Origin: an uncultured Spirochaetota bacterium
GTDB lineage: Bacteria; Spirochaetota; Brevinematia; Brevinematales; JAOACQ01
NCBI GenBank assembly: GCA_963768055.1
Contig: CAVYGN010000001.1
Coordinates: 416,001-480,000 of the forward strand
DNA: 64,000 nt
Direction of reading: 5' to 3'
In this document: positions 1 to 64,000 of the stretch, piece by piece
Layout: every line of letters starts with the position of its first letter
Position numbering within the stretch: the stretch's first letter is position 1
Made by a program: the position numbers and the translations under genes
The notes under the pieces: model-generated
Told to the model about the DNA's origin: nothing
Databases searched by the model: none
What the model saw: the letters and a program-made list of their open reading frames with translations, nothing else

Positions 1-928
1 GGCTTTATTTTGATTAATTTGCCTGAGCTCATTTTCAAGCTGCAACCAGAAACCAAAGAAGATGTGAAGGTAGACTGTTATTATAATAAGAAGCATGGGA
101 CCGACGATCAAAAAACCCAGAAACGAGATTGATGAGTCCACAAAAGGTATCTTAATCGAACCATTAGGTGCAAGAAGCAATTTATCGGATGCGCCAAGGG
201 CGGTCAGCAAATTGAAGAGCACAACACCTAGAAGGGTTAGCATCGTTTTATTTGTCGTTTCCGAACAATTCTGATGTAATTTTAGAACCATATCATTGTG
301 ATGCAGCGGGTTATGAGACAGTGGGTACCACCAGCAACGTGGAACCTTATTTCTATCAGAGAGGTTTGCCAGGAACGTTTTTAGAATAGAATTCGACTTT
401 CCGATCATAATTGTGTCCTCCCCAGAGAGATTTATTAAAAAAAAGGAACAAAGATCCTTCTTCGCTTTTAAAAATGATGCTTTTCACATAGCAGTAATAA
501 GCCGAGATTACCCAAATGACTAATTATTTTTTCCACTTTCAAAGATCTTTTATACCCATATTGATTATATCATGACAAAAAAATGGTGTCAAACCATTTT
601 TGGACAGTCGGCTCATTAAAAACCTACTTGATTCTCTCTACGCTTTTAGGGCATTATTCCTTCCCTATCCAATTATTTTATCAGATTATCTAAATCTAAA
701 AAATAAGGAAGAAGTAGAATTATATCTTGGCTTTAGATTGAATGGTGATCTTGATACAATAATATACAAAACAGACAGTTTCATTGAAGAGGATAAATTA
801 TCATTGACGGCTAATAACAGAGGGTTTATAATGATACCAATGCGGATTTGGAGGCATTTTTTCGGAAGAACAAGGCGTCAAATGGGAAATATTGGATAAA
901 ATATATTACGAACCGTTGGAGGTTAAAA

Positions 929-3235
929 ATCAAAATCATATACGGCGTTATCATCATATCCGTCTTCTGCTTAAATGCCTATGCGGTTGACTATGACCGC
1001 AGTATAAATTCCTTCAGGCTGAAACCCGTTAAAAATGAGATCCTGCAGAATCAAAAATACGTCGATGAGATGACAAAAAATGTCACGGGAGAAATGAATT
1101 TCGAGGGTGCGGTTCCTTCAAGACTGGAATTATGGGGGAACAATGCATTTCCGCTGCTTCAGGATAAGGACGGCGGAGTCATTGCAGCGGGCATTTGTTC
1201 GAATTCGCGGGCCGTTGTGCTCGGGCATGACTGCTTCCTCAGCGAAAAATGTATTGAGCAGCCCCCGGTAAAGGCCTTTTTGATGAATTCCGTAAACTGG
1301 CTCCTGGACAGGAAAAAAAATGCTAGGGTATTGCTGTTTAACGCATCCGATCTCGTCAAAATGCTTGAGGAAACCGGCAGTAAATGCGACGCCGTGTCTA
1401 AATTCCCGGATAATCTGGACGGCTATGATCTTGTAATAATAAGGCTTCCGTATAGTCTGGATCAGAATTTTACTGAAGACTCTGAAAAAATATTAAGCGG
1501 GTATTATAACGGCGGGGGGCCGGTTCTCTGCGCAGGCGAGGGCTGGGTTTACTGTTCTTACGGGGACGGCAAAAACGGAAAAAGCCTTGAAAATGACTGG
1601 ATAGCCAATAAACTGTTCGTTCCCCGGGGTTTATTTATAAGCCCGATTTACGGCGGATCGATGGTCAAAAAAGTATCGAGGAATATCGGTGAATGGAATC
1701 ATTTTTTAGTTAATTTGTCACAGTTCATCGAGATTTTAAACGGGGAGAAATTTCTGGACAGGCAGAGACTGATTGATTTCGCCGCGAACTTCTATGAAAG
1801 CTCCCTCCTGCGAAAAGACTGGAGGGAAGTCCTGGGAAGCGATAACTTCGAAATATTAAAAGACTTTCTTATAACCAATCTCCCTTCAATAAGCCCTGAT
1901 GAAAATGCCCCGATATCCCCCGCGAATCCGAAAAAATATCTGATGGTTTTACTATACGATCTGTTATACAGAAGCGATTATGAAGATTTCAGCCCGCTGA
2001 GAGAGGTATTTTATAAATTTCCCGGTTTAAACGTCCATGATTTCGAAACTGGCAGAACGAACAGGTTCGAGGCAAAAGTGAATCCGAACATTCCAAGATG
2101 GCATAATCTCGGGGTCTGGGCCAGGCCAGGCGAGAATCTTGAAATAAAAATCCCGGAAAATCTGGTTAAGCGGGGCATCTGCCTGCAGATAGGCTCCCAT
2201 ACCGATTCATTATTATGGGCTCCCGGAGACGGGTGGATGAGATGGCCGGTTATCTCCCAGAGAATAAGCATTACAGGTGAAATCACTGAAGTCAGATCAT
2301 TGTACGGGGGAATCGTTTACCTCGATCTGCCTGACAGAGCGGATACAAATGAAACTCTGAAAACTGAAACTGTCAGAGTAAAGGGAGGAGTGTATTCTCC
2401 TCAGTACACCCTGGGCGACGATCCCGAAAGTTGGAAGCTGAATTTGAAAGAGGCAAAGAGCCCATGGGTTGAGTTCGCCTCGAAAGGAATGGTAATAACA
2501 TCGCCAAAGGACAACGCATTAAAGGTGGATGATCCCGGGAGGCTGATGGCATTCTGGGAAAAAGTTGCAGAAGCTTATCCTGAACTGCTGGGTAAAAAAA
2601 TAAAAAATTATGCGGACAGGTATGTCAGCGACAGGCAGATTTCAGCAGGCTACATGCACGCGGGATATCCCGTAATGACGTATATGGATGTCTGCGATTA
2701 CGTTCTGGGCAATGAATGCGACGCGGCGGGGCTCAAGGATTATAATTTATTTACAAACGGATCTTGGGGACATTTTCATGAGGTCGGGCATAATCATCAG
2801 GGGCTGGAAACTTTCAGCCAGGCAATCGAAGTAACGGTAAATATCTTCACTCTTTATGTAATGGATAAGGTCGTAGGAATAAGGCCGGGAGACGATCCGT
2901 ATTTGCGATCCTATCCTCCGAAAGTCAGGAAATATCTCGCAAATCCGGATTTCAGCAGGTGGAGTGAAGACCCTTTTGTCGCCCTTTTTACCTATATATA
3001 TACGATAAGGGAATTCGGGTGGGAAGCGATAACAAAAACATTTTTAAGCTATGACAGGCTCTCCAAAAAGCCTTCAACCGATAATGAAAAAATAGACACA
3101 TGGGTCGTTCTTTACTCCAGGGCCGTGGGGAAAAATTTAACCTCATATTACAGGGCCTGGGGATGGCCCGTCAGTGAAAATGCGGAAAAGGAGATTTCGG
3201 ACCTTCCCATGTGGCATTGGAAAGCCGATTTGTGA
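929..3235 (+). CDS. Secreted M60-family (enhancin/TCAF-like) zinc metallopeptidase
   Basis: WGHFHEVGHNHQ zincin motif with downstream EVTVNIF, ISAGYMHAGYP motif and SPWVEF. The ORF track starts at 848, but GGAGG (918-922) and a signal peptide point to a start at ATC 929. Confidence 0.85.
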   Translation: MKIIYGVIIISVFCLNAYAVDYDRSINSFRLKPVKNEILQNQKYVDEMTKNVTGEMNFEGAVPSRLELWGNNAFPLLQDKDGGVIAAGICSNSRAVVLGHDCFLSEKCIEQPPVKAFLMNSVNWLLDRKKNARVLLFNASDLVKMLEETGSKCDAVSKFPDNLDGYDLVIIRLPYSLDQNFTEDSEKILSGYYNGGGPVLCAGEGWVYCSYGDGKNGKSLENDWIANKLFVPRGLFISPIYGGSMVKKVSRNIGEWNHFLVNLSQFIEILNGEKFLDRQRLIDFAANFYESSLLRKDWREVLGSDNFEILKDFLITNLPSISPDENAPISPANPKKYLMVLLYDLLYRSDYEDFSPLREVFYKFPGLNVHDFETGRTNRFEAKVNPNIPRWHNLGVWARPGENLEIKIPENLVKRGICLQIGSHTDSLLWAPGDGWMRWPVISQRISITGEITEVRSLYGGIVYLDLPDRADTNETLKTETVRVKGGVYSPQYTLGDDPESWKLNLKEAKSPWVEFASKGMVITSPKDNALKVDDPGRLMAFWEKVAEAYPELLGKKIKNYADRYVSDRQISAGYMHAGYPVMTYMDVCDYVLGNECDAAGLKDYNLFTNGSWGHFHEVGHNHQGLETFSQAIEVTVNIFTLYVMDKVVGIRPGDDPYLRSYPPKVRKYLANPDFSRWSEDPFVALFTYIYTIREFGWEAITKTFLSYDRLSKKPSTDNEKIDTWVVLYSRAVGKNLTSYYRAWGWPVSENAEKEISDLPMWHWKADL

Positions 3236-3265
3236 CTTCTGCAAGGATCGATGATGGAGGATGAA

Positions 3266-4087
3266 ATGCCGGATAAGATCGCCGCTCTGCTCGGGCCTGT
3301 CCAGGAAACCCTGCTTCTCCCCTTATGGGGACGGGCTGTAGAATCGCGTAAGAAAAATGGAAAACTTTTCGACAAAACCGCCCTCGAAGTCATCGAAAGG
3401 ATCGATTACGACTTTTCTGCGATCGCCGGGAATATAACTTTTTACAGTCTTTATGGCTGGATAGCCCGCAGCCTGCATATAGATCAGACGATAAAGAAAT
3501 TCGCCGGCGGCAGGAAAAATCCCGTTATTGTCAATATAGGCTGCGGCCTGGACACGACATTTAACCGCGTCGATGACGGAAAAATGACCTGGTATAATCT
3601 CGATCTTCCGGATGTAATAAACCTCCGGTCGAAATTCATTTCAGAAAATGAAAGGAGCGCCTCCATCGGCTGCTCGTTTCTTGATTACCGGTGGATGGAA
3701 AAATTAAACAACATGGAAAAGCCTCTCTTTATTGCTGCCGGCTTGCTTTATTATTTCGATGAAGAAGAGGTAAGGGATTTCTTTTTAAAAATAGCGGAAA
3801 AATTCCCGGGCAGTGAAATGATTTTAGACATATCTTCCCCTTTTGGCGTAATATTAGCGAATAAATTTGTTCTTGAAAGCACCGGCATGAATAAAAGCGC
3901 GGTTATGAAATGGGGCGTTAAAAACGCTAAAATCCTCGAAGGCTGGGATAAAAGAATAAAAATCCTGGAACAATATCCGATTTTTATAGGCATGAAAACA
4001 GGTCTTCCGATCGGCCAAAAAATAATGCTTTTCATCGGGGATTATTTTTTTAATGCCTGTTCGATGGTTCACCTTAAATTCGTTTAG
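3266..4087 (+). CDS. Class I SAM-dependent methyltransferase (LCM/TcmP-like)
   Basis: ETLLLPLWGRA, VNIGCGLDTTF, WYNLDLPDVI and FIAAGLLYYF motifs. GGAGG precedes ATG 3266. Confidence 0.85.
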   Translation: MPDKIAALLGPVQETLLLPLWGRAVESRKKNGKLFDKTALEVIERIDYDFSAIAGNITFYSLYGWIARSLHIDQTIKKFAGGRKNPVIVNIGCGLDTTFNRVDDGKMTWYNLDLPDVINLRSKFISENERSASIGCSFLDYRWMEKLNNMEKPLFIAAGLLYYFDEEEVRDFFLKIAEKFPGSEMILDISSPFGVILANKFVLESTGMNKSAVMKWGVKNAKILEGWDKRIKILEQYPIFIGMKTGLPIGQKIMLFIGDYFFNACSMVHLKFV

Positions 4088-4134
4088 TAATCAATAAAAG
4101 CACTAAAGGTTTATCACTATTCCAATTCAGGCTT

Positions 4135-4470
4135 ATGAAAGATGGAATTTTGATCGGCACTACCGCCTATGATGTCACTGACGAAACCCGTGTTGAAACA
4201 GCAATCGGAGGCAGGGGAAAAAGACGCCTGCACATTCAAATCTTGTATCCTGCCAGATCAACCAACAATTGTATCCAGGCAACTAACAGAAGCATATCAT
4301 TAACTGCAGCTTTAGAAAAAAATTGGGCTCAATACGGAGCAATGCGAGGTTTTTAGGAAAACCTGAAGCTATTAATGCCCGAATATATTAATGGGCTTTA
4401 GAAACTTGATGGCTTCCCGTTTGTTTTAAAAAGTCTGAGTGTTATAATACAAAAGCTAAACAAATATTGA
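4135..4470 (+). pseudogene. Degraded N-terminal fragment of an alpha/beta hydrolase (PAF-acetylhydrolase-like)
   Basis: IGTT..vtDetR..RRLHIQILYPA resembles the N-terminus of this family. The frame is broken by in-frame TAG stops. Confidence 0.4.
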
Positions 4471-4503
4471 AATAAATATTAAATGGTATCTTATCGGGTA
4501 TAT

Positions 4504-6051
4504 TTATTCGAAATGCTTGAAAGGATAACTTTTCCATGCTTCCCTTAATGGTTTATGCAACCCCCTGCAAAGAAAAATCTCTGAGTTTTTTTCATCCGGC
4601 ATCGCATATTTAGCCCCGATTTTCCCTTCGATTTCCACCTCGGTAAAATAATCGGGCAGGATTTTGTCAGCATAGTCGGGGGCTATAAAAAGCATCACAT
4701 CGCCGGTATTATTGCCCGGCCCCCAGAAATACCAGATATTATGTCCGCAGACAGGCTCGGGCAAGCCGTATTTCGGACCGTAATAATGGAGGGCGCCGGC
4801 TTCTCCATAATTTGCAGTCATAATACATACCTTCTTTTTATCGGAATCGCTCAATTTTTGATAGACTCCGGCGACAGCTTCCGTCATTTCCTCCCACCCG
4901 AAACAGTCGGCGAAAACCTGCGGAAGGGATCCGGAGCCATACTTTTCATCCGAGTCAAACTTTTTCCCGCCTGAATATTTAATAAAGGCTTCCGGCGAAA
5001 GTACGGGCCGGTTGTTTGGTATGGATATTACAGCGCGTATTGAGATGATTAAAGTGACGAGCGCGGTGATGGCTGCGGCCGCTCTTTTAAGCCAGATTAT
5101 TTTAATTTTTTCGATAAGCCGGGTTATGAAAACCGCTCCCCCGGCAAAAAGGACGGTATAATACGGGTAAATAAGGTAAGACTTTGCCTGCTGCAGACTA
5201 AAAATCGCCCAGAGGATAAAAAAAGAAAGCCCGAAAACCCTGTATTTTTTGCCTTCGTTGTTGAACAGGAAAAATATTATTCCCGATATCCAAACAGGAA
5301 AAGCATATTGGTTAAGATATTGAAGCGGGGATGAAAATCTGAGTTTGGCCGCATAACCTTTAAAATACTCGATAATGGGGAAATTGTAATAAGCCTGCCA
5401 GAGAATGAAGGGAAGGAAAATAGACGCTGCGATCAAACCGCCGAGCAGAAAACGCCTGTCAAAAAGAAATTTCCTGTCTTTAAGGGCCAGGAACGACAGG
5501 AATAACGCAAAACCCAGGTAAAGCATAGTGACCTTGGACATCAGACCGAGACCGGCAAAAAGCCCGAAATACAGCCAGTATTTTTTATCCCCCGATACAA
5601 GCAGAAGCAAAATCATATACAGGGAAAGCGTCCAGAAGATCCTGTCGAACGCATTATAATCAAAATTGCTATATATAAAGTAAGGGGCCAGGGTTACGCA
5701 GACGAGGCAGATTAACGTGGCGTAAATGCTCCCTCCCATTTTTTTTACCATCAAAGCCGAAACAATAATAACACCGGAACTGAGCAATGCCGGTACCAGG
5801 TGCAGGGAAAAGTAAGAAGTCCCCAATAAAGCCCGGACTCCCGCCAGGATCAAAGGAGCGATAGGCGGCACTTCGAGATAAGCCCAGCCTAGGCGGTCGG
5901 AAAGGGATATATACAGAAGTTCATCACGGAAAATACCGTAATGGTAAGGATAGAGACAGATAATCAGATTAATGATAATAAAAAATGAAATAACCGCTGT
6001 TTCCCAGAGTAATATTTTCTTCTTTAATAACCAGGATATAAAATCCTCCAT
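4504..6051 (-). CDS. GT-C fold membrane glycosyltransferase (GT39/PMT/ArnT-like)
   Basis: YGIFRDELLY, GLGLMSK, many TM segments, and C-terminal FGWEE and NYGEAGA motifs. Confidence 0.85.
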   Translation of the reverse strand: MEDFISWLLKKKILLWETAVISFFIIINLIICLYPYHYGIFRDELLYISLSDRLGWAYLEVPPIAPLILAGVRALLGTSYFSLHLVPALLSSGVIIVSALMVKKMGGSIYATLICLVCVTLAPYFIYSNFDYNAFDRIFWTLSLYMILLLLVSGDKKYWLYFGLFAGLGLMSKVTMLYLGFALFLSFLALKDRKFLFDRRFLLGGLIAASIFLPFILWQAYYNFPIIEYFKGYAAKLRFSSPLQYLNQYAFPVWISGIIFFLFNNEGKKYRVFGLSFFILWAIFSLQQAKSYLIYPYYTVLFAGGAVFITRLIEKIKIIWLKRAAAAITALVTLIISIRAVISIPNNRPVLSPEAFIKYSGGKKFDSDEKYGSGSLPQVFADCFGWEEMTEAVAGVYQKLSDSDKKKVCIMTANYGEAGALHYYGPKYGLPEPVCGHNIWYFWGPGNNTGDVMLFIAPDYADKILPDYFTEVEIEGKIGAKYAMPDEKNSEIFLCRGLHKPLREAWKSYPFKHFE

Positions 6052-6076
6052 GCTTTTAACATTTGTTTCACTTAAT

Positions 6077-6607
6077 CTGAGATTTCCCAGATATCACTGT
6101 TTTATCCGATTTTTCCCAAATGACACCCAACACTCTCCCGTTTGAGAGATTATTTTATTATAATCCCGGAATACATGCCTGTCAATGTCAAAATCAGGTT
6201 TTCTTTCCATAAAATCCCTTCGATATTAACTTAAAATCAGATTTCAGGCGATTTCCTGATAACCTTTATACAAAAAGGGGACAGTAACACCTTGTAAAAT
6301 CTGATATCGAATTATAGTGTTAACCAACGCCAAACAGTAACCTTAATCTATGTAATCTATCAAGGATAGCGGCAAACAACCCTTTCGGTACGGCTACTTC
6401 CGCCATCTGGAAAACCACATAGCGAGCATGGCTGACAACCTTTGCTCCGATTTTGATTAGCTTTTCCCTGAGAGTCGTCATGGTCCAGTGTTTCATTACT
6501 CTGGGTAAAGCTGAATGCCGGAAGAAGTTTCCAAGATTATAGGCAAGAACAAATAACTGGAGCCTGACATGATTATCGATAAAATCATGACAGGAGAGCC
6601 TTGTCCA
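6077..6607 (-). mobile_element. IS1380-family remnant (transposase C-terminus at 6320-6607 and a probable right end)
   Basis: Minus-strand translation WTRLSCHDFIDNHVRLQLFVLAYNLGNFF...TLREKLIKIGAKVVSHARYVVFQMAEVAVP matches the IS1380 transposase C-terminus. An IR-like CTGAGATTTCCCAGAT lies at 6077 next to TTAA (less certain). Confidence 0.8.
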
Positions 6608-6674
6608 AGCTGGAAAGGAAATACAACGGAGCTGAATTAATAAGAGCGTTTTGATAAAGGATTTTACTCATCGT

Positions 6675-7466
6675 TTAAGCAAATAAAAATTCTTTTACCG
6701 CACGGAGCATATCCCGGTTCATCAATATCTTCTGATGACCGGAACCTTTGGTTAATACCAGTCCGGATCCTTTATTTGCTTCTTTCAGCATAAGCGCATC
6801 AGAAACAGGGATTTCATCATCCTGCTCGTCATGAACGATCAGAATCCCGGCATCCAGATATTTTAATACCGCAGACAGACTGTAGTCCGATGCTTTAAAG
6901 TCAAATGCATGTTCCAGGCTTTTCGTCAGTTCTTCCATCTTATCCGTTTCATTCCTGTTCCGGCTGAAATTTTCAATCATTCTCGATATGCTTTCCGGAG
7001 CGCTGATTAAAATAAGTTTTTCCGCTGAGAATCGGTATTTGTTCAGAAGCCCGGTTCCCGCCATGGTAAATGCAGCGGCGCTCGCTCCGAGTGAATGCCC
7101 GATAACGGCATAAAGATCGCCCATTTTTTTTGCCGCACATGAAACGGCCCTGCCGAATTCGAACATGCTCGACAAATCTTTTTTCCCCTTTCTTCTGGAA
7201 CATCCATGAGCAGGTCCGTCAAAAACCAGGACATGAAATCCGTTATTTGCAAGGTATCTGGCAAGAAGCGTCATATGGCTGGCGCGGGATCCCCATCCAT
7301 GAATGAGTAAAATATTCTTTCCGGAGCCCATAGAATAACCTTTCAGGATTCGGTTTTCAAACTCGATATCCATGGTTTTTGCATCCGTAAAAGCCTTCAT
7401 ATCAAAATCGGTATCATCCTGGCGGGGAGGAGCGCAGAATTGTTCGACAAGAATATCATTATACAT
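6675..7466 (-). CDS. Alpha/beta fold hydrolase
   Basis: LLIHGW, FDGPAHG, GHSLG nucleophile elbow, HDEQD and GSGH motifs. Confidence 0.9.
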   Translation of the reverse strand: MYNDILVEQFCAPPRQDDTDFDMKAFTDAKTMDIEFENRILKGYSMGSGKNILLIHGWGSRASHMTLLARYLANNGFHVLVFDGPAHGCSRRKGKKDLSSMFEFGRAVSCAAKKMGDLYAVIGHSLGASAAAFTMAGTGLLNKYRFSAEKLILISAPESISRMIENFSRNRNETDKMEELTKSLEHAFDFKASDYSLSAVLKYLDAGILIVHDEQDDEIPVSDALMLKEANKGSGLVLTKGSGHQKILMNRDMLRAVKEFLFA

Positions 7467-7486
7467 TTTTTACTCTTCACCCCGCA

Positions 7487-7930
7487 TCATAAATTGGCCT
7501 GGAATTTAATTTTTCCTTTTTCAGCCAGCTTTTTCAGGAAATACATAATGCTGTCTTTTGAGAGTTTAAAATGTTCTGCTATTTTTTCGGGGTTGACTTC
7601 TCCCGCTGTTTTTATAAATTCATAAATCTCTTCCTCGATCTGTGCCGACCATTCCTCGAAAAGATTTCTCACTTCAGGCGTTGCAAATTTGGCAGATTCG
7701 GCTGTCTCCTGAAAAGATCCCATCATTTTTTGGCACATATCCATAGGCCCTTCGCCTCCACCCATCATCGTACCCATCATTTTCGGCATCATATCTTTCA
7801 TCATATCCTGCTTTTCCTCTTTGGTCATATTGGAGAAGAAGCTTTCCATCATCTTGTCCATCATATCTTTTCTTTCCTGTGAAGACATTCTTCCCATCAT
7901 TCCATCCATCATTTTTTCCCTGAATCCCAT
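7487..7930 (-). CDS. Methionine-rich protein with C-terminal winged helix-turn-helix
   Basis: Repeated MM pairs in the N-terminal half. C-terminal EKIAEHFKLSKDSIMYFLKKLAEKGKI. GGAG RBS. Confidence 0.7.
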   Translation of the reverse strand: MGFREKMMDGMMGRMSSQERKDMMDKMMESFFSNMTKEEKQDMMKDMMPKMMGTMMGGGEGPMDMCQKMMGSFQETAESAKFATPEVRNLFEEWSAQIEEEIYEFIKTAGEVNPEKIAEHFKLSKDSIMYFLKKLAEKGKIKFQANL

Positions 7931-7963
7931 TATACTCCTCCTTTATAATTATAAACAAAAGTG

Positions 7964-8302
7964 TTACTTACACATATTCCACCAGCCTGGTATGGAGAAC
8001 ATCGGCATCGACATTTTCTCTTCATTTAAACAGCTGACTATTTCCAGAAATATCCCAAGGGCGCTTAGAAGCCTGCTGTCCTTAAGCTTATAAAAGATAA
8101 ACGCTCCTTTCCGGTTTGTTTCAAGGACCTGGTTCTCTCTTAAAACTCGGAGATGATGCGATACAAGCGGCTGGGAAAGTTTTGTGTTTTCGACGATCTC
8201 GGAAACGGAACATTCCTTGTCTCCAATATATTTAATGATTCTTAAACGATTGGAATCCCCGAGAATTTGAAAATAAATCTGCAGTTTTAACGCCTCATCC
8301 AT
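7964..8302 (-). CDS. ArsR/SmtB family transcriptional regulator
   Basis: LGDSNRLRII, ECSVSEI and SQPLVSHHLRVL motifs. Confidence 0.9.
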   Translation of the reverse strand: MDEALKLQIYFQILGDSNRLRIIKYIGDKECSVSEIVENTKLSQPLVSHHLRVLRENQVLETNRKGAFIFYKLKDSRLLSALGIFLEIVSCLNEEKMSMPMFSIPGWWNMCK

Positions 8303-8379
8303 ATAAGCATCCTTTTATATAAACAAACATATATATAAATAATCATTTATATGATATCACTAAAAAGTTTTGTTGTCAA
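8301..8379 (-). promoter_or_regulatory. Sigma70 promoter with two ArsR-type palindromic operators
   Basis: TTGACA-N17-TATCAT on the minus strand (8379-8351). Palindromes ATATAA-N8-TTATAT at 8301-8320 and 8333-8352. Confidence 0.7.
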
Positions 8380-8545
8380 GGGGAATGCCAAATTAATTTT
8401 CGGTCTTTTAGTCGGCGGTCAATGGTTTTCACCTTTAGCATATCTCTTTTTCAGTATATCATGAGATAGCAAAGCAGATTGTTTTTGAATTTTATTTCGA
8501 GGTGTTTTATACTTCTACATGATAGTTAATAAATTGGAGAATAAG

Positions 8546-8899
8546 ATGGCCAAAGATCTGCTTAAAATTTTAAAAGCTGTTTCCGACGAGACCAGGATGA
8601 GGATTTTATGTCTGTTAAATATAAAAGATTTGTGTGTTTGCGAGATAGAAGAAATACTCGGGATGAACCAGTCGAACGTTTCAAGGCATCTGATCAAATT
8701 AAAAGAGGCCGATCTAATTCTTTCCGAAAAGCAGGGCCAGTTTGTTTTTCACAGACTCAATGAAGAAAAGTTTGGCCTTTACTCTTTTCTCAGGCAGCTG
8801 TTATCGATGGCTTCCGATATCGGCAAATTCAAAAAGGATATCGGTTCATTAAATATTTTGATTGATGAAAACAGGTTAACCTGCAGAACAGTAAAATAG
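8546..8899 (+). CDS. arsR: ArsR family arsenic-responsive repressor
   Basis: DLCVCEI metal-binding box and QSNVSRHL helix. Lies upstream of acr3. Confidence 0.85.
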   Translation: MAKDLLKILKAVSDETRMRILCLLNIKDLCVCEIEEILGMNQSNVSRHLIKLKEADLILSEKQGQFVFHRLNEEKFGLYSFLRQLLSMASDIGKFKKDIGSLNILIDENRLTCRTVK

Positions 8900-8946
8900 T
8901 TGACAGAAATATTTTTTTTAGTTAGCATATGAACGTATGCGAATAT
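8900..8946 (+). promoter_or_regulatory. Promoter and probable ArsR operator for acr3
   Basis: TTGACA-N17-TAGCAT at 8900-8928, overlapped by the imperfect palindrome ATATGAACGTATGCGAATAT. Confidence 0.6.
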
Positions 8947-9014
8947 AAGAATATTCTGATTGTGCCCAAATTGAGGCTAAAGAAATCGTCGGGAAATATA
9001 TTAAGGAAGCATTT

Positions 9015-10058
9015 ATGAATGATACGCCTATAAAAAAATTGAACTTTATAGATGAGTTCCTGACCCTATGGATATTTATGGCAATGGCTGCCGGGATCGC
9101 CCTGGGTTATTTATTTCCGCCTTTTACAGCCTGGATAAGCAAGTTTCAGATTGGAACAACGAATATACCGATCGCTGTAGGTTTGATCCTGATGATGTAC
9201 CCTCCATTGGCAAAGGTTAAATACGAGGGGATGGCCGTAACTTTCAAAAATAAGAGGCTTCTCTTTTTATCGCTTATTCAAAACTGGCTTATCGGACCGC
9301 TGGTCATGTTTATACTGGCCGTAATATTCTTGAGGGATAATCCCGGATATATGATCGGTGTCATCCTTGTGGGCCTTGCCCGTTGTATTGCAATGGTAAT
9401 TGTATGGAACGACCTTGCAAAAGGCGACAGGGAACTTGGAGTGGGGATAGTCGCATTTAACGCGATATTCCAGGTCCTGTTTTATGCGCTTTATATTTTT
9501 GTTTTTATAACTCTATTTCTAAATATTTTGAATATTGAAAAAGGCCTTAATATAAACATCTCGATCCTGGAATCTGCAAAAACCGTTATGGTTTACCTCG
9601 GAATACCATTCTTTGCCGGGCTCATAACGCGTATATTTCTTATAAAATTAAAAGGGAAGGATTGGTATGAAGGTGTGTTTGCACCTATTATAAGCCCTAT
9701 GACCCTGATCGCATTATTATTCACAATCATTGTTATGTTTTCACTTAAAGGAAAATTTATTGTCCAGGTTCCTTTAGACGTGGTCAGGGTGGCTGTACCC
9801 TATATTATCTACTTTTTTGTAATGTGGTTCGTAACCTTTTTTGCATCAAAAAAATTGGGCGCGAGTTACGAACAGAGCGCTACTGTTTCGTTTTCAGCTG
9901 CATCCAATGATTTTGAGCTGGCTATAGCTGTGGCTATTTCCATATTCGGTATCGATTCAAACCAGGCTTTCGCAGCAGTCATAGGACCGTTGATCGAAGT
10001 ACCTGTAATGATTATACTGGTTAATATTTCATTAAGGTTCAAAAAATATTTTATTTAA
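9015..10058 (+). CDS. acr3: ACR3 family arsenite efflux transporter
   Basis: [34 protein letters not shown] and GPLIEVPVM motifs. Confidence 0.95.
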
Positions 10059-10069
10059 AGGAGATCGTC

Positions 10070-10846
10070 ATGACTTACAAGAATGTCGGTTTTATCGGTG
10101 CAGGTAGAGTAGTTAATATTATTTTAGGCGGCTGGAAAAAAAAAGGAGTTATGCCTGAAAAAATTGCGGTAACGGACGTGAAAAATGAGCCGTCCGATAA
10201 TTTAAAGAAAGAATACTCTGAATTACAAATCGTTGCAAGTATTCGGGATTTAAAATATACTGAAATTATATTTTTATCATTACATCCGCCTGTAATGGAG
10301 CAGGCAATATCCGAACTGGCAAATGTTATTAATCCTTCAACTATCATTTGCTCACTTGCTCCGAAAATTAAGATAAGTAAAATATCGGAATTACTTCATG
10401 GGCATAATAAAATCATCAGAATGAACCCCAACGCCCCTTCAATTGTCAATTCCGGATATAATCCGGTTGTATTTTCCGGAGGAATAACACTTAATGAAAA
10501 AAATGGCTTCCTGGCACTTATGGAATCTCTCGGCCAATGCCCGGAAACAAAAGAAGAAAATATTGAGACTTATGCGGTTATCTCAGCCATGGGACCGACC
10601 TATCTCTGGTTTCAATTATATCAGATCATTGAATTGGCAATATCATTCGGACTTAGTAAAAAAGAGGCAATGGAGGCGGTAAGCGTTATGGCGATTGGTG
10701 CAGTTAAAACGATTAACGAATCATCTCTTCCTCCTGATAGGATTATGGATCTTCTACCGGTCAAACCTTTGATTGAAGATGAAGCCTTATTCAAAAATTC
10801 ATATAAAAACAGGCTGCAAGCTATTTATCAAAAACTCAGAGCATAA
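10070..10846 (+). CDS. Pyrroline-5-carboxylate reductase-like NAD(P)-binding oxidoreductase
   Basis: GFIGAG Rossmann motif, IIRMNPNAPS and SAMGPTY. Confidence 0.8.
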   Translation: MTYKNVGFIGAGRVVNIILGGWKKKGVMPEKIAVTDVKNEPSDNLKKEYSELQIVASIRDLKYTEIIFLSLHPPVMEQAISELANVINPSTIICSLAPKIKISKISELLHGHNKIIRMNPNAPSIVNSGYNPVVFSGGITLNEKNGFLALMESLGQCPETKEENIETYAVISAMGPTYLWFQLYQIIELAISFGLSKKEAMEAVSVMAIGAVKTINESSLPPDRIMDLLPVKPLIEDEALFKNSYKNRLQAIYQKLRA

Positions 10847-10994
10847 ACTTATCGGAGGATAAAATGCCGGATCAAGTAGAGAGAAATTTCAAAGTAAAAT
10901 ACAACCGTGCTCATAAATTAATTCTTCAAAAATAAACAAAATTTAAACTGAAAGTTCACGGATGGGTTATATACTAGTAAAATGGAGGATGTTT

Positions 10995-11432
10995 ATGGAA
11001 AAGATTAAAGTACTATTTGTTTGTTCTCATAACTCGGCAAGAAGCCAGATGGCCGAAGCTTTTTTAAACCGGATCGGCGGAAATTTTATTGCAGAGAGCG
11101 CGGGTATTGAGGCGGGGATTTTGAACCCGATCGCTGTCGAAGTCATGAAGGAAGCGGGTATCGATATATCCGGAAATAAAACAAAAAGCGTTTTCGATTT
11201 TTATAAACAGGGTAAAATATACAATTATGTAATAACTGTTTGCGACAGTAAAACTGCGGAAAGATGTCCTCTTTTCCCGGGAACACTTAAATATCTTCAC
11301 TGGGACTTGGATGACCCTGCCTCATTCCAGGGTTCTTATGAAGAAAAACTGGGAAAAACAAGGGTAGTCAGGGATCGGATAAAAGAAAAAATATCAGAGT
11401 TTATTACTGAAGTAAACAAACTTGTCTCATAA
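10995..11432 (+). CDS. arsC: Arsenate reductase (LMW-PTP fold)
   Basis: CSHNSARSQMAEA P-loop, VITVC...CPLFP and HWDLDDP motifs. Confidence 0.9.
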   Translation: MEKIKVLFVCSHNSARSQMAEAFLNRIGGNFIAESAGIEAGILNPIAVEVMKEAGIDISGNKTKSVFDFYKQGKIYNYVITVCDSKTAERCPLFPGTLKYLHWDLDDPASFQGSYEEKLGKTRVVRDRIKEKISEFITEVNKLVS

Positions 11433-11446
11433 TCCGGGGACAGGTA

Positions 11447-11992
11447 TTATCTGGCGCCTGCATCCTTTAGCATCTTTACAGCCGCTTCATGCTTGTTGAA
11501 GGATGCGATCGACAGCGCTGACACGCCAAGGTATTCCCAGTTCAAATCAGTTCCGGCATCGATCAATATTTTCATTTCATTGGTATCCCCCAGGGCGCTC
11601 GCATGCATCAATGCAGTCAAGCTTGTAGAGTCCTTGAAGTTGGGATTAGCCCCCGCGTCCAGCAGCAATTTGATGATATTAGCGTATCCGTTATCAGCTG
11701 CGAACATTAACGGGGTTGCTGAAGAGAGGCCGTCTCCCTGATTCACGTCCGCTTTAGCGCTGATAAGAAGTTTGACAATATCTGCATGGCCCCTGTTCAC
11801 CGCGAAAATCAAAGGCGTCCACCAGTAATAATCTTCTAACATGCATTTCGCGTTGACATCTCCGCCGTTTGCTATGTAAGAAACTATGAAATTAGAGTCG
11901 CCTTTTGACGCCGCGTCGAATATGCTTTCCTTTGCGCAAGTCAACACCGGGAGTGCGATAATCAGCAACAAAAACAACTTTTTCATGCTCAA
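11447..11992 (-). CDS. Exported ankyrin repeat protein
   Basis: TPLIFA, TPLMFA and TALMHA repeats. N-terminal signal peptide. Confidence 0.9.
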   Translation of the reverse strand: MSMKKLFLLLIIALPVLTCAKESIFDAASKGDSNFIVSYIANGGDVNAKCMLEDYYWWTPLIFAVNRGHADIVKLLISAKADVNQGDGLSSATPLMFAADNGYANIIKLLLDAGANPNFKDSTSLTALMHASALGDTNEMKILIDAGTDLNWEYLGVSALSIASFNKHEAAVKMLKDAGAR

Positions 11993-12055
11993 TCCTCCTA
12001 ATAAGATATTCCGGAAACGATTAAAAGAATATAAGCCGCTTTCCTGAAAACATTT

Positions 12056-13282
12056 TCAGGCTTCATCCCCTGGTATATTAAAGAAATAAGGATTCACCGG
12101 CTTAAAACCGATTTTGCCCTCGCACCCTGAGGGGATAACCAGTGTAACCGCAGCGCCGTCCTGCAGTTTGCACTGTGCAAGCTGTTTATGGCTGTCATAG
12201 AAACTGGATTTGGTAATAAAAGCCTGTATTCCGGCGTTATCGATTTCAATTTCATCAGCTCTGAAAACAAACTGATAGCTCCCGTCGGGTTGTTTAACCG
12301 GTATTCCGAAAGGCAGTATTTTATCATCCCTGATTTCTACAACGATATGATTCACTTCCAGCTTTGATGTCAATTCCATTACACGGATATTTGCAGGATG
12401 CCTGTAAACGTCCTGAGTGTTGCCGAACTGGATCAGCTTGCCTTCATCCAGAACAGCAGTATAATCGCATAGAATTAAAGCGTCGTCGGGATCGTTAAGG
12501 CTCATAATAATAGTGGTGTTGTAAGATTGAAGAATCTTCTTGATAAAACCTCTCATTTCGATGTGATTTTTCTGGTCCAGATGACTCATAGGCTCGTCAA
12601 GAAGCAGCAGATCGTAAACCTTATTAGTTTCCCTGGCTATAGCGATCATTTGCTTAAACCCTTCGGGAATTTTCGAAGGGTAGCTTCCAAGGTAACTCTC
12701 GTCTATATGAAGTTCATCGATTTTATCGGCAGCCGATTTTTTCCGTTCTGTTTTCGGGGACCCTTTGATAAATTGAGGAAAATCGATATTTTCTTCAACA
12801 TTCCTGTTCGGGTAAAGCGCGTAATCCTGGAACACAAAACCTATATTTCTCTTTTGCAACGGTATGTTATCCAGTTTTTTTTTGCCCAGGAAAACCGAAC
12901 CGGGCTGGTAATTTTCCAGGCCGTTTATTGAACGGAGAAGGAGAGTTTTTCCTGAACCGGAAATGCCTAAAACCGCTAAAATTTTACCCCTTGGAAATGA
13001 GAAGGATATATCCTTTAATTGAAAACCGCCTTTCAGCAGATTTAAATTCTGCACCGCAAACAATGAATCGTCCGGGTTGGCGGCGCTGAGGTTTTCTTTA
13101 ACAAATTCCTTTTTTTGCTCGTTTATGAAGTCAATGAGGTCTGAATACATGATCCTGGTGGCGCTTCCCAGTTTGAATGCTTTCAGCCTCCCGTCGCCGA
13201 CCATATTATAAACCATCTGTTTCGATATTCCGAGGAATTTGGCGACCTCCTTGATATTCATCGCCATATCTTTTATATCCAT
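12056..13282 (-). CDS. Excisionase-like HTH (HTH_17) fused to a MalK/ModC-like ABC ATP-binding domain
   Basis: N-terminal MNIKEVAKFLGISKQMVYNMV..G.LKAFK. Walker A GISGSGKT, FVFQDYALYP, Walker B LLLLDEP. Signature motif and H-loop are degenerate. Confidence 0.8.
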   Translation of the reverse strand: MDIKDMAMNIKEVAKFLGISKQMVYNMVGDGRLKAFKLGSATRIMYSDLIDFINEQKKEFVKENLSAANPDDSLFAVQNLNLLKGGFQLKDISFSFPRGKILAVLGISGSGKTLLLRSINGLENYQPGSVFLGKKKLDNIPLQKRNIGFVFQDYALYPNRNVEENIDFPQFIKGSPKTERKKSAADKIDELHIDESYLGSYPSKIPEGFKQMIAIARETNKVYDLLLLDEPMSHLDQKNHIEMRGFIKKILQSYNTTIIMSLNDPDDALILCDYTAVLDEGKLIQFGNTQDVYRHPANIRVMELTSKLEVNHIVVEIRDDKILPFGIPVKQPDGSYQFVFRADEIEIDNAGIQAFITKSSFYDSHKQLAQCKLQDGAAVTLVIPSGCEGKIGFKPVNPYFFNIPGDEA

Positions 13283-13300
13283 AATCAACCGCCTGATAAC

Positions 13301-13349
13301 AGTATATCACATATTATAATGTATGTCAACAGATTATAATAAATTATAA
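13301..13349 (-). promoter_or_regulatory. Sigma70 promoter of the HTH-ABC gene with phased TTATAA repeats
   Basis: TTGACA-N17-TATACT with TG extension. TTATAA at 13314, 13334 and 13344. Confidence 0.6.
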
Positions 13350-13464
13350 CACTATAAAATAGTAATATGAATTTAATGCCAGCAGCCAAAAGAAAAATTT
13401 TTGCGGAAAATCCCGCCCGGGCTTATACTGATAAGTGTGTTTAAAAAATAAATTAGGGGCTCAT

Positions 13465-14595
13465 ATGAAAAACGGAATATGTCTTTTAACGGTTTTAAGC
13501 ATGTTATTAATTTCGGCCCTTTACGCGGACAACCAGGGTCAGACCCTGAAAATAGGCGGAAACTACGAGATTACCGGGAGCGTAGCTACTTTTGGAACTT
13601 CCTGCGCCAACGCCGCCAGGCTCTTTTTTGATAAGATCAACGCCTCCGGAGGGCTTCTCGGCAAAAAAGTCGAACTGATCATAGCCGACAACAAATCCGA
13701 TCCGTCGGAATCGGCGTCGGCGGTTAAAATGCTGATCGCCCAGGATAAAGTCGCGGCCCTCCTTGGACCGGTCATAAGCAGGAATTCGCTCTCCGCGGCT
13801 CCGATAGCCGAGGATGCCGGGTATATTATGATAACGCCGACAGCGACCAATCCTGATGTTACAAAAACGGGAAAATATATTTTCCGGGCCTGCTTCATAG
13901 ACGATTTCCAGGGAACAGTAATGGCGAATTTCGCTCTCAAGAACCTCGGGGCAAAAACTGCGGCGATATTCCTTGACAGTGCAAATGATTACAGCATGGG
14001 TCTTGCAAAGTTCTTCAAAGCTAGCTTCGTGAAAGGCGGCGGAAAGATCGTTTCTGAGGAGGCGTTTATCGCCGGCGACAAAGATTTCAGGACCCAGCTT
14101 ACAAAAATGAGGATGAAAAAGCCTGATATAATATACGTTCCCGCTTATTATCAGGAAGACGGGCTCATCGCGAAGCAGGCCCGGGAGCTCGGCATCATGA
14201 CCCCGATTCTGGGGGGAGACGGCTGGGATTCCGACCAGCTTGTTAAAATAGCCGGAACCGGCAGCCTTAACGGAATATATTTCAGCAACCATTACTCTCC
14301 CGAAAGCGCCAACCCGATAGCCCTCGATTTTATAAAAGCGTACAAGGACAGATACGGTTCGAGGCCCGATGCTCTCGCGGCGCTGTCCTATGACTCGGCC
14401 CTTATACTATATGAAGCGATAAAGCTCGCAGGAAGCACCGACACTGAAAAGATCAGGAAAGCGCTTGTCGGGCTGAAGGTAAACGGGGTTACGGGCAGGA
14501 TATCGTTCGATGAAAACAGGAACCCTGTAAAATCAGCGGTCGTCCTTGAACTTGTAAACGGTTCCCAGGTATATAAGACCACTATCGAGCCCTAG
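13465..14595 (+). CDS. livK: Branched-chain amino acid ABC transporter substrate-binding protein
   Basis: INASGGLLGKKVEL, FRACFIDDFQG and GGDGW motifs. Signal peptide. Operon context. Confidence 0.9.
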   Translation: MKNGICLLTVLSMLLISALYADNQGQTLKIGGNYEITGSVATFGTSCANAARLFFDKINASGGLLGKKVELIIADNKSDPSESASAVKMLIAQDKVAALLGPVISRNSLSAAPIAEDAGYIMITPTATNPDVTKTGKYIFRACFIDDFQGTVMANFALKNLGAKTAAIFLDSANDYSMGLAKFFKASFVKGGGKIVSEEAFIAGDKDFRTQLTKMRMKKPDIIYVPAYYQEDGLIAKQARELGIMTPILGGDGWDSDQLVKIAGTGSLNGIYFSNHYSPESANPIALDFIKAYKDRYGSRPDALAALSYDSALILYEAIKLAGSTDTEKIRKALVGLKVNGVTGRISFDENRNPVKSAVVLELVNGSQVYKTTIEP

Positions 14596-14612
14596 AGCAG
14601 GGGAGATACGCC

Positions 14613-15848
14613 ATGGAGGAATTCCTCGTAAACCTGCTTCAATACCTGATCCAGGGTATTTCCACCGGAAGTGTTTACGCTTTGTTAGCTCTGGGTTATA
14701 CGATGGTTTACGGAATCTTGAAACTCATAAATTTCGCCCATGGCGATGTATACATGGTCGGTTCTTACACCGGGTATTTTGCCGCCTCGTATTTTTTCGT
14801 CAATACGATGCCGCGCTGGGCGTTTATTCCCGTACTTCTGATTTCGATGGCTTTCTGCGCCTTTCTTGGAATTTTAATAGAAAAGGCGGCGTATAAGCCG
14901 CTCCGTCAGAAGCCGTCGATAGCTTACCTTTCAGCCGGCATAGGCGCCTGTCTCGGATTCTTCGCCTCCGTTTTTTTGAAATGGGACGCGCTCCTCTCGG
15001 CGGCAGCGGCCTGCGCCGCATGCGGTTTTACGGGCCGGCTTATCGAAAATAATGTTAAAATATCCATCGTTATTTTAATAGCCTCCGCAACAGGTCTTAT
15101 TGCGGGTATTCTTCCTGCCGTAATATGGCACACCCCTGTTTTCCCGGCCCTGGAGATTACGCTATTCTCCTTCCCGCTTTTTTCCTGGGCAGTTTATTTA
15201 TACCATAAACGCCCTTTCAAGGCAGCCCCACGTATAGCCTACCTGATAACCGCGATAGGGGTATCTCTCTTCCTCGAATATGCGATGATGTACTGGCAGA
15301 CACCTGACCAGAAATACTTTCCCCCGATTCTTAAGGACATTCCCATTGAGATCAGGGTGAACCCGGGTGAAAGTATTTTCATTTTCAGCCAGCACATTAT
15401 TTTCTTTTCATCCGCCGCGGTTTTATCCGTCATTTTATGGGTCCTCGTAAAATTCACAAGGATAGGCAGGGGAATGAGGGCCGTTTCCTTCGACGCCGAA
15501 GCGGCAAGGCTCATGGGGGTGAATGTAAACAACACTATCTCCTTTACTTTCGCGGTAGGCTCGGCGCTCGCCGGCGCCGCCGGCGTTCTCTTCGGGGCTT
15601 TTTATCCCTTCGATCCTCTGCTCGGGATCATGCCGGGCCTCAAGGCTTTTATTGCCGCAGTTCTAGGGGGAATAGGGAGTCTGCCCGGAGCGATGCTGGG
15701 AGGCATTCTAATGGGTATCGCCGAACAGCTGTCGGTGGGATTCGGAAATTCCTCGTTCCGGGATGTGACGGCTTTTATAATATTGATAGCGATACTGATG
15801 ATCAAACCCGGCGGGCTTCTAGGAAGGGGGACAAATGACAAGGTTTGA
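14613..15848 (+). CDS. livH: Branched-chain amino acid ABC transporter permease (with internal insertion)
   Basis: LGYTMVYGILKLINFAHG, GRGMRAVS and KAFIAAVLGGIGS motifs. Confidence 0.9.
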   Translation: MEEFLVNLLQYLIQGISTGSVYALLALGYTMVYGILKLINFAHGDVYMVGSYTGYFAASYFFVNTMPRWAFIPVLLISMAFCAFLGILIEKAAYKPLRQKPSIAYLSAGIGACLGFFASVFLKWDALLSAAAACAACGFTGRLIENNVKISIVILIASATGLIAGILPAVIWHTPVFPALEITLFSFPLFSWAVYLYHKRPFKAAPRIAYLITAIGVSLFLEYAMMYWQTPDQKYFPPILKDIPIEIRVNPGESIFIFSQHIIFFSSAAVLSVILWVLVKFTRIGRGMRAVSFDAEAARLMGVNVNNTISFTFAVGSALAGAAGVLFGAFYPFDPLLGIMPGLKAFIAAVLGGIGSLPGAMLGGILMGIAEQLSVGFGNSSFRDVTAFIILIAILMIKPGGLLGRGTNDKV

Positions 15849-16842
15849 CCCGCTTGCAAAGGTATTAAACCGGGATTGGGTGAAGGTCGTATTGATAACC
15901 GTAGCCCTTTATGTCCTGTGGTCCCTGATCTACAATTCGGTAAACGATTTCTGGAAGTTCAACCTCCTTGTCCTTGGAATAAACATAATCCTTGCCGTCA
16001 GCCTCAACCTCATAAACGGCTTTGCCGGACAATTCTCGCTCGGCCATGCCGGATTCATGGCAGTCGGCGGATACGCTTCGGCAATAATAACTTTATATCA
16101 TTCGGGAGAAATGTCGCAGCTCGGCATGCCGGGCTTTATGATCTTTTCGATTGCGGTGATCGCAGGGGGAATAACATCGGCTGTTTTCGGCTTCATAATA
16201 GGTCTGCCGGCACTGCGTCTAAAGGGAGATTACCTCGCGATAGCCACGCTCGGGTTCGGCGAAATCATAAGGCTTTCAGTCCTGAACGTCGATTACCTGG
16301 GAGGAGCTGCAGGGCTCAAGGGTCTGCCCGCCTATACTAACGGCAACTGGGTCTTTTTCATGGCTGCCGCTGCGGTTATCGTCGTATCGAACCTGATAAA
16401 TTCTTCGCACGGAAGAGCCCTTCTCGCGGTCAGGGAGGACGAGATCGCCGCCGAATCGATGGGGATCTCTTCAACCCGGTACAAGGTAGCCGCTTTCGTG
16501 ATCGGAGCCTTTTTCGCCGGGATTGCGGGGGCTCTTTATGTACACAATATAAGATTAGTCAATTCGGGCTCATTCACCTTTATGAAAACGGTCGAGATCC
16601 TTGTAATGGTCGTGATAGGAGGCCTCGGCAGCACAACGGGGGTGATCATAGGGGCGGTGTTTTTTACGCTCACGAACTCGTTTTTAGCCGATTATCCGTA
16701 CGAAAGGATGATAATATTTTCGATCATAATGATTATCCTGATGCTGTTAAGGCCGGAGGGGCTTATGGGCTCGCGTGAATTCAGGATCCCTTTTTTGAAA
16801 CACGGCTCCTTCGGAGGCGACAATGCCGATCCTGAAGACTGA
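15835..16842 (+). CDS. livM: Branched-chain amino acid ABC transporter permease
   Basis: GQFSLGHAGF, LRLKGDYLAIATLGF and AVREDEIAA motifs. Confidence 0.92.
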   Translation: MTRFDPLAKVLNRDWVKVVLITVALYVLWSLIYNSVNDFWKFNLLVLGINIILAVSLNLINGFAGQFSLGHAGFMAVGGYASAIITLYHSGEMSQLGMPGFMIFSIAVIAGGITSAVFGFIIGLPALRLKGDYLAIATLGFGEIIRLSVLNVDYLGGAAGLKGLPAYTNGNWVFFMAAAAVIVVSNLINSSHGRALLAVREDEIAAESMGISSTRYKVAAFVIGAFFAGIAGALYVHNIRLVNSGSFTFMKTVEILVMVVIGGLGSTTGVIIGAVFFTLTNSFLADYPYERMIIFSIIMIILMLLRPEGLMGSREFRIPFLKHGSFGGDNADPED

Positions 16843-17599
16843 GAATTTAAACAGGTCTTTCGGCGGCCTCAGGGCTGTGGCGAACCTCGGTTTTGAAATC
16901 GCGAAGGGAGGGCTTGCCGGACTGATCGGGCCCAACGGCGCCGGTAAAACCACAACGTTCAACCTCCTGACGGGTATAATAAAGCCCGATTCGGGGAAGA
17001 TCATATTCAACGGCAGAAATATAGCGGGACTCCCGCCTTACCGGGTGACAAGGCTGGGGATCGCGCGTACTTTCCAGAACATAAGACTTTTCAGGGATCT
17101 CCCTGTCCTTGATAACGTCAGGATAGCCTGCCATCACAGGATAAAATACGGGCTGCTGGAATCGATGGTTTTCCGTTTCGGCCGGTTCGGGGTTGAAGAA
17201 AGGGAAATAACTGAAAGGTCGAGGGAATTTCTCGATATATTCGGGCTCCTTAAATATTCCTCCGACAGGGCAGGCAGCCTGCCCTACGGGCTTCAAAGAC
17301 GCCTTGAGATCGCAAGGGCTCTTGCCACGGGGCCTCTGCTTCTCCTGCTGGACGAACCTGCGGCGGGCATGCACCCCGGAGAAAAAAAAGACCTGATGGA
17401 GCTCATCGGGTTTATCAGAAAGAAGTTCGATCTCACAATCCTTCTTATTGAGCACGACATGAATCTCGTCATGGGTATCTGCGAATCCATATTCGTGCTG
17501 GATTACGGGGAATTGATAGCCGAGGGGCTCCCGGCCAAAATAATGGCCGACAGGAAAGTCATAGAGGCATACCTCGGAGAAGAGGCGCCCGATGCTTGA
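16823..17599 (+). CDS. livG: Branched-chain amino acid ABC transporter ATP-binding protein
   Basis: GPNGAGKTT, LPYGLQRRLEIARAL, LLDEPAAG and IEHD motifs. Confidence 0.92.
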   Translation: MPILKTENLNRSFGGLRAVANLGFEIAKGGLAGLIGPNGAGKTTTFNLLTGIIKPDSGKIIFNGRNIAGLPPYRVTRLGIARTFQNIRLFRDLPVLDNVRIACHHRIKYGLLESMVFRFGRFGVEEREITERSREFLDIFGLLKYSSDRAGSLPYGLQRRLEIARALATGPLLLLLDEPAAGMHPGEKKDLMELIGFIRKKFDLTILLIEHDMNLVMGICESIFVLDYGELIAEGLPAKIMADRKVIEAYLGEEAPDA

Positions 17600-18296
17600 A
17601 GTAAATAATATCAATGTGTTCTACGGGGCGATACATGCAGTCCAGGGAGTGTCTTTTTCGGTTGACGAAGGCGACATTGTTACCCTGATCGGGGGGAATG
17701 GGGCCGGGAAAAGTACCGTACTCAAGACGATTTCGGGGCTCATGAGACCCGGGAGCGGGAGCATGACGTTCAATGGAGTAAACCTGGCGAAGGAGGAGGC
17801 CCACAACATAGTAAAACTCGGAATATCCCACGTTCCGGAGGGGCGCAGGATTTTTTCAAACATGAGCGTCCTCGAAAATCTTGAAATGGGTGCATACATC
17901 CGGCATGATCCGCTTCAGGTAAGGAAGGATATGCACAAGGTTTTCGATCTGTTTCCCAGGTTGAGGGAAAGGCTGCACCAGCAAGCCGGTACCCTGTCGG
18001 GCGGCGAGCAGCAGATGCTCTCGACAGCCAGGGGTCTCCTGTCGAAACCGAAGCTGATGCTTCTTGACGAGCCTTCAATGGGGTTGTCGCCGATGCTTGT
18101 AAAGGATATTTTCAACCTAATAAAGGAAATAAACCTGGGCGGAACTACGATACTCCTTATCGAACAGAATGCCAGGATGGCCCTCTCCATCGCCCATAAA
18201 GCCTACGTCATGGAGACGGGCAGGATAGTCCTTGAGGGCAGAGCCGGGGATCTCGCCGACAACGAAAAGGTTAGAAAGGCTTATCTCGGCGGGTGA
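17592..18296 (+). CDS. livF: Branched-chain amino acid ABC transporter ATP-binding protein
   Basis: GGNGAGKST, VPEGRRIF, LSGGEQQM and LDEPSMGL motifs. Confidence 0.93.
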   Translation: MLEVNNINVFYGAIHAVQGVSFSVDEGDIVTLIGGNGAGKSTVLKTISGLMRPGSGSMTFNGVNLAKEEAHNIVKLGISHVPEGRRIFSNMSVLENLEMGAYIRHDPLQVRKDMHKVFDLFPRLRERLHQQAGTLSGGEQQMLSTARGLLSKPKLMLLDEPSMGLSPMLVKDIFNLIKEINLGGTTILLIEQNARMALSIAHKAYVMETGRIVLEGRAGDLADNEKVRKAYLGG

Positions 18297-19507
18297 ATGT
18301 AGTTAGGATATTTCTTTCTGTATTCCTTCGGGGTTGTCTTCTCGATGATTTTAAAGGTCCTGTTAAAGTGCGTCACATTGTTAAATCCGACTGCGAAAGC
18401 AATCTCGGTTATAGAAAGATCGGTGGAGGTCAGGAGCCGTTTTGTTTCGGACATCCTGACAAAGTTAAGATACCGCCTGAAGCTCATTTTGTAATTCTTG
18501 TTCAATATATCTCCTATCCTGGCCTGATGAATACCCAAATCTCCGGCTATTTTTAACAATGAAAATTCCGGGTTTTTGTAATTAGCAGCGAAATAACTCA
18601 CGACCCTGTCGCTTTCGTTGTCCGCCCTGTTTCCCGCTGCGATTTTTTCATAGGGAACAGCAATGGCCGTGGTATTTTTTCTTCCCAGCAATAGAAATGC
18701 AATTGATATAACGGCTGAATAAACAACAAGGCCGGCAAATACCCGGAGCAATAATAGTGTGTGATCCTGTCCTATCATGAGTCCATTTACTGTAAAGCCG
18801 GCTTTTTTATCGACGGGCGACCGGTATCCGGTCTGGATTAAAAGGCTCAATATATGCGAATAGTCATTGTATGATTTAAAGTTATTCTTAATATTATTAA
18901 TAGCGAACCACCAGGCCTGGATCTGAAAATCTTTTAGAGGAATAAAATATGATCCTTTTTTTTGATTCATTACGCAGTCATAGCTCATAAATACATAAGA
19001 CATCGGATTATTTTTTAGCGTGATATTTTTGTCATAATTTATCAATTCGAAAAGGATATCTCCGCTCCCGGAATCCTCAACCTCCGCCCGGAGATAATCG
19101 TAACCGTTTAAATCGGGGAATTTATAACCGGTGTAGTCGAATACCAGATCGATTTCCTGATCAGGGCTGAGGCGGTTTAATTGACCGGCGCTTAAATTCG
19201 TTGGTAGTTTTATCCCTAACTGAATCCAAATCCCCGCTAACCCGGTAAAAGGAAAAGTATTATTATGCTTTTTCAACATGTATTCTAATCCGATTATATT
19301 TTTTGCAGAGGTAAACCCAAGGATCTCCGATTTACCATGAAACATGTAATCGTTAAATGGAAGTATCAAATAATTATGGAAATTTGGAACGATGCTTATA
19401 TTGTTTTTATATGAAGCCGCAATATAAAAAATCCCTGCTGCGATGGGTGCCGCTATTAAAAAAATAAGAGGGAGTATCGGTATTTTCTGCCCGGCGAATT
19501 TCAGCAT
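18281..19507 (-). CDS. Membrane-anchored AraC-family regulator with extracytoplasmic sensor domain
   Basis: Two TM segments flank a ~220-aa domain. C-terminal SITEIAFAVGFNNVTHFNRTFK..TPKEYR. Confidence 0.85.
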   Translation of the reverse strand: MLKFAGQKIPILPLIFLIAAPIAAGIFYIAASYKNNISIVPNFHNYLILPFNDYMFHGKSEILGFTSAKNIIGLEYMLKKHNNTFPFTGLAGIWIQLGIKLPTNLSAGQLNRLSPDQEIDLVFDYTGYKFPDLNGYDYLRAEVEDSGSGDILFELINYDKNITLKNNPMSYVFMSYDCVMNQKKGSYFIPLKDFQIQAWWFAINNIKNNFKSYNDYSHILSLLIQTGYRSPVDKKAGFTVNGLMIGQDHTLLLLRVFAGLVVYSAVISIAFLLLGRKNTTAIAVPYEKIAAGNRADNESDRVVSYFAANYKNPEFSLLKIAGDLGIHQARIGDILNKNYKMSFRRYLNFVRMSETKRLLTSTDLSITEIAFAVGFNNVTHFNRTFKIIEKTTPKEYRKKYPNYIHPPR

Positions 19508-19536
19508 AATCCAGATTTTAGCAAATTTAACTGAAA

Positions 19537-19610
19537 ATGTAAATTAAAACTTCGATTATGTAAATTTATTAAAGATCATGTAAAGTAATACTTCGATAAT
19601 GTAAATTAAA
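19537..19610. promoter_or_regulatory. Four phased direct repeats (core ATGTAAA), probable AraC binding sites
   Basis: ATGTAAA at 19537, 19558, 19578 and 19599 (spacing 21/20/21), between araC and the divergent hydrolase. Confidence 0.65.
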
Positions 19611-19687
19611 ATCTATCGCAATGTGTTAGAGTATTATCGATTGAAATTACTAAAGGATAATATTTATAAATCTAAATGGAGGTGACT

Positions 19688-21535
19688 ATGCTAAATAAAG
19701 AAATCGGATTTTCAGGATCATTTGCCGCTTTGTTTTTTGCATTATTAATTTCAGGCTGCTCGCAGAAAGAAGTTTCAAAACCGGACCTATCTGCTATCAA
19801 GGGAAATCCCGATAACTTTTGTAATTATATCAGCAATGTTATTATTTTTGAAATGGCCAAAGAAAGTATTACAGGCCTTGCCGTTGCTGTTGTAGATGAC
19901 AGGGAAACCATTTACCAGGCCGGATTCGGATATGCCGACACCGCAATAAAGGCACCCGTTACTTCCGATAGCATTTTCGAACTATGTTCTATATCCAAGC
20001 TTTTTACCGCTACGGCCGTAATGCAGCTCTATGAAAAAGGGCTGATCGATCTCGATAAACCCATTACAACTTATCTTAGAGAATTTTCAATACGCATGCG
20101 TACAGCGAGCGAATCCGTCCCTACCGTAAGGATGCTTCTTTGCCATCATTCGGGCATCCCCTCGGATAGGGCCGGAGGGGCTTTCATCGGAACTAATTAT
20201 AACGTCGAGTACACCGGCGAATTCAAAAAAATAGCCAGCTTATTCAGCAATGAAACTATGGCTTATCCGCCGAATAAGGTGTTTTCATACGGCAATCTGG
20301 GCTACAGCCTACTGGGCGATATCGTGGAAAGGACGAGCGGCATGGATTTTGAAAAGTATGTTCAGAAGAATATATTGATCCCGCTTGGAATGAAAGATTC
20401 GTCGTTCGTTTTCAGGGATGATTTCAAAACCCGTTATATAAAGGGGTACCTGGAAGGGAAGGAGACCATCATTCCCGTAATCCGGGATATCCCCGCCGGA
20501 GGATTGAAAGCACCCATCGCCGATATGGCCAGATTCCTGAAAATGGTTATCGCGGGGGGAAGCCTGGATGGGGAAACGCTTTTGAAAACCGAAACCATGC
20601 ATGAAATGCTTAAAATCCAGAACCGAAACGTACCCCTGGACGGGAGCTTTAAAATAGGACTGGGCTACTGGAATTATAGTTTTCCGCAAATGCATGACGA
20701 AGTCGTTTACGGACATGACGGCGACTTGCCGCCGTTCCATTCTCTGATCCTTTTCATGCCTGAAAGAAAGATAGGGCTGGTCGTAATGATCAACTCGATT
20801 CACGGTGCGATGGGCTCGTCTTTGGATCTCTTTCCGATAGCGATTAAAACCCTCTCCGCGCTGATAGAGATGAAAACCGGAAAACCTTATGATACGATTC
20901 CAGCTGAATCTCCCCGGCGGGATTTTACGGCAGGCGAAATCTCAAACTTGCCTGGATATTACGCGGGCTGGCTTGGATTTTCAAGGATTAAGATAAACGG
21001 TTCCGGGCTTCAGGCTGAAATATCCGGAACCGACCTTGATCTATCGGCCCACCAGGATGGAACAATCAGTGAGCAGTATAAATTATTCGGGTTTATTCCT
21101 TTGAAAATTGAGTTTCTCGATCTGATGAGTCTCGAGCCTTTCGAATTCGAAGGAAATCCATGTTTCATGGTAAAATTATACGGGATTCCCTTTGCGACCG
21201 ATATTAAAGTCAAGCCGGCACCTGTACCGGAAAGCTGGGTAAAAGCGGCCGGGACATACATCTCAACCGAAGCGATGCCGTATGCGTCGGAATCGGAAAA
21301 CAGAATAAATCTTGTCTACGATAAAAAAACCGGCTTTTACTTTTGCAAAGTATGGGTGTTCGACGGTCCTGCGAATGCAATCGATTACCCCCTGGAAATA
21401 TTGAACGACCATGAAGCCGTTTTTATGGGTTACGGCAGACACCTGGGCGAGACTCTCCGGATTGAAAGAAGCGGTTCGAACTATATTCTTTATGGCAGCG
21501 GGATGATTTTGAATAAGCTGAATAACAATAATTGA
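19688..21535 (+). CDS. Beta-lactamase-family serine hydrolase lipoprotein
   Basis: Lipobox LISGC, SxxK (CSISK), YxN (YGN) and HDG motifs. Confidence 0.88.
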   Translation: MLNKEIGFSGSFAALFFALLISGCSQKEVSKPDLSAIKGNPDNFCNYISNVIIFEMAKESITGLAVAVVDDRETIYQAGFGYADTAIKAPVTSDSIFELCSISKLFTATAVMQLYEKGLIDLDKPITTYLREFSIRMRTASESVPTVRMLLCHHSGIPSDRAGGAFIGTNYNVEYTGEFKKIASLFSNETMAYPPNKVFSYGNLGYSLLGDIVERTSGMDFEKYVQKNILIPLGMKDSSFVFRDDFKTRYIKGYLEGKETIIPVIRDIPAGGLKAPIADMARFLKMVIAGGSLDGETLLKTETMHEMLKIQNRNVPLDGSFKIGLGYWNYSFPQMHDEVVYGHDGDLPPFHSLILFMPERKIGLVVMINSIHGAMGSSLDLFPIAIKTLSALIEMKTGKPYDTIPAESPRRDFTAGEISNLPGYYAGWLGFSRIKINGSGLQAEISGTDLDLSAHQDGTISEQYKLFGFIPLKIEFLDLMSLEPFEFEGNPCFMVKLYGIPFATDIKVKPAPVPESWVKAAGTYISTEAMPYASESENRINLVYDKKTGFYFCKVWVFDGPANAIDYPLEILNDHEAVFMGYGRHLGETLRIERSGSNYILYGSGMILNKLNNNN

Positions 21536-21770
21536 ACAGGACTATCCGAAACCGGCTTTCTGCCCTGCCCGGTATGAGACAAAACAACCGGCTTGACGAT
21601 CATATTGGTTTTAATGTAAATTTGATATTCGGATGACATTTTAAACACCAATTAATAATCAAAGGGGCGCAACCGCGCCGGGCTTCCCATGGCCAGGACG
21701 CCGGCAATGTACGGAATGGTCCAGCTTAAACCGCTCAATATGCAGATTGGGGCAAATGTGCGAATGATTT

Positions 21771-23117
21771 CTAAAAGTCTTCCTCGCTGGCGGGTTTGTC
21801 AGCGTCGGCCATTTCCGAGGTATAAGCGTAAGCTTTTTTCACAGCCATGTCCTTCGAGATCTCGAGGCATGTGATGGATAAGGGCGCGAATTTATATTCG
21901 AGAGTTGTTTCCCCAAACAAACCATTGAAATCGATCTTTATGTCCTGAAACGAATTTTTGCTCCAGTTGATGCAGAAAACGCTGACATTGCCCTGGCCGT
22001 CCCTGTAGGCGTAAACCCGGGTATCATTATTGATTTTGGATGCAAATATGTTGTACTTTTTCACGTGGTTTGAAAAAAGCATGTAAGCGTAATACATGGG
22101 TGTAGGCTTGAGGGAAACCGGCATGATGAAGCCTTCTCTCCAGAATTCGGAAATGCTCCATGGCATTACCGACATCAGGTCAGATTCGGAACTTGAAATA
22201 CCCAGGTTGTCGGCTATCCACAGTCCCGCTCCGAAAGAGCCCGGCATGGCGAAAGTTGCGGGTTTGGAAGGGTCACCGTCCGCCGAGGAATTCATCTCGC
22301 CGATGATGAGCGGGATGCCCGGGGCGGACGGGTCTGTCATCGTCCTGATATCTTTATAAAATTCAGTAAGATTGTCGTATTCTCCAATAGCGTTTTCGTA
22401 CGTAGCATTAGTCATTGGCCAATAGCCGTACCTGTGGATTGACAGGATATCAATATAAGGCCTGCATGCCGAAATGAAGGGAGGTATCCATTCGTCGTAT
22501 TTCCATCCAAGTTCGAGGCCTATTATCTTGATCCCCGGGAACTCTTTTTTTATGGCGGCTGAAATATTCGTAAAATTATCGATATAATTATAAACTGTAA
22601 AATTATTCAGGTTCGCTGCCGTAACATCTACATCGTTGGCCTGTTTGAGGGTCGGATACCCATCGGGTTCGTTGCCGATGCTTACATAACGCAATATGAA
22701 CCCCTTGGCAATAAAGTCTCTGATCAGGTTAGTGGCGCGGCTTATCCTTTCCGGGATCGTACCCCGGCTTATTACCGGAACCTGCAGCAGGGGCTGGGCG
22801 CCTACGGCGCGGCAATAATCGCCGAACTGCGTAAGGAACCTATCCGATAATTCTTCGGGGATTTCCGCGTCGTTGTTGATCCCGCCAGCCCTTAGTAACT
22901 TGATATCAAGCGCTTTAACGAGGGGCTCGGTACCGGCCACATAATTCCCCCATTTTTTTACCCAGCACCAGTAATTAAAACCGAAAAACAAAGGGTTCAG
23001 CTCTTTTGCCGGGGTTCCGCTTACTTTGATTTCAGTGATTATAGCATTGGTCTCAATGGAATATGCCGAAAATACAAAGACCCCCGGGAAAATAATGGCA
23101 ATAAATATTTTTTTCAC
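21771..23117 (-). CDS. Secreted clan GH-A glycoside hydrolase (GH44/51/79-like)
   Basis: Signal peptide, LLRAGG, acid/base IGNEPD, SIHRY and nucleophile IGEMN. Confidence 0.75.
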   Translation of the reverse strand: MKKIFIAIIFPGVFVFSAYSIETNAIITEIKVSGTPAKELNPLFFGFNYWCWVKKWGNYVAGTEPLVKALDIKLLRAGGINNDAEIPEELSDRFLTQFGDYCRAVGAQPLLQVPVISRGTIPERISRATNLIRDFIAKGFILRYVSIGNEPDGYPTLKQANDVDVTAANLNNFTVYNYIDNFTNISAAIKKEFPGIKIIGLELGWKYDEWIPPFISACRPYIDILSIHRYGYWPMTNATYENAIGEYDNLTEFYKDIRTMTDPSAPGIPLIIGEMNSSADGDPSKPATFAMPGSFGAGLWIADNLGISSSESDLMSVMPWSISEFWREGFIMPVSLKPTPMYYAYMLFSNHVKKYNIFASKINNDTRVYAYRDGQGNVSVFCINWSKNSFQDIKIDFNGLFGETTLEYKFAPLSITCLEISKDMAVKKAYAYTSEMADADKPASEEDF

Positions 23118-23150
23118 TATTATATCTCCTTTATCAACTTTTGCGGAAGC

Positions 23151-23867
23151 TTACGAATGTCCCCCTCCCAGCGATAAGCCGGACGTCTGTTCATTTGCCT
23201 CGATCTGGAACGCGTAAAGAAAGTCTCCCAGTTGTTTAATCTTTTGATCGGCGGGAATATCTCCTGTTATGTTAGATTTGATCTGCCCGGCGAGATTTCC
23301 TATCGCGCTGTTTAAATTATCCACTCCTGTGGAATTAATAGGCGGATACATGTAACCCGGTTCGGCATTCAAATTGACAATGACCTTTTCATTATCTTTG
23401 AACAGTTTCATAAAATTAGTAAAATCCGGTTTGTAGATAGTCTGGCAGCCCTCGCTATAGTTCGAAACCAGCCCGCCTGTGTGGATGCAGACTTCAGAGA
23501 TCAGCATCTGGTTTTTCATGGACGGATTGATCTTAACGCTGGGGAAAGTCATCATATTTTCGGATAACTCATTCTCCGAATTTATTTTATCTAAAAATTC
23601 CCGCCTGAAAAGCGTGAAATGCCATCCTAATTTGCTGTTCTGATTCCAGATGCCGCAAAAAGTCCCGGGCGCCAGAATACCATGGATATTGTATTGATCT
23701 ATTCCGAATAATAACCGTGAGGGAATGGTCGATACATGATTTAAATGCAGAAGTTGTTTTTTCTCATCATCGAATACATCTATAGTGCTATCGTAAGCGT
23801 CCCCGTTTACAAGCTTGATAGCATCCCTGCTTCCGCCCCTTAAAATATTTATGATCTTTTCGTTCAT
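23151..23867 (-). CDS. Putative peptidoglycan-active enzyme (L,D-transpeptidase-like His/Cys motif) with holin-derived C-terminal tail
   Basis: IHTGG-x4-YSEGCQTI motif, no signal peptide, directly downstream of a holin. Confidence 0.55.
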   Translation of the reverse strand: MNEKIINILRGGSRDAIKLVNGDAYDSTIDVFDDEKKQLLHLNHVSTIPSRLLFGIDQYNIHGILAPGTFCGIWNQNSKLGWHFTLFRREFLDKINSENELSENMMTFPSVKINPSMKNQMLISEVCIHTGGLVSNYSEGCQTIYKPDFTNFMKLFKDNEKVIVNLNAEPGYMYPPINSTGVDNLNSAIGNLAGQIKSNITGDIPADQKIKQLGDFLYAFQIEANEQTSGLSLGGGHS

Positions 23868-23881
23868 TATAACCTCCCGTA

Positions 23882-24313
23882 TTAATGGTTATCCTGGACG
23901 GATTGGAGTTTCTCGACCGTCCTCATTGTCCCGAGTCCGAGCATGCCCCCGAGAGTGGTAATAATAAGGCTTGAGTCGGGCGGAGCGATTTTTATAGCCG
24001 AGCCGAATATCGTGAGCCCCCACTGCATAAGGGGATAAAGAATCACGCACCATGCGAAACCCAGACCGCAGATCCAGCCTATGAACGGTCGCCATCCCGC
24101 GACAAACCAGTTGGTCGATTTCGCTTCCTCAAGGTTGACGTCTGCCTGCTCTTTATCTCCAGCCTGGACGGCGTTAAGCGCATCCTCGAGCTGTTTCAGC
24201 TTCAGTTCGGGGGAAGCTTCCCCGGTAATCGCCGATCTCAGCTGGCCGGCAAAATTTCCGACTGCGCTGACCACATCCCCGACGCCTTTAGCGTCTAAAT
24301 TTACCAACGCCAT
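23882..24313 (-). CDS. 3TM holin (GTA_holin_3TM-like)
   Basis: VNLEEAKSTNWFVAGWRPFIGWICG and LGGMLGLGTMRTVEK motifs. GGAGG RBS. Confidence 0.88.
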   Translation of the reverse strand: MALVNLDAKGVGDVVSAVGNFAGQLRSAITGEASPELKLKQLEDALNAVQAGDKEQADVNLEEAKSTNWFVAGWRPFIGWICGLGFAWCVILYPLMQWGLTIFGSAIKIAPPDSSLIITTLGGMLGLGTMRTVEKLQSVQDNH

Positions 24314-24570
24314 AATTTATCCTCCCTCTTCGAATTTTTTGAATAAGCCTTCAACAATATTTAATCATTTTATATCTTTTTTAATGTTAAATCAATAGGT
24401 TTTTAACAAATATTTTAAAATTGGCGATTTTCTATTTCCCTGATCCGGATCTGTCTTCCGGAGCCGGTAAACCTGTAAGCCGCATGAGCAAAAATTCCTA
24501 TAAGGATAGTATCGATTCCCGTTTATAATGTTCCGCAGCCTATTCAATTGATCAATCTCCTCTACATCTT

Positions 24571-24614
24571 TTGCAATCTATGTAATTATATGGGATACTT
24601 TATGTAATTACGTA
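24571..24614 (+). promoter_or_regulatory. Promoter with two TGTAATTA operator boxes
   Basis: TTGCAA-N17-GATACT. TATGTAATTA at 24579 and 24601, 22 bp apart. Confidence 0.6.
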
Positions 24615-24630
24615 TTTAAAGGAGATTATT

Positions 24631-25044
24631 ATGATCATCCCTATCATCGAGATCGGGAATTCCAAGGGGATCAGGATCCCGCAGGCTGTTTTAAAGCAGG
24701 TAAGTTTCGGGGAAGAGGTCGAAATGCTCGTTTCCGAAGGAAAGATCACTTTACGCCGCAAGACCGGCCAGAACCAGGTCCAGGATTTTTCGACCCTTTC
24801 CGGCATGGACGATGCTTCAATACAGCGGGTGCTTCTTAAGATAACCGGTACCGACATGATCACCGCGCTGGTCGGCGCGGAAGATGGCGTCAAGGAGGCG
24901 GTTTACCGCAATCTCTCAGACCCGGTCAGGAATTATGTCAAACCCAAGGTTGAACGGCTTGAACATGGCGACGCCCGCGATCTGATAATCGAGCGCAGCC
25001 GCAATATGATAGCCGAAGCTTTAATGGAAGTAACGAGAGAGTGA
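24631..25044 (+). CDS. AbrB/MazE/SpoVT DNA-binding domain fused to a FliG C-terminal-like domain
   Basis: IIEIGNSKGIRIPQAVL at the N-terminus. MDDASIQRVL...MITALVGA..VKEAVYRNLS resembles FliG_C. Confidence 0.7.
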   Translation: MIIPIIEIGNSKGIRIPQAVLKQVSFGEEVEMLVSEGKITLRRKTGQNQVQDFSTLSGMDDASIQRVLLKITGTDMITALVGAEDGVKEAVYRNLSDPVRNYVKPKVERLEHGDARDLIIERSRNMIAEALMEVTRE

Positions 25045-25051
25045 TCGCCGG

Positions 25052-25447
25052 TCAATCCCTTATAGCTTCCCAGGTGCCCGCAAACGGCAGGGTCATCGTG
25101 CCGGTTATATAATTAGTGCCCTGGATCGCTCCGGACCATACAGGACCGGTGGATATATTGATATTGACCGAGGTCCCGATGAATGAGGTTCCATTAGTGC
25201 TCCAGGTCCCTGTATTGCCGTCATGCTGGCCGAAAGTGTTGTCATTGCTGAATGTTATTGTAGTTGTTCCGGAAGAGGGTACGCTGGGGAAATAATAATT
25301 AAGCGTCCATGGTCCTATTATTGTGACGGCCGACGGCGAACTGGAGCCGGACGACGACGAACTGTTATTCCCGCCCGGGTTTTGAGAGCAAGCTGTCAAA
25401 ACCATCAAGGCTATAAACAATCCGGAAAATATCAACTTCCTGTGCAT
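25052..25447 (-). CDS. Small lipoprotein with Ser/Gly linker, lipocalin-like beta domain
   Basis: Lipobox LTAC, SSSSSGSSS linker, IIGPW and GTW motifs. Confidence 0.7.
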   Translation of the reverse strand: MHRKLIFSGLFIALMVLTACSQNPGGNNSSSSSGSSSPSAVTIIGPWTLNYYFPSVPSSGTTTITFSNDNTFGQHDGNTGTWSTNGTSFIGTSVNINISTGPVWSGAIQGTNYITGTMTLPFAGTWEAIRD

Positions 25448-25586
25448 TTTAACACCCCTTTTTAATGTTTGATCTTCATAATTTGCGTTTTACACATATC
25501 TAATAATAATACGCAAATAATCTGCCCGGCAGGAAATAATCAGAAAAAATATAATTTGCCCGTAAGCGGCCTGGCGGCGCGCAAGG

Positions 25587-26021
25587 TCAATCGCCGTCTG
25601 ACGGCAGCCTTTGCTTTTTCTCTTCGTCTTCTTTTTCTTTACCGGCAATGCTTTTGAGCCAGATCTTCGCCGCGCTCTCTTCCTGCGCTGAAAAAAACTT
25701 AAATCTGCTCTTATCCCTGTTGGCCATTGCCAGCGCGACATTGTAGAGCATCCGCATTTCAGGGGATAAGCCCATAATAGCCGTAGCCCTGGCAAAATGG
25801 CCGTTATAGCGGGAAAAATTGGTAAAATCCCTTATTGTTTTGACGGTATAATTAACTCCCGAGGCATTGACCAGGAATAAAACGCTGTCAGGGAGGCATT
25901 TCGATACTATCGCCTTGGATTCTTCCATATATTCCCTGACCTCCTCGTTCGAGAGGCCCTTGAATTCAAGATAATAAAGATCCACGCCTTCAAATTGAAT
26001 AAAACATGGCTTTTTCACCAT
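25587..26021 (-). CDS. Hypothetical protein (STAS/SpoIIAA-like fold possible)
   Basis: AGGGGG RBS. LFLVNASG, TAIMG and FFSAQEESAAKIWL pattern. Confidence 0.55.
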   Translation of the reverse strand: MVKKPCFIQFEGVDLYYLEFKGLSNEEVREYMEESKAIVSKCLPDSVLFLVNASGVNYTVKTIRDFTNFSRYNGHFARATAIMGLSPEMRMLYNVALAMANRDKSRFKFFSAQEESAAKIWLKSIAGKEKEDEEKKQRLPSDGD

Positions 26022-26405
26022 AAAAAATCCCCCTTCTCTTGACAAATCCTTTAACAACAGCTATTAAATTAACTCATGATCGTTCATAAAATTTTTTTCC
26101 AGAAAATTTTATTTTAATTAATGCTTATTGTCAAATTCAGTAAACTTCAGGAATGAGTAAAGAATGCCTCGATTGGCATTTATCTCAAAGCGCATGGGAT
26201 AAAAACAGCCGGAGTTATTATCGATTTCAATCCGTCGCCCGTTATCGAATATAAGGCTGAAAACGGAAAGGTGCGGTTTCGGATTTATTTGCCTTGCCGC
26301 GTTTATCGGCATCCTGATTTTTTTTCGAAAATGATTTCAATCGGAACGAACTTGATCTTTTCATGATTTGCCTCTAAGATTGTTTTTATTATAAGAGGGA
26401 ATATT

Positions 26406-28439
26406 ATGTCAAAAAACGGGGGCTTGAAGGATAAACTGCTGGCCGATCTCAACCCGGCGCAGTATAAAGCCGCGGACTTTGGCGAAGGCCCGCTGATAAT
26501 CGTTGCGGGCGCGGGCACGGGCAAGACTAAAACCCTGGCTTCCAGGGTAGCCAATCTTGTTCTATCGGGAGTCGATCCTCAAAAGATATTGCTGCTGACC
26601 TTTACACGGCGGGCCGCCGAAGAAATGCTGAAAAGGGCCGATAGCATAGTAAGCAGGATGGGGCTGAATACCTTAAGCGTTTGGGGCGGGACTTTCCATT
26701 CCATAGCTAACAGGATTTTGAGGATTTATGCCGACCGGGCCGGATTGCCGAAAGAATTCACGATCATGGATCAATCCGATTCCGAAGACTTGATGGATAT
26801 TCTCCGGAACGGATTAAACCTGGATAAAACCGATGCCCGTTTCCCGAGAAAGGGCACCTGCCTTGCTATCTATTCGAGGAAAATAAATTCGAACGACAGC
26901 CTGGAAAACGTTTTAAAAGAACAATTTCCATGGTGCACCGAATGGAAAGATCAATTATCGGCTTTATATAAATCCTATATAGACCGGAAGTTTGAACAAA
27001 ACGTCCTTGATTACGACGACCTTCTTATATTCTGGGACCATCTTCTGGAGGATCCCGGCATATCCGGATCGATCGAATCCCGATTCGATCATATTCTGGT
27101 CGACGAATACCAGGATACCAATATAATCCAGTCTAACATTCTGCGTAAAATGAGACAAAAAAATAAAAATATCACGGTAGTCGGCGATGACGCTCAGGCT
27201 ATCTACAGCTTTCGGTCGGCAACGATACGGAATATGATGGATTTTCCAAAGCATTTTCCCGGCGCCGCCGTAATCATGCTTGAAGAAAATTACAGGTCCA
27301 GTCAAGCCATACTCGATACGACAAATGTTTTAATATCCCAGTCCGAAGAACATTACAGCAAAAAGCTGTTCTCCAGCCGTCAGACCGGCGGGAGCCCCGA
27401 GCTTGTAATCTGCATGGATGAATCCTTTCAGGATAAAGCGGTTATTGAAAGGGTGCTGAAGAGGCGCGAGGAAGGTATCGCCCTGAACCGGCAGGCGGTT
27501 TTATTCCGCGCCGCTTCCCATTCCGCATCCCTTGAAATAGCCCTGACAGGGCACAAAATCCCGTTTATAAAATACGGAGGCCTTAAATTCCTGGAAGCCT
27601 CCCATATTAAAGATTTGACAGCCATGCTAAGAATTACTGAAAATCCCAGGGACGATCGGGGCTGGTTCCGCGTGCTTCAAATGATAAAGGGTGTCGGGCC
27701 GCAAACCGCGGCAGATATCATCGGGCATATCAAACAAGCGGGGTTTAACCCGTTATCTCTTACGGCGTTTAAAAGTCCGCCGGAATCAAAAACAGGGCTG
27801 GATTTATTGCACTCTTATTTCATGGATGTTTCAGGCAAGGCTCTGAGTCCCATGGTTATAATCGAAAGAGCGATAATTTTTTACCGGCCTCTGCTTAAAG
27901 AAAATTACGACAATCCGGATCAAAGGTTCGCCGATATTCAGCAGCTGGCCGGTTTATCATCCGGATATCAAAACTTATCGAAGTTCCTTTCCGATCTGAC
28001 TCTCGATCCCCCTATGTTTACAGGCGACCTGGCAGGAAAGCCGGTCCCTGACGAAGAGTATCTGATTTTATCGACGATCCATTCCGCCAAGGGGCTTGAA
28101 TGGGATAGCGTATATATTATTCATGCTGCGGACGGATGGATCCCCTCCGATATGGCAACCGGCAGCAGGGAAGAAATCGAAGAGGAATTGAGGCTTTTAT
28201 ATGTCGCAATGACCCGTGCTAAAGACTACCTTACCGTTTTATATCCGAAAAGGCATTATACCAAACCGAAAACGCACTCCGACAATCATATCTACGGCCA
28301 GCTGTCGCGATTTTTGAACAGGGAAGTAACCGGCACTATGAGAGAAATTTATGAGGGAAAAGCCGAAGAACCTGAAATTAAACAGGAGAAAATGAAAACA
28401 GCCATCAAATTAAGGGATAGAATGAAGGAATCTTTCTGA
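26406..28439 (+). CDS. UvrD/PcrA/Rep family ATP-dependent DNA helicase
   Basis: AGAGTGKT, LVDEYQD, VGDDAQAIYSFR, TIHSAKGLEW and LLYVAMTRA motifs. Confidence 0.95.
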   Translation: MSKNGGLKDKLLADLNPAQYKAADFGEGPLIIVAGAGTGKTKTLASRVANLVLSGVDPQKILLLTFTRRAAEEMLKRADSIVSRMGLNTLSVWGGTFHSIANRILRIYADRAGLPKEFTIMDQSDSEDLMDILRNGLNLDKTDARFPRKGTCLAIYSRKINSNDSLENVLKEQFPWCTEWKDQLSALYKSYIDRKFEQNVLDYDDLLIFWDHLLEDPGISGSIESRFDHILVDEYQDTNIIQSNILRKMRQKNKNITVVGDDAQAIYSFRSATIRNMMDFPKHFPGAAVIMLEENYRSSQAILDTTNVLISQSEEHYSKKLFSSRQTGGSPELVICMDESFQDKAVIERVLKRREEGIALNRQAVLFRAASHSASLEIALTGHKIPFIKYGGLKFLEASHIKDLTAMLRITENPRDDRGWFRVLQMIKGVGPQTAADIIGHIKQAGFNPLSLTAFKSPPESKTGLDLLHSYFMDVSGKALSPMVIIERAIIFYRPLLKENYDNPDQRFADIQQLAGLSSGYQNLSKFLSDLTLDPPMFTGDLAGKPVPDEEYLILSTIHSAKGLEWDSVYIIHAADGWIPSDMATGSREEIEEELRLLYVAMTRAKDYLTVLYPKRHYTKPKTHSDNHIYGQLSRFLNREVTGTMREIYEGKAEEPEIKQEKMKTAIKLRDRMKESF

Positions 28440-28629
28440 TCTTGACCTTTAACTCCCGAAGGTAACACAAGCGTTTTATCGGCAGCCTGCTCCCGGCAGA
28501 GCTTCCCGAGAAGTCCCGCAAAGCGGTCTATAAAAAACCTAATACAGGAATAAAAGTTTGTAAAAAAAATTTTATTCATTTTAGACTTTGGATTTATTGA
28601 CCTGGTTATCTTGTGAAGTTATACTTACA

Positions 28630-28717
28630 TGACATTTCGAGGATAACAGCCCTTAGAGGGGCCGTATGACGAGAAATCTTGCATCGGGGAAGATTTCTCC
28701 CTGCGCTCGAAATGACA
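28630..28717. repeat. Palindromic interspersed repeat (TGTCATTTCG...GAGAAATCT / AGATTTCTC...CGAAATGACA family)
   Basis: Nested inverted repeats. Related copies at 33073, 56094, 57656 and 58440. Confidence 0.8.
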
Positions 28718-28759
28718 AATTGCAACAATAGGCTTTTTATTAAGCTTTTGGAATCAAGA

Positions 28760-29593
28760 ATGAATAAACTCCACTTTCTGACTCCAGGAATTCCGCATTC
28801 ATCAAAACCTAAAAAAACGCTTGAAAACGGCCTGAGGCGTATAAAAGAATTAAGCCTTGACGGTATGGAGCTTGAATATGTGCGCGGCATTATTATAGAT
28901 TTTCCGAAGATGCAGAAAATCGGTAAATTGGCGAAAGAGCTGGGACTGATATTAACCGCTCATGCGCCTTATTATATAAATCTTTATGCGCGGGAAAAAG
29001 AAAAGATCGATAAAAGCTATCAATATATTCTTGATACTGCAAGAGCTCTTGACGCCGCCGATGGATTCGGCATGGTATTTCATGCCGCTTATTATCTCGG
29101 GACAAAACCCCATGAAGTATACGCTTATGTCAAGGACCACATAGAGCATTTAGCCGCTATAGCCCGCAAAGAGGCCTTAAGGGTCTGGCTTCGCCCTGAA
29201 TTGATGGGTAAAAATTCTCAATTCGGCACACTGGATGAAATTATCCGGCTTTCAAAAGATGTCGGCGGCAGGATAGGACCATGCGTAGATTTTGCCCACC
29301 TTCATGCGAGGACAGGCAGGTACAATACATATGAAGAGTTTGCAAGCGTTTTTGAATTCATCGGCGAAGAATTGGGCGAATCTGCGCTTGAAAATATGCA
29401 TATGCATTTTTCGGGCATAGTTTATTCGCATAGAGGCGAACAAAAGCATGTTAATTTAAGGCATAGCGATATCCGCTCCAGGGAATTTGCTAAGGCTTTA
29501 AAAGACTTTAATGTTATGGGTGCGCTGACCGTCGAAAGCCCTAATATCGAAGGCGATACTTTGATGATGAAGCTGATCTACGAATCTATGTGA
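28760..29593 (+). CDS. Endonuclease IV-like AP endonuclease (TIM barrel)
   Basis: HAPYYINL, VFHAAYY, PELMGK, CVDFAHLHAR, HMHFSG and VES motifs. Confidence 0.85.
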   Translation: MNKLHFLTPGIPHSSKPKKTLENGLRRIKELSLDGMELEYVRGIIIDFPKMQKIGKLAKELGLILTAHAPYYINLYAREKEKIDKSYQYILDTARALDAADGFGMVFHAAYYLGTKPHEVYAYVKDHIEHLAAIARKEALRVWLRPELMGKNSQFGTLDEIIRLSKDVGGRIGPCVDFAHLHARTGRYNTYEEFASVFEFIGEELGESALENMHMHFSGIVYSHRGEQKHVNLRHSDIRSREFAKALKDFNVMGALTVESPNIEGDTLMMKLIYESM

Positions 29594-29602
29594 TCCCGGC
29601 TC

Positions 29603-30637
29603 TCATAGCCGCCAGGTTTCTACCCCATGCTCGCAGAAATGAAATTCGACGAACCGGCCTCCGAATTCTTCCAGCCCTTTAAATATCTCGTATCTCTTCA
29701 GGCCGTCGCAATAAATCATCATGAACCCGCCCCCGCCTGCTCCCGTCACTTTACCCCCGATTGCCCCGTGTTTCATTGCGCTGTCATAGATCGAGTCTAT
29801 GACCGGGTTCGAAATGCTGCCCGCCATCTCTTTTTTATACAGCCAGCCGTAATTAAGTATTTCTCCTATCCTGTTTATCTCGCCCTTCAGGAGGGCCTCT
29901 TTCATCATTACTGCCTGCTCTTTAAGTTTGTGCATCGCTTCTATCGATTTGTGATCGCCGTTTGTGACGTTTTTCACCTGGTTCCTGATTATTTCAGCGG
30001 ATAATCGGCTTGTACCGGTATAATAGAGGAAAAGATTGTATTGCAATTCGTTGATATATTTCTTTTTTATCCTGAGAGGGTTCACAATAACCTTATCGCC
30101 GTTGTTGAATTCAATGAAATTAAAACCCCCGAAGGTTGCCGCGTATTGGTCCTGCTTGCCCCCTTCCATAGAAAGGTCTATCCTTTCAATTTCATATGCA
30201 AGATGAGCCATTTCATATTCGCCCAGGGGCAGGCTGAGCAGTTCCTGGAAGGCTGCGATGATCGAAACGGCAAGGGAGGATGAAGTGCCGAGGCCGGATC
30301 CGGCAGGTGCGTCGCTGTGTGTGGTTATCTTTACCGGAATTGCCGTACCGCTGTTGAAGTCTTTTATGATTCGGTTGTAAACGCCTTTATGCATATCAAG
30401 ATTCCCATCGATTTCAAGGCGGGGAGAAAGGGGATATTCAAAGATTTCATTCCTATCCAGAGCTTCAAGGATGATCATGGGCCTGTCAAGCACTTCAATT
30501 GTCGTATAAGTGCTTTTGTCTATCGTCGCGTTGAGAACTACCCCGCCGTAAAGTTCCGAATAAGGAGAAACGTCGGTTCCTCCTCCGGCAAGCCCGAGCC
30601 TCAGGGGCGCCTTGCTTCTAACTATCACGCCGGTCAT
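29603..30637 (-). CDS. hddA: D-glycero-alpha-D-manno-heptose-7-phosphate kinase (GHMP)
   Basis: APLRLGLAGGGTD, PAGSGLGTSS, GGKQDQY and GAGGGG motifs. Confidence 0.88.
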   Translation of the reverse strand: MTGVIVRSKAPLRLGLAGGGTDVSPYSELYGGVVLNATIDKSTYTTIEVLDRPMIILEALDRNEIFEYPLSPRLEIDGNLDMHKGVYNRIIKDFNSGTAIPVKITTHSDAPAGSGLGTSSSLAVSIIAAFQELLSLPLGEYEMAHLAYEIERIDLSMEGGKQDQYAATFGGFNFIEFNNGDKVIVNPLRIKKKYINELQYNLFLYYTGTSRLSAEIIRNQVKNVTNGDHKSIEAMHKLKEQAVMMKEALLKGEINRIGEILNYGWLYKKEMAGSISNPVIDSIYDSAMKHGAIGGKVTGAGGGGFMMIYCDGLKRYEIFKGLEEFGGRFVEFHFCEHGVETWRL

Positions 30638-31865
30638 TTTTTATGTCCTCCAGTATTTCATTGAAATTCGAATAAACCTTTAGAGATTCATCTATGATAT
30701 ACCCGCCCTTCAGAATATAGTTCCGCAGATACGGCAGGCGTATACGGTCGCTGTCCTTGTCCCCTATCATAACGCTTTTCCCGACATCAATATGATGCTT
30801 ATCCGCGGCGGCGAGGATCATGCCGGGTTCCGGTTTCCTGAGAAGGCTATCCTTCCTGTAAGCGCTGACGGCCGCTTCGGGATGATAGGGGGAGTAAAAA
30901 CTATCTAAAATATCGATCCCTTTCGAAGAGAGCTTTTTAATAAGTGTATCCTGGAAACGGAGATAATCTTCCGTTCCGAAAATACCCTTACCGATCCCCG
31001 ACTGGTTTGTTACAATGATAAAGCTGAAACCCATTTTTTTCAAGCTCTTTAGAAAAGGAATAGCGCCTTCAATTAAGCGGAGGCCGCTGATTTCATGCAT
31101 ATATCCTTTGTCTTCGTTAAGTATTCCGTCGCGGTCAAGAAAGGCCGCCTTAATGCCCTGTTTCCTGCTCCATAACGGCAGCTGATTTTGAGCAGCACCG
31201 TAATCCTCCGGTATCCCGATATCGATGAATTTTCCTCCGAATGGAACCCCGAAAACCCTGCCGGTACCGAGCAGTTTCGGCATTACCTCCCTCTCGAGTG
31301 AAAGGAAACCGCTCCCCTGAAAATAGGAAAGTGCATCGGAGGAAAGGATGAAGACGCCTCCGTTGATATAGCCGTTGCCCCGCAACTTTCTTTTTTCCGA
31401 GAAACCTGAAACCCGGTAGTCCCTTATTTCAACCGAACCGTAGCGGCTTAAATCATCCATGTATTTGAGGGCCATAGTAAGCAGGGCCTTTTTCCCTTTA
31501 TGAAAATCGATAAGGGCGCTGTAATCGACATCGAAGTAAGTGTCGCCGTTAAGCACTAAAAAATCCTTGTCGTCAGGAAAAGATCCGGCGGCAAGTTTGA
31601 CCGCTCCGCCGGTGCCGATGGGTTCGCTTTCGACGGAATATCCTATATTAACTCCGAATCTCCTCCCGTCCCTGAAATGGTCTTCAATGAAACTGCTTTT
31701 ATAGCCGGTGAGGAGAGATATATCCTCAATCCCATGCTTTTTAAGCAGCCCTATGATGAATTCAAGAAACGGCCTTTTTCCGACCGGGGCCATAGCTTTT
31801 GGTTTTTCTTTGAGGACAGGGGACAGCCTTGTTCCCAGGCCTCCCGCAAGAATAAGAGCGCGCAT
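30618..31865 (-). CDS. Fusion of an HddC-like nucleotidyltransferase and a GmhB-like heptose bisphosphate phosphatase
   Basis: N-terminal LAGGLGTRL..PK, NGDT and FIDIGIPEDY. C-terminal FLDRDG, VTNQSG, RKPEPGM and IGDKDSD. Confidence 0.9.
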   Translation of the reverse strand: MRALILAGGLGTRLSPVLKEKPKAMAPVGKRPFLEFIIGLLKKHGIEDISLLTGYKSSFIEDHFRDGRRFGVNIGYSVESEPIGTGGAVKLAAGSFPDDKDFLVLNGDTYFDVDYSALIDFHKGKKALLTMALKYMDDLSRYGSVEIRDYRVSGFSEKRKLRGNGYINGGVFILSSDALSYFQGSGFLSLEREVMPKLLGTGRVFGVPFGGKFIDIGIPEDYGAAQNQLPLWSRKQGIKAAFLDRDGILNEDKGYMHEISGLRLIEGAIPFLKSLKKMGFSFIIVTNQSGIGKGIFGTEDYLRFQDTLIKKLSSKGIDILDSFYSPYHPEAAVSAYRKDSLLRKPEPGMILAAADKHHIDVGKSVMIGDKDSDRIRLPYLRNYILKGGYIIDESLKVYSNFNEILEDIKNDRRDS

Positions 31866-32975
31866 TTAAATCTCCCTGAATATAATATCAAGCTCCCGAA
31901 GGTATTCCTGTTCGACCTTTTCGCGGGTGAACTTCGCGGCCTGTAAAAAACCCTCCGAGATCATGCGTTCCCGTAATTCGTGTGAGCCTGTCACATTCAG
32001 AATGGCCCCGGCTATATTATCCGCCGATGCGGGATTGAAGTATACCGCTGCTCCGGAGCAAATCTCCTTCAGGGGGTTTATATCTGAAACCGCAACCGGA
32101 CATCCGCATGCCATGGCTTCGAGCGGCGGCAGGCCGAAACCCTCATAAAAAGAAGGCAGAACGAGGACTTCCGCGCAATTATATAATTTGACAAGTTCCT
32201 CGTCCTCCAGAATTCCTGTAAAAAAAACAGTATTTCCAAGGCCCATAGACCGAGAAACCTTTTCTGCGCCTTCAAAACCCGTTATAAATTTTTCCTTCTG
32301 CCCCACGCAAACCAGGGAAAGCCCGCTTCCCCCTTTCCGGATTATCCCGAAGGTATTTAACAGGCCCTCTATATTTTTATGCGGCTTAATATTGCCGACA
32401 TAAAGGGCGAACCTCGCCGGCAGTTTTTTTTTATCAAGAAATTCGTTTTTCTTTTCCATACTCATTTCCAGGTTCCTGAATTTCGGATCAGGGTACCGGG
32501 GTATGACCATTATCCTCGAACTTTTTTTCGCCATTTCAGGGAAAAACCTCAGGATCTCGGTTTTGGTAAATTCCGAGACTGTAAAAATCGCATCGGAGCT
32601 ACGGATGGCATTAGAGTAAAGGATGTTAGTGTATCTGCTTCTAAAAAATCTGTCTTTCAATATGCCTGCAAGGTGGAATACATCATGGATAGTTACGGCC
32701 TTTTTTGCGGCCCTGACGGGTAAAATAGGCGCGTTAAAATGAGGGGTCCAGAAAAGGTCTGTCCGGGGTATCTTAAGAGGCAGTTCCGCCTGCTCGAACG
32801 GAGAATAGGTCCTTGAAAAGGTCCCGATAATGTCTGTGCCGTATTTTTCAAGTTCCAGAGGATTTCCGAGAAGTGTCAGTTTAAAACTACGGGCCAAAAA
32901 AGGTATAAGCGAGTCGATATATCTGCCTATTCCCGACATTTTTACCATTCTCGCATCAAGAACGATCCTCATCAT
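31866..32975 (-). CDS. GT4 family glycosyltransferase
   Basis: GIGRY, TIHD, PHKN and YEGFGLPPLEAMACG motifs. Confidence 0.92.
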   Translation of the reverse strand: MMRIVLDARMVKMSGIGRYIDSLIPFLARSFKLTLLGNPLELEKYGTDIIGTFSRTYSPFEQAELPLKIPRTDLFWTPHFNAPILPVRAAKKAVTIHDVFHLAGILKDRFFRSRYTNILYSNAIRSSDAIFTVSEFTKTEILRFFPEMAKKSSRIMVIPRYPDPKFRNLEMSMEKKNEFLDKKKLPARFALYVGNIKPHKNIEGLLNTFGIIRKGGSGLSLVCVGQKEKFITGFEGAEKVSRSMGLGNTVFFTGILEDEELVKLYNCAEVLVLPSFYEGFGLPPLEAMACGCPVAVSDINPLKEICSGAAVYFNPASADNIAGAILNVTGSHELRERMISEGFLQAAKFTREKVEQEYLRELDIIFREI

Positions 32976-32983
32976 AACTCCCT

Positions 32984-33190
32984 GAAACCACAGATTAAGC
33001 CCTGTAAGGGTTCACTGATTAAGCATAATTATAAGAGGATTTCACTGATATTTCCAAATATATATGTCCTATTGTCATTTCGAGCGAAGTGTTTATCCGG
33101 AGAAATCTTCCCCGGAGCAAGATTTCTCGTTCCAAGTCCTCGAAATGACATCTGTACCATCTGTGTACCCCAGGGCTTAATCTGCAGTTC
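32984..33190. repeat. AACCACAGAT-family inverted-repeat element (copy A) with a nested TGTCATTTCG element at 33073-33150
   Basis: Arms CAGATTAAGCCCTG / CAGGGCTTAATCTG (14-bp perfect IR). Inner element has a 12-bp IR TGTCATTTCGAG. Confidence 0.8.
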
Positions 33191-33254
33191 GAGTTTTTGA
33201 CTTTAATCCTTTGTCAAATTACACTTATGTGATTATTCTCTCAGGGGGTGATTT

Positions 33255-34205
33255 TTGGCTCGAATCAGTGTAATCATACCCGCATATAACGAAGAGGCCA
33301 CCGTATCGCAGGTAGTCGATGAGTTCTACAAAGCATTGCCCGATGCATTTTTTTGTGTAATCGATAATAATTCCACCGACTTAACCGGAAAAACGGCATC
33401 GGCCAAATTCAGCGAACTTAAGCTGGCGGGCAAAGTGATCTTCGAAGCGCGAAAGGGGAAAGCCAACGCGGTGAGAAAGGCATTCACCGAGATAGATTCG
33501 GAAATATATATCCTGGTAGACGCCGATTGCACTTACAGTGCCGGGGACGCAGCGCGGCTCATATTTCCGGTTGAGAACGAAAGTGCGGATATGGTTGTCG
33601 GAGACCGGCTTTCGGGCGGGGGATACGGCAAGCAGAATAAGAGGATATTTCATAATTTCGGAAATCATCTGGTCAAATTGATAATAAATTTCATTTTCAA
33701 GAGTTCCCTCAGGGATATTATGAGCGGTTACAGGGTTTTCAGCAGAAGGTTTGTGAAAAATTTTCCGATCCTATCCGAGGGTTTTGAGGTAGAGACTGAA
33801 ATGACACTGCATGCCCTTGACAAGAGATTCAGGATCATGGAGATCCCGATAGAATACAGGGACAGGCCGGAGGGAAGCCAGTCGAAGCTGAATACGATGA
33901 AAGACGGATTCAGGGTCGTCAGGACAATATTCCGGATTTTCAGGGATTATAAGCCCCTTCAATTTTTCGGTCTCGCGGCCCTGATCAGTCTTTTAGCAGG
34001 TTTTGTCATAGGCCTGCCCGTTATTTCCGAATATATAAGCTACAAGTATATTTATAAAATTCCTTCGGCGATCCTCGCGACAGGTTTCATCATAATAGGG
34101 CTTTTGCTGTTTTCAATCGGACTTATACTAGACACTGTTTCAAGGCAGCATAAGTTCGATTACGAATATTCCCTCTTAACATATTCGGCGACGCATGACC
34201 GCTAG
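33255..34205 (+). CDS. GT2 family glycosyltransferase (DPM1/GtrB-like)
   Basis: IIPAYNEE, DNNSTD, VDAD and DIMSGYR motifs. Two C-terminal TMs. Confidence 0.92.
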   Translation: MARISVIIPAYNEEATVSQVVDEFYKALPDAFFCVIDNNSTDLTGKTASAKFSELKLAGKVIFEARKGKANAVRKAFTEIDSEIYILVDADCTYSAGDAARLIFPVENESADMVVGDRLSGGGYGKQNKRIFHNFGNHLVKLIINFIFKSSLRDIMSGYRVFSRRFVKNFPILSEGFEVETEMTLHALDKRFRIMEIPIEYRDRPEGSQSKLNTMKDGFRVVRTIFRIFRDYKPLQFFGLAALISLLAGFVIGLPVISEYISYKYIYKIPSAILATGFIIIGLLLFSIGLILDTVSRQHKFDYEYSLLTYSATHDR

Positions 34206-34587
34206 GTTTTTTTCATGGCGGTATTTCGGCCAGGTTTTCAGGTTCGGTATTATAGGTGCAGCGGCGGCGGTGATCGATTACGGCGTTTATTACATGCTTT
34301 TCCCGATTACAGGGATTATAATCTCAAAAGCCGTTTCATATGTGCTTGCCACTTTCTTTACATTTGTCATGAACAAGCTCTGGACATTCGGTGCAAAGGC
34401 CTATTCCAGGTCCGAGATAGTCCGCTTCATTACTCTTTACGCTCTTTCGATATTTATCAATAACATCGTAAACAAGGCCGTTTTTTCCCTTTCAAAAGAA
34501 AAACTGGCCGGGTTTTTAGCGGCAACGGCAGTCTGCGCTGCAGTCAATTTCTTCGGCCTTAAATATTTTGTATTCCGGAAAAATTAA
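34195..34587 (+). CDS. GtrA family flippase-like protein
   Basis: FRFGIIG, NKLWTF and NFFGLKYFVF. Four TMs. Overlaps the GT2 gene. Confidence 0.88.
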   Translation: MTARFFSWRYFGQVFRFGIIGAAAAVIDYGVYYMLFPITGIIISKAVSYVLATFFTFVMNKLWTFGAKAYSRSEIVRFITLYALSIFINNIVNKAVFSLSKEKLAGFLAATAVCAAVNFFGLKYFVFRKN

Positions 34588-35375
34588 TTTTTCAGCCATT
34601 TCCTGAAGCGGGTTAAAATTCCTAAAGCAATGACGGCTATGCAGAAAGCTGCGGCAACGATTACTGTATGCGAATCACCGGTGAGATCCGCTGAACGTTT
34701 GATTATTATGCCTGTAAAAGCCCAAAGAACGACGAATCCGTAAAATATATCGTTCCGCCGGTAAATCATGAAGAGGGTGAGAATGGTGCCGGCCATGATT
34801 GCGGCTATAGTCCAGAAAACCTCGAATAAGCTGTAGCTGTTCAATCCTATTTTAACTAAAAAGGCGGTTGCATTGGCGATGACGGCTATGGAGATCCAGC
34901 CTAAATAGATGCTGAAAGGCATATGGATGCAGAGTTTTTCACTCCATGGAGCCTCCTTAAAACCGATCCCGAGCCTTATATATATGGTTATCAAAACCGA
35001 TAGCAGGATTATAATGATCAGCAGCGACACTAAAACCATTTCATAATGCCAGGCCACGATCCATAAGCTGTTAACCGCGCATGACAGGAAGAAAAAAAGG
35101 CCGATCTTATTTTGAACTGACTGTGTGGACTTTTCCCTTTTAAACAGGTCCCTTGCCTGATAAATTGTATAAATGAGGAGTAAAAGATAGATCACTCCCC
35201 ATATCGCGAAGGTTATGCCGGCGGGTACGAAAAGGTTGGGGTATTTATCCGAAAGCTCGCCGGTATTCTTGCCGTTGAAACGCAGGATGTTTGCAAGCGC
35301 ATTGACGGCGACCATGCAGATAAAGCCGGCGATATTTAAGATCTGTAAAACGATCGGGGATTTGTCCTGCTTCAT
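34584..35375 (-). CDS. Tryptophan-rich sensory (TspO/MBR-related) membrane protein
   Basis: VPAGITFAIWGVIY, NSLWIVAW and FSIYLGWISIA motifs. Confidence 0.75.
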   Translation of the reverse strand: MKQDKSPIVLQILNIAGFICMVAVNALANILRFNGKNTGELSDKYPNLFVPAGITFAIWGVIYLLLLIYTIYQARDLFKREKSTQSVQNKIGLFFFLSCAVNSLWIVAWHYEMVLVSLLIIIILLSVLITIYIRLGIGFKEAPWSEKLCIHMPFSIYLGWISIAVIANATAFLVKIGLNSYSLFEVFWTIAAIMAGTILTLFMIYRRNDIFYGFVVLWAFTGIIIKRSADLTGDSHTVIVAAAFCIAVIALGILTRFRKWLKN

Positions 35376-35450
35376 AGATTACCCCCCTAGTCAAATTAAA
35401 AGTTATAATGTTATTTTAACAAGCTTATATTATGTTTGCAAGAATATTCT

Positions 35451-35513
35451 GTCGGTGCTCGCAATGATCCGCCTACCCCCGGACGGGGTGAATGACAGGA
35501 CTGAGGCACCGGC
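35451..35513. ncRNA. Candidate structured RNA / GC-rich hairpin of unknown class
   Basis: Outer stem GTCGGTGC/GCACCGGC, ATGA/CTGA motif, TCC/GGA, and inner stem ACCCC/GGGGT, all within an AT-rich intergenic region. Confidence 0.35.
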
Positions 35514-35616
35514 GGCTCTTACTGAGGCGAATAAATTTGTCAAAAATAATTTTTATTATTATTTTTCTTGTTCAACTTTTAACGGCAATCTATAATATAA
35601 AAAAAAGGCGGGCGCG

Positions 35617-36507
35617 ATGCTTAAAAACGAAGAACTTATCAGGGAATTAAAGAAAAAATTGACTATTGAAATTTCCGAGAAAGAACATCTCCAGGAACTG
35701 AATAAATGGGTGAACGATCAGATAGTACGGTTCAGGGCCCTGTATGTCGGGGCTGTAGAGTACGCCTCAAGCATCGAAAACGATATGGAAAAAAGGATTG
35801 AGCAAATAACGAACAGGACGGATAAAGTACATGAAGATGATTGCCAGGATATATCCGAGATAAAAGAAAAACTCGCGTTCCAGATAGCTATTAACGAAAA
35901 ACTTCAGGAAGAAAACCTGCACCTCAAGGAGGAAAGTGAATCTCTCCGTATTATTCATATAAATGCCCTTGAGCATTCTACCATTCTGGAAAACGATCTC
36001 ACTGAAAAATACGACGAAGCGAACCGTTTAGCCATGACCGATAATCTTACCGGAATATATAACAGATTGAAGTTCAACCAGACCCTCCTCCTGGAAATTG
36101 AAAAGGTTAAGAAAAAAGGGAGCGTTCCTGAACTTATTATGTTCGATATAGATCATTTCAAGAAGATTAACGACAATTACGGGCATATCGCCGGGGATAA
36201 TGTACTTATTAAAATCGCCCAGATAGTCAACAGGATCATCCGGAAAAGGGATACTTTCGCGCGCTGGGGCGGCGAGGAATTCATGATCCTTCTTCCGGAA
36301 ACCGGTCGCAAAGAATCGTCGGCAATAGCTGAAAGGATCAGGGTCGGCATTGAAAACTATAAGTTCGAAACGGTCAAGCACCTGACCTGCAGTTTCGGGG
36401 TAACGGGATACCTGAATAATGAGAAGATCAGCGACCTGTACAAAAGGGTCGATATGGCGCTGTACACCGCAAAGCGTGATGGAAGGAACCAGGTAGTGAA
36501 TTTATAA
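35617..36507 (+). CDS. Diguanylate cyclase with coiled-coil N-terminus
   Basis: DNLTG, DIDHFK, RxxD I-site and RWGGEEF. Confidence 0.92.
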   Translation: MLKNEELIRELKKKLTIEISEKEHLQELNKWVNDQIVRFRALYVGAVEYASSIENDMEKRIEQITNRTDKVHEDDCQDISEIKEKLAFQIAINEKLQEENLHLKEESESLRIIHINALEHSTILENDLTEKYDEANRLAMTDNLTGIYNRLKFNQTLLLEIEKVKKKGSVPELIMFDIDHFKKINDNYGHIAGDNVLIKIAQIVNRIIRKRDTFARWGGEEFMILLPETGRKESSAIAERIRVGIENYKFETVKHLTCSFGVTGYLNNEKISDLYKRVDMALYTAKRDGRNQVVNL

Positions 36508-36528
36508 AACGTTCGGGGATTTGACCCG

Positions 36529-37842
36529 TTATTCCTGCCCTTTATTTCGCCTGATCCTTTCCCGCACAAAATCTATATGTTCGCGAAGGATATAGAACGA
36601 TTCAGCGAATGACACCGGGACGTTTTTATTCACCTGGTTTTCTATCCGGTCGAGTTCGGAATAGACTTCAGTCAGGTCGCCGCCCCCCTTTTTCATGACC
36701 TTCTGCTCGATATTGAGAAGTTCACGGTACCAGCGGTAGATGCGCGACCTGATCCTCCATTGGAAAAAAGCCGGAACGCCCCGGATTACCGAGGGGAATA
36801 TTACTATGAGCGGAAGTATCAAAACAAGGATCCTGTCGGCCAGGCTCGCGATCCAGAAAGGCAGGATCTTGTAAAGAATGCCCTCCCCCGACTTATAAAA
36901 CCGTTTTGCGTCTGAGCTGATGGCTATATCGTTTTCCAGCGGAGCGGGGAATTCATTCCGGTCTTTGATCAGGCCGGGTTTCGAATGCACTTTTATTGCG
37001 GCTTCAAGGATAAGGTCGGAAAGCGCGGGGTGCAGATTTTTTCTGGCTATTATTTCGACAACCGGTCCGACCAGATTAAGGTCATGGGGCGGTAAATTTT
37101 TACCAAAGTCTATCCCTCCCATGGGAATAACGATTTTATGCAGGTATGTAATATGCCTTGCGTAAGCATCCGCCTGAGTGAAATTATAAAGACGGATAAA
37201 AGGATCCCTGAGAAGCTCGCGCATGTTGGTTGTAGTAACAGAATCTCCCATAAGGAAGACAGCGTTAACGCTCCCTTTCAGCAGGTCCTTCACCGCCTCA
37301 TCCGAATCGATCTCGAGCAGGGTTGTCGGGCCGCCTGGAAGGATGCCGTTATTTGAGAGCAGGAGATGGGAAAACTTCCTGGTCCCGCTTCCGGACTCCC
37401 CTACAGCCAGCCGCTTGCCCTTGAAATCGGAGATCAGTTCGAGAGGGACCGGGCTTCTGTAAAAAAGATATATCGGTTCATAAGAGATGCTGCCCAGAGA
37501 TACCAATTTTTGAGTATTGGAACTCTGTATCCCCCCCTGGACGAATCCGATGTCGACCTTGTTAGATAAAACCGACAGGCGTTTGAAATTCTCAATGGAA
37601 CCTTCGGAGGGAAGGATGACCAGCTTTACGCCGTCGCTTTTAAGAATCTTCTGGTATTCTTCAGCGTAATGCCATAATGAACTGCCTTCCGGCCCGGCGG
37701 TAATTATAAGCGTGGTAGGCGGGGCCGAATGGAAAAACCAGAAAACTGCAAAACATGAGACAATAACGAGCAGGATAACAGACCCGAAGATGACAGTGCG
37801 GTTCCGGCCGAATCTGTCAAAATGAAAAAAAGTTGTTTTCAT
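36529..37842 (-). CDS. TAXI-family TRAP substrate-binding-like protein with C-terminal TM
   Basis: GSIENF, DIGFVQGG, YEP and GSGT motifs. C-terminal LPFWIA...RIYRWY. Confidence 0.8.
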   Translation of the reverse strand: MKTTFFHFDRFGRNRTVIFGSVILLVIVSCFAVFWFFHSAPPTTLIITAGPEGSSLWHYAEEYQKILKSDGVKLVILPSEGSIENFKRLSVLSNKVDIGFVQGGIQSSNTQKLVSLGSISYEPIYLFYRSPVPLELISDFKGKRLAVGESGSGTRKFSHLLLSNNGILPGGPTTLLEIDSDEAVKDLLKGSVNAVFLMGDSVTTTNMRELLRDPFIRLYNFTQADAYARHITYLHKIVIPMGGIDFGKNLPPHDLNLVGPVVEIIARKNLHPALSDLILEAAIKVHSKPGLIKDRNEFPAPLENDIAISSDAKRFYKSGEGILYKILPFWIASLADRILVLILPLIVIFPSVIRGVPAFFQWRIRSRIYRWYRELLNIEQKVMKKGGGDLTEVYSELDRIENQVNKNVPVSFAESFYILREHIDFVRERIRRNKGQE

Positions 37843-37861
37843 TATATTTCCTCCCGGATTA

Positions 37862-40120
37862 TTATGTTATCTTCAATATCTCTTCTATATCTTTTATAGT
37901 GCTCTTTTTTAAGACCTCATTAACCTGCCTGGCGGCTTTTTTTGTGTCTATCCTGGATATAAAATCCTGGACCCTGGGGAAGTTTGCAGGTTCGACGCTT
38001 ATTTTCCTTATACCCGAACCTATCAGGAATGCAAGGTACTCTTTTTTATTCGCCATGTCGCCGCAAATCGAGATGTCAATGCCCCGGCTTATACTTGTTT
38101 TGATAATTTTCTTAAGAGCCCTTAAAACGGCAGGATGATGGGCTATATACATATCCGCCACATCGTCATTTGTCCTGTCGACAGCCAGAATGTATTGAAT
38201 AAGATCGTTTGTCCCGATCGAAAAAAAATCGGATATCGAACAGAAATCATCCATCATTTCTACCACCGAAGGAAGTTCAATCATCATGCCTATTTCGGGG
38301 TTTTTATTATATGGAATTTTTTTACTTTCAAGAAAATCCGAACATTCCAGGACGATATTTTTTGCAGTGATAAATTCCTCGATCGAAGAGATCATCGGGA
38401 ACATGATCTTAATGTTCATCATATGCCCGGCACGGAGTATGGCCCTTAACTGCTGTTTGAAAATGTCGGTTTGCTTCAATGAAAACCGGATCGAGCGCAG
38501 ACCGAGAAAGGGGTTCTGTTCTTTCGGGGAATTATTGTACGGGAGTACCTTGTCGCCTCCTATGTCGAGAGTTCTGAATGTCACTTCCCTTCCCTTGGCC
38601 CTGTCAAGGAGTATTTTGTAGATCTTATACTGTTCTTCCTCGTCCGGAAAATCCTTTCTTACCAGGAAGGGCATTTCAGTCCTGTAAAGCCCCACGCCTT
38701 CGTAAGGCATCTTTTCTGCTGTCTTCAGGTCGCTCAACAGGTTGATATTGATCATCAGTCTTACAGCGACCCCGTCCTTTGTGACCGTTTTCTGCCTAGG
38801 CTTCAGATTTTCCCGCCTGAGATCCATCCTCGCCTTGTTCCTTATATTGAACTGGTCTACTATTTCTTTATGCGGATTAATATATATATTGCCCGCCTCG
38901 GCGTCCATCAAGATCATTGTCGAATCCGGAAGTTCCAGAATCCTCGGATCTTCCACTATCATAACCGGGATATTCAGGGTTCGCGCGAGGATTGAGAAAT
39001 GAGAAGTCGCCCCGCCGGTAAGAAGAATGATGCCCCCCGCTTTTTCCGAATAAAGGCGGATAAGATCCGAAAGAAGAAGCTCATTTGCTACGATGATTTT
39101 GTTCATGACCCCCGGCATCCGGGAATCATTTTTCACAAGATTATTCAAAATCCTTTTAGCAATATCTTCTATATCTTTCGCCTTTTCTTTTATATAATCG
39201 CTGGGGCTGTTCAAGAGAAGTTTGATATAGTTGGTGGCTATTTTGATAAGGGCTGTCGGAGGATTTTCACCATTATCTATAAGTTTCAATATCTCTCCGC
39301 TGAAGTTCCTGTCACGGAGTATTAAAAGATGAGCTCCGAAAATCAATGAAGCAGCCTCCGAAAAGTCTTTCTCTATTATCTTCTGCAGTTCGGCTATTTC
39401 GCTTTCCGTGAGTTTCAGAGATGAGATGAATTCTTCCTTTGTATATTTTTTATTAAACCTGCTTTTAGTGAAAAACTCAAAAGGGTCCGTCTGGCTGATT
39501 TTATAAATCTCCGAGTAATGATACCCCTCTGACGCGGTTTTGCCCTTGATAAAATTGTAGGAAATATCAACACCGTTTTTGACGGCCTTATGGCTTCCGG
39601 CCTTATACCGGCCGCCTATATAGCTCATTAGCCTGTCGTTATCGATCATAATGGCAAGATGGGAAGCTATTATTTTTGATACTTTGATCTCGCTTGCAGA
39701 AAAAGTTTTTCCGATTTCCCGCTGCAGCATCAGGACCCCGATTTTAGTGATCCCCTTTTCAATAGGTAGTACAAGATAAGTGTCGTATTTCTCCTCGTCG
39801 AGGCCGGGAACTCTTTTATAGTTCGGGTTCATTGAGCCCTTCTTTTCATATATGGCCCTTGATTCCCTGAGAGCAAGCCCCGCCAGGCCCTCTGTCATCT
39901 TTATTTTCACACTTTCTACCGCGCCGGGGTCGAAGCCGACATTTGCAAGCATCGTCAGGTCCCCCGATCGTTCATCAAAACAATAAATTGAACAGATAGT
40001 CGATTTCATGAAATCGGCTATTGCATGTACAGTCCTGTCGAGTATCGTCTGCAGATCAGCGCTGTCTTTGTAAATATTATTCAATTCTATAATATTGAAC
40101 AGGAGATCGATTTGTTTCAT
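37862..40120 (-). CDS. ptsP: Phosphoenolpyruvate-protein phosphotransferase with GAF domain (EI-Ntr)
   Basis: N-terminal GAF domain. TSHFSILAR phospho-His, GLYRTE, RTLDIGGDK and SIGTNDL motifs. Confidence 0.9.
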   Translation of the reverse strand: MKQIDLLFNIIELNNIYKDSADLQTILDRTVHAIADFMKSTICSIYCFDERSGDLTMLANVGFDPGAVESVKIKMTEGLAGLALRESRAIYEKKGSMNPNYKRVPGLDEEKYDTYLVLPIEKGITKIGVLMLQREIGKTFSASEIKVSKIIASHLAIMIDNDRLMSYIGGRYKAGSHKAVKNGVDISYNFIKGKTASEGYHYSEIYKISQTDPFEFFTKSRFNKKYTKEEFISSLKLTESEIAELQKIIEKDFSEAASLIFGAHLLILRDRNFSGEILKLIDNGENPPTALIKIATNYIKLLLNSPSDYIKEKAKDIEDIAKRILNNLVKNDSRMPGVMNKIIVANELLLSDLIRLYSEKAGGIILLTGGATSHFSILARTLNIPVMIVEDPRILELPDSTMILMDAEAGNIYINPHKEIVDQFNIRNKARMDLRRENLKPRQKTVTKDGVAVRLMININLLSDLKTAEKMPYEGVGLYRTEMPFLVRKDFPDEEEQYKIYKILLDRAKGREVTFRTLDIGGDKVLPYNNSPKEQNPFLGLRSIRFSLKQTDIFKQQLRAILRAGHMMNIKIMFPMISSIEEFITAKNIVLECSDFLESKKIPYNKNPEIGMMIELPSVVEMMDDFCSISDFFSIGTNDLIQYILAVDRTNDDVADMYIAHHPAVLRALKKIIKTSISRGIDISICGDMANKKEYLAFLIGSGIRKISVEPANFPRVQDFISRIDTKKAARQVNEVLKKSTIKDIEEILKIT

Positions 40121-43100
40121 AGTGCATTTCTCCCGTGCATGACGATCCTGTTGCGCCCGATTTTTTTCGCCTTATACAGCGCCTCATCCGCCATTTTCAA
40201 AAGTAATTCGGCGATCTCTTCCTTGATTTTATCGATCTTTTCCCAATCGGCCCCTTCCCTGTCCCTGACTTCGTAAAGATCCTTCAAATCGCCGATTCCG
40301 AGTGTCTTATTTATATAATCCGAATTGTCCCGGAGAGACACAACTCCGAAACTTGAAGTGATCGACAGGGCCTTGTCCCCGTAATTTATTATCGTATTGC
40401 CGATCGAGTTCCGGAGACCCTCTGCAACATGCGCGGCATTTTTCAGATTGGTCTCCGGAAGGATTACAATAAACTCGTCCCCGCCGTACCTTCCGGCTAT
40501 GTCGTATTTCCTGATCGCGGATTTAATTATTTTACCTGTCATCGCGAGGAACAAATCCCCGGCCTGATGACCATGCGAGTCGTTTATTCGCTTGAAAAAA
40601 TCCAGGTCCATAAATATTATCGATATATCCCGGTATTGCCTCACGGATAACTCCCGCTTAAGGTTTTCAAGGGCAGCCCTCCGGTTATTCAAACCTGTCA
40701 ATTCGTCCTTCGAGGCCAATTGCCTGATCTTTTTTAGTTCGTAATATTTCATCAATTGTTCGTCCACAGTAATGATGAGCAGTTTTTCCTCGATAGGTTT
40801 TTTTAAATAGGCCGCCGCACCCAATTCCCTTCTCTCAAGCATCAGCCCTTCGTCAGCTACGGCGGATAAAAATATAAAGGGTATTTCCTTGTGAACCGGG
40901 TTTCCCACAAGGCGGTTATGCAGGTCGTCTCCTTTCATATTGGGCATATTGAAATCGCAGATGACTATGTCGGGCGAATATTCATAAACGGCTTCGAGCC
41001 CCTGCTTGCCGTCCGAAGCGATGATGAAATTCTTGAAGCCGTTTTTGTTCAAATATGTGTAAATAATTTCACAGATGCTCTTATCGTCGTCTATTATCAA
41101 TATTATGCCCTTTTTGTAGTCCGACTCGTTTTCCCTGTTCAAATCCATAAAAATGGTACGAATGTTTTCAATACGCTGTTTTTCGTCAAGCTCGGCCTCT
41201 ATCAGCGTCTTTAAATCCTTTCTCCTTCTGAACGTGTTCTCATCCGAACTTATATCCTTTTCGTTAAAATGCGCCCTCCCTTTTTTCATCTTTATGAGGA
41301 ATCTCGATCCCTTTCCCGGCCCCTCGGATTCCGCCCAGATTTCCCCCTTTAAAAAGTCGGTAAGCTGCTTCGAGAAGGCAAGCCCGATGCCGGTCCCATG
41401 GTACTGGCTGTTTCTCCCGTCATGGAGCTGTTCAAACCTGTTGAAAATAATCTTCAATTTCTCCTTGGGTATTCCGATGCCGTTATCCGAGATGCTGATT
41501 AAAATATGATCGGCCTTTTCTTCAAGCTCGGTTATGATAACCCCGGTATCGGGATTGACGAATTTGATCGCGTTCGATAGAATGTTATCGAGTATCTCCT
41601 CGAGCTTTTCAGTATCCGTGTAAAAATCTTCAATTTTTTTGGCGGGCAATATCCTTTTTATTTTTATTCCGCTCGAACTTACCGAAGACTCGTAATAATC
41701 CAGCAGGGAATTGATGTTTGCCGCCAGGTCGACTTTTTCAATCTTCAATTTAATGCCCCTGGCGTCTATTTTTGCGAGTTCAAGAAGCTTGTCGATCGTG
41801 TCTTTCAGCCGCAGGGACGATTTGTATATCATGCGGAATTTTTCTTTCTCCTCATCGTCTATATTGTCGTCAAAACGGATGGCGAGGTCGGCGGCGTTAA
41901 GGATAACGGTGAGGGGCGACCGGAAATCATGTGTAATATTCGCTATGAAATCGTTTTTCAGCGCGTCGAGTTCTTTCAATTTAGTATTGGCCTTTTCCAG
42001 TTCAATGGTCCTTTCTTTGACTCTGTGTTCAAGCTGGTTTGTGTATACGTATAATTCGTTAGTCAGCCGCGCTCCTTTTATAGCGCCGCTGATCTGAACC
42101 GACAGGGTTTCATAAATAAAACTTGTGAGGGTCTGAATATCGTAAAGTATATAACCGAAATATTCATCCTTAAAATTCAACGCCATTACGACATATTCCT
42201 GGAATCCGGTTTTATTTTTATTAATATCTGATGGAAGTAATTTTTTTGAAGGAAAAGGTTCATTGCCTATCTTTTTATTATTTTTGTCATAGGCGAATAA
42301 AACTCTTGCAAATTCCCTGGTCTGATCTTCGAAAAGGCAGGTATAAAAACTTTTGAATTGGAATTGCGGGGGCAAATTGGAGAGAACCGCTTCTTTTAGT
42401 TTTTCAATGTCGAAAGTATTGATGAAACTCTCCGTAACATCGAATACTACATGCGATTCAAGCGTTATCCTGGCCCTTTTTTCGGATTGTTCTTCTTTGA
42501 TCATTAATCCGAATAACGCAAGAGTTTCGTTCCATAACTGCAGGCCGCTCTCCCGTTCATCCGAACTTAAAAAACGGTTTATTAAATTTCCGTAAAAAAT
42601 TGACATGAATTGATTTATTGAGATTATTTCTTCATTGCTGTCCAGCAGAATGCGGAACAGATCGAGGAATTCTTCAAATAATCGATTTTTATTGCCGCCG
42701 TCTCTTGTTTCGAAATATCTGTCGACCAGTACCTTTAACCGCTTCTTTAAATCTATTTTACTTTTTAAATATGGAAGCTCCTTTGCCATAATAGCGCCGA
42801 TCTCATCGTTGAATTCGCTTTTATCGATGAAAAAAAAGCTTTTTTTATTCTGGTTGCTGTTAGTTATCCTGTCGTTCATTATATGGTTCAATTTATCCAC
42901 GGCCCTGCAGCCGCATGATTCCCTGATTATGAATTCTGTCGGAATAACGACATTTTCAGGGACCTTTTTTCCCTCCATAATTGACAGAAGTAATTTTACG
43001 CTTTCCTGTCCGATGTCGAAAAAAGGCTGTTTTACAGTGGTAAGAGTAGGCTGCGCCGTCCAGCATTCCTGCGTATCGTCAAATCCGGTAACCGCTGCGT

Positions 43101-43776
43101 CATCGGGTATTTTTAATCCGTGTTTTTCCATTTCCCTCATGACGCTGATAGCCATATAATCATTCGAGCAAACGACCGAGTCGAAATTCGTTTTTCTTTT
43201 TTCATACAGGGTTTCGAAGGCCTTTGCCCCACCGAAATAACTGAAATTTCCATTGGTTATCAATTCCTGATCGAGATCGATATTGTGCCTGGCCAGAACA
43301 TTTTTATAGGCTTCAAACCTCTGGATGGCGTCGAAATTACCTTCGGTTCCTGCCATAAACGCTATTTTCTTATATTTATGATACTCAATCAGATGGGTGA
43401 CTAGATCTTCCATTCCTTTCTTATTATCTATAAGGACATTGTGCACTCCATCTATATTCGATCCGATGTTGACAATAGGGATGCCGGTGTATTTTGACAG
43501 GAAAGCCGTCATGTCTTTTTTTGGTATGAAATTGCCGATTGATCCTTCAACAATAATTCCATCGACATTTTCAATCCCAGGAAGATCGAAGATAAAATTG
43601 CAATTTTCGCCCAGAACTGCGCCGCCGGAGGGGCTTTTCAAAAACCCCCCGCCGAAACCTATAAAATTCTGGTTATAATCCCTGCATGTTTTTATTATAT
43701 TATAAAATAAATTTGCAGTATATGCCCCGTAAAAATCTCCGAAAAGAAAGCCGATCGTAAAACGGTCATGTTTCAT
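40117..43776 (-). CDS. Hybrid signalling protein: LacI-type sugar-binding sensor + histidine kinase + REC + GGDEF
   Basis: VTGFDD and PTLTTVKQP...IRESCGC (sensor). THDFRSPL, DNGIGI and GTGIGL (kinase). IIDDD..CDFNMP (receiver). RYGGDEF. Confidence 0.9.
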   Translation of the reverse strand: MKHDRFTIGFLFGDFYGAYTANLFYNIIKTCRDYNQNFIGFGGGFLKSPSGGAVLGENCNFIFDLPGIENVDGIIVEGSIGNFIPKKDMTAFLSKYTGIPIVNIGSNIDGVHNVLIDNKKGMEDLVTHLIEYHKYKKIAFMAGTEGNFDAIQRFEAYKNVLARHNIDLDQELITNGNFSYFGGAKAFETLYEKRKTNFDSVVCSNDYMAISVMREMEKHGLKIPDDAAVTGFDDTQECWTAQPTLTTVKQPFFDIGQESVKLLLSIMEGKKVPENVVIPTEFIIRESCGCRAVDKLNHIMNDRITNSNQNKKSFFFIDKSEFNDEIGAIMAKELPYLKSKIDLKKRLKVLVDRYFETRDGGNKNRLFEEFLDLFRILLDSNEEIISINQFMSIFYGNLINRFLSSDERESGLQLWNETLALFGLMIKEEQSEKRARITLESHVVFDVTESFINTFDIEKLKEAVLSNLPPQFQFKSFYTCLFEDQTREFARVLFAYDKNNKKIGNEPFPSKKLLPSDINKNKTGFQEYVVMALNFKDEYFGYILYDIQTLTSFIYETLSVQISGAIKGARLTNELYVYTNQLEHRVKERTIELEKANTKLKELDALKNDFIANITHDFRSPLTVILNAADLAIRFDDNIDDEEKEKFRMIYKSSLRLKDTIDKLLELAKIDARGIKLKIEKVDLAANINSLLDYYESSVSSSGIKIKRILPAKKIEDFYTDTEKLEEILDNILSNAIKFVNPDTGVIITELEEKADHILISISDNGIGIPKEKLKIIFNRFEQLHDGRNSQYHGTGIGLAFSKQLTDFLKGEIWAESEGPGKGSRFLIKMKKGRAHFNEKDISSDENTFRRRKDLKTLIEAELDEKQRIENIRTIFMDLNRENESDYKKGIILIIDDDKSICEIIYTYLNKNGFKNFIIASDGKQGLEAVYEYSPDIVICDFNMPNMKGDDLHNRLVGNPVHKEIPFIFLSAVADEGLMLERRELGAAAYLKKPIEEKLLIITVDEQLMKYYELKKIRQLASKDELTGLNNRRAALENLKRELSVRQYRDISIIFMDLDFFKRINDSHGHQAGDLFLAMTGKIIKSAIRKYDIAGRYGGDEFIVILPETNLKNAAHVAEGLRNSIGNTIINYGDKALSITSSFGVVSLRDNSDYINKTLGIGDLKDLYEVRDREGADWEKIDKIKEEIAELLLKMADEALYKAKKIGRNRIVMHGRNAL

Positions 43777-43873
43777 ATCAAACCCGCAATTTATAAAGGA
43801 ATTATACACCTTTATTTCAAATTTGACAAGAACGGTAAAATCGTTTCTAAGGCCGCGGAGATAATAAATGTGC

Positions 43874-43905
43874 GGTAGAGACGTTTTTGATAAAACGTCC
43901 CTACC
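43874..43905. repeat. GTAG-type REP-like palindrome / possible terminator of metY
   Basis: GGTAGAGACGTTTT-TGAT-AAAACGTCCCTACC, just downstream of the metY stop. Confidence 0.6.
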
Positions 43906-43911
43906 ACGGTT

Positions 43912-45210
43912 TTAAATTTTATATAGTGCCTGGTCCAGGTCGGCTTTAATGTCTTCGATTTCTTCAAGTCCGATGGAAAGCCTTACAAGTTCCGGCGTTA
44001 ATCCGCCTTCCCTCTGCTGTTCTTCGGTAAGCTGCGAGTGTGATGTGCTTGCCGGGTGGAGTACAAGCGATTTTGCGTCGCCGACATTGGCAAGGTGGGA
44101 AAAGAGCTTTAAATTTTCGATCAAATTTTCGCCGCAGACTTTTCCTCCTTTAACCCCGAATACCACCATGCCTCCGAACCCCTTTTTAAGGTACTTTGAT
44201 GCAATAGGATATGTCGGGTCGTCCTTCAAGCCCGGGTACCTGACCCATGCCACTTTCGGATGTGTTTTTAAAAATTCGGCTACGGCAAGAGCGTTTTCGC
44301 TATGCCGGGGCATTCTTACATGCAGTGTCTCGGTCCCCTGAAGAAAGATCCAGGAATTATCGGGAGAGATGGCGGCGCCGAGGTTCCTTAAAGGGACTGT
44401 CCTGAAGCGGAGCGCGAAAGCGATCTTTTTTAAAGGGTCGGGAAGGTCTATAGCCCAGCGAAGGCCATGATAGTTTTTGTCAGGCTCAGTGTAAAGTGAA
44501 AACTTTTTGTCCGACCAGTCGAAATTGCCGGCGTCAGTAGCTATACCGCCGATGGCGGTTCCATGCCCGCCAATCCATTTTGTTAGCGAGTTAATCACAA
44601 TGTTGGCGCCATGTTCGATTGATTTTAATAAATAGGGGGTTGTAAAGGTAGCGTCGACGATCAGCGGAATATTATATTCCTTCGCGATCCCGGATATCGC
44701 CTCAATGTCCGTAAAATCAAGAACGGGATTGCCGATCGTCTCGATGAAAATCCCGCGGGTCCGGTCGTTGATAAGTTTTTTAAAGCTGGACGGGTCCTTA
44801 TGGTTAGCGAACTTGACATTGATGCCAAGATCGGGAAGGATCGCGTCGAACATTGTGTAAGTGCCGCCGTAAAGATTGGGCGCCGAAACTATCTCATTGC
44901 CGGCTTTAGCGACATTGATTATGGAGTAGAATATCGCGCTCGTACCCGAAGCGACGGCTACAGAAGCCGCTCCCCCTTCCAGGGTTGTGATCCTCTGCTC
45001 GAGGACGTCGGTCGTGGGGTTCATAATCCGGGTGTAAATATTGCCGAATTCCTTAAGCGCGAAAAGATTGGCCGCATGCTCTGTGCTTTTGAATACATAA
45101 GAGCTTGTGCGGTAAAGCGGCACTCCCCTCGATGTGGTTTCATCGATCTTCTGACCGCTATGCAGAGCCTGGGTGTTAAACCCTGCCTTTTCCCATGAAA
45201 AATCTGCCAT
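43912..45210 (-). CDS. metY: O-acetylhomoserine aminocarboxypropyltransferase/sulfhydrylase
   Basis: GNIYTRIMNPT, SLTKWIGGHG and HLANVGDAKSLVLHPASTSH motifs. Confidence 0.92.
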   Translation of the reverse strand: MADFSWEKAGFNTQALHSGQKIDETTSRGVPLYRTSSYVFKSTEHAANLFALKEFGNIYTRIMNPTTDVLEQRITTLEGGAASVAVASGTSAIFYSIINVAKAGNEIVSAPNLYGGTYTMFDAILPDLGINVKFANHKDPSSFKKLINDRTRGIFIETIGNPVLDFTDIEAISGIAKEYNIPLIVDATFTTPYLLKSIEHGANIVINSLTKWIGGHGTAIGGIATDAGNFDWSDKKFSLYTEPDKNYHGLRWAIDLPDPLKKIAFALRFRTVPLRNLGAAISPDNSWIFLQGTETLHVRMPRHSENALAVAEFLKTHPKVAWVRYPGLKDDPTYPIASKYLKKGFGGMVVFGVKGGKVCGENLIENLKLFSHLANVGDAKSLVLHPASTSHSQLTEEQQREGGLTPELVRLSIGLEEIEDIKADLDQALYKI

Positions 45211-45255
45211 ATATAGCCTCCTTAATTATTTTTTATTACAGCAAATCAAATAAAA

Positions 45256-46179
45256 TTAATCCTCAAATAACCATGTTGAAAGATACCTTTCCCCGGTATC
45301 GCAGGCTATGGTCACGATCGTTTTTCCTTTGTTCTCAGGCCTTTTTGCGGCTTCGATTGCAGCCCATACGTTAGCCCCTGAAGATATGCCGACCAGAATC
45401 CCTTCTACCCTGGCAAGCTTCCTGGACATTGCCCCGGCATCTTCATGTTTTACCTGGATGATCTCGTCAATCAGATCTACCCTGAGAATTTTCGGGATGA
45501 AATTAGGGCCGATACCCTGTATTTTATGAGGGCCGGCTTTACCTCCCGACAATACCGGCGAATCGACCGGTTCAACCGCTATAGTTTTAAAGCCGGGAAC
45601 CCTTGCTTTCATAACTTCTGTAATTCCGGTTAAAGACCCGCCTGTTCCTGTTCCGGAAACCAGGATATCAACCTTGCCTTCCGAGTCCCTCCATATTTCT
45701 TCGGCTGTGGTTTTTTTGTGTATTTCAGGATTGGCCGGGTTGTTAAACTGCTGTGGCATAAAGGCGTTAGGTGTAGATCCGGCGATTTCCTCCGCTTTAT
45801 CCACCGCCCCCTGCATGCCTTTTGATCCTTCTGTAAGGACAAGTTCGGCGCCGAAAAACTTTAGAAGCTTGCGGCGTTCGATGCTGAAAGTTTCAGGCAT
45901 TGTAAGAATCAGCTTGTAACCTTTCGCGGCGGCGGCAAATGCAAGGGCGATCCCCGTGTTGCCGCTTGTCGGTTCAACAATCACCGATTCTTTTGTCAGA
46001 AGCCCTTTTCTTTCAGCGTCTTCTATCATAGCCAGGCCTATCCTGTCTTTGACGCTTGAAAGAGGATTGAAAGATTCGAGCTTTAAAAGAATATCCGCGC
46101 CCAGACCTACGGCGATTTTGTTAAGCCTTAGCAACGGGGTATTTCCGATGAGTTCTGTAATACTGTTCGCCACTTTCAT
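45256..46179 (-). CDS. cysK: Cysteine synthase A
   Basis: SVKDRIG, PTSGNTG, GTGG, HKIQGIG and GERYLST motifs. Confidence 0.95.
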
Positions 46180-46294
46180 ATATATCCTCCTTTGATATTT
46201 TTTATAGGTATTATTGTATGATATATAATAGTTAAATATGATAGATATCGGCGAATGCTTCGGATTTGAGCATCCGGGCCTCCATAAATTAAAT

Positions 46295-46319
46295 ATATCC
46301 TATGGGAATAGTAGGGTAT
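46295..46319. promoter_or_regulatory. Rrf2 (CymR/IscR-type) operator upstream of cysK
   Basis: 25-bp imperfect palindrome ATATCCTATGGGAATAGTAGGGTAT between rrf2 and cysK. Confidence 0.6.
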
Positions 46320-46339
46320 AACTGAAAAATTTTTTTACC

Positions 46340-46774
46340 TCAAATATCAAAACTTGGTTCGAAACATATTTTATGGTAATCGTCTACCATGTCCGATAAA
46401 TTTATCTTTATCAATGAGTTTTTAATGGCGTCATTCAGATTTCTCCATACATTCTGTGCGGGGCAGTTCCCGTTTTTAGAACAGTCTCCGCCTTCCAGGC
46501 AATCGATTATTGATAGAGAGCCTTCCAGCCGGCTTACTACATCGGCAAGATTTATTGAAGACGGATCTCCAGACAACTGGTATCCTCCCTGGGCTCCCCT
46601 TTGCGCGGTAATAAAACCGGCGGATTTTAGAAAGCCGGCTATTTGTTCGAGATATTTTTCCGAAATATTTTCTTTTTTAGCTATCTCGTTTAGCTGTACA
46701 GTGCCCTTATCGTAATTTAAAGCAAGCTGAAATAACAGCCTTACTCCGTAGCGGGTTCTTGTAGTCAATTTCAT
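46340..46774 (-). CDS. Rrf2 family transcriptional regulator (IscR/CymR-like)
   Basis: TRYGVR, ISEKYLEQI and RGAQGGY motifs. Three Cys (C-x5-C-x5-C). Confidence 0.9.
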   Translation of the reverse strand: MKLTTRTRYGVRLLFQLALNYDKGTVQLNEIAKKENISEKYLEQIAGFLKSAGFITAQRGAQGGYQLSGDPSSINLADVVSRLEGSLSIIDCLEGGDCSKNGNCPAQNVWRNLNDAIKNSLIKINLSDMVDDYHKICFEPSFDI

Positions 46775-46875
46775 AATTAATTCCCATATGAATACTATGA
46801 AATGATTATAACTGTTTTGATATATTTTGTCAATAGATAAGAAAATTATTTTCAAGGCGTTTGATTCAGAGTATT

Positions 46876-47514
46876 GAAACCACAGATAACACAGATTTCA
46901 CGGATTATTTCTGTGAAATCTTTTAAAATTAATTAGATCTTTGAATTTAATGAGCTTTCAGGTTTTTTGGTATATAATAAATAAGGTAGGTATTGAGTAA
47001 TTATTATTTGAAGGTGTAAATATGTCTGGCAAAGAAAAATTAGAAGGAAGAATTTATCCTGCCATTAAATCATGTGTTAATAATCGGTATAAAATTATTG
47101 CCGGAATATTTTCAGTGTATGCTTTTATGAAATCATCCTTAAACACTGGAATATTAACAAGCAAGGTTTCCATATATGTGGCTTTCATATTTACTTTTTT
47201 TGTACTTCATAATACTCTTAATTATTATCTCAATTTGGTTGAGCAACAAAAAATTGAAAACAACAAAGTAATAAAAAGTAAATTATTTTGGGATTATTTT
47301 AATGTAGAAGGGGTGTTTGCTATTGTAATGCTGCTTATTATATGGTCGGGTTATTGGTTTGTAATTAAAGAATAGTAGTGAGAAAATAAAAATATTCGGG
47401 GTTATGTCCTATATTTATTGTTTTTCTATCACAATTAAATAATGATTTCACGGATTGTAAAATTATTATTCATGTTTTTATGGTATCTGTGTTCATCTGT
47501 GAAATCTGTGGTTC
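46876..47514. repeat. AACCACAGAT-family element (copy B) enclosing a cargo gene
   Basis: Left GAAACCACAGATAACACAGATTTCACGGA; right ATCTGTGTTCATCTGTGAAATCTGTGGTTC. Confidence 0.75.
47022..47375 (+). CDS. AT-rich hypothetical membrane protein (about 3 TM)
   Basis: 117-aa ORF with AAGGTG RBS and hydrophobic segments. Confidence 0.6.
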   Translation: MSGKEKLEGRIYPAIKSCVNNRYKIIAGIFSVYAFMKSSLNTGILTSKVSIYVAFIFTFFVLHNTLNYYLNLVEQQKIENNKVIKSKLFWDYFNVEGVFAIVMLLIIWSGYWFVIKE

Positions 47515-47654
47515 TAATCCAGTGGATTAACTCATAAACTTGACTTTTAAAATATCGGGATTAACATATAACTTCTAAAAAATCATACCCGCGGGCCCTT
47601 GGGTCCTGCGGATATTACGAGGTTATAAATACGAAGGTATTAACTTCCGGGGGA

Positions 47655-48017
47655 TTGATATTATTAGTGGATGATGAAGAGTCGATTTTAACGACGACAT
47701 CCGCCATTCTTGATAAAATCGGCTATAGGGTGATATCGTCCCTTTCCGGGGCCCGGGCCCTGGAAATATTCAAGGAAAGATACGCCGATATAAGCCTCGT
47801 AATGCTGGATATGATCATGCCCGGCATGTCCGGGGATGAAACCTTTTTTGAAATGAAAAAAATCCAGCCTGATGTCAATGTTCTGCTGACATCCGGAATT
47901 ATAAATGATAAGAGGGTGGAAAACCTTCTTAAAGCCGGGATCCTGGGCATATTGCAGAAACCTTATACCATAAATGAATTAATTGGCACCCTGGAAAACT
48001 TGAAGAAACGGGAATAG
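47655..48017 (+). CDS. Single-domain response regulator (REC)
   Basis: ILLVDDE, LDMIMPGMSG, TSG and KPY motifs. Start uncertain. Confidence 0.85.
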   Translation: MILLVDDEESILTTTSAILDKIGYRVISSLSGARALEIFKERYADISLVMLDMIMPGMSGDETFFEMKKIQPDVNVLLTSGIINDKRVENLLKAGILGILQKPYTINELIGTLENLKKRE

Positions 48018-48033
48018 GACATTTTAATATTAT

Positions 48034-49497
48034 ATGATTGATATTCAAAGAGCGGGCAGGAAGCGCCGTATTGTCCTAGTGCATCCGCGCGGTTCAAACT
48101 GGATCAAGGGCAGCAGGGACGTCGTCGCTTCCGCTAACCGAATGATCCCTTATGGAATCCTCTCTATCGCGGCCTGGCTGGAAAGGGAAGGCTGCGAAGT
48201 ATTCGTCCATGACTGCCTTGGTCCCAAGGCGTCTTTCGATTTCGGAATAAATATTAATGAAATACTTAATCTCAATGCGGATATAATCGGTTTTACTGCC
48301 ACTACATCCTCATTTCCAGATGCGGCAAAAATGGCGGCCGCTCTTAAGCTGGCCGATCCCGGCATTATAACGGTATGCGGCGGAGTTCATTGTTCCTCGC
48401 TTGGCGCGACCCTTTTAAAAGATTACCCCGCCTTCGATTTCCTCGTAATGGGAGAGGGGGAAATTACATTAGCTGAACTGGCCCTTGGCTGCGGTCCCGG
48501 CGATGTGAAAGGGATAGTCTGGCGCAACGGCAGAGAGATCGTAGAGAACAAACCCCGCCCGATGATTGACGACCTGGACATTCTGCCTTTCCCGTCATAT
48601 GAAAAACTGAAAGGATTTCCCGGGGGCTACAACCTGCCGCTCTTCAGCTACGCAAAAATTCCCTGCTCGTCAATGGTAACCAGCCGGGGATGCTTGTTTG
48701 CATGCTCCTACTGCGATCGTTCGGTTTTCAAAAAGGGATTCCGCTATAATTCGGCCGGATACATATATGATCATTTAAAATATCTTAATAAAAGGTTCGG
48801 TGTCCGACATGTCAACATTTATGACGATCTCTTCACTACCGATGAGAAACGCATCGTCGAGCTTTGCGAAATGCTGGTCAATAAACCCATCGATATGCAG
48901 TTTAATTGCGCGGTACGCGCCGGATTCGCTCCCGATAAGCTTCTAAGGATGCTTAAAGAAGCCGGCTGTCTTATGGTATCGCTCGGGATCGAATCTGCGG
49001 ACCCTGATATGTTGAACAAACACAAGGCGGGTGTAACAGTGGAAACGATCAGGGATACGGTTGCCCGAATACAGGCGGCCGGCTTGCGGGCAAAAGGCCT
49101 CTTTATGATGGGCCTTCCGGGAGAAACCGAGGAATCGATCCGGCGGACAAGCGACTTTGTCATTTCACTCGGTCTCGATGATATGAATATGGCCAAGTTT
49201 ACCCCCTTTCCCGGTGCGCCATTATGGAAGACTATCCGGGAAGAAGGGTCATTCGAGGAAGACTGGGAACAGATGAACTGCCTCAATTTCGTATTTATTC
49301 CGAAGAGCATAAGCTCAAAGGAACGTCTCGACCAGCTTTATAATGAGCATATCAAACGGTTTTATACCAGTAAAGACTGGCTCCGCAAATTCAGGAAACG
49401 CATCTGGCATCATAGGCATTCTATCTGGCATATTATCAAAAACCTGCCTGATTTTTTAGTAGCCAAGCAGCAATTCGAACCCAAAACGGTAAAATAG
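48034..49497 (+). CDS. B12-binding radical SAM protein
   Basis: GGVH cobalamin-binding domain, SRGCLFACSYC, GIES and GLPGET motifs. Confidence 0.9.
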   Translation: MIDIQRAGRKRRIVLVHPRGSNWIKGSRDVVASANRMIPYGILSIAAWLEREGCEVFVHDCLGPKASFDFGININEILNLNADIIGFTATTSSFPDAAKMAAALKLADPGIITVCGGVHCSSLGATLLKDYPAFDFLVMGEGEITLAELALGCGPGDVKGIVWRNGREIVENKPRPMIDDLDILPFPSYEKLKGFPGGYNLPLFSYAKIPCSSMVTSRGCLFACSYCDRSVFKKGFRYNSAGYIYDHLKYLNKRFGVRHVNIYDDLFTTDEKRIVELCEMLVNKPIDMQFNCAVRAGFAPDKLLRMLKEAGCLMVSLGIESADPDMLNKHKAGVTVETIRDTVARIQAAGLRAKGLFMMGLPGETEESIRRTSDFVISLGLDDMNMAKFTPFPGAPLWKTIREEGSFEEDWEQMNCLNFVFIPKSISSKERLDQLYNEHIKRFYTSKDWLRKFRKRIWHHRHSIWHIIKNLPDFLVAKQQFEPKTVK

Positions 49498-49514
49498 AAC
49501 TTTAGGAGGCAGCA

Positions 49515-50363
49515 ATGGATTCAAGGGAAGCAGGCATATTATTATTTTCGATCATGATTGTTCTTATGACGTCATTTCCAGCCGGATTAACTGCCCTCCT
49601 TCCAAACCTGCCTCCTATGGAGCTTCTTACAAATGTGGAAATTCCGGATAAAGAACATCTCGTTGTCGGGCAATATACCGGCAAACAGAAAACAGGCGAG
49701 ATTCATACAGTGACTACATATATATCGAAAAATATCATTAAGGTTTATACTTTCCAGTGGATCTATAATAATAAGGACCTGCCTCTGCCGGCTCATTATA
49801 CGAATTACGATTATATTTTTACTATCGATTTAAGCACAGGCCAGATGCTTAAATATTATCATGACGATACGGATTATTTTGTCAAAAGAAATAAAAACAA
49901 AGGGGCATATTTTGAGGACTATAGTTTTACAAATCATACGATGACTTCGATCATGAAATTTTGGGACGGAGACGATATAATAGAAAAAAAATTCGAATTC
50001 AAAGATATAGATACGAATTACCCTTTCTGGCATTATATGCCGTTTTTTTTGATCGGGGCAAGAATCTATAATTGGTATAAACCCGGCTTGATAAACATAT
50101 GGCAGGAATACGTAAAAGATCCCTTTTTAGCGGATTTTAAAATTACCGGGGAAGAAATAATAATCGATACCCCTCTCGGAAAGATAAAAACTACCGAAGT
50201 TGTCCCGGTTATTCATGATCCGGTTCTTGCCGGCATTTTAAAACAAGCTACAGATTCTATGAAATTCTGGTATGAAAAAGGGCCGAAAAGAAGATGGATA
50301 AAAATGCACCTTGACGTTGGGGACCAGTCATGGCTGCTGGAAAAATACGATATCTGGAAGTAA
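49515..50363 (+). CDS. Hypothetical exported protein
   Basis: AGGAGG RBS and N-terminal hydrophobic segment. Beta-rich composition. Confidence 0.6.
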   Translation: MDSREAGILLFSIMIVLMTSFPAGLTALLPNLPPMELLTNVEIPDKEHLVVGQYTGKQKTGEIHTVTTYISKNIIKVYTFQWIYNNKDLPLPAHYTNYDYIFTIDLSTGQMLKYYHDDTDYFVKRNKNKGAYFEDYSFTNHTMTSIMKFWDGDDIIEKKFEFKDIDTNYPFWHYMPFFLIGARIYNWYKPGLINIWQEYVKDPFLADFKITGEEIIIDTPLGKIKTTEVVPVIHDPVLAGILKQATDSMKFWYEKGPKRRWIKMHLDVGDQSWLLEKYDIWK

Positions 50364-50375
50364 GTTGGGGGGTTA

Positions 50376-51515
50376 ATGGCCGCAAACTTACCGAATATAG
50401 GGTTCATTGGATTTTACTTGCTGCTGGCCCTCGCTTCCGTTTCAAGTTATGCCGATGACGGGGAAAACCTTCCACTTGACCTTCCGAGAACCCCTGTAAG
50501 TTCGATCAACGGATATTATTTCCCATCGCTAAACTCTTCTTCGCCATATCAATTCTTCGATAATTTCGGTTTTTCAGGATATATAGAGAATATTTTCGTT
50601 ACGGGGCCTAACCTGAATTTCGGTTACGGTTTTCAGCACTTTATCCAGAACAATACCGTAATATCCAACGGCACGCTTGTTTTGAACAATCCTGATTACG
50701 CATGGCAAAGCCAGGATTTATTAGATGTCAATGCCAATTACTCTTTCCTGTATTTCTGCCAGCTCAATGCGGATGTAAACTATGCTATGAACAGGCTGAT
50801 AAATCAGAGCGATATTTACAATTTATATAATTACAATAAGTTAAACTTTAACCTGAGTTTTATATATGACAGGAGATATTCTTCTCTGCAGCAGTGGACC
50901 CTGGGGGAGGTATTTATCTACCCGGAAGAGGGATATCTTTTATCCCTTGGCGACAGCTACAGCATTTTCAGCAATGCGGGAGGGAATTTACAGGACTCTC
51001 TTAATTCGGTCTTCGGCAAGGGAGAACTTTTAATACACCCTTTCAAGATACTGGTCATAGCCATGGATTTATCCGGGCAATCACTATTGCAGCATAATCC
51101 ATACTGGGCCTTCTCTCCCGAGACTAACGTAATAGGGTCCTATAATATGCCCGGCGATTATTTTGTCAATGGAAGCCTTGAAATGAGATTTTTATTTCCG
51201 GGAGGGATGTTTTGGGACACACCCTCCTTTTGGTATTTCAGCAGTTATAATGTTAAATTTTCTCCCGGCATACTCATAGGATATAATGCCGCTTATATCG
51301 GATATTTCAACTATGGTTCACAGCCGGGTTCGGGAAATTTCATTAACTCGGTTTACATTTCCCCAATGCTTGCGATTAGAATAGAAGGATCTTTATTAAC
51401 TGTTTTACGGTTCGATATTGCCGCTGCAAACGGCCCGAACTTAAACTATATATTGAGTTTAAATATAGGCTCCATTGGTTCCGCTCCGGCCAATATATGG
51501 AGAAAGGGATATTAG
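50376..51515 (+). CDS. Hypothetical exported protein, possible outer-membrane beta-barrel
   Basis: Signal peptide (SSYA/DD). Asn/Tyr/Phe-rich alternating strands. Confidence 0.55.
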   Translation: MAANLPNIGFIGFYLLLALASVSSYADDGENLPLDLPRTPVSSINGYYFPSLNSSSPYQFFDNFGFSGYIENIFVTGPNLNFGYGFQHFIQNNTVISNGTLVLNNPDYAWQSQDLLDVNANYSFLYFCQLNADVNYAMNRLINQSDIYNLYNYNKLNFNLSFIYDRRYSSLQQWTLGEVFIYPEEGYLLSLGDSYSIFSNAGGNLQDSLNSVFGKGELLIHPFKILVIAMDLSGQSLLQHNPYWAFSPETNVIGSYNMPGDYFVNGSLEMRFLFPGGMFWDTPSFWYFSSYNVKFSPGILIGYNAAYIGYFNYGSQPGSGNFINSVYISPMLAIRIEGSLLTVLRFDIAAANGPNLNYILSLNIGSIGSAPANIWRKGY

Positions 51516-51542
51516 GGCTATGATCTTCATCCGAGGGGGCAT

Positions 51543-52451
51543 ATGAAATTTTTCAATAAAACCGGAATTATAATACTTATACTTGAAACTCTTTCATTTT
51601 CCGCCGGCATGGCTTATAACGGCACCGATCTGTCGAAAGAACAGTCTCTTCTGATGGCTTTTCAGAACCAGCTTATTAAGGATACTATCTGCAGTTACCT
51701 CAATATGAAAAAAGCCGAACCTGTTTTAGGAGTTCCCGGGCAGATAACTTTATCGGCGGACCTGTCCTATTGTGACGCCGTTGCCCCGCTATTTTATTAT
51801 AATATCGATAACTCGAAATACCCCTTATTCGGACCCATTGACAATATTTTCGGCAGCGGTGAGGACATACAGACAATTAACCTTTCCCTTGCCGCGTCAT
51901 TTCCTTCAGACCTGCTTGGAACTATAGATGTTTCCTGGCTCCCAACCGCGTATTATGAAAATGCAAGCGAGAACAATTTCAAGATCGGCGCCAACCTCTA
52001 TTATCACCTTCTTAAAGACGCCCTTTTTGTTACAGGCCTTTATGCCGGTGCGGGATACAGTTATACTTACGGATCGATCGACAGGCAGATGAATCCATCG
52101 GCAATAATCGGCGGAACGGATGTTACATTTAACGGTAATTTCAATTCTGATTGGAATTACAACGGGATAAACCTTGAGTTATTCGCAAATAATCAGCTGT
52201 TTATTATTAATTTTTACGGAAGACTGGATTATTATTGTTTATTCGGCCGGACAGAGTCCGGATTTACAGGAAGCAGTTCGGTAAATCAGAATGCCGGTAA
52301 CTCCCTGACAGATAATTCAATAATCCAGGGCCTCGTAATTTCCGCCGGGATGGAAATAGGCATAGGTTTGCTCAAGCTGAATGTAGAAGCCGGCAAGGAC
52401 CTGCTTTCACCGGGGATGTATGCAGATGCGGGCATAAGGTTCGGATTTTGA
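51543..52451 (+). CDS. Hypothetical outer-membrane beta-barrel protein
   Basis: Signal peptide. Amphipathic strands. C-terminal YADAGIRFGF. Confidence 0.6.
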   Translation: MKFFNKTGIIILILETLSFSAGMAYNGTDLSKEQSLLMAFQNQLIKDTICSYLNMKKAEPVLGVPGQITLSADLSYCDAVAPLFYYNIDNSKYPLFGPIDNIFGSGEDIQTINLSLAASFPSDLLGTIDVSWLPTAYYENASENNFKIGANLYYHLLKDALFVTGLYAGAGYSYTYGSIDRQMNPSAIIGGTDVTFNGNFNSDWNYNGINLELFANNQLFIINFYGRLDYYCLFGRTESGFTGSSSVNQNAGNSLTDNSIIQGLVISAGMEIGIGLLKLNVEAGKDLLSPGMYADAGIRFGF

Positions 52452-52513
52452 CCCAGCCGGCGCATGAATTTTTGCGTTATTACTGTCCCTGTTGTATAAT
52501 AATAAACAATACG

Positions 52514-52550
52514 GAACCACAGATTAAGCCCTGAAGGGGTACACAGATGG
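52514..52550. repeat. AACCACAGAT-family left arm (copy C)
   Basis: GAACCACAGATTAAGCCCTGAAGGGGTACACAGATGG is a near reverse complement of the copy A right arm. Confidence 0.75.
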
Positions 52551-52646
52551 AAAGGACAATAAGTTAGAATTGTCTATGAACTGATATATTCTGTTGATAA
52601 TTTTTCCTAATCTTTGCGTTCTTAACATTTCTTTATAAGGGGTTTT

Positions 52647-52752
52647 ACCGCAAAGGACGGAAAGAGGCAGCAAAGGACGCAAAGAGGATCAAAAATTTAT
52701 AATAATATTTCTGAGGTCCTTTCCTTCTTTGCGGCCTTGGCGTCTTTGCGGT
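52647..52752. repeat. ACCGCAAAG...CTTTGCGGT palindromic element with iterated GCAAAG units
   Basis: Terminal 9-bp IR and repeated GCAAAG/CTTTGC subunits. Confidence 0.7.
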
Positions 52753-52767
52753 GAGGTTATCAAGTCT

Positions 52768-53403
52768 ATGAATAATAAGGTCAGGGATTTTTATAATAGA
52801 AACGCGGCTGTTTATGATAATGAACAGGACAGATTCGGTTTTATCAGAGCGCCGGAATGGGAAATTGCAATAAGCGCTATAAAAAAGATCGCCGGGAAAA
52901 ATCATTCTTTATTGGAGATCGGGGCTGGAACCGGCAGATTTACCCTGGAGGCCGCTCCGTTGGTAAGGCAGGCAACTGTTGTAGATATTTCCGAAAATAT
53001 GCTTGATATTATGTCGAAAAAAGCAAACAAAATGGGAATAAACAATATAAAACAAATAAACGGCAACTTTATGGAAATAAATTTTAATGAACAGTTCGAT
53101 ATCATAACCGGTTTTTCGGCAATAGAGTATATAAATGATGCAAATGCACTATTCGCCAAAATTTCAGGGCTTCTCGCTCCTGGAGGGCATCTTATTTTAA
53201 CGACCCCCCATGATACCTTTTTACGATCATGGGGAATATGGGGTAATTATTTCAGGCAGGGAATTTTTATGAACGCATTCAGCAAAAAGGAAATGGAAAC
53301 GCTTCTTACAGGCAATGGTTTTGTGGTTAAAGATATAAAAGATTTATGTTTTAAAAACCTGTTTGTCAAGGGTATTCTATTATTTGTCTATGCCACGAAG
53401 TAA
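52768..53403 (+). CDS. Class I SAM-dependent methyltransferase
   Basis: LLEIGAGTG, VDISENM and LAPGG motifs. Confidence 0.88.
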   Translation: MNNKVRDFYNRNAAVYDNEQDRFGFIRAPEWEIAISAIKKIAGKNHSLLEIGAGTGRFTLEAAPLVRQATVVDISENMLDIMSKKANKMGINNIKQINGNFMEINFNEQFDIITGFSAIEYINDANALFAKISGLLAPGGHLILTTPHDTFLRSWGIWGNYFRQGIFMNAFSKKEMETLLTGNGFVVKDIKDLCFKNLFVKGILLFVYATK

Positions 53404-53734
53404 ATTTTCAGATTGGGTAAACCTGGAATCCGGGAAAAAGATTGAAAAATTTAACGCCCTGCCCGCCAGGACGCGGATAGGGATTATAATGCTCGTTTCT
53501 TCTTTTATTATAGGCTATGGGGTTCCGGTTTTTATTCTGATAATTTCAGGGATCAATAAAAAACTATTAGCAGGCTTCATAAGCGGTTCCATTGTTTATA
53601 TTTTCAGCTGGATTCTTGGAGCTATTGGGCTCGCCATGGCAGGAAAAGATTGCATAAAATATCCGGTGATCTTATTTGCGAAATTTGTTAAAAAGCTGTT
53701 CCCGGATTATTTTAGAAAAAGGAGCGGGAGTTGA
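53390..53734 (+). CDS. Hypothetical membrane protein (2 TM)
   Basis: Overlaps both neighbours. Two hydrophobic helices. Confidence 0.6.
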   Translation: MPRSKFSDWVNLESGKKIEKFNALPARTRIGIIMLVSSFIIGYGVPVFILIISGINKKLLAGFISGSIVYIFSWILGAIGLAMAGKDCIKYPVILFAKFVKKLFPDYFRKRSGS

Positions 53735-54528
53735 TTTCTAAATTTTATCTTTCTTCGATAGCGTTCATCTGCGGAATATTAGTTATAATTCTCATATATT
53801 TATTCTATTTTCCATCCGTTTATTTATTGTTAGGGATAGTACTTATTGTATTCATGCAGCAGGTTCTTTATATTTACGGCATGTTCTCGACAAGGTCGAA
53901 TTTTTTCTTTAAAACAATAAAAGGGAAGGAATATTTTCATAACAGGCGCTCTATTTTATTTAGATTCGACGACGGCCCGGATCCGGTGTACACCCCTAAA
54001 ATTCTTGATATTTTAAAATCAGAGGGAATCCAGGCCCTTTTTGCCGTTATGGGTCGTCATGCGGAACTATACCCGGAAATTATCGAAAGGATGCATGGAG
54101 AAAATCATATAATCTGCAACCATACATATTCACATCCTTATAATATCCTGTTATTGGGCTATAAAAGGATCCTCGAAGAAATAGCCTTTACGAATACCAT
54201 CATTCAAGGAATTACAGGCATAAAACCGAAATATTTTTGCCCGCCGCTCGGCCATAAAAACCCTGTTATAGGCATTGCAATAAAAAAGCTTGATCTAATT
54301 CCTGTTATGTGGGATATCAGAACGGTTGATACGCATGTCAGTTCCGAAAAAATATTAAATAAAATAAAGAGAAAATTAAAACCCCCTTCAATAATAATGT
54401 TTCATGACGGAATATTGCCATGGAGCAGAAAGGACAGGGAATATACTGTTCAAGCTTTGAAGGAAACTATTCGGTTTCTGAAAGGAGAAGGGTTTGAAAT
54501 CAATGCGTATAACGGCGGGAATCGTTAA
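53731..54528 (+). CDS. Polysaccharide deacetylase (NodB/CE4), membrane anchored
   Basis: FDDGP, NHTYSH, PPLG and MFHD motifs. Confidence 0.9.
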   Translation: MISKFYLSSIAFICGILVIILIYLFYFPSVYLLLGIVLIVFMQQVLYIYGMFSTRSNFFFKTIKGKEYFHNRRSILFRFDDGPDPVYTPKILDILKSEGIQALFAVMGRHAELYPEIIERMHGENHIICNHTYSHPYNILLLGYKRILEEIAFTNTIIQGITGIKPKYFCPPLGHKNPVIGIAIKKLDLIPVMWDIRTVDTHVSSEKILNKIKRKLKPPSIIMFHDGILPWSRKDREYTVQALKETIRFLKGEGFEINAYNGGNR

Positions 54529-55252
54529 GAAAATTCTTTTAAACCTGTATTACTGGCCGATGTTTATATTTGTTACTCTTGCCGGCTTCATTATTCTTCC
54601 CTTGATTCTTCTGGCAATTATCGTTTTCTCAGGCCGTACGATCGATTATTCGGTCAGGTGGGCGATCTCCATTTACGGGTGGACGCTTGTCAGGATCGTG
54701 CCTTTTTTTGCCCCGGTAAGGGTTTTATACAGCGCCGGAAAACTTCCCAAGCCTTCCATTTTGATAGCCAATCATACTTCCGCGATAGATCCGTATTTGT
54801 TCGGGGCCCTTTTAATAAATGCCTGTTTTGTTACGTCATGGCCGTTTAAAATCCCATTTTACGGCCCTTTTATGCGGCTCGCCGGGTATATCGGGGCTAA
54901 AGACGGATGGGACCGGATCAGCAGGAGGGGAGCGGAATTTCTTAATTCGGGCATTTCATTGATTTTATGGCCTGAAGGCCACCGTTCCCGCGACGGCAGA
55001 CTGGGCCGTTTTAAAAAAGGCGCTTTTGCAATTGCCATGGAAACAGGAAGACCTGTTGTGCCGGTCTGCATTATCGGAGCCGGTAATTTTATGGCGCCGG
55101 GCAAGAGGAGTTTTACCCCAAGCCGGATAAAAATGATCCTTCTGGACCCGATATATCCGGACAGGCATGGCGACCCTCAGCGGGAAATAATTTCAATGCG
55201 CGATAAAGCCCGGCTGGCTATTCAAAATACACTTAAGGAAAATTGTATATGA
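54494..55252 (+). CDS. Lysophospholipid acyltransferase (PlsC family)
   Basis: NHTSAID, PEGHRS and FKKGAF motifs. Confidence 0.9.
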   Translation: MKSMRITAGIVKKILLNLYYWPMFIFVTLAGFIILPLILLAIIVFSGRTIDYSVRWAISIYGWTLVRIVPFFAPVRVLYSAGKLPKPSILIANHTSAIDPYLFGALLINACFVTSWPFKIPFYGPFMRLAGYIGAKDGWDRISRRGAEFLNSGISLILWPEGHRSRDGRLGRFKKGAFAIAMETGRPVVPVCIIGAGNFMAPGKRSFTPSRIKMILLDPIYPDRHGDPQREIISMRDKARLAIQNTLKENCI

Positions 55253-55998
55253 AGCCTTTCTTTTTGGCTGTGTTATTCCCGGCTTTCCTGCTCCTGTTAT
55301 CCTGTTTTTCTACCAAATACCTCCCCTCCAGGACTTATCTTCTATCGCCTTCAAAAACCCGGGATAACCTCCTTGTATTTCTTCCTGGCCGCGGCAGCGA
55401 TATGAATGATTTTAAAAAGTACGGACTTCTCGAAACAATAAAGTCCGGCGGCCTTCCTGTCGACTGCATCTCGGCCGATGCCAACATATTCTATTATATG
55501 GATAGATCACTTTCGACGCGTCTCGATGCCGATGTTTTCAGCAAAGCAGAGCTTTCAAACTATAAAAATTATTGGTTTATCGGTAACTCAATGGGCGCTC
55601 TCGGGGCTTTTCTTTACGTTCAAAAGCATCCGGGCAAGATAAAAGGGATTATTCTGCTCGGCCCGTTCCTGGGCGAAGGGCAGGTTCCCGATGAAATAGA
55701 AAGGTCAGGTGGCCTGCTCAGGTGGGAATCGAAAGTCCCGGCGGGATCGGATTATATCCGGGATATCTGGGTTTATCTCAAAAACTGCATTCAGGATACC
55801 GAAGGGAAATACCCCAGGATCGTTTTTATTGCAGGTAAAAATGACCGGTATCATAAAATACAGGATCTCGCGGCCCAGGCTCTTCCGGCTGATATGGTTT
55901 TCTGGTCGCAGGGGGACCACGACTGGGATGCCTGGATTCCGGCATTTTCAGACTTTATAAAATCCGATACTGCAAAAAGGCTTTTCATTTCAAAGTGA
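55249..55998 (+). CDS. Alpha/beta hydrolase lipoprotein (esterase-like)
   Basis: Lipobox LLSC, LPGRG, GNSMG and GDHDW motifs. Confidence 0.82.
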   Translation: MKPFFLAVLFPAFLLLLSCFSTKYLPSRTYLLSPSKTRDNLLVFLPGRGSDMNDFKKYGLLETIKSGGLPVDCISADANIFYYMDRSLSTRLDADVFSKAELSNYKNYWFIGNSMGALGAFLYVQKHPGKIKGIILLGPFLGEGQVPDEIERSGGLLRWESKVPAGSDYIRDIWVYLKNCIQDTEGKYPRIVFIAGKNDRYHKIQDLAAQALPADMVFWSQGDHDWDAWIPAFSDFIKSDTAKRLFISK

Positions 55999-56093
55999 AC
56001 AGGGCCGACCAGATCAATATGCAGATCTGTTATGAAGTTAATTTTTTTTGCACATTATTCGACGGCTTGTACCGCTAAGGCTCAAAACGGCAA

Positions 56094-56135
56094 TGTCATT
56101 TCGAGGAGCCCTGGCAGGGCGACGAGAAATCTTCC
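56094..56135. repeat. Left arm of the TGTCATTTCG repeat, part of a ~130-bp block duplicated at 57656
   Basis: TGTCATTTCGAGGAGCCCTGGCAGGGCGACGAGAAATCTTCC. A near-identical copy precedes the third paralog. Confidence 0.75.
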
Positions 56136-56248
56136 CTGTTTTGAATTCGGTGGGGAAAGACAGGTGCATCTTTGTCAAATATTTTGCGAGATTTTCAGCC
56201 GGCTGTTAAAATGAAAATAAAAATGAAAAAATTTTGAGAGGCATTGAA

Positions 56249-56878
56249 ATGAAAAAAATTCTTTGTTTTATTGTATTTTCAAGTTTCATATTGCCGCTAT
56301 CGGTAATCGCTGACGATGTATCATCAAGAACGAACGATTACTTTCAAAAAACCCAGTCCATGATCAATTCCCATGTTTTCCTGCAGGAAGGCGGTGCGGA
56401 AAAGATGCAGGAATACTCCACTAACCTGGATTTTCAGTCAAGGCAGTCCTTATATGAAGATAATAAAAAGCGCCGTGCGTTTGCCTGGTTCAGCATGGCG
56501 GCTCCTTCTGTGGGCAACTGGATTGTCGGCGACAGTGTTGGGGGAGTAATAAATATTGTCGGCTCCGCTGCCGGTTTAACTGCTTATATTGTAGGGGATA
56601 CTATACTAAACATCGGAGCGATTAATAACAACAACCAAACCGCCCTAGACGGTGCTATTGTTATGATAGCCGGTCTAGTGACTTACTTCGGCTTTAATGT
56701 TTACGGCACTATAAGCGCTTTTTCCTACGCCGATTACTACAATGATAATCTTAAAGCCTGCCTGGGCATCTCCTATAACGATTCCTTCAAGCCTGTTAAC
56801 TTAACGGCCTTGGATAACATGAATAACATCAAAGCGCAGGAACTTTTTTATATTACTCTTGTGTCGTACAGTTTCTAA
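56249..56878 (+). CDS. Borrelia P13-like membrane protein, paralog 1
   Basis: Signal peptide. LYEDNKK...GNWIVGD..GG...YADYYNDNLK..LG...SYSF resembles P13. Confidence 0.6.
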   Translation: MKKILCFIVFSSFILPLSVIADDVSSRTNDYFQKTQSMINSHVFLQEGGAEKMQEYSTNLDFQSRQSLYEDNKKRRAFAWFSMAAPSVGNWIVGDSVGGVINIVGSAAGLTAYIVGDTILNIGAINNNNQTALDGAIVMIAGLVTYFGFNVYGTISAFSYADYYNDNLKACLGISYNDSFKPVNLTALDNMNNIKAQELFYITLVSYSF

Positions 56879-56900
56879 TAGTGGTGTAAGGAGGGCTTAA

Positions 56901-57494
56901 ATGAAAAGAATCCTTTACATGCTTATTTTTTTCTGCGTTATCGGGCCTGTGTCAGCTATTGCTGACGTCAAAAATATTCCGACACTGGATGAATCCATGA
57001 CCCAGACAAAAGCCATGATCAAATCGGAAAGTTTCATGAGAACAGGAGGCGTGGATGAAATGCTGGAATTTTCAACGAACCTGAACGAAGATATCAGAAA
57101 CCATCTGTTCAATGAGAACAGAAAGATCCGCGGATTAGCCTGGTGGGATTTTGCAGTGCCATCCTTGGGCAACTGGATTGTCGGCGACGCTACAGGAGGG
57201 GTTATAAACCTTATCGGTTCAGGTGCGGGTTTTATTGTTTTTATTGAGGGAGATATCCGGGCTAACAGCGCCCGAACTATTCAAGCTGCAGGGGATGATG
57301 TTATAATCATGATAATTGGCCTAATTGGTATATATGCCTTTGACGGCATCGGCACTTTCATAGGCTTGCATTACGCCGACCGGTACAATGAAAACCTCAA
57401 ATCCGGACTTGGAATAACATTTGATAACTCCGAAAATATGAATAATCGATGGGGAGACCTTTTTCATGTGGACCTTGTGTCATATAGCTTTTAA
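56901..57494 (+). CDS. Borrelia P13-like membrane protein, paralog 2
   Basis: Same motifs (PSLGNWIVGD, YADRYNENLK, VSYSF). Confidence 0.6.
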   Translation: MKRILYMLIFFCVIGPVSAIADVKNIPTLDESMTQTKAMIKSESFMRTGGVDEMLEFSTNLNEDIRNHLFNENRKIRGLAWWDFAVPSLGNWIVGDATGGVINLIGSGAGFIVFIEGDIRANSARTIQAAGDDVIIMIIGLIGIYAFDGIGTFIGLHYADRYNENLKSGLGITFDNSENMNNRWGDLFHVDLVSYSF

Positions 57495-57807
57495 AGCAAT
57501 CCCTTGATAGGGGCCGTTCAAACAATATCTTACGGATAAATTCAATTTTTATCGAACAGGCGCTCTTCATAAATGCGCATAAAAAAATTAACTTCATATA
57601 GAATTTCATATTGTCTTTAATTCGGAAGAATAGGATGTTATTTTCAAAATGGCAATGTCATTTCGATGAGCCCTGGCAGGGCGACGAGAAATCTTCCCTT
57701 TTTTAAATCCGGCGGGGAAAGATATGTGCCTTTGTCAAATATTTTGCGAGATTTTCAGCCGGCTTTTACAATTAAAATTAAATAAAGGTTTTTTATGGAG
57801 GATGGAA

Positions 57808-58431
57808 ATGATAAAAATTCTTTGTTTTATGGTTTTTTTTAGTTTCATTCTGCCGTTAAAAGTAATTGCTGATGACTTATCCTTCAGAACGAATGATTAT
57901 TTCCAGAAAACCCAATCGATGATCGATTCCCATGTTTTCCTGCAGGAAGGCGGTGCGGAAAAGATGCAGGAATACTCCACTAACTTGAACGAAGGGTCGA
58001 GAAAGTTATTATATGACGATAACGCCAAGCACCGTGCGCTCGGGTGGTTAAACCTGGCTTTACCTTCATTAGGCAACTGGCTCGTCGGCGACTATAATGG
58101 CGGAACTATTACCGTTATAGGTTATGCGGGAGGAGAGACTCTTTATTTAGGGGGATATATTTTGTTTATAAGCGCTTTTGAACAACAAAATATAGATACT
58201 TTTTTTTACACAGGTATTTCTCTAATGGCAGCCGGTATTATTATTTCAATTGCTTCAGAAATTTACGGTACTGTAAGCGCCTTATCTTATGCAGATTACT
58301 TTAATGATAACCTTAAAGCCGGCCTGGGAATCTCCTATAACGATTCCTTTAAGCCAGTTGATATAACTGCTTCGGTTGATATGAATAACCGGGAACTTTT
58401 TTTCGTGAACCTGGTATCGTATAGCTTTTAG
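57808..58431 (+). CDS. Borrelia P13-like membrane protein, paralog 3
   Basis: N-terminus nearly identical to paralog 1. GGAGG before ATG 57808. Confidence 0.6.
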   Translation: MIKILCFMVFFSFILPLKVIADDLSFRTNDYFQKTQSMIDSHVFLQEGGAEKMQEYSTNLNEGSRKLLYDDNAKHRALGWLNLALPSLGNWLVGDYNGGTITVIGYAGGETLYLGGYILFISAFEQQNIDTFFYTGISLMAAGIIISIASEIYGTVSALSYADYFNDNLKAGLGISYNDSFKPVDITASVDMNNRELFFVNLVSYSF

Positions 58432-58439
58432 GCTGTCAG

Positions 58440-58505
58440 GGGAAGATTTCTTCCCGCCGGGGCGGGATAAACCCTTACAGGATAAACCCTTCGGTCGAAA
58501 TGACA
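58440..58505. repeat. Right arm of the TGTCATTTCG repeat
   Basis: GGAAGATTTCT...GGTCGAAATGACA, with an internal GGATAAACCCTT duplication. Confidence 0.7.
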
Positions 58506-58531
58506 ATCGGTCCGGCAAAACAAGAGGAATT

Positions 58532-59758
58532 ATGCTGTTTTATATAAAACTCGGTCTTCGAAATCTGTCGAAGAATCTCAGGTGCTCGGTTAAAACGATT
58601 TTTACAATTGTGATCGGCATGAGCGCCTGTCTTCTTGCGCAGGGGTTTATGTCCCATACGCTCTGGGGCCTGCGGGAATCCCTGATAAACGGTGGAATGG
58701 GCCACTTTCAGCTTTACCGGAAGGGTTATCTTGAGCATAGTTACGAGGATCCCTATAAATATCTGATAAGCGATACGGAAGATGTTTTCAGGGAACTTGC
58801 CCGCATTCCCGGGATAAAGCTTTACGCCCCCCGCCTGAGTTTCCAGGGGATCGCCTCATCAGGAGAAAAAAGCGCTATCGTTTTAGGCACTGCGGGACTT
58901 CCCGGGAAAGAACAGGGCCTCAATGCTTTTTCAACGATGAAAGAAGGATCTTTCCTCAAAGATGAAATTCCCTACGGGGTTATAATCGGCAGCGGAGTAG
59001 CCAGGAAATTAAATACCCGGGTCGGAAATTCGATAACAGTAATGTCGGCCATGAAGGGCGGAGGGGTTAATGCCCTGGATTTGAATATTATAGGGGTCAT
59101 GGGGGCTCAGGTAAAGGCTTACGACGACGTCCTGATGCTTGCAAACCTTAAAACGATCCAGGGCCTGCTGAACTTGCCGGGCTCGGCCGACAGGATAATA
59201 GTGCTCCTCAGCAATACTGGGGACCTGGGGAAAATAGAACCGTCCATCAGGAAGCTCTGCGATAAAACGGGCCTGGAATATCGCGACTGGCGCCGGCTTG
59301 CCGGACTGCAGTACACCCAGCCCAAGTTATTTTACGATCTGGTATATATGCTCATGATGATGATCATTATCCTGGTCGTAGTTTTTTCGATCACCAATAC
59401 TTTAAACCTCTCGATGTACGAGAGGGTTCGTGAAATCGGCACTATCCGCTCGCTCGGGACTACGCGGTTCCAGGTTGGAAAAATATTCATTGCCGAAAGC
59501 TTTTTGATAGGCTTTATCGGAGGTTTTTTCGGCATTATCGCCGGCTATGGATTGTCTTTCATATTCAACGCTCTCGGAGGCATCCACATTCCGCCCCCTC
59601 CGGGACAGGCCAGGGGTTATACTGCGTTTTTTAAGCCGGATTTTGTTCAAGCCCTATGGCTGTGGCTGCTGTTTTCTATAACGGCGGCGGCGGGGGGATT
59701 TTACCCGGCATTCAGGGCCGCACGGCTTCAGATCGCCGACGCCCTGCGCTGGATATAA
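58532..59758 (+). CDS. ABC transporter permease (FtsX/LolE-like)
   Basis: LRNL.KN, ERVREIGTIRSLG, and C-terminal PAFRAARLQIADALR. Confidence 0.88.
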   Translation: MLFYIKLGLRNLSKNLRCSVKTIFTIVIGMSACLLAQGFMSHTLWGLRESLINGGMGHFQLYRKGYLEHSYEDPYKYLISDTEDVFRELARIPGIKLYAPRLSFQGIASSGEKSAIVLGTAGLPGKEQGLNAFSTMKEGSFLKDEIPYGVIIGSGVARKLNTRVGNSITVMSAMKGGGVNALDLNIIGVMGAQVKAYDDVLMLANLKTIQGLLNLPGSADRIIVLLSNTGDLGKIEPSIRKLCDKTGLEYRDWRRLAGLQYTQPKLFYDLVYMLMMMIIILVVVFSITNTLNLSMYERVREIGTIRSLGTTRFQVGKIFIAESFLIGFIGGFFGIIAGYGLSFIFNALGGIHIPPPPGQARGYTAFFKPDFVQALWLWLLFSITAAAGGFYPAFRAARLQIADALRWI

Positions 59759-59770
59759 GAGAGGTTTTGA

Positions 59771-60994
59771 GTGTTTTATTTAAAAGTCGGGTTCAGGAAT
59801 ATAATAAAAAATTTCAGGCGCTCTTTGATGACAATGATCTCGATTATCATCGGCATGACTGCATGCCTTTTGACTCATGGCTTCTTCAACTGGAACTCGA
59901 ACGAGCTTAAAGAATCAATGATACATAACGGGATAGGCCATTACCAGTTATATTCTAAAGGCTATTCAAAGTACGGCAGCGACGACCCCTTTAATTATCT
60001 CATCAGGGACTCCGATCAGATCTTAAAAGAAATCAGGAACATTCCCGGAGTTGAACTGGCTACAACCCGGATGGCCTTCAGCGGGATATTCTCTTCCGGT
60101 GAAAGATCGGCAGTGACTACGGGATTGGCCGGTAATCCCGAGTATGAGACAAGGCTCAATTCATATTCGGGCCTGATCGCCGGCACAAATTTAAGTTCCT
60201 CGAAGCCCAACGGTTTGATCATCGGAGACGGTCTGGCTAAAAAGCTTTCGGCAAAGATCGGCGATACTCTTACATTAATGGCTAACATGAAGGGGGGGGG
60301 GATAAACGCTTCGGATTTTGAGGTGACAGGCATTACTCATAGCGGTTTTGCCGATCTTGACGACCTGTCTGCAACAGCTGCTCTTGGAACGGTCCAGAAC
60401 CTCCTGAATATCGATCGAAGCGTCCAGAGGATCGTTGTCCTTTTAAAGAACACCTCGGATACTCAAAAGATCCTTCCTGAAATCGAGGAAATTTCAAAAA
60501 AATACAAACTGGAATATAAGGTATGGGAATCACTGGCTGAATTTTACCAGAGCGTAAAATTAATGTACAATGCCGTATTTATTATTATCATATTAATAGT
60601 GCTGGGGATTGTCACATTTACAATATCCAATACCGTCAACATGAATCTTTACGACAGGGTAAGGGAGATCGGGACGATCCGCGCCCTCGGGACCAGGAGA
60701 AGTCAGGTAGCCCGGATCTTCATAGCTGAAAGCTCTTTAACCGGCGTTATCGGCGGATTGATAGGGATTATAATAAGTTATATCTTTATCGGGTTTACAG
60801 AATTAATCGGCGGCCTGCCGGTGGCGATATCCGAAGGAGAGCAGCTGGTGGTTATACATGTCTTTTTCCATCCGGATTTGACGGCGATAGCCTTGACACT
60901 TTTGCTGTTCGTGCTTGTGGCTATGATAGCTTCCGTCAGCCCGGCAGGAAGGGCTTCGAGTATTTCGATCGCAGACGCGCTAAGATGGATATAA
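59771..60994 (+). CDS. ABC transporter permease (FtsX/LolE-like), paralog
   Basis: DRVREIGTIRALG and IADALRWI. Co-linear with the preceding gene. Confidence 0.88.
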   Translation: MFYLKVGFRNIIKNFRRSLMTMISIIIGMTACLLTHGFFNWNSNELKESMIHNGIGHYQLYSKGYSKYGSDDPFNYLIRDSDQILKEIRNIPGVELATTRMAFSGIFSSGERSAVTTGLAGNPEYETRLNSYSGLIAGTNLSSSKPNGLIIGDGLAKKLSAKIGDTLTLMANMKGGGINASDFEVTGITHSGFADLDDLSATAALGTVQNLLNIDRSVQRIVVLLKNTSDTQKILPEIEEISKKYKLEYKVWESLAEFYQSVKLMYNAVFIIIILIVLGIVTFTISNTVNMNLYDRVREIGTIRALGTRRSQVARIFIAESSLTGVIGGLIGIIISYIFIGFTELIGGLPVAISEGEQLVVIHVFFHPDLTAIALTLLLFVLVAMIASVSPAGRASSISIADALRWI

Positions 60995-60997
60995 CCG

Positions 60998-61333
60998 GAA
61001 CCACAGATTACACTGATTACACAGATACTATAGATGGCACAAGTAATGATTTCGGAAATATCTGTGAAATCATTTTATAATTTTAAATTGGATATTATGT
61101 TTATTGTATCTTGAAAAATATCTTTGCGGGATTATTATGATAGTTAAAACTTTTCCTTGAATAAACTAAATGGTATTATTTTTATCTCCATTCAAAAAAT
61201 CATCTCTATGGCACTTTGCGGTGAATCCCAAACCCTGTTATAATTTTATACTGATTTCACAGAAAATCTGCATATCATATATTACCTTTCAGTACCTCCC
61301 TTGCAGGTCTTAATCTGTGAAATCTGTGTTTTC
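60998..61333. repeat. AACCACAGAT-family element (copy D) with AT-rich non-coding interior
   Basis: Left GAACCACAGATTACACTGATTACACAGAT; right TTAATCTGTGAAATCTGTGTTTTC. Confidence 0.75.
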
Positions 61334-61350
61334 GAACTAGAGGTTTAATT

Positions 61351-62112
61351 ATGAAATTTTTAACAGCGATAATTTTTATTCTTTCGATATCCTCCGCGGG
61401 ATATTCCATAACGGCGGACGAGATTGTAAGTCAATTAGACAGCCGGAGTTCGATCACCAACGATTTTGAAATGACAATACGGGTAGAAAACTATAAAAAC
61501 GGCGTATTTGAGGATTCCACGGTAATGAAGGGTTATGTAAAGAACGGGAAAATGGTCCTGATCACCTATCTGGAACCGGCGAATATGAAAGGCAGGAAGA
61601 TCCTGATCCATGATAAGGATATCCGGATCGTAGTTCCGAATACGAAAAATCCCATACGGATAACGCCCTCTCAAAGGCTGATGGGGGGGGTGTCTTACGG
61701 GGACGTGGCAAGGGTAAGCTATGCGGAAGATTACAATGCAAAGCTCCGGGGAGAGGAGCCGGCCGAAGGGATGGAGCCTGACGGGAGTAAGTCGGACGCG
61801 AAACAATGTTATGCCCTTGAACTGTCGGCGAAGGACACGGGGGCGAATTATAATAAAATCGATATGTGGGTGGACGAGGATATGCTGCTTCCTGTCAAGG
61901 CCGATTTTTTCGCGCTGAGCGGAAAAAAAATGGCTACCGCATATTATACCGACCCGAAAGAATGGGATGGTAAAACCGTAATCACTAAAATATTCCTGTT
62001 TGACCGGATCATAACATCGAAATACTCATCCATGGAATATCTGGATATGAAAGAAACCGTTCTTTCGAACGATTCGGAAAATTTACAAAATGAAGGATCC
62101 CTTACAAATTAA
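61351..62112 (+). CDS. Outer-membrane lipoprotein-sorting protein (LolA-like)
   Basis: Signal peptide. EPANMKGRKIL, PIRITPSQRLMG..SYGD and YNKIDMWVD motifs. Confidence 0.8.
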   Translation: MKFLTAIIFILSISSAGYSITADEIVSQLDSRSSITNDFEMTIRVENYKNGVFEDSTVMKGYVKNGKMVLITYLEPANMKGRKILIHDKDIRIVVPNTKNPIRITPSQRLMGGVSYGDVARVSYAEDYNAKLRGEEPAEGMEPDGSKSDAKQCYALELSAKDTGANYNKIDMWVDEDMLLPVKADFFALSGKKMATAYYTDPKEWDGKTVITKIFLFDRIITSKYSSMEYLDMKETVLSNDSENLQNEGSLTN

Positions 62113-62393
62113 TAACGCTTAAAATTCATAATTTGCTATATTTTAGTCAAAGGTTTATAATGAATAACGTATTATAGCCCCTTAAATAAGGGTTAATATT
62201 TGGAAAAAAGATGCAAAAGTTTAACAAAAAAAAAGATTCTAATATTATTAAAAGAAATTTGAAATAGCATGTTGTTTTTATCAGTAAATAGTTATATTTT
62301 TGTATTTTTTCACATTTCGACATTAAAAAATAAAAATTTAATTAATTTTAATTGTTACGGGGATTTAAAAAAATCTTGAGCAAGCGGTTTATA

Positions 62394-63119
62394 ATGGGAA
62401 AAAAAATTGCATTGATTACAGGTGCAAGCCGCGGGATAGGTTCTTGTATTGCCCTGAAATTAGCTGAAGACGGATATTCTATATGGGCTAATTATAAGAA
62501 TAATCATTCCGCCGCAAACGAGCTGAAGAAAAAAGTCGAGGCGACCGGCATGGATTGCATCCTTCTGCCTTTCGATGTGTCTTCCGGTGCGGAAACGGAT
62601 AAATGTCTTCAACCCCTGCTGGAAAAGGAAGTTCCGGATGTATTGGTCAATAATGCGGGGTTTACGAGAGATTCCCTTCTGGTCTGGATGAAGGACGAGG
62701 ATTGGCAGGACGTGATAGATGTAACTCTTAAAGGTTATTTTAATGTTACGAGAAAAGTCATATTTCACATGCTTCAGAAACGGGAAGGGATTATTGTCAA
62801 TATATCCTCAACCGCCGGACAAAGCGGATTGCCCGGGCAGGGTAATTATTCGGCGGCAAAAGCGGGGATTATCGGCGCCAGCAAATCTTTGGCCCTGGAA
62901 GTGGCAGGCCGCGGCATCAGGGTTAATGTGGTAGCTCCTGGTTTCATTAAAACGGAGATGACTGAAAAACTGCCTGTAGATGAAATAATCAAAAGAGTGC
63001 CCATGAAAAGAATGGGCGATCCGGAAGAAGTGGCCTCGGTTGTTTCTTTTTTGTGCTCGCCGGGCGCATCATATATCACAGGGCAGGTTATCTCGGTAAA
63101 CGGCGGAATTTATGTATAG
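62394..63119 (+). CDS. fabG: 3-oxoacyl-ACP reductase
   Basis: [18 protein letters not shown] and VAPGFI motifs. Confidence 0.92.
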
Positions 63120-64000
63120 AGTGGCAATTGTCGGAATGGGTATCGTCTCGTCCCTTGGTTCCGATTATCAAACTGTAACCGATTCGCTACTCCGGGGTGT
63201 TTCCGGAATTATAATAGATCCGGAGAGGATCGAGCTTGGCTTTAGAAGCCCGCTTACCGGGAAGATCAAAGGATTTATCAGGCCGGATTTAAAGAATAAG
63301 CAGCTCAGGACACTTACCGAGGAAGCTCTGCAATCATACTCTTCTGCAATTCAGGCGATCGCTCAGGCGGGATGGAAAGATGAAGATATTATCAATCCCC
63401 AAACCGGATTGATACTGGGAAACGACAGCACGACGATCCCGATAACAGAATCGATAGAGATAACGAAAAACGAAAAAAGGACCCTTTCCATCGGGGCTAC
63501 TCGCGTTTTCATGTCCCTGAATTCGCATGTTACAATGAATTTAAACGCTCTTTTGCAGACACAGGGGGCGAGCTGGACAATCAGCGGCGCCTGCGCCAGC
63601 GGCGGGCATTCTATAGGCCAGTCTGCGGATCTTATAGCAAACGGCAGGCAGGAGAGGATACTTTGCGGCGGTGTCCAGGAGATAAATTGGCAGTCCGTAT
63701 GCAGTTTTGACGCTACGGAAGCATTTTCAATCAGGGTGGACGATCCTTCGGGAGCATCCCGGCCTTTTGATAAAGACAGGGACGGTTTGGTGCCCAGCGG
63801 AGGTTCGGCTATTGTAGCCCTTGAAAGGTTCGACCTTGCCGAGAAAAGAGGGGCGAATATACTTGGTGAAATTTTAGGGTATTCGTTTTCTTCAGACGGG
63901 TATAAATTATCCGTTCCTTCCGGTATCGGGTTGGAACGCTGTATAAAAGACGTTATTTCCCGTTCGGCGGTTAGAGCCGGAGATATCGATTATATTTCTG
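63112..64000 (+). CDS. Beta-ketoacyl-ACP synthase (FabB/FabF-like), truncated by window edge
   Basis: Not in the ORF track. Translates as [16 protein letters not shown]...[13 protein letters not shown]...[16 protein letters not shown]...SSDG. Confidence 0.9.

What the first reader, a model, noticed from the sequence alone, without database searches (positions are those of the whole stretch)
21771..24313. Phage-free holin / cell-wall enzyme / secreted glycosidase operon: candidate type-10-like secretion or programmed-lysis system
Seen: three co-oriented genes with 14- and 33-nt gaps and RBSs. They encode a 3TM holin, a signal-less protein with an IH-x8-SEGC motif, and a signal-peptide GH-A glycosidase. 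No phage structural, integrase or replication gene is nearby. Known: H..S.GC is the catalytic motif of the YkuD/L,D-transpeptidase fold, and holin plus peptidoglycan hydrolase pairs export enzymes in Serratia (ChiW/ChiX) and related T10SS. Inference: a domesticated lysis module with an L,D-type enzyme that releases the glycosidase.
Basis: partly seen in the sequence, partly recalled or inferred. Interest (0 to 1): 0.82.

Follow-up and report, generated by a model that had tools for sequence, protein, structure and literature searches.

The report
Orphan phage lysis pair beside glycosidase
A phage-type membrane-hole protein and an unusual cell-wall-cutting enzyme sit alone, without any phage, directly in front of a secreted sugar-cleaving enzyme, and may help release it, though that link is seen only in this species.

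Summary
The three genes are real. They lie on the minus strand with 14- and 33-nt gaps and ribosome-binding sites.

- **Gene 1** is a PF11351/PHROG-3427 holin.
- **A new feature** is the C-terminal tail of gene 2 (residues 177-238). It copies the neighbouring holin's N-terminal soluble domain (44% identity, E 2e-11). None of 77 family representatives has this tail.
- **Gene 3** is a Sec-signal, GH79-like clan GH-A glycosidase.

No phage structural genes were found in the genome. In a diverged strain both lysis genes change mostly at synonymous sites.

Against a dedicated export system:
- The holin is in 0 of 40 relatives.
- The closest glycosidase relatives lack the pair.

Verdict: this is a domesticated or stranded phage lysis pair. 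Type-10-like release of the glycosidase is plausible but unproven.

The parts
24367..24395 (-). Sigma-70-like promoter match upstream of the holin (TTGATT-17-TAAAAT)
   Evidence: 9 of 12 matches. The number of sites in the region (10) is not above the shuffles (6.8 +/- 2.3), so this is weak evidence.
23882..24313 (-). Holin, 143 aa. It has an N-terminal soluble helical domain (about residues 1-68) followed by a hydrophobic membrane part.
   Evidence: PF11351 E 1.5e-12. PHROG 3427 holin E 1.1e-23. 554 viral-contig matches. GC is 54.6% against 41.5% for the genome. 8 of 8 changed codons in a diverged strain are synonymous.
23340..23867 (-). Catalytic domain of the middle protein (residues 1-176). 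It is a YkuD-fold putative L,D-peptidase endolysin without a signal peptide.
23151..23339 (-). C-terminal tail of the middle protein (residues 177-238 plus stop). It is a copy of the holin's N-terminal soluble domain and ends where the holin's first TM would begin.
   Evidence: BLASTP of holin 6-57 against tail 177-228: 23/52 identical, E 2e-11. 0 of 100000 shuffles reach that identity. The tail keeps the holin-family invariant residues Q56 and N60. Its closest match is the window's own holin, 45.8 bits against 27.7 for the next. The tail is absent from all 77 other family representatives. It is predicted as two helices, 180-200 and 206-229.
21771..23117 (-). Sec-signal clan GH-A glycosidase, GH79-like, 448 aa
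21666..21679 (-). Terminator-like hairpin about 90 nt after the GH stop codon
   Evidence: 5 GC pairs with a weak T tail. The count in the region (5) is not above the shuffles (4.2 +/- 2.1).

Best explanation
This is a mosaic two-gene lysis cassette of phage origin that persists without a phage. It is probably transcribed together with the glycosidase gene behind it.

Shown:
- Gene 1 is a PF11351-type holin.
- Gene 2 belongs to an uncharacterised, mostly viral family of about 170 aa with a YkuD (L,D-transpeptidase/carboxypeptidase) fold and the His...Ser-x-Gly-Cys catalytic motif. In related bacteria this family fills the endolysin slot of prophage lysis cassettes.
- In this copy alone, the enzyme carries a C-terminal duplicate of the holin's soluble N-terminal domain.

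Inferred mechanism:
- When expressed, the holin permeabilises the inner membrane.
- The signal-less enzyme then reaches the peptidoglycan and cuts L,D bonds of the stem peptides, acting as a carboxy- or endopeptidase.
- The wall is weakened or the cell lyses.
- A periplasmic, Sec-exported GH79-like glycosidase made from the same transcript would be released as a result.

The link to the glycosidase is specific to this species. It may be a recent adaptation or a mere juxtaposition.
For: **Holin identity.** PF11351 and PHROG 3427 matches.

**YkuD fold and motif.**
- Foldseek E 4.8e-4 to Csd6.
- 20 of the 21 weak profile hits in the PDB are L,D-transpeptidases.
- 11 of 50 family members weakly hit PF03734 and 6 of 50 hit Tlde1.
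- N114, H129, S138 and C141 are invariant.

**Endolysin role by position.**
- Homologues in G003, G018, G009, G019 and G015 lie among tail, baseplate or terminase genes.
- They are flanked by small TM proteins.
- The nearest Atlas clusters are 70-93% viral.
- BFVD look-alikes include a protein named 'Lysin' and one named 'L,D-carboxypeptidase/transpeptidase'.

**Orphan status.**
- No sheath, HK97 capsid, baseplate J, two terminase families or portal in the 94.75%-complete genome.
- No tblastn hit to the relatives' prophage structural proteins.
- No tRNA in the window.

**Selection.**
- Contigs of a diverged strain from a second study cover the holin, the middle gene and the spacer between the middle gene and the GH.
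- The listed changes are synonymous in 8 of 8 holin codons and 19 of 23 middle-gene codons.

**Operon-like layout.**
- Gaps of 14 and 33 nt with RBSs.
- One promoter-like site upstream and one terminator-like site downstream.

**Literature.**
- YkuD-family enzymes act as LD-transpeptidases, carboxypeptidases or endopeptidases (PMC12729407, passages read).
- YkuD domains are a rare class of phage lytic proteins, 10 entries in PhaLP (PMC8310338, table passage read).
Against: - No enzymatic or expression data exist.
- The middle protein itself does not reach any Pfam, PHROG or NCBIfam model.
- The promoter and terminator counts do not exceed the shuffled controls.
- The pairing of this holin family with this enzyme family was found nowhere else: 0 of 144 holin loci.
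- The pair is absent from 40 relatives, so it may be a recent arrival that has not yet had time to decay.
- No spanin-like gene accompanies it, although the organism has a BamA homologue and so is probably diderm. Full lysis may therefore be inefficient.
- An L,D-carboxypeptidase alone would not lyse a cell.
- The substitutions I analysed are only the 37 best-supported rows printed; 223 more were not shown.
Confidence: 0.6

Rival explanations
1. It is a true type-10-like secretion system. The holin releases the YkuD-like enzyme in a controlled, non-lytic or subpopulation-limited way. Local peptidoglycan remodelling then lets the Sec-exported glycosidase pass the wall and leave the cell.
For: - Tight co-oriented layout with the GH.
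- Phage-free genome.
- Purifying selection on both lysis genes, and the same junctions in a diverged strain.
- No spanin-like gene in the cassette.
- The review PMC9527704 (passages read) states that Sec-translocated chitinases are often linked to holin/endolysin pairs that let them pass the peptidoglycan. The signal peptide on the GH therefore fits this reading.
Against: - The linkage is unique to this species. PF11351 is in 0 of 40 relatives.
- GH homologues occur in 9 of 40 relatives. The G001 and G002 loci, examined over about +/-10 kb, lack a neighbouring holin or enzyme.
- Two paralogues in the same genome sit elsewhere.
- Gene order in this genus is heavily shuffled, so adjacency can arise by chance.
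- No secretion or expression data exist.
Confidence: 0.2
2. It is an inert leftover. The pair is the last surviving piece of a deleted prophage that landed by chance upstream of a resident glycosidase gene. The enzyme-holin fusion is a recombination scar.
For: - Both genes are of phage origin.
- The holin's GC content (54.6%) is foreign to a 41.5% genome.
- The pair is absent from all 40 relatives.
- The tail starts at about holin residue 6 and stops just before TM1. This is what fusion with, and truncation of, a second holin copy would give.
Against: - Both reading frames are intact.
- Changed codons in a diverged strain are 8/8 and 19/23 synonymous.
- There is no integrase, tRNA, att-like repeat or other phage remnant nearby.
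- The tail keeps an open frame, its helical prediction and the family's invariant Q and N.
Confidence: 0.17
3. It is the lysis module of a gene transfer agent, tailocin or cryptic phage encoded elsewhere in the genome. The model is the Rhodobacter capsulatus GTA, whose endolysin-holin locus lies away from the structural cluster.
For: - The holin belongs to the family named after the GTA holin.
- In R. capsulatus the locus rcc00555-rcc00556 lies outside the structural cluster and is needed for lysis and release (PMC5026251, passages read).
Against: - Six structural families were searched in the own genome with no hit: sheath, HK97 capsid, baseplate J, TerL_ATPase, Terminase_6N and portal.
- tblastn with 20 prophage proteins of relatives found only integrases.
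- The genome is 94.75% complete, and divergent structural genes could still be missed.
Confidence: 0.03

Closest known systems
Phage holin-endolysin lysis cassettes with YkuD-type lytic domains (a rare class in PhaLP)
   Same: A holin is followed by a signal-less cell-wall enzyme. The enzyme family occupies lysis cassettes of prophages in related genomes. The YkuD fold and His/Cys motif are present.
   Different: - No phage surrounds the pair here.
- No spanin-like gene is present.
- The enzyme does not reach the Pfam YkuD model.
- The enzyme carries a copy of the holin's N-domain.
Type 10 secretion systems (Serratia ChiW/ChiX; Salmonella TtsA with typhoid toxin or ChiA)
   Same: A phage-derived holin and a peptidoglycan hydrolase lie next to a secreted hydrolase with no phage genes around. 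The cargo may carry a Sec signal (PMC9527704, passages read).
   Different: - The enzyme class differs: YkuD fold here, against a metallo-endopeptidase in ChiX or a muramidase in TtsA (partly recalled, partly from titles seen).
- The linkage to the cargo is not conserved beyond this species.
- No secretion evidence exists.
RcGTA endolysin-holin locus rcc00555-rcc00556
   Same: The holin Pfam family is the same (PF11351). The chromosomal pair stands apart from any structural genes (PMC5026251, passages read).
   Different: - No GTA structural cluster was found in this genome.
- The gene order and the enzyme family were not compared directly.
L,D-carboxypeptidases Csd6 (Helicobacter), Pgp2 (Campylobacter) and Bd1075 (Bdellovibrio); T6SS effector Tlde1
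   Different: - Sequence identity is only 10-16%.
- Those enzymes are exported housekeeping or effector proteins and are not holin-dependent.
- They lack the holin-like tail.
Natural holin-endolysin fusions (TpeE-family holin fused to its endolysin in Clostridium sporogenes)
   Same: Holin sequence and endolysin sequence are joined in one polypeptide (PMC9527704, passages read).
   Different: - There, a whole holin with its TM helix sits at the N-terminus of the enzyme.
- Here, only the soluble N-domain of the holin is present, without a TM helix. It sits at the C-terminus of the enzyme, and an intact separate holin gene is kept.

Membership tests
PF11351 GTA_holin_3TM (holin) | Match to the family model above its curated cut-off | tested here: met
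   48.5 bits against a cut-off of 24.8, E 1.5e-12, covering 3-117 of 123 profile positions. PHROG 3427 holin E 1.1e-23.
PF11351 GTA_holin_3TM (holin) | Three transmembrane helices | tested here: inconclusive
   A crude Kyte-Doolittle scan (window 19, threshold 1.6) found one strong segment, 77-95. Weaker hydrophobic stretches follow. No dedicated TM predictor was run.
YkuD / L,D-transpeptidase-fold enzymes (PF03734) | YkuD catalytic-domain fold | tested here: met
YkuD / L,D-transpeptidase-fold enzymes (PF03734) | Catalytic His and the Ser-x-Gly-Cys motif | tested here: met
   H129, S138 and C141 are invariant in 50 sequences. In the profile alignment to 5bmq these residues align with its IHE...SHGC. 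The residue two positions after the Cys is a near-invariant Thr.
YkuD / L,D-transpeptidase-fold enzymes (PF03734) | Match to the Pfam model above its gathering score | tested here: not met
   The window protein has no hit at E <= 0.1 or E <= 1. 11 of 50 relatives hit weakly, best E 7.3e-4. It is a distant relative by fold and not a Pfam member.
YkuD / L,D-transpeptidase-fold enzymes (PF03734) | Activity on L,D bonds of peptidoglycan stem peptides | not testable with these tools
   Needs a muropeptide assay.
Phage endolysin (functional class) | Encoded in a lysis cassette beside a holin, and lacking a signal peptide | tested here: met
   In the window it starts 14 nt after the holin and has no hydrophobic N-terminus. 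In 5 relatives it lies in prophage regions flanked by small TM proteins. The sixth full-length homologue, G006 locus L026, was not scanned.
Type 10 secretion system | Phage-derived holin plus peptidoglycan hydrolase without phage structural genes | tested here: met
   for the two genes. for the absence of structural genes, within the limits of six families and 20 tblastn queries.
Type 10 secretion system | Conserved genetic linkage of the pair with its cargo across genomes | tested here: not met
   - PF11351 in 0 of 40 relatives.
- GH homologues in 9 of 40 relatives. The two closest, G001 and G002, lack the pair within about 9-10 kb.
- The linkage is seen only in the own genome and in contigs of a diverged strain.
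Type 10 secretion system | Holin- and hydrolase-dependent release of the cargo | not testable with these tools
   Needs genetics and secretome work. No RNA run was listed.
Glycoside hydrolase family 79 (clan GH-A) | Sequence and fold relationship; (beta/alpha)8 barrel plus beta-sandwich; NEP acid/base and a Glu nucleophile | tested here: inconclusive
   - Profile of 7 homologues against PDB: heparanase E 2.9e-10, GH79 beta-glucuronidase about 6e-6.
- The NEP and GE motifs are invariant in A6.
- No Pfam GH family was hit at E <= 0.1.

Clan GH-A is secure. The family assignment is tentative.
RcGTA-type lysis locus | A GTA structural cluster elsewhere in the genome | tested here: not met
   No hit for PF04984, PF05065, PF04865, PF03354, PF03237 or PF04860 in the own genome. 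The genome is 94.75% complete.

The most novel reading that the evidence does not exclude
The holin-derived tail may be a docking or timing module. By mimicking the holin's own soluble N-domain, it would let the YkuD-fold enzyme co-assemble with the holin, or act as a built-in antiholin. Wall cutting would then be confined to the holin sites. This would turn a phage lysis cassette into a gentle release device for the periplasmic glycosidase. It would be a new way of coupling holin and endolysin, and the first type-10-like system built on an L,D-peptidase.
Probability: 0.12. Interest if true: 0.8.

Novelty: new variant of a known kind. Interest (0 to 1): 0.5.

Why it matters
- **Enzyme class.** Holin-endolysin pairs recruited by bacteria for protein release are so far known with muramidases and metallo-endopeptidases. 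A YkuD-fold L,D-peptidase in that role would add a new enzyme class.
- **Uncharacterised family.** The family is mostly viral and about 170 aa long. It has at least 77 clusters at 50% identity besides the window's own. It appears to be an unrecognised endolysin type.
- **Testable fusion.** The fusion of the enzyme with a copy of the holin's soluble domain is a concrete, testable handle on how holins and their cargo recognise each other.
- **If the pair is only a stranded remnant,** the finding is of modest interest.

Tried and rejected
- **Word-indexed homologue search.** A search with the middle protein found only itself. So did a search with the tail alone, residues 172-238.
- **The search for related loci.** Alignments A1 and A2 failed or found nothing. 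With the GH it gave only one irrelevant hit.
- **Direct library searches.** phmmer of the middle protein against the PDB gave nothing. NCBIfam and PADLOC gave nothing for any of the genes.
- **Expression.** No RNA holder was listed for the locus, so co-transcription could not be tested.
- **Complex prediction.** Complex prediction (holin alignment A5 with tail 170-238) was never run. The queue was full, and the tool was declared unavailable.
- **Insertion boundaries.** Synteny could not define them, because gene order around the locus is not conserved even within the genus.
- **Att-like repeats.** None flank the pair. Only short, chance-level repeats were found.
- **Lipoprotein idea.** I considered that the window GH differs from relatives by having lost a lipoprotein Cys because it is the 'released' copy. 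I rejected this because the two unlinked paralogues in the same genome also lack the Cys.
- **Codon-position pattern of tail against holin.** The pattern is 33/40/19 identical of 52. It shows divergence under protein-level constraint. It cannot date the fusion, because both copies may have diverged as holins before fusing.
- **Earlier findings of this scan.** Nothing was found.
Full report
**Observation.** Three ORFs lie head to tail on the minus strand:
- 24313..23882, 143 aa
- 23867..23151, 238 aa
- 23117..21771, 448 aa, GTG start

The spacers are 14 and 33 nt. Each start is preceded by a purine-rich Shine-Dalgarno-like motif. A simple scan places one sigma-70-like site upstream of the first gene (24395..24367) and one hairpin with a weak T tail about 90 nt after the third (21679..21666). 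The numbers of such sites in the region do not exceed the shuffled controls.

**Gene 1, the holin.**
- It matches PF11351 GTA_holin_3TM (E 1.5e-12, 48.5 bits against a cut-off of 24.8) and PHROG 3427 'holin' (E 1.1e-23).
- Relatives are abundant in viral contigs: 554 matches, of which 80 were kept. They also occur in 64 loci of mostly proteobacterial genomes, with one 'uncultured Spirochaetales' record at 43% identity.
- It is single-copy in its own genome. It was found in 0 of 40 related genomes.
- Its GC content (54.6%, GC3 0.63) stands out from the genome (41.5%) and from its two neighbours, at 42% and 47%.

**Gene 2, the enzyme: family and motif.**
- The protein hits no model in Pfam, PHROGs or NCBIfam and no PDB sequence.
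- An exhaustive HMMER search of 1.84 billion representatives found 78 proteins at E <= 1e-3, including the query itself. Seven have E <= 1e-30. They are 144-255 aa long.
- Every match ends by query residue 177.
- In an alignment of 50 of them, N114, H129, S138 and C141 are invariant.
- Eleven of the 50 weakly match PF03734 YkuD (best E 7.3e-4) and six match Tlde1.
- A profile of the family finds 21 PDB sequences at E <= 10, of which 20 are L,D-transpeptidases. All are individually non-significant (best E 0.11). The His and the SxGC align with those of 5bmq.

**Gene 2, the enzyme: fold.**
- The AlphaFold model built on this alignment is confident (pLDDT 90.0, pTM 0.76).
- Foldseek ranks Csd6, Pgp2, YkuD and Bd1075 first, with E from 4.8e-4.

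The fold claim is therefore supported. Strict Pfam membership is not.

**What the enzyme family does elsewhere.**
- Seven of 40 relatives have a match at E <= 0.01. Six of these are full-length homologues, at 28-41% identity.
- In five of the six (G003, G018, G009, G019, G015) the gene lies among tail, baseplate, sheath, portal or terminase genes.
- In those five it is flanked by small proteins with one or two hydrophobic segments, some with a coiled-coil region and a C-terminal anchor. This is the usual look of a lysis cassette.
- The sixth locus (G006, L026) was not scanned.
- The nearest ESM-Atlas clusters are unnamed proteins of about 190 aa that are 70-93% viral.
- BFVD look-alikes are uncharacterised Caudovirales proteins, one 'Lysin', DUF5675 proteins and one 'L,D-carboxypeptidase/transpeptidase'.
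- PhaLP lists YkuD as a rare catalytic class of phage lytic proteins, with 10 entries (PMC8310338, table passage read).
- A recent review states that YkuD-family enzymes act as LD-transpeptidases, LD-carboxypeptidases or LD-endopeptidases (PMC12729407, passages read).

I therefore read gene 2 as a member of an uncharacterised phage endolysin family with an L,D-peptidase fold. The activity itself is inferred.

- Residues 177-228 of the enzyme are 44% identical (23 of 52, E 2e-11) to residues 6-57 of the holin next door.
- None of 100000 shuffles reaches that identity; the maximum was 14 of 52.
- The copy starts almost at the holin's first residues and ends just before its first membrane helix.
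- It keeps the two residues of that region that are invariant in the holin family, Q56 and N60.
- It is predicted as two helices, 180-200 and 206-229, with pLDDT 64-80.

**Where the tail came from.**
- The tail resembles its own neighbour much more than any other holin tested: 45.8 bits against 27.7 for the next of 30.
- It is not a fresh duplicate. Nucleotide identity is 92 of 156, distributed 33/40/19 of 52 over codon positions 1/2/3. Its GC3 (0.48) differs from that of the holin's N-domain (0.61).
- None of the 77 other representatives has such a tail.
- None of 144 holin-bearing loci encodes this enzyme family (0 of 144 at E <= 1e-3) or a tail-like second copy.

So the cassette is a mosaic. 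The enzyme type is common in prophages of this bacterial group and has a host-like composition. The holin family is common in other phages. The two are joined through a gene fusion with the 5' part of a holin. Whether the tail now works as a docking or antiholin module or is a tolerated scar is open. The complex prediction meant to probe this could not be run.

**Gene 3, the glycosidase.**
- It has no Pfam hit.
- A profile of seven homologues matches heparanase (GH79) at E 2.9e-10 and GH79 beta-glucuronidases at about 6e-6.
- The NEP and GE motifs are invariant among the homologues.
- It is a clan GH-A enzyme, nearest to GH79, and not a cell-wall lysozyme type.
- Its N-terminus is a plain signal peptide.
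- Homologues occur in 9 of 40 relatives. The closest are in G002 (65%) and G001 (62%). The own genome has paralogues at 42% and 40%.
- In G001 and G002 the gene sits between glutamate-synthase-type genes and dehydroquinase/M24-peptidase genes. There is no holin or YkuD-like gene within about 9-10 kb.

**Is a phage nearby?**
- Among 34 ORFs of the window scanned with Pfam, the neighbours are ordinary chromosomal genes. They include a branched-chain amino-acid ABC transporter, an AraC regulator, a beta-lactamase-fold protein, an AbrB/MazE-FliG_C protein, UvrD and sugar-nucleotide genes.
- The window has no tRNA and no convincing flanking repeat.
- The genome has two contigs and is 94.75% complete. 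It gave no hit for sheath, HK97 capsid, baseplate J, TerL_ATPase, Terminase_6N or portal models.
- tblastn with 20 proteins of the relatives' prophages found only integrases elsewhere.
- The organism has a BamA homologue, so it is probably diderm. It has one canonical YkuD gene elsewhere.
- No spanin-like gene accompanies the pair.

**Is the pair decaying?**
- Metagenome contigs from a second study hold a diverged version of the locus.
- One 624-nt contig spans the junction between the holin and the enzyme with 44 differences.
- Other contigs cover the enzyme gene and the 33-nt spacer before the GH, with indels at 23121 and 23135.
- Of the differences printed, 8 of 8 changed holin codons and 19 of 23 changed enzyme codons are synonymous. 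Another 223 differences across the 12-kb stretch were not shown.

This argues for purifying selection and against a dead remnant. A young arrival could show the same pattern.

**Weighing the readings.**
- *Secure:* this is a phage-derived holin plus a YkuD-fold endolysin-family enzyme. The pair is orphaned in a genome without recognisable phage structural genes. It is packed with a Sec-exported GH79-like glycosidase in an operon-like layout.
- *Inferred:* the holin gates access of the signal-less enzyme to the wall, the enzyme cuts L,D bonds, and the glycosidase profits from the resulting lysis or wall opening.
- *For a type-10-like role:* the review PMC9527704 (passages read) notes that Sec-translocated chitinases are often linked with holin/endolysin pairs. 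The signal peptide is therefore no objection.
- *Against a dedicated system:* the linkage is confined to this species. The glycosidase family works without the pair in relatives and at two other places in the same genome. Gene order in this genus is so shuffled that adjacency alone means little.
- *The GTA-type alternative:* a lysis locus serving particles encoded elsewhere, as in R. capsulatus (PMC5026251, passages read), finds no structural genes to serve.

I put 0.6 on a functional, selected orphan lysis pair whose connection to the glycosidase is real at the transcript level but of unproven purpose. I put 0.2 on a true non-lytic type-10-like exporter, 0.17 on an inert remnant and 0.03 on a remote GTA or tailocin module.

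**Novelty and interest.** Holin/endolysin pairs outside phages are known. YkuD domains in phage lysins are known but rare. Whole holin-endolysin fusions have been noted in Clostridium sporogenes (PMC9527704). Three things are new here:
- the enzyme family in the endolysin slot
- its pairing with a PF11351 holin
- the fusion of the enzyme with only the soluble N-domain of its holin

My literature searches turned up no description of such a fusion or of this family. They covered open-access papers and preprints only. I rate this as a new variant of a known kind and of moderate interest.

Noticed in passing
window 21771-23117; loci L014-L019; own genome C2:1883382-1884644 and C1:1791171-1792427: All six aligned homologues of the glycosidase in relatives carry a lipobox-like Cys after the signal h-region. 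The window copy and both paralogues in the own genome have no Cys, which makes theirs a plain Sec signal.
   Followed up: partly
window 24631-25044 (+): This gene runs divergently from the holin. It encodes a 137-aa protein with an AbrB/MazE-like N-terminus and a FliG_C-like domain. An 88% identical orthologue in G003 sits in an unrelated context. It could be a regulator, but nothing ties it to the cassette.
   Followed up: partly
L021 9578-9787 (-), genome G003: Directly downstream of the prophage homologue of the enzyme lies a 69-aa ORF that looks like the C-terminal fragment of a second YkuD-like gene, containing ...SDGCLTIYP....
   Followed up: no
genomes G014 and G018 (family f4, genus g8), several places listed: The catalytic motif region of the enzyme (residues about 125-160) matches many large ORFs of 451-1038 aa at 41-56% identity. 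This suggests that YkuD-like domains are embedded in big proteins in that genus.
   Followed up: no
window flanks compared with G001, G002, G003, G006 (L027, L028, L174, L175): Gene order around the locus is almost completely unconserved, even within the genus. Orthologues of neighbouring genes are scattered over both contigs.
   Followed up: partly
G006:C6:90111-91954 (L175 12007-13961): The orthologue of the beta-lactamase-fold gene (window 19676-21535) appears broken into three pieces, with the middle piece inverted.
   Followed up: no
window 19537-19607: Two 30-nt direct repeats (90% identical, 41 nt apart) lie in the intergenic region between the AraC-type regulator and the beta-lactamase-fold gene. 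They could be an operator.
   Followed up: no
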